DNA from: Catajapyx aquilonaris
Taxonomy: Eukaryota
Direction: 5' to 3'
NCBI GenBank assembly: GCA_000934665.2
Contig: KZ538396.1
Coordinates: forward strand, 56,681 to 76,680
DNA length: 20,000 nt
Each line of letters opens with the position of its first letter. Position 1 is the stretch's first letter. Below the pieces are notes generated by a model that saw only the letters and a program-made list of their open reading frames with translations, was not told the origin of the DNA and searched no databases. Made by a program: the position numbers and the translations under genes. Shown here in pieces: positions 1-20,000 of the stretch.

Positions 1-1726
1 GAGCCCTCAATAAGGTTTTTTCCTTGTCTCGCACCTGCCATATTATTCTGGCAGCATCATTGACATGATTACATTCCCTAATTGACCCACATTATGATGT
101 GTAATTTTGGTTCTGCAGCATGGTCTGTCAGCTACAGAGAAACACACTTACAGTGTTGAACTGTATTCATGTTGGTTTGTAGCTTTATGTAGCATGGTGA
201 TCAGATTGACTATTAAGGAGTTCATTGGACTTTCCTGGCCGTTAAGGCTCTTAAGCCCTTCCACTAAAGGAAATACACAAAATCAACTACAACAATAATT
301 TTAAAATCTCTGGAAATCAAGCGTCGAGCTTCCAGTCAAGTCGTCCAGCCATCAGTCCTATTCTTCCCCAAGTCCATGCATGCACCACCCCGCCCTCAGC
401 CTCAACTCCTGTTCTCATATCAGGTCTCAGATAAGACTGACTGTGCGTAGAAGTTACATGAATTATTATGATGAAATAAGGCAGGCCACTGATATCAATA
501 TGAGCAAGTCCAGGAACAAGTTTGCTAAAAGTCTGGACAATTCATAGTCACTAGTGGATCATATGATTCACGGCCAAGTAGCAGGAGAGCCGGGTGATAT
601 TCTGAAAGGAAACCTTGCCCAAAACCTCTTTGGGTCCAAGTGTGATGAGGGTTGGTGACACAGGGATGTGGGATATAGGGAGACAGCATAAGGAAAAGAA
701 ATGTAATAATGACTTGGAATGCACTGTTTCCACGATATTTCCATCTGCATGTGAGCTCAATTCTTAAACAGTGTAACCAAGCATTCCTGCCACAGTTTCA
801 GAATCATATCATATGTAACCAGCTACAGACTGTCAAGCATTAGTGCAGTGCTGCATTACTGCAGAGGTCGTAATATTCTGATGCAAAGATGCAATTTTCA
901 CTCCAAAATTGTTATACGCACTCCAAACTGAGCCTTGGAGTGCAAACCTTGTGCCTGGACAAAAAAAGAAAGAAAAAAAATCAACATTTCAACCCCAGTT
1001 ACTGTATGCATAGTTTTCTATTAAAAGTCAAATTCCACCCACCACCTTTTCCGAATACTGCCCCCTCCAGGCAATCCACCGTGATAACTGAGGGTGATAA
1101 GAATCTCGGAAAGATGTGGCATTGCCATATGCCATGTATTTGACAACAAAATACATCAGCAATTATCATAAGCAAGGTAATCTTTCTGAGATGCCAATCA
1201 TCCTCGGTCATCATGATGGGCTGTCCGTAGTGGTGGAATTCAGATTAGGCAGTGGGTAGGATCAAGCTCTTGGTAGGATTGATCTCTTAACAGAAGATGA
1301 ACATAACATGATTAATATTGGATTGGGCTGAAGCTAAGATTGTTAATTTCAATAGGTGTAAGTTAATTACGCGTAGGTGACCAAGGGCTGTGATGGTATG
1401 TTTATTGCATTTGGAGTATTTCATTTTATTTCACTTTGATAATTGCATTGTTGAGTTCAGGGAACTTGACTGATGGCCAATTGTATGAACACAAATGGGG
1501 GACAAAGTCTCAGATTGCCGGATTATCCATTGTGAATACATTGAGATGAGCAGAGGTTTTCCCTAATTTGCTTTCATACGACTGGCCCTAGTTCATTATG
1601 AGGTGAGAACTCCAGCTAAAATTGCTAACATCCTGCTTTCTTGGAATTAATGAAAGACTATATCATCACTGAAGGACACTGAATCTATAAATTGCTGCAT
1701 GTGAATACATCTTTCTCACTTCACAG

Positions 1727-1892
1727 GTATACAAGAGCACAAAGAACGTGGATGAGGCCAGAGCCCTGTTCGCGAAGTACAGTGCTGTGACTGATGAAGA
1801 CCCCTATCCGTTTTTGAGGTGGAGGGACATTGTCGTGGCTAAAAAGCAACCCATGAAGATGTTTGTTCAGCCAAACACTCGCATGGATGAGA
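1727..1892 (+). CDS. DPP3: Dipeptidyl peptidase 3 (M49 family), penultimate coding exon
   Basis: Acceptor ctttctcacttcacag| and donor |gtaagt. Translates VYKSTKNVDEARALFAKYSAVTDEDPYPFLRWRDIVVAKKQPMKMFVQPNTRMDE, which matches the DPP3 C-terminus as I recall it (human VLKSTGDVAGGRALYEGYATVTD...FLTLRDTVLLRKESRKLIVQPNTR). 166 nt, ends in phase 1. Confidence 0.95.
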
Positions 1893-2086
1893 GTAAGTCT
1901 TGAAGTTAGGGCCAGTTGTATTTGAGGAAATTAGGATACATATCTGATTTTGTGTTGGTATTCATAATACACAAAGCAACAGTGTTGCAGATTTTCTCCT
2001 TAATTTACTTTCATACTACTGGCCCTAAGCTGTCATTTTGCTTGTAATGTCTTGTTACTTACCCTCAATCTTGCTTTCACCTGCAG

Positions 2087-2220
2087 AAGGAGATATCACC
2101 CTTACAAACTATGAGCCAACACATGAAGGCCTGATCCAATCCTGGGTTGATCGTTACACCGAGGAGATGGATGACATGCTGTACCAACTTGCAATGGATG
2201 ATAAGGAATTCTTTGACTGA
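2087..2220 (+). CDS. DPP3: Dipeptidyl peptidase 3, last coding exon
   Basis: Acceptor ctttcacctgcag|, phase-compatible with the previous exon (A+AA=K). Reads KGDITLTNYEPTHEGLIQSWVDRYTEEMDDMLYQLAMDDKEFFD*, similar to human DVQLLEYEASAAGLIRSFSERF...EILTQLATADARFW. Confidence 0.95.
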
Positions 2221-2284
2221 TAAGTTTGTCAAGGGTTTCCCACATCATTTCTACTATCCTTGTTCATAGTGGGTTCTTTGCATT

Positions 2285-2290
2285 AATAAA
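2285..2290 (+). terminator. Polyadenylation signal of DPP3
   Basis: AATAAA 64 nt after the stop, followed by a GU/U-rich tract (gttttgatgcattttgtatgtct). Confidence 0.65.
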
Positions 2291-2377
2291 GCAAGCACTT
2301 GTTTTGATGCATTTTGTATGTCTTCAGGTTTTCATACCACAGCACAGTGTGGCCAAACGCGTGAATTCTGGGACAAT

Positions 2378-2746
2378 GGCCCCCACTCCACACGTATTTG
2401 TCACTATGTGGTCACGACTTTCCTCTGATTTTCAAGACAAAAAGTATCGAATTTCACTTTGAATGACACTCCAAACGACCGACTAGATTCCCCAGTTATA
2501 GATTCACTTTGCTCTAAGTACATATAATTGCACCTTTTATCGAGGTAGCATACTGCTACCCTGACAAATGTGACCTCCTTTTGGAAAAATGTGGACTCAT
2601 GTGGACTTGAAATGAAGTGAGTCTATAACCGGGGAGTCTAGTCTTTCATTTAATGTGTGATTCGAAGTGAAATTTGGTGTAATCAGCAACTTTTCATTTT
2701 TAAAAGGAGAGGATGGATGTTATGACAAATGCGCATAATGGAAGCC
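2378..2746. mobile_element. Old degenerate foldback MITE (possibly PIF/Harbinger type)
   Basis: 2481-2510 and 2614-2643 are inverted repeats (26/30). Further inverted blocks: aatttcactttgaatgacac / gtgtgattcgaagtgaaatt, and cgtatttgtca / tgacaaatgcg. Ends GGC...GCC; boundaries approximate. Confidence 0.6.
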
Positions 2747-2965
2747 TCAACAGAAGAACAACTGCCACTGGCATTTCGAGGTCACATTCAAATTGCTAAG
2801 TGAGAGAAAGGGAAGACCTTGCGGTGGGTGGGGGGGAAATGATCAAGGTCTATTTCATGTGAAACTGAGATGTTGCAATTTCAAACTTTGAAGGCCCACC
2901 ACAAATCTTGTGTACATCCCAACGTTGCTTTGAAAGTCATTATTAATGGTACATACCTTGGGGTA

Positions 2966-3175
2966 CACCTGCGAGCATAAAGTTGGAGACGCTGCGGGCC
3001 TTCTCTGACCTTTCTTTATCCGACTCAAATTAATTGCCTCTTTTTGGAACGAGTTGGCTGTTTCAGGCCTGTGTTCGTGTATTTATAACAGTATATTTGA
3101 TGCCGTAATAGCCGAGATTGGAAGAGCACCTTGCCGAAGGTGAGGGCCTGACGTCTCCAACTTTATGCTCGGGTG
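2966..3175. mobile_element. Tc1/mariner-type MITE (210 bp)
   Basis: TIRs CACCTGCGAGCATAAAGTTGGAGACG and CGTCTCCAACTTTATGCTCGGGTG, flanked by TA at 2964-2965 and 3176-3177. Confidence 0.85.
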
Positions 3176-3572
3176 TACATGCAACAATTAAAACCAACAT
3201 TGTTGTTGCATAGTTTTTTGTTTTTTTTGTATTACCCTGTGATAAGGGCCATGGGCCCTGTTAGGGGGAAAGGGGAGATTCCGCAGGGAGGGCACTCTTA
3301 ACCCAGATATGCCTGGCAGACAGGCGTGGTTCTGTCACACAGGGCATGGCCTCCATTCGTCTTAGCGGTGGTCGAATGACGCGGAAAAGACACAAAAACC
3401 GAAAGAATCCGTCAGTTGACGTACTTTCAATTAGCACACCCCTGATCTTAATTGACACTCCCTCCTCAGCGAAGGAATATATTTCGTGTGCAGGTGTGTT
3501 GTGGACGAAAACCTTTCTTTGAGTCCAGCAAGGAACATTTCCCCCAAATGACTTGTTCTCAGTAACATCATT

Positions 3573-3911
3573 CAGGGCCGGCCCTAGGTGGGTGCGGGGC
3601 CTAGGGCAAGAACTAAATGCGGGGCCTATTCTCAGTGAGTGAATTTCTGTACAACAATCCAACAATTTTGTTGGCTGACTTTCTATAATAACGTACAACT
3701 GAGGGGCGTATACAGAAAATTTTAGGGTGCGGGCCCATAAGCAGTAGAGGGAGGGGAGGAAGCCCGCCGCAGGTGAAAATTTTTTGAAGTTCAAGGTCAC
3801 ACGAGCTTAGTTGAATGTAGTAGATTTGAATGGGTGTGTATTGATGAAATACTCGTTCAAAATGTCATTAACTCTTGACTTACCGTATTTTATGAGCTCT
3901 CTCTCTCTCTT

Positions 3912-3967
<56 letters not shown>

Positions 3968-4036
3968 CGCGGGGCCCCCCAGAAGCGCGGGGCTCCGGGC
4001 GGTCGCCCGGACTGCCCACCCCTAAGGCCGGCTCTG
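3573..4036. mobile_element. hAT-type non-autonomous element (464 bp)
   Basis: TIRs CAGGGCCGGCCCTAGG / CCTAAGGCCGGCTCTG (14/16). Perfect 8-bp TSD ACATCATT at 3565-3572 and 4037-4044. Repeated subterminal GCGGGGCC motifs. Confidence 0.92.
3897..3965. repeat. (CT)n microsatellite inside the hAT element
   Basis: About 69 nt of CT repeats with two TT interruptions. Confidence 0.98.
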
Positions 4037-4417
4037 ACATCATTATTTTCCCTGCGTATCCCTTGCTACTGATGTGTAAGCAGGCAGAAGAGACCCGTCG
4101 CTGGGTCGTCCGCGTCATTCACTCAATTTGTAAACAGTGGCAACAATCAAAGCACTCTCCATGTGCCGATGTTTGAACTGGCCCGCCGGACGGGGTTTCC
4201 AGGTAACGGGCTACAATATAAGCAGCTTAGGCCGAATTTGTCAATAACTAAAACGACAAAAAAGTTTGATCACCCTGTATATAGGACATCTAATTTTGCA
4301 ATAAGTGATTGAAACAAAAATGTGAAATTTTGAAAAATGGCTTCTACACCTCCACTACAGAGGGTTCTTCCAAAGTATTACTAAATACTTGCACAAATGG
4401 CTTCTCTGGTCTCAGGA

Positions 4418-5976
4418 GGGTATAACGGAAACGTGTTCATTGCGGAATTTTAGAGTCGCGTGCTATTCAGATATGTATACAGGTTTCGCTGTATATAAAT
4501 ATACAGTGAAACCCGTCCACAAAGGACCCTGTGTATAATGGAAACTTGCCTATTGCGAAATTTTTCTGGTAACTGGTGTATGAAATTTACACAATTTCCG
4601 CTATATTCGACACGGAAATTGTGTACGTTCCATACGCCAGTTACCAGAAAAAATCCGCAGTATGCAAGTTTTCGTTATCCACAGGGTCCGTTGTGGACAG
4701 GTTTTACTTCCCATCTAGCTATATTCAGTGAAACCTGTGCATATCGGAAGTGCACGGGACTCGAATATTCCGCAATGAACAAGTTTCCGTTATACAGGGT
4801 GGTTGGTAAATGGCGCACAAGCTTCTGGTAGCGAGATTCCTTGTGAAAAACCAGTATATGGAAGTGAAGGTCATATTGCTCTACGAGGCCTGGTTAGGGC
4901 TCACGAGGCCTCCAAAGTTTGGGCCAAATAATGACGTCACATCCGCCCCCGAAATTCAAACACTACCGTATCGCTACTGTCTGTGATTTCGTTGCCAGGG
5001 ATTGCCATGTTGACATCCCCCACATTTCCACACAACAATGGTACCGTATAAACTGGCCGGGACGTTGCCAGGCATTGCCATACCTTCGTCGCCGCGTGCC
5101 TGGCAACGTCCATATGAGTTTATACGGTTCCATTGTTTGGTGAACATGTGGGGAATGTCAACATGGAAATCCCTGGCAACGAAATCGCAGACAGTAGCGA
5201 TACGGTAGTGTTTGAATTTCGCGGGCGGATGTGACGTCATGATTTGGCCCAAACTTTGGAGGCCTCGTGAGCCCTAACCAGGCCTCGTAGAGCAATATGA
5301 CCTTCACTTCCATATACTGGTTTTTCACAACGAATCTCGCTACCTGAAGCTTGTGCGCCATTTACCGACCACCCTGTATACAAGGTCCCTTATGGACAGG
5401 TTTTACTTCCCATCTAGCTATATCAGTGAAATCTGCGCATGGCGTAAATGCATGGGATGATAAAATTTTCCGTAATGAGCAAGTTTCCGCTATATTCGAC
5501 GCAGAGATCGTGTACTCTCCATACGCCCGTTACCAGAAAAATTCCGCTATAGGCAAGTTTCCGTTATGTTCAGGGTCCGTTATATGGACAAGATTCACTT
5601 CAGATCAATATGTAGTGAAACCTGTCCATAACGTAGCCTGCCCTGAATGTTACAAAAACTTGTCCATTGCAGAATTTTTCCGGGAACGGGCGTATGCATA
5701 GGACATAAATACTGTGTCGAATATAGCGGAAACGGCTGATATACCGTACTAGGCCTTATATATCCAACATCGTTAAATGGTTCAAAAACAGCACCACTTT
5801 TTTTTCTCCCCCCACTCTCTACCACCTCTGCCCACAATGCTTTGCGGCATTGCAGCATTCACTTCCACTCTTACCCGTTTGGTGCTGATGACTAGGAAAA
5901 TCGTCATTTTCAGTGGAAACTTGTCAATTACGATTTTTAGGGGACCGTGCTATTCTGCTATACACAGGTTTCACTG
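4418..5976. mobile_element. Array of five related pogo/Tigger-like MITE units
   Basis: Units at about 4418-4491, 4504-4709, 4726-5408 (interrupted), 5424-5600 and 5613-5976. Each is bounded by CAGTGAAACCTGT-like termini or their reverse complement, and they share GGAAACTTG / CAAGTTTCCG motifs. TA flanks at 4492-4493, 4502-4503 and 5977-5978. Confidence 0.75.
4795..5376. mobile_element. Near-perfect foldback (palindromic) Tc1/mariner-type MITE, 582 bp
   Basis: Arms 4795-5074 and 5097-5376 (280 bp each, no net indel) around a 22-nt loop. Termini CAGGGTGGTYGGTAAATGGCGCACAAGCTTC with a TA duplication. Removing it restores the host MITE motif aagtttccgttatacaaggtccc. Confidence 0.95.
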
Positions 5977-6546
5977 TATCCAAAAGCGAATGTTTGTATG
6001 CATGTATGTTTGATTGTACATGGCAGTGGGTTACCATAGCTACGGTGGTTGCCGGGTAACCCTCGTTTTAAAAATAGAGATTCATAAAAATTCAGTTCGA
6101 CAAAACGCACAAAATCCGCACACATACAGTAGCCTAGAGTACCGGTGCTTGACTTGCCGGTCCATTTGTGGTGCATTTGCCGAGTGTCCCTCATAGGGGA
6201 CACTTGGTTTCAATGCCACCCTCAGACAAGGAATGTAAAAAATATGCCTATATCTCCACATCGACATCATCATTCATAAGTTTTCTAAGTATTACAAACA
6301 AAAAATTACTCATAATGCTAATCAACATTCGATAATTAATTACTAATCGTCTTCGGAACGTGGAGGTGCAGCCATTGTTTCCTGCGTTAAAATTCGAACA
6401 CCTCTATCTTAAAAATCTGCAGCAATATTGAGCAGGTTTGAACTTGCATCTTTAGCTGGGACTCTCCTGAAGCCCCCGTGACTACTGCCAGCTCTTTAGC
6501 AGCAGAAGAACCTGCGCAAAAAAATTAAAATGTAACAACTGTGCAG

Positions 6547-6789
6547 GTGTCCCCTATAGGGCACACTCAGCATATCTGGGTTAATCGGTTTGTAGTCATT
6601 TCTGACCCTCTTAAATACCAGACCTTTTCTCCTGGCCCTGGGAAGAGAAGGGAGTGAAATTCTTCCTGGACATGTCGGGTGAAAATCAGAAAAAGACCCG
6701 ACCAAGCAGAGGTGACGGGCACGGGATTTGAAGCCCGGACCTCCTGCTTGGCTGGCCAGTAGCATAGCCACTAAACCACTATGCCCCCC
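6547..6789 (-). mobile_element. tRNA-Gly-like-derived SINE
   Basis: Minus strand GCATAGTGGTTTAGTGG (A box)...GCCAGCCAAGCAGGAGGTCCGGGCTTCAAATCCCG (degenerate B box), resembling tRNA-Gly(GCC). About 170 nt of non-tRNA body follows, ending in the stem-loop GTGTGCCCTATAGGGGACAC. Confidence 0.8.
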
Positions 6790-6800
6790 ATCATAGGTTT

Positions 6801-7060
6801 TTATTTATCAACATCAGTAGGCCTACCATATGTGGCAAAGGGCAGGTCCACATAAAAATGTCGATAACCCTGGGGTATCAATGGCATGAGGCTCTGCAAA
6901 TCATTGTATTTCACTTGCGAAATTGGCAGTCGCCCTGGATATATCTCACGAGACTGACCAGAAGGTGCTACATTCCTCTTCACAACAATCGACAATCCCC
7001 ATGGCCCATCAAGTGTTCCTGTGAAAGATAAGCTTGGGTTCATTTTCAAGGATCTTCCAC
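6801..7060 (-). pseudogene. C-terminal fragment of a DNA transposase (Sola/DUF7869-like)
   Basis: ORF 6801-7169 ends ...EIYPGRLPISQVKYNDLQSLMPLIPQGYRHFYVDLPF. This fits the Y-x3-LPIS-x2-K-x2-DL-x2-L-x3-IP-x2-Y-x2-FY-x2-L tail I recognise from invertebrate Sola-like transposases. The N-terminal part of the ORF is not recognisable. Confidence 0.6.
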
Positions 7061-7463
7061 TCTCTTCTTTTCTGAATAGGAAATGATCATTTGGGGACAG
7101 TTTTTGTAGGTATGAATTACGCAAAACAGATTCGGCTTTCGATGTGCATGTGCAAAAATCGTGGCCCAATCGAAAGGAACAAACATTTCAGAACTCTGGT
7201 TTATCAAGCCAAAATTTTTGTCACACTACTCTATGTAACTGTGACCTCTAGTGGGAAATGTCACTTGGGTTGTAAGAAACCTATGCACAAAGAACTGTAG
7301 CATGATACATGCGGCCTCTGATGATTGTGTAGTTTTTATTTTGCCCCACATATGCAAAAACAGTTGACTGTCGCCGAGTGCAAGGGTGGACGTTGATCAT
7401 TTTCCTCCCAATGGTGGTGGACGTTGATTGTTCTTCCACAATGCCAAATATTTCAGGGCCTGC

Positions 7464-7762
7464 GGGGAGGTGCGGTGGCTGAGCTGGTAACATCTGAGCT
7501 TGCTGATCGAAAGGTCCCGGGTTCGATCCCCGCCGAGGATTTCACTTTCGGCTCGGAGGGTCTCTGATCCGCGCCTTGGAGGTGTCTGGCAACCTAACCT
7601 CCTGGGGACTGCACATGGCCCAGTTTGAGACATTGCACTTGCACCCGTGTCCCCTCCCCAAAAATCTCCATTCCCTTCCCCATGTCCCTTTCTCCCTTGC
7701 ACGGTGTTTCGAAGAAAATTCAGAAAATAGTGATGGAAAAATGCTGGTGTTCCACCCCCCTA
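7464..7762 (+). mobile_element. tRNA-derived SINE, family B copy 1 (3' truncated)
   Basis: A box TGGCTGAGCTGG, B box GGTTCGATCC; colinear with the copy at 8082 through the body. Confidence 0.85.
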
Positions 7763-8081
7763 AATGAGCAATGATTCTGCCAATGCGCATTTGGCAGTGA
7801 CCTTTCTTCCATGACCATTCCAAAAAGGTGGCAGGCGAACATTCGATTTGAGTACCTGCCTGGTGTAAAACCAGTCTCAATTGAACCTACCAAAGCGATT
7901 TTTGTTGTTGTTCAGGCATTACGTTCTTTCATTAGGGACGATTTGACACAGCTGCCAAGTTAGTTTTTTTCCATTTTTGTACAAACTATCCCGCATTTGG
8001 ACACACTGTGCACAGGTAATAAAAAATTCAAGGGATGTAGGCAGGTCTGATGCCCCTAACAAGAATAATTTATTCAATTTC

Positions 8082-8407
8082 GGGGAGGTGTAGACGGCCG
8101 AGATGGTAACGTCTCAGATTGCTGAGTGAAAGGCCCCAGGTTCGATCCCCGCCTGGGGAGTTTTCCTTTCACCTGCATCAGGAGGGTCTCTGACCTGCAC
8201 GTTGGAGGTGTCTGGCAACCAAACCTCCTGGGGAACAGCACATGACCGGTTTAACGACATTGCACTTGACCCTCCCCAAAAATCCCTATCCTTTCCCAAT
8301 GTCTGTTTCCTTGCACCGGAGAACGAAATATATAGAAAACTGATGGGTGTGCCACCCCCCTATAGATCCTGTAAGGGACATCATGGGGGTTTTTTTTAAC
8401 AAAAAAA
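8082..8407 (+). mobile_element. tRNA-derived SINE, family B copy 2
   Basis: A box CGGCCGAGATGG, B box GGTTCGATCC, same body as the 7464 copy. 3' stem-loop CCCCC...GGGGG and A-rich tail. Possible short TSD TCAATT (8074-8079 / 8408-8413). Confidence 0.85.
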
Positions 8408-8995
8408 TCAATTGCACACTTCCAGTTTGGTTTCTCTAGGTCTGGTATGGAGCATTTAGAAAGTAAATTTTTTCATTCTGAGGTGAGGCTAAAGGCTGAG
8501 GAGGTGGGATTGCACAGTTCTTGCACTGTAACAGTCCTTCACATCTGGACTATAAAACTAACACCCCAGCCCTCACAAAAAGAATTTGATTTCCTATTTT
8601 CATTCATGTGAAGTTTCCTTGCATTGTCCTCAACATACATGTGTTGCTTACTAAATTACCATCCTGTAGCTTGCCTAAGGCCAAACTGGGTGCATGACTG
8701 CAATGTCAGACTAAAAAGTTGTGAGTCATCCATCATTGTTGCCCATTTTAAGCACTGCTTGAAAACCCCTCCAACAACTTTTCAGCTCGACATCAAAGTC
8801 CCACCATCTACTTTGTGCCCACCCCCACACAGCATGCTGACTATGATCAAAATTAGGCCAGGCTGCACCGTCATGCCATGGGTTACACTTGACACCCCAG
8901 GCAGCAACCCACAATGGTGCAACAAAGCCTTAAAACGCCCCCAGCTGAACTGGTATATAAATCAGTAACAACAAACTGTCATTCAAAATTCAATG

Positions 8996-9001
8996 TTTAA
9001 T
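8996..9001 (-). terminator. Candidate polyadenylation signal of POLA2 (ATTAAA)
   Basis: ATTAAA on the minus strand 24 nt after the stop, followed by a U/GU-rich tract. Confidence 0.45.
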
Positions 9002-9025
9002 AGATAAAAAATGACAATACAATAT

Positions 9026-9377
9026 TCACAGCTTGATTATCTCAAACATGGATGAGTCAATCCAACTACATGGATAATTCCCTTCCGAACTGCTGGTTTT
9101 TCGTGTTCTGAGTTGACAAAAGGCCCATGAGCCTCTCCCTTTGTTGCGAGCAGCTCGACCTGGGTTGAGTAATACTGTATGGGAGTCGAGTTTTCCCAGG
9201 TATGGGCTCAAGTCGGATGGCAACACCAAAATGTCAGGAGTGACATCCATCAGGCAGTGCTTCTCCCACAGACCCCAGTCCATGCTTATTGTTTCTGATG
9301 GAGGTACCAGTGGATACCAGTTGCGCTGGTGCAACAGGTGTCGACCAAGACGGGCCAGTCTATCTTCCTGTTGACCC
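9026..9377 (-). CDS. POLA2: DNA polymerase alpha subunit B, last coding exon
   Basis: Acceptor ttgttcacag|, phase 2. Reads GQQEDRLARLGRHLLHQRNWYPLVPPSE...VTPDILVLPSDL...LLNPGRAARNKGRGSW...EIIKL*, matching the POLA2 motifs DRxxR, QRSYYPLYPP, TPDVLIIPSEL and VNPGRL. Confidence 0.95.
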
Positions 9378-9616
9378 CTGTGAACAAGGATTTCAATTTA
9401 AAATGCTGCTATGTTACATCTACAAAACTTCTGTTGTTATCCATAACATACACTAGAAGTGACTAAAGAGGTCGCTTCCCAACCATGTTTTGTCTTTTCA
9501 AAAGCATAAGTAGAAGGGCTCATCTGATTTTAGCCATTCACCATTACCACTACACTATTAAATCATTTGTATTCAAGACTAATTCAGTCCTTCAAAAAGT
9601 TTCTTAGATTGAACTT

Positions 9617-9942
9617 TTTTTCTCTCTCGGGGAGAGCCATTGCTCCTATACGCCATCGATTCAAGTCCAATAGAAACTTAAGTCCAATAGCCATGTTAGA
9701 AGCGACCAGACCTATGGGCAGGGGGACTAGGAGGGGATGTGCAAGGTGCAGTGCATCGACTAGTAAGGTCATTTTGTGAGCTCCCCTGGGTGGCTTAGTC
9801 TGTCGGAAATACCACCCGAAACGAAGCCAGAGACGACCCGAGAACTCTGCACGAGATTAAGGGGGCATCCCCAGGTTGGGTTCGAAACTGGGACCTTAAC
9901 ATCTGTGGGCGTGTACGCTACCGCAGCACCACTCCGTCTCCC
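9617..9942 (-). mobile_element. Full-length tRNA-derived SINE with 14-bp TSD in the last POLA2 intron
   Basis: Minus strand GGGAGACGGAGTGGTGCTGCGGTAGCG (A-box-like)...GTTTCGAACCC (B box) and an A-rich tail. Exact direct repeat CTTAGATTGAACTT at 9603-9616 and 9943-9956. Confidence 0.9.
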
Positions 9943-10681
9943 CTTAGATTGAACTTGATAAGGGACAGGGAGAAGACCAAGGCCATCCCAGGGATGCTTG
10001 CATGTAGTCCACAAGTAGTCAAGACTGCTGGCAACATGTGAAGCAGTCTTGCCCCTCATAATGACATTAAAGAGCATCACAGGGACACTGTAATTGGCAT
10101 AGGAAAATTTACTGGCACTAATGCATTGGATTAATTGTGAAGCAAATGCAATTAACTCTGGAGGCATAACAAGAGAAGGTGCATCTCAAATGGAAGATAT
10201 CAATTGCCAAACACCTGCCGTCATTAAGTTACTTGGGATCTGTTTCTTGATATGGGCAAAAAGAATGAAGAGGGGACAAGAAATATGCTTTTAGATGGTG
10301 CACATAATATGTGGAATGTGTGCAGCATAGTCAACATGCCTCATGGGATGCAGTCATGAACAAACTTTTGTAACGTCATGCCTCTGAGAGAGAAATTAAG
10401 GAGACAGACAAACATGTGCACAGGTCAAGCTTTAGCTTTCACTTTGAGGATAGTAAAGGCTGTTTCACCAATTTGGTGAAGATGTGCATGGGATGAAAAG
10501 CAATGAACGAGACACCAGCACTGACAGGAGGAGAGTTAGTGGCAGATCCCACGAATGCAGCAGGCAGCCCTGTGGGTTTTAATGAAAATGACAGGCCCTG
10601 GCTATGATCCTGTATTCTGACCTTCTGGCCCCTACTTTTTGATCATGCTACAAAATAGGGCAAGAAATGGAAGGCACATCG

Positions 10682-10883
10682 GGGCATTTCCATGATGCAT
10701 ACGTCCATTCGTAACACAAGTTTTGCCTATGTGCACAAGTGTACAATGCCCGGATGCATGCACTGCAAGCTTAATCCATTTCATGCAATGTGTGTGCATT
10801 GTTACAATAAAATACACTAGTACATGTCTGCAAAACCTGCGTTAACGAACGGACAGTATGTCTGTGTTTGCGTGGAAATGCCC
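10682..10883. mobile_element. Degenerate foldback MITE (Harbinger-like ends)
   Basis: gggcatttcca...catacgtccattcgtaacacaagttttgc is inverted relative to gcaaaacctgcgttaacgaacggacagtatg...tggaaatgccc. It may sit inside an older element at about 10457-10965 (taaaggctgtttca / tgaaaagccttta). Confidence 0.6.
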
Positions 10884-11199
10884 ATCAGCTTTTTCATGAC
10901 TGTGTACAGGCCATCAGCCTGATTCACAAGCAGTTCACACAAGGATTTGGACCATGAAAAGCCTTTATTGCTTGTGACTGAAAACCACACCAGTTATGAA
11001 TGACCTCGGCATTTACATGCAAATTCAAGTACTGCGTCTTTCCTCCTTAGTAATGTTAAGCATTTCATCCATCCAGATGGAAAGTGAACCAAATCCAACT
11101 TAGCCATACAGTCAATGAATATATCCACAATCTTTACCATGATTATGCTGATTCCTTGCTTTCCATCAAGAACATTTGGAGGTGCACATCATAACTAAC

Positions 11200-11903
11200 C
11201 TGGATATCTCTGCTTGGCTGAGATGGAACAGGATGTCCGAGGAAGTACACCCGACAACAAGTCCTCCAACCTTGACTACACATGGGTCGGGTAGCATCCT
11301 AACACGTGGATGAGACTTCTTGGTGGTGGTCATTGGTGGTGGTGTTGGATACACTGGTGAAGACGATAAAGGATCCCGCCCACTAGCCACCATCAGCACT
11401 TGGGTCCTTGTTTCCTCTGCTGCTGTGCCCAAGGCAGTAACAATGCTATCTAGTATGTCCTGGAAACTCTCACCCATCTTGTCAATGACACCTGCCTCCA
11501 AGCTCTCAGGCACACAGGGACCTAGCAGCAGCAGGACCTGAGGGCGTCGTTGCTTCATTTCTTCCACAAGGACATCAAGTGCATCCATGGCCAGAGTGTC
11601 CACAGCACAGAAGGGTCCTGAGGCTACCATCATGTCAAAGCTGCAGGACAGTTTTGATGTCTGAACAGGTCGAAGCCAGCTCGATTCCAGCCTGGTGACT
11701 GTCATCTTGGTACCATTCAGGTTGGTCCCCTGAGCCACGACAACCTGACCAGGAAACACAGACACTGGGCCATTGAGTGTGGATACATCCAGCTCTATTT
11801 GAGATGCTCCGCTCCACTCCTGAATCCCTTCCAGGTACAGGCTGGATAAAGAAAGAGGGCAGTCTGTGTGGGCACTGATGCGTCCAGCTACAGTCTCAAC
11901 TTC
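11200..11903 (-). CDS. POLA2: DNA polymerase alpha subunit B, 704-bp exon (OB fold and PDE-like domain)
   Basis: Acceptor tgtctttccag|, donor |gttagt. Contains GRI, LYLEG, SVFPGQVVVAQGTN, VASGPF, PQVLLLLGP, PVYPTPP, LPDPC and SSDILFHLSQAEIS, the POLA2/Pol12 motifs in order. Confidence 0.97.
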
Positions 11904-12566
11904 CTGGAAAGACAATATTACCAATTTATTGTGTTTACCTATTACCTGTATAGATTTCTTTTTAGCTACGGATAAGATGTACCTACCACCCATTTTAAAG
12001 GGGTTAATTGCACTTAGTACTGAATGTCTCCCATGACTTATGTGGATGGGCAAAATTAATTGCACATTTGAAGTCTACATGTAAAATTAAAATTATTTTG
12101 TCAGAAAAGTTGTGAAATTATTTACAGGTGTACGTGAATTGCTGATATGGAAGAGTGGATGAGACTTCATTCCCCCTACTTAGAAGTTAGTTTTCAGTTG
12201 GCATATTTCCTACAGGTAAAATGCAAACCTCACCCAATACCAGCATTCCCTGCTTTTTCCAGCATTCAGGTATAGCCACAAAACATGCATTTTCATCTGG
12301 TCACCCCGACTTGACCAAAATTCCAGTATTTGCAGGGTTATACAATAACAGTGAAATTATTCTGACAGTGAGCAGGACATCTCTTCAAAAATACATATAT
12401 TATAATGTATTCAGCATTACAAAGTACTGACATCAAGTCTTTAATTGTTAATTATAACGTGTTGAATCATTGTTGTCTAGCATGATGCCAGTACTATTCA
12501 ATGGCTAAATACATCATCAGTTGAAGTGTGTCAGGTGTTGGCATTTCACAGTAATAAGTATGCTAA

Positions 12567-12704
12567 AGGTGTGTTCCCACGCTTACAAGAATTGATTATA
12601 GCAAATGAAAGAAGCAAATTCTCATACTCGATTAGTCAGCCAACTTCTTGCTCATGCTAAAGAAGTCTGGAAACACCCCTTCTTGTGAGCTTGGGAACAC
12701 AACT
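12567..12704. mobile_element. Short PIF/Harbinger-like MITE
   Basis: Inverted termini GTGTTCCCACGCTTACAAGAA / TTCTTGTGAGCTTGGGAACAC (19/21), preceded by TAA; TSD imperfect. Confidence 0.65.
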
Positions 12705-14159
12705 ATTAATTTATCAACATAAAACTGCCTTGCTCATTGGATTTAAATGTGTGGTCTCATTTGTAACACACTATTACTACTGACCCAGTGATGTTACACT
12801 ACCAGTTGCATTGAGGTTTACACTTTACATAATGTACTTTACATGCAGTGGAAGATGGAATGGTCAAATCTGTTCGAGGAACAGAATCGAGAAAATAAAT
12901 GAACTTGGCCATTTCTCACAGAACTTGCCAAATGATACCCAGGCAGTGGGCAATTAACACTCGACATTTTATACATGCCCAGAACTTTAATTCAGTCAAG
13001 TCCATTTATACAACTTAAATGAGTCGCAACTCACAATTTAGACCCATCTCAGTTGCAAATATCAACTGGCAGGCAGGTTCATGCATACAAACAACTCTGA
13101 AGATGCACTGGAAACTCGTTGCTGGGATGAAACTATCTTCTTCCAGAAAGGTTAATATACTGTGCTCCAGGAGCTTATATGGGCAATCACAAAATGAATA
13201 GGGGGTTGCAATCAACCAAAGTCATAAGTGGGATAGGCAGCTTTGCTTACACCCACAACATTTGAGACCTGATTTCAAAATCTTACCTCCTAGTCTTGTT
13301 TCACAGAGCCATATTTTGTCATCCACCACACTTAATAGTCGCTTCACATGCTGCATTGGTTCTTATCACTTGATTAACATTTCTCCAGACAATTCATTGC
13401 TCTTTAATGGGAGTTTCAAGTTATGTAAAATTCCCAATGAAATCCCTCATTATGTCAATGTATGGCTATAGTAGTGCTCTTAACAACAGAAAACGCTTTA
13501 TTCCTTTTCAACCGCATTGCAGTGAATATGCACTTTTACATGAAATAAATATCCACTTTCACAATCTCACACCCTACTTCGAAAGCACAAGTTACTTTGA
13601 TGCCACAAATCCAGCATCACAATGCTTTCAACTCCAACATGTCTACTTGCAACCAGCACCCATTGGAGGCAGTGGTGCCTGGTGAAACCATCTTTCTGCC
13701 TCTCCCCCTACTGTACCATGTCACAGGAGAAATTATCATGAGAAAGCAATTTTTATTATGGGCTATTGGCAGCAAACTTTTGGGTCTATCAAGTCCACTT
13801 CACAAAAGATATACCCAGAGTTAATTCATGTTAGATATTAGCCACAACTCTTGGCAGATAGAATCACTTAATAAATTATGCATAACTCCTAATTACTAAG
13901 CAATTCTTGTCAGACATGAAATGGTTTTTCTTCAAAACCTACTATGCAGATTAAGCAACACATTTAGTTACCTCCCCTTCTACTCAAAAATGCATCAACA
14001 TCTAAAAATGTGCAGCTCTTGTTCCATCAATCCTAGTGAAAATGTAGGGATTAAATGCATGTGATCCCATTGCTTACTAAATGACACCGTCACATGATTA
14101 CATTCAATGATGTTAATTTGTTACACTATTGCAGCAGTGTGATGGATAACGCTTCTTAA

Positions 14160-14630
14160 CCCTTAACTACGTAGGTGGAGCCTGAGAGGCTCCAAGCACT
14201 ATTTAAACGCATGTAACTTTTTCATCGAATTTTATTTTCCCCTGTCCTTCCGTGACTTTGTCAGACAAACCTTCCTAAGCATGAAAAGGAAAGAAAAAAA
14301 ATTTTAGTCCCTATTGTTCGGTTTAAAAAAATTCGTAACGAGGAACAGGTCCCTCCTGGACTCTATACTGGCTCTACCTATGCAGGTGAAGACTGAGCGG
14401 ATCAAGCATGATGTAACCTTTTAATTAAGAATTTTTCCCTGTCGGAATATGGTGACTCAGCGTGTGATTTTTACGTTATCGGAAGCCTAATGATCTGAAC
14501 TGCACTTTCTGTATGTGAAAAGTCCAATATAACAATTTAGTTGATAAGCAGAAATTTAAATATACCGTTGGAGCCTCTCAGGCTCCACCTACGTAGTTAA
14601 AGGTGTTTCACCCACCTACGTAGTTAAGGG
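14160..14630. mobile_element. piggyBac-type MITE (471 bp)
   Basis: TTAA on both sides (14156-14159, 14631-14634). Perfect 19-bp TIR CCCTTAACTACGTAGGTGG and subterminal palindrome GGAGCCTGAGAGGCTCC. Confidence 0.93.
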
Positions 14631-14916
14631 TTAAGTACTCTTACTTTATTTACACCAGTCATTCTCTGGATTCTCTGGGTATCCCTCTGGATTTTAAAAA
14701 TGACTACTCATTACACCACTCGCAGTACTGTTCAATGAACCCTAATGATTACTTGTAGAAAGAAATGTTGCATATAAAAGGCCAATTCCATACATAAAAC
14801 AAAATGCAAAAGGGAATGGCAAGTACATATCAGTTGCAATTGGAAAGAACCTGCTCAGAAACGTGTCTCCTGGCCAAAAAAAAAAGTTCTATACTTGAAA
14901 GCATTTTTCTTCTTAC

Positions 14917-15202
14917 CAGACTTGGTATATGCAAAGGTGAGCTGGGTTCTTCCAGTCCATGTGCTGTTGCTATGTTGGTAGCCAGCAGTTGAGCCACATC
15001 ATCCAGAATAAGTACAGCTTCACTGGATGGTGAATACATGTGCATGGGCATGGAGTTGAGATTCTGAGCTGAAGCATCCTGCACTTCTATTGTCGTGAAT
15101 TCACGCTGAGGTAGAGTGCTTTCGAACAGCTCACCCTTCAGGTTCCGAATTGTCTCGCCAGATCTACTCTGATCCAAAAACCCAGGGCTGGTTGCAAACT
15201 GC
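14917..15202 (-). CDS. POLA2: DNA polymerase alpha subunit B, internal exon
   Basis: Acceptor ttttaaag| (phase 2), donor |gtaaga (phase 0, fits the 11903 exon). Reads QFATSPGFLDQSRSGETIRNL...MPMHMY...ILDDVAQLLATNIATAHGLEEPSSPLHIPSL, colinear with the POLA2 linker. Confidence 0.85.
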
Positions 15203-15277
15203 CTTTAAAAGCAGTACAATGGCACATGAACACTGCCACCAGAAGAGCTGAGATTACAGACGTAAAACAGAACTCAC

Positions 15278-15381
15278 CTGTAAGAAGGGTAAGCCTTTGG
15301 TGACACCAGAGATGTTGAGGTCTTGGTGAATTGCTTTGAAGATGTTGGAGTCGTAGGCTCCCATTCTCCCTTCTTGCCATT
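15278..15381 (-). CDS. POLA2: DNA polymerase alpha subunit B, S/T-P-rich exon
   Basis: Acceptor ctttctttcag|, donor |gtgagt. 104 nt reading NGKKGEWEPTTPTSSKQFTKTSTSLVSPKAYPSY; phases 0/2 fit both neighbours, and TP/SP sites are typical of this POLA2 region. Confidence 0.85.
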
Positions 15382-15444
15382 CTGAAAGAAAGGGTTAGGT
15401 TATGTCTTGTCAGATCAATTAATCCAGGACTTGCCAGACATTAG

Positions 15445-15952
15445 CAGTGATGGGGAGTATCTAGATACAAGTATCTAGATACCAAAAGGAGTATCTTTTA
15501 TCTTATCTAGATAATTTGAAGTTTGTGTATCTATACTTGTATCTAGCTACTTTACACATAGTATCTGATGGCATCACCAGATACATTTCCAGATACTTTT
15601 TAGGCGATTTTTCTGATGAAAACGTGATTCCCCTACATAGAAATAAATGCAGTAATGCACCGTTCCGCATTCTTAATCTACTCCGAACTTTGGTAAACGT
15701 CTGTTTCAATCCACAGTGAACCAGAGTATAATATGTTATTGAGGATGACAAATGTCAAAAGAAATATATTCGCGTGTGCCTGCGAATCAGTATATCGTAT
15801 ATGGAGTTGTATGGACGGTATCTGAAATAGTATCTTATCTATTATCTAGATACAATGTTGAACGAGTATCTGGTACAGTATCTAGATGGAAATATTTCCA
15901 AGTATCTATTATCTTATCTAGATACTTTTTGAAAGTATCTTCCCCATCACTG
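15445..15952. mobile_element. hAT-type non-autonomous element (508 bp)
   Basis: TIR CAGTGATGGGGA / TCCCCATCACTG. Perfect 8-bp TSD GACATTAG at 15437-15444 and 15953-15960. Subterminal arrays of GTATCT/AGATAC. Confidence 0.93.
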
Positions 15953-16163
15953 GACATTAGTCTATCAACTTTTGTGTCGAATACTTGCAAATAGCCCATT
16001 TCCATAAAATGTCAACAGCATCTTTTCACCTCTCACCCACAAACCCCTACTTGAGAGTAGGAGCACACTAAGAATTCTGTGCAATCTTGAAAATGGCTAT
16101 TATCTCATACAGCAGCATTAATTTTAGACAATATATTGTTGTTAACACATAAAGCTTCATTAA

Positions 16164-16311
16164 GGGCCAGTTTCACCAAGCTCAGTATATTATAAATCAG
16201 AGTTCCTTGTCGAAAGATCTTCAGTTTTCATTGTTGACAACAATGGTTTGCTGTGGCAATTCTTGTTATAACCGAGGTTCTAAGTTATACTGAGCTTGGT
16301 GAAACAGGCCC
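16164..16311. mobile_element. PIF/Harbinger-type MITE (148 bp)
   Basis: TIRs GGGCCAGTTTCACCAAGCTCAGTATA / TATACTGAGCTTGGTGAAACAGGCCC (25/26); TAA TSD at 16161-16163 and 16312-16314. Confidence 0.92.
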
Positions 16312-17049
16312 TAAGTGACTTGACTTGGGGGAAAAAAAATGATGAATGCCTGAACACAACTTGCAACTTGCAAATTCATTACTTCCAAGTATTGCACAAC
16401 ATTATTCTTAGCACAAGCCCATTGTACATTAACTCTGTTCAAGCAACTAAAAGCCTGACAATACACAGATTATTTGATTTCAATATCATTTTTCAAGTCT
16501 CTCGGGTAATTCAATTTTCTCCCTCTTTTTAAGTGATGCAATAAGGGCACACTGACTCTCACTTTGTTAAGCGGCTTCTACTCCGTTAGGTGGCAGCTCA
16601 ATGAATAACCAGATCAGGGAGGTCATGGGCAGGTGAAGAGTCAACAACCATGAATGCATCAGGTTAACATGTCCTTTCCAGGTTTCATGTGAATCATTTT
16701 TAAACACCATGTTTACAAATACAGCCTTATTTTCATTATTAATGACAATTTCGCCTCATTACATATCCAAAAGGCGAAAGTGTCCCTATCCACAGACCAT
16801 GTAAATGTTGCTTAAAAGCTAAGCCTGTCCCTGAGATCAGAGCAAAAATGCTGCTATATTTTGTGCACACAGTCTGAACCCGAGTTCAACTCTCGAGAGG
16901 TATACTTCAGCAACTATCCCCTGTGAAGAAATATATAATTGTTAAAAACTGCAACACAATGTGCATCAAACGCAAATTATGAAGCATTATCAATTAAAAC
17001 TGCGAGCCACTCATTTTTTAAACAAGTGCCATTACTGCCAGGATACAAA

Positions 17050-18700
17050 AATTTTAATGGTCAAGGATGCGAGGGNGTAATCCCCTCCCCCTCGACTCTA
17101 CCTTCTTATTCCCGAGTCTGTCCAAAATGGTTCCCTGAGGGAGACGCCGACCTTGGTGAGGCCGTTGCCTCTCTTCCCAGGGGAACAAAGAAGGGCGGGA
17201 AAACGGTGGGTGGGTGGGTGGCATAAAGGTGGGGGCGACGTGAGTATGGGGGAGGAGTGGGTGTAAAGCCGATGGATCAGACTCGAGTAATGCCACATGC
17301 ACCCCTATAGCCTATCACAGCTAATCCTTCGCATTGCCAAACTGCGCCCGAGGAATCATACACCCCCCCNGCTCGGAACCACCTTAAAAAAAAAAAAAGC
17401 TACCTGAGAGTCACGTGAACCCAACAGACCAATGGCGTCCACAGTCCGAGAGAGGCAATGAACCCGCGCCCTGGGGCCAACATCCCCTTCAACTGACTTT
17501 TTCCATTTGAATTTCCACCGCCCAGATTTAAATCCCGACCGTTACGAAAAGTATCCGTTTCGCTGCGCCCCTGCCCCCCTCAAGACCCCCAGGAATGTCA
17601 ACTATTCCCCCACCCCCAAAGTGTCACCCCCCATTTTACCTGTCCGGCCGGGGAAAACCCACTAGTTGAAATAAACCCTCACGTCTTTAGATGAGTGTGG
17701 ATCTAGTCATGAGATCTGAATGTCACACGCACTAGAGGCTCACCCATCGGTAGACGCAGAGGTTAGGGGGGTTTGTTGAAATATTCATCATCTCCAGGTG
17801 GGGGCCAATCCGCCGACTAGTCAACCCGTCCGTTGATGAGTGTGGATCTAGTCATGAGATCGAATACTACATGCACCAGTTCCGCACCCACCCACGGCCG
17901 ACCTGTTGGCTGCTCCTCCGGGTTCCACATCCGCAGCGCCTATCATATACAAATCATGGGAGACTACAACGCCCGAATCAAACCCGCCACCCTTTTTTTT
18001 TTGCCTCCCCCCCATTCCGTGAGAAGGTGGGGCGCCCAAATGGAGCCACCACCCATGTGGGTCAAAACGACAATGTTTCACATCCCCAAACCAGTCAAGG
18101 TCTCATANTCGATTTCTACACCTCCGCGACATTGAAAGTGCCAATGACCCTACCGAATGAAAAATTTCCCTCCACCAGGATTACACAAGCACACGATTAC
18201 GAAGTTTCACCAACAATGTATCCCGACGGCTTGAAGCGGAACGATGGAAACGCCGCCACTTACGACCCCTACCTGTCCAGAAGCACTGCTGCCGTGGTAG
18301 CTACAAGAAAAGTGCACTGCTCCCCCTTCTTCCTCCGCAAGACTCCGCGTCTCGTCTCTTTTCTGGCGGGCAAGCCGAGATTCCCCTCACCCCTCGCANC
18401 CCCCCCACACCCTTTCCATTTGCTCCCCGTACCCCTCAAACCTCAGCAGGCCACAATGCTCGCTGGCCTTGAAATGCCCCCCTACCACATCGTATACCCC
18501 CACCTATTTTCTTACCTGCCCCAGGGAAACATCCTCCCCCTCTACCCTTACCCCCCATCCGCCACCCCACCAACCACCTTCCAAAAGCTTCTTCCCTCAC
18601 CTGGCCAAACCGCCGCCTTCGTTTTCAGACCCCTGTGACGTCACTTGCCCCTTCCCACCACCCAAACAACTGATGTTCCTTCAACTTCTTCAACTGACAC
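17050..18700. other. Probable low-quality or gap-fill sequence inside a POLA2 intron
   Basis: Isolated n bases at 17076, 17370, 18108 and 18399. Abrupt shift to C-rich, homopolymer-run, CpG-containing sequence unlike the flanks. Confidence 0.7.
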
Positions 18701-19448
18701 CTGGCCACTGAAGGAGAGAAAAATGAAACCGTCTCTTGCATATTCGAATGGGGCCGGAAAAATGTCACATTCCTGCAGTCCCCCTCACTAGTCAGTTCTA
18801 TTTCCATGAAATGTTACCAAAGCGCAAAGAATTTTTTTCCCCTCCATTGTGAGTGGACAGGCAGCCTTTCCTGGAAGCTTGCAAAAATTGCATGCTCACG
18901 AGTGCTTGACTAGCACCTTTGCAATCAACCCACTCCTTGCGTCCAGTAGACCAAAGTGCACCTTGCCTGCCTCGGCAATGTTTTGCATTGGGTGGTTGCA
19001 TTTTCAAAAATCATCTTTGCCTCAATACTGATGCATTCGTGGTTCATTAATTTAAAAAACAAATTGTCCTCCCAAACTATTCTCAGGTCCTGTTTTCCAT
19101 AGAGTAGTCTGGCTAAAATAACCTTTATAGTAATGTGCAGATGTGCCTTTTTTTTTTTTTGGCAAGAAGGAAGAATTGCCAAACATATTACCCACCTCTG
19201 GACTAGCATCCAATGAGCAATGCCAAATGAGATGTTTTACACTGCAGTAAAGCTTGGTAATCGGGTCGTAAAATGGCCATAACGTGAAAGTCGCAGAACT
19301 TACAGCTCAATTGTGTCAATAACACCCATCAAAAATTTTGTGCTTGGAACAGACTGTTCTAAGTACATGACAGGACTTCATTCTATATGTGTAACAAGAG
19401 GCATATAACCACTATAAAATATATATGTAAAATAAACTATGCACTTAC

Positions 19449-19497
19449 TTCTAATAAATCCTTGCCATATTCCTCCAGAAGATAATCAGTTGGGGTC
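19449..19497 (-). CDS. POLA2: DNA polymerase alpha subunit B, 49-bp exon after the U12 intron
   Basis: |G ACC CCA ACT GAT TAT CTT CTG GAG GAA TAT GGC AAG GAT TTA TTA GAA|gtaagt = (K)TPTDYLLEEYGKDLLE. Phases 2/0 join 19669 to 15381 in frame. Confidence 0.85.
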
Positions 19498-19668
19498 CTG
19501 GTACAGGTAATGTTAAGGAACACATTAGGACCATTCACCTGGCAATGGCATTCCACAGCAAGATGTGTTTTCCATTGTTATTGAGTCAACAATTAATAAT
19601 GGAAAACATGATCCTGCCATGAAAGGGAATGTCATTATCAATATTATTATTCCACTCATAAAGGATAC
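19498..19668 (-). other. U12-type (minor spliceosome) GT-AG intron, 171 bp
   Basis: 5' splice site GTATCCTTT (19668-19660). Branch site TTCCTTAAC (19520-19512), followed by 14 nt ending in CAG; no polypyrimidine tract. Confidence 0.92.
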
Positions 19669-19891
19669 TTGTCCTGCACATTGTGTGCATAGAGGGTACC
19701 GAATCCACTGCCATTCCTGTCTCTCTTGGGAGCTGTAGGTGTCTTGTGTTGTGTGTCCTTCTCAACAACGGTCAATATGTCAAGTGTAACTAGACCTGCT
19801 TCTGTTGCACCACTGTGTGACGCCAAAGCTGCCATAACAGCATACACTAATTCCTCGGGAGTCATCCTATTTATGGCACATATTTCTAGTC
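19669..19891 (-). CDS. POLA2: DNA polymerase alpha subunit B, N-terminal domain exon (exon 1 outside the window)
   Basis: Acceptor ttttacatttcag|, phase 1. Reads LEICAINRMTPEELVYAVMAALASHSGATEAGLVTLDILTVVEKD..., similar to human VELCVQYGQNEEGMVGELIAF...LTSEILNSFEHE. The six exons total 1718 nt in one open frame. Confidence 0.88.
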
Positions 19892-19903
19892 CTGAAATGT
19901 AAA

Positions 19904-19924
19904 ATATATATATATATATATATA
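19904..19924. repeat. (AT)n microsatellite
   Basis: About 10 AT units just upstream of the POLA2 acceptor at 19892. Confidence 0.95.
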
Positions 19925-20000
19925 CAAAATTACAAAAAATTAAAAAGCATCCATACACAACCCTGAGTATACATTAGGCTTTCTTGCAGATTGCCTACAC

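Follow-up and report, generated by a model that had tools for sequence, protein, structure and literature searches.

A 5,668-bp stretch lying between two copies of CACAG is probably the fossil of a non-autonomous DNA transposon that belonged to the Transib superfamily, judging from the letters of its ends, its target site and its interior. It was found in the window, i.e. the whole stretch of 20,000 nucleotides that was analysed. Its inverted ends and the duplication that flanks them are real and beyond chance. The element is probably decayed and single-copy, a RAG-like (RAG1L-RAG2L) origin is unlikely, and it is now immobile debris in which no sign of function was seen. The features of its two ends were as follows.

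2338-2342, no strand: left target site duplication CACAG (letters read; window-wide pair scan)
2343-2364, plus strand: left terminal inverted repeat CACAGTGTGGCCAAACGCGTGA, with the heptamer CACAGTG at 2343-2349
2373-2381, plus strand: left nonamer-like block ACAATGGCC, 23 bp past the heptamer, 6/9 against ACAAAAACC
7972-7980, minus strand: right nonamer-like block ACAAAAATG, 23 bp past the heptamer, 7/9
7989-8010, minus strand: right terminal inverted repeat TCCCGCATTTGGACACACTGTG, with the heptamer at 8004-8010
8011-8015, no strand: right target site duplication CACAG (letters read; pair scan)

Terminal repeats and chance tests

The left end and the reverse complement of the right end (letters of the element ends, CACAGTGTGKCCAAAYGCG) were identical at 19 of 22 positions, with mismatches at positions 10, 16 and 20, and the CACAG duplication directly abutted both ends. 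The preliminary description had reported such ends, with heptamer tips and a CACAG duplication 5.67 kb apart, and its coordinates and letters were confirmed. The likeness was limited to these 22 nt and none was found farther inward. Since the first 9 nt (CACA-N-TGTG) form a self-palindromic sequence of the CA/TG type, the orientation signal rests on positions 10-22, where 10 of 13 positions match between the ends.

The whole window was scanned for pairs of 22-nt inverted ends with at least 19 matches, the first 7 perfect, lying 100-10,000 bp apart and flanked by an exact 5-bp repeat. Exactly one pair was obtained, 2343-2364 with 7989-8010. A duplication-flanked pair was seen in none of 60 simulated 20-kb windows (first-order Markov), and the same simulations gave a mean of 0.13 end pairs per sequence when no duplication was required. 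A 19-nt degenerate pattern of the ends, allowing up to 3 mismatches, had two sites in the window, both of them the ends of the element, and two matches were reached in 0 of 200 shuffles. The heptamer alone was unremarkable: the window has 4 matches, and 3.54 would be expected. Another pair of CACAGTG motifs, at 15712 and 19817, had neither end similarity nor a duplication and was rejected. The possibility that the flanks are the arms of a larger palindromic element was rejected as well, the local alignment score being 15 against a null mean of 15.3 in shuffles.

Interior, copies and surroundings

The interior consists mostly of nested high-copy repeats, a patchwork of unrelated kinds, some of which carry their own target duplications.

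about 2396-2731, no strand: nested foldback/MITE-like inverted repeat (multi-contig depth; coordinates approximate)
about 2943-3191, no strand: nested MITE-like inverted repeat (high depth, loose end at 3171; coordinates approximate)
3573-4036, no strand: nested hAT-type MITE, ends CAGGGCCGGCCCTAGG and CAGAGCCGGCCTTAGG (14/16), 8-bp duplication ACATCATT
4423-4792, no strand: nested MITE, TA-flanked, ends beginning TAACGGAAAC
4795-5376, no strand: nested Tc1/mariner-type foldback, 284-nt arms 94% complementary, TA duplication
6500-6789, minus strand: nested tRNA-derived SINE, head at 6789 (tRNA-like sequence; 3' limit approximate)
7477-7770, plus strand: nested tRNA-derived SINE (depth; 3' limit approximate)

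The arms of the first foldback were clearly alike at 2450-2538 and 2586-2674 and reached about 2396 and 2731, and farther outward the likeness was not significant. An extension of this foldback to the left end of the element, which would make the left nonamer-like block foreign DNA, was rejected, its score of 13 not exceeding the null mean, 13.3. The hAT-type MITE includes a (CT)n run at 3897-3965 and is absent from contigs of other genomic copies, which pass from 3564 to 4037 over 8 shared letters. The family of the MITE at 4423-4792 has more partial copies up to about 5980, and the Tc1/mariner-type foldback is skipped by contigs elsewhere (joint from 4792 to 5377). The SINE head at 6789 showed very high depth and 53-66 loose ends per run. 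The other SINE was 84-91% alike to a second copy at 8096-8268, outside the element. Self-BLAST of the window gave three palindromic matches only.

It is because of these nested insertions that the element is as long as 5.7 kb. About 1.3 kb of low-copy DNA remains that could be its own. Of the 28 depth bins over the element only 6 remain below 1,000 in summed word depth (single copy being about 26-34), so that a transposase gene, about 2.1 kb long, would not fit. The interior has 72 reading frames of 45 aa or longer, and none of them gave a Pfam match above the cut-off. The longest frame in low-copy DNA had one weak match among 1.84 billion proteins, to a protein that has no Pfam family. The earlier view of a non-autonomous element lacking a transposase ORF agrees with the absence of a domain from all 72 frames, and its masking by nested repeats is borne out by the depth and by the repeats with duplications of their own.

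Sequencing data came from 4 runs of one sample and study, and these runs do not count as independent support since the assembly may have been made from them. In 4/4 runs contigs crossed both junctions unbranched, without differences and at single-copy depth, so no near-identical sister copy is present. No further copies of the ends were found in the window with the 19-nt pattern. The joint of an empty site, 2342 to 8011, was not among the 15 joints listed for this one sample (129 more exist), nor did any of the 24 contig loose ends listed lie at 2343 or 8010 (4,339 more exist, plus 27,958 contig pieces). A joint from 7819 to 7966, in a single contig and weak, its shorter side being 23 letters, might stem from another, diverged copy of the region at the right end. 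Matches to the 19-nt pattern at five metagenome loci, with 59-63% G+C and nothing in common beyond the 19-mer, were rejected as relatives, because by a rough estimate their number is about that expected by chance and no likeness extends past the pattern.

The stop of the DNA-polymerase gene POLA2 lies near 9026, and the element lies 1 kb or more past it, on the 3' side of the gene; within the window no gene was found to the left of the element. The best protein matches of POLA2 were only 30-36% identical and came from arthropods and nematodes. The window also contains mir-279, a protostome family.

Target site and superfamily assignment

Among the cut-and-paste superfamilies of eukaryotes, Transib is distinguished by a 5-bp duplication (according to PMC1131882). 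The duplication made by HzTransib in vitro is described as invariably 5 bp (PMC4840297), and 532 of 533 hopper insertions carry one of this length (PMC3276498 Table 3). The tips of the element, CACAGTG, are one base off the Transib heptamer consensus CACAATG stated in PMC1131882 (6/7) and agree with the RSS heptamer at 7/7.

The target before insertion, rebuilt as cCACAGg, agrees with the motif CCANTGG of the Drosophila elements hopper and transib2 at 5 of its 6 fixed positions; it is likewise compatible with the older duplication consensus CABHG (both motifs from PMC3276498) and is close to cCASTGg, reported for the Anopheles Transib-N1 target in PMC1131882. Around the centre of the duplication the target is palindromic: at distances 3-11 from it, the bases are complementary in 7 of 9 pairs. 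In tests chosen post hoc, after inspection of the sequence, and on a single insertion, an equally good fit to CCANTGG was found in 96 of 19,994 window 7-mers (0.48%), and a symmetry of 7/9 was reached by only 0.17% of window positions.

Both nonamer-like blocks were compared with the consensus as given in PMC1131882. The right block agrees at 7/9 with both the RSS and the Transib nonamer and has A at positions 5-6; the left block has no A at positions 5-6 and so lacks two conserved A's. For blocks at an equal spacing of 23 bp with 7/9 and 6/9 matches, the empirical P was about 0.0015 among random pairs of window positions, in a test that was likewise chosen post hoc. RSS23-like ends on both sides are described for most Transib families (PMC1131882). 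However, the nonamer is not a firm or universal mark of Transib, because HzTransib ends are described as showing little nonamer similarity (PMC4840297).

A cut-and-paste element of another or undescribed superfamily, with a 5-bp duplication by happenstance, is improbable. A superfamily call from a single copy having no transposase is never certain, and the duplication length comes from one insertion only, but the target motif is a specific fit to Transib. LTR retrotransposons, with duplications of 4-6 bp, are contradicted by the lack of LTRs and of TG...CA ends: the ends here are inverted, 22 nt long and of the form CA...TG, and no direct repeat was found spanning both of them. Elements of the CACTA/Chapaev type make duplications of 2-4 bp, whereas neither the 3-bp nor the 4-bp flanks of the element match. 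For the hAT superfamily, duplications of 8 bp and a G as the third base of the ends are described (PMC1131882 Figure S7 legend), in contrast to 5 bp and C here.

Movement by a RAG-like (RAG1L-RAG2L) rather than a plain Transib transposase is quite improbable. RAGL transposons share the 5-bp duplications and CAC ends, non-autonomous RAGL elements are on record (PMC7204232), and the acorn worm RAGL-A ends, reported to have an RSS-like heptamer and an AT-rich nonamer-like block (bioRxiv 10.1101/2023.08.20.553239), recall the layout of the element. However, the protostome RAGL end consensus CACTWMCAAACKTYKBB, as printed in PMC7204232, is not matched, since position 4 of the element is A and not T. 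The AAA of TR2 at positions 8-10 is absent, the element having TGG/TGT there, and its ends read CACAGTGTGG/TCCAAA. According to the same preprint (bioRxiv 10.1101/2023.08.20.553239), RAGL-A ends have an A-rich TR2 by the heptamer and a 10-bp spacer asymmetry, whereas the spacers of the element are both 23 bp; RAGL-A is recorded there from hemichordates and echinoderms, with the RAG of jawed vertebrates also belonging to family A, while the window has mir-279. Convergent RAG1L and RAG2L genes were not found in the element, no protein domain being detected in its 72 frames.

That there is not one transposon at all, but either a chance pairing of low-complexity sites rich in CA/TG or two separate elements of which the outer ends are seen, could draw on the self-palindromic first 9 nt, a heptamer at its expected rate, ends sharing nothing past 22 nt and a patchwork interior of unrelated repeats, but is highly improbable given the 10/13 likeness at positions 10-22 and the exact 5-bp repeat abutting both ends, a combination seen in 0/60 simulated windows, and two elements are disfavoured because independent ones would not share one duplication.

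The preliminary description had called the element Transib/RAG-superfamily-like. The Transib part of this assignment is upheld by the 5-bp duplication, the CAC ends, the target motif and its symmetry and, more tentatively, the nonamer-like block at 23 bp, and the RAG-like part was not upheld, given the mismatch with the RAGL end consensus.

From known Transib biology we infer the following history for a Transib element. A transposase of the RAG1-core DDE type, encoded elsewhere, would have bound both ends, in each of which CACAGTG is followed after 23 bp by an A-rich nonamer-like block. The element would have been excised by a nick-hairpin reaction and inserted by a 5-bp staggered attack at the palindromic taCC-A-C-A-GGta, so that CACAG was duplicated; the empty site before insertion, with a single CACAG, would have read ttcatacCACAGgtaat. 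The elements seen to have landed inside later are at least two TA-flanked MITEs (one of them the Tc1/mariner-type foldback), one hAT-type MITE and two tRNA-SINEs.

Significance and comparison with known systems

Transib elements are related to the enzyme by which antibody genes are assembled. Both they and derivatives of them without a gene occur widely among invertebrates, and the likeness of their ends to RSSs has been on record since 2005. In an invertebrate genome such an element is nothing unusual, and taken alone it carries little weight. For annotation, it accounts for the 5.7-kb repeat nest beside POLA2, and its ends are an exact probe with which the full assembly can be searched for the family and for an autonomous gene of the Transib or RAG1-like kind, should there be one. 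A bearing on the evolution of RSS recognition would come only from a nonamer-reading transposase with these ends. It is very doubtful that the layout of heptamer, 23-bp spacer and nonamer at both ends is functional and not a coincidence, a relic of a non-deuterostome lineage with a nonamer-reading Transib/RAG1-like transposase. If so, such a transposase would use a nonamer-binding domain to read a nonamer placed at the RSS23 distance, RSS-type bipartite recognition of ends would exist also outside the deuterostome RAGL-A/RAG branch, and an autonomous partner with a nonamer-binding domain would be predicted in the same genome.

Among known systems, the element resembles the non-autonomous Transib families TransibN1-N3_AG of Anopheles, TransibN1_DM/DP and hopper of Drosophila and TransibN1_SP of sea urchin, as these are described by Kapitonov and Jurka 2005 (PMC1131882). 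In common with them it has the 5-bp duplication, the CAC start, a CACA(A/G)TG heptamer, no transposase gene, a GC-leaning palindromic target of the CCANTGG or cCASTGg type and, less clearly at the left end, an A-rich nonamer-like block about 22-23 bp inward on both ends. Unlike these named families, it is 5.7 kb long, apparently single-copy and decayed; the comparison of the ends with theirs covered the layout and the heptamer. With the vertebrate V(D)J RSS23 it shares the consensus heptamer CACAGTG and, at the right end, ACAAAAATG at exactly 23 bp, with 7/9 against ACAAAAACC and A at positions 5-6. In contrast to an RSS23, however, the motif belongs to the end of a transposon that has a target duplication and does not lie beside a gene segment; both ends of the element are of the 23 type, so that there is no 12/23 pair, and the nonamer of the left end is a poor match. 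RAGL-B and RAGL-A transposons (ProtoRAG; the protostome RAGL of PMC7204232; PflRAGL-A as reported in bioRxiv 10.1101/2023.08.20.553239) likewise have 5-bp duplications, CAC tips and non-autonomous derivatives, but the element differs from them in having no TR2/AAA at positions 8-10, A and not T at position 4, and no RAG1L/RAG2L genes.

Ends of the element and its junctions in sequencing reads

The candidate gene-less transposon at 2343-8010 has a length of 5,668 bp. Its inverted ends, heptamer tips and exact duplication were confirmed, in letters and coordinates, as given in the preliminary description. The left junction (2331-2364) reads ttcatac-cacag-CACAGTGTGGCCAAACGCGTGA... and the right junction (7989-8020) ...TCCCGCATTTGGACACACTGTG-cacag-gtaat.

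Terminal features of the element
2338-2342 and 8011-8015, 5-bp direct repeat CACAG, abutting both ends
2343-2364 and 7989-8010, inverted ends, 19/22 identical, CACAGTG at both tips

When the whole window was scanned for inverted ends flanked by an exact 5-bp repeat, one pair came up, that of the element. Simulated 20-kb sequences (n=60) held a mean of 0.13 end pairs per sequence without the duplication, and 0/60 with it. A degenerate 19-mer of the ends was found at two places in the window (up to 3 mismatches), both being the element ends, and none of 200 shuffles reached two matches. The end pair with its duplication is beyond chance. The heptamer CACAGTG alone occurred at its expected frequency (4 matches in the window versus 3.54 expected). 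Because each end begins with a 9-nt self-palindrome, the orientation signal rests on end positions 10-22, which match at 10 of 13; past 22 nt no likeness between the two ends was found. Reading from both junctions gave no alternative boundary with matching 3-, 4-, 7- or 8-bp flanks.

Contigs of four sequencing runs, from one sample that is possibly the assembly's own source, were aligned on the window at 80% likeness. The left junction was covered without differences by one contig over 2000-2509 in all four runs, and the right junction by one contig over 7714-8146 in three runs and 7714-8115 in the fourth, all at a depth near that of single copy (12-34 across the runs; 13.6 for the X2 right-junction contig). 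Both junctions are borne out by the reads, which represent one individual or sample and are not independent of the assembly. An empty allele, which the preliminary description had proposed to seek in reads, did not appear, there being no branch at the junctions in the four runs of this sample. The terminal 31-mers were not common to another locus in the run contigs of the one sample, in which diverged copies, 80-95% alike, may be present. Matches to the ends from a metagenome scan were, by rough estimate, due to chance only and were rejected as relatives. A low-copy family would not be odd, since autonomous Transibs typically number from one to a few in an animal genome (PMC4411706, part available).

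Interior and neighbourhood

The 72 stop-to-stop frames in 2343-8010 that reach 45 aa or more all lacked a Pfam match above cut-off, in keeping with the earlier statement that no RAG1-core or Transib ORF is visible; the sole sub-threshold match inside the element was a translated (CT)n run. The longest frame in low-copy DNA (6804-7187, minus strand) had one weak match (E = 3.2e-4) among 1.84 billion proteins, to a protein without Pfam family. High-copy repeat makes up most of the interior: the summed word depth, which is a sum over contigs and not a copy number (single copy about 26-34), stayed below 1,000 in 6 of the element's 28 bins, together about 1.3 kb, and was about 1,300 to about 230,000 in the others. 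The element's own DNA amounts to at most about 1.3 kb, and is therefore too little for a transposase of about 700 aa. That nested repeats mask the element, as first described, holds on account of the high depth and of nested elements with their own hallmarks.

Repeats in and beside the element
~2396-2731, foldback, nested in the element
~2943-3191, foldback, nested in the element
3573-4036, hAT-type MITE, 8-bp duplication ACATCATT
4423-4792, MITE, related fragments up to ~5980
4795-5376, Tc1/mariner-type foldback, TA duplication, contig joint 4792->5377
~6500-6789, minus strand, tRNA-derived SINE, head at 6789
7477-7770, plus strand, tRNA-derived SINE, head at 7477
8096-8400, plus strand, third copy of the tRNA-derived SINE, outside the element

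The hAT-type MITE is missing from contigs that represent further copies of the repeat in which it sits (joint 3564->4037, 8 shared letters). In the sample the SINEs are present in very many copies (summed contig word depth up to about 2-3 x 10^5 versus about 30 for single copy), and their 5' boundaries are sharp at 6789 and 8096, where each run has 53-67 loose ends. At 6824-7461 lies a low-copy repeat to which single-copy-depth contigs from elsewhere in the sample align at about 87-90% identity (288, 260 and 282 nt); this may be the element body in a second, diverged copy, or another nested low-copy repeat.

Other features of the window
9026-9397 and 11166-12074, minus strand, exons of POLA2 (DNA polymerase alpha subunit B), by Pfam
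19656-19973, minus strand, weak POLA2 exon, below Pfam cut-off
17676-17762 and 17821-17906, minus strand as POLA2, a tandem pair of mir-279-family hairpins, 145 bp apart

The POLA2 stop codon is placed near 9026, because the C-termini of two of nine homologues (P0003, P0004) align through the last residue at 9394-9029, the remaining ones ending 17-55 residues short; this puts the element 1 kb or more past the 3' end of POLA2. No gene was found left of the element in the window, which is eukaryotic. At 909 bp, exon 11166-12074 is of unusual length. The best homologues found, from arthropods and nematodes, were 30-36% identical, and protein collections seem to cover the host lineage poorly. The hairpins, of a protostome family, score 54.2 and 57.5 bits versus a gathering score of 56 and lie in a GC-rich stretch within a POLA2 intron, with four single N's nearby (17076, 17370, 18108, 18399). 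A young-looking piggyBac-type MITE occupies 14160-14630 between TTAA flanks (14156-14159, 14631-14634); its ends, CCCTTAACTACGTAGGTGG..., are 97-100% identical and the right one is partly duplicated (14568-14604, 14612-14630).

Alternative readings

It is unlikely that the element belongs to another or unknown superfamily. CACTA/Chapaev-type duplications are of 2-4 bp, and the 3- and 4-bp flanks of the element do not match. Among eukaryotic cut-and-paste superfamilies, Transib stands out by its 5-bp duplication (PMC1131882); HzTransib made this length without exception in vitro (PMC4840297), and hopper in 532/533 insertions (PMC3276498 Table 3), each source being available in part. A hAT identity, with its 8-bp duplication and G at end position 3 (PMC1131882, in part), was excluded by sequence, as was an LTR element, with its direct LTRs and TG...CA ends.

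Mobilisation by the transposase of a RAG1L-RAG2L (RAGL) transposon is quite improbable. Protostome RAGL ends follow the consensus CACTWMCAAACKTYKBB, in which positions 8-10 are AAA (PMC7204232, part available), whereas the element ends have A at position 4 and TGG/TGT at positions 8-10. The A-rich TR2 block and 10-bp spacer asymmetry of RAGL-A ends (bioRxiv 10.1101/2023.08.20.553239, part available) are both absent. Judged by these ends, a RAG-like origin would fit worse than Transib. Of the Transib/RAG grouping first proposed, the Transib part is the likely one, with duplication, heptamer, target, symmetry and nonamer-like blocks in its favour. That the element is not a single transposon is very improbable.

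Target site, nonamer-like blocks and relation to Transib

The rebuilt empty site is ttcataC-CACAG-Gtaat, and its target CCACAGG matches the Drosophila hopper/transib2 motif CCANTGG at 5/6 fixed positions. Round the central C of the duplication, 7/9 pairs at distances 3-11 are complementary (TTTT..TACC-ACA-GGTA..AAAA); as the outer flanks are not significantly alike in either inverted or direct orientation, the target itself is the palindrome, and no longer inverted repeat is involved. In the consensus of Transib ends, CACAATG is followed after about 22-23 bp by AAAAAAATC, and in that of the V(D)J recombination signal (RSS), CACAGTG is followed after a spacer by ACAAAAACC (PMC1131882, in part). 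Exactly 23 bp past the heptamer stands ACAAAAATG in the right end, 7/9 to both nonamers and with A at positions 5-6, and ACAATGGCC in the left end, 6/9 to the RSS nonamer and without A's at these positions. Not every Transib has the nonamer: HzTransib shows little of one in the available part of its description (PMC4840297). In tests picked after the sequence was seen, 96 of 19,994 window 7-mers (0.48%) fit CCANTGG as well as CCACAGG, 0.17% of window positions were as symmetric as the target, 3.3% of single positions scored at least 7 to the nonamer, and random position pairs with the same spacer and consensus scored 7 and 6 with P = 0.0015 (292/200,000 draws).

Target fit, symmetry and nonamer, none of which the preliminary description had drawn on, point the same way as duplication length and CAC heptamer, in favour of Transib, and we consider it likely that the element is a decayed, probably single-copy, non-autonomous transposon of this superfamily. 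By analogy with that family, a transposase would have acted on it in trans, with excision via a nick-hairpin reaction and integration by a 5-bp staggered cut at a CCANTGG-like palindrome. The element is mainly useful as a probe for its family and transposase in the full assembly. In the parts of the literature available, its duplication CACAG fits the older Transib consensus CABHG (PMC3276498), and its target CCACAGG is one base off that of Anopheles Transib-N1, cCASTGg (PMC1131882).
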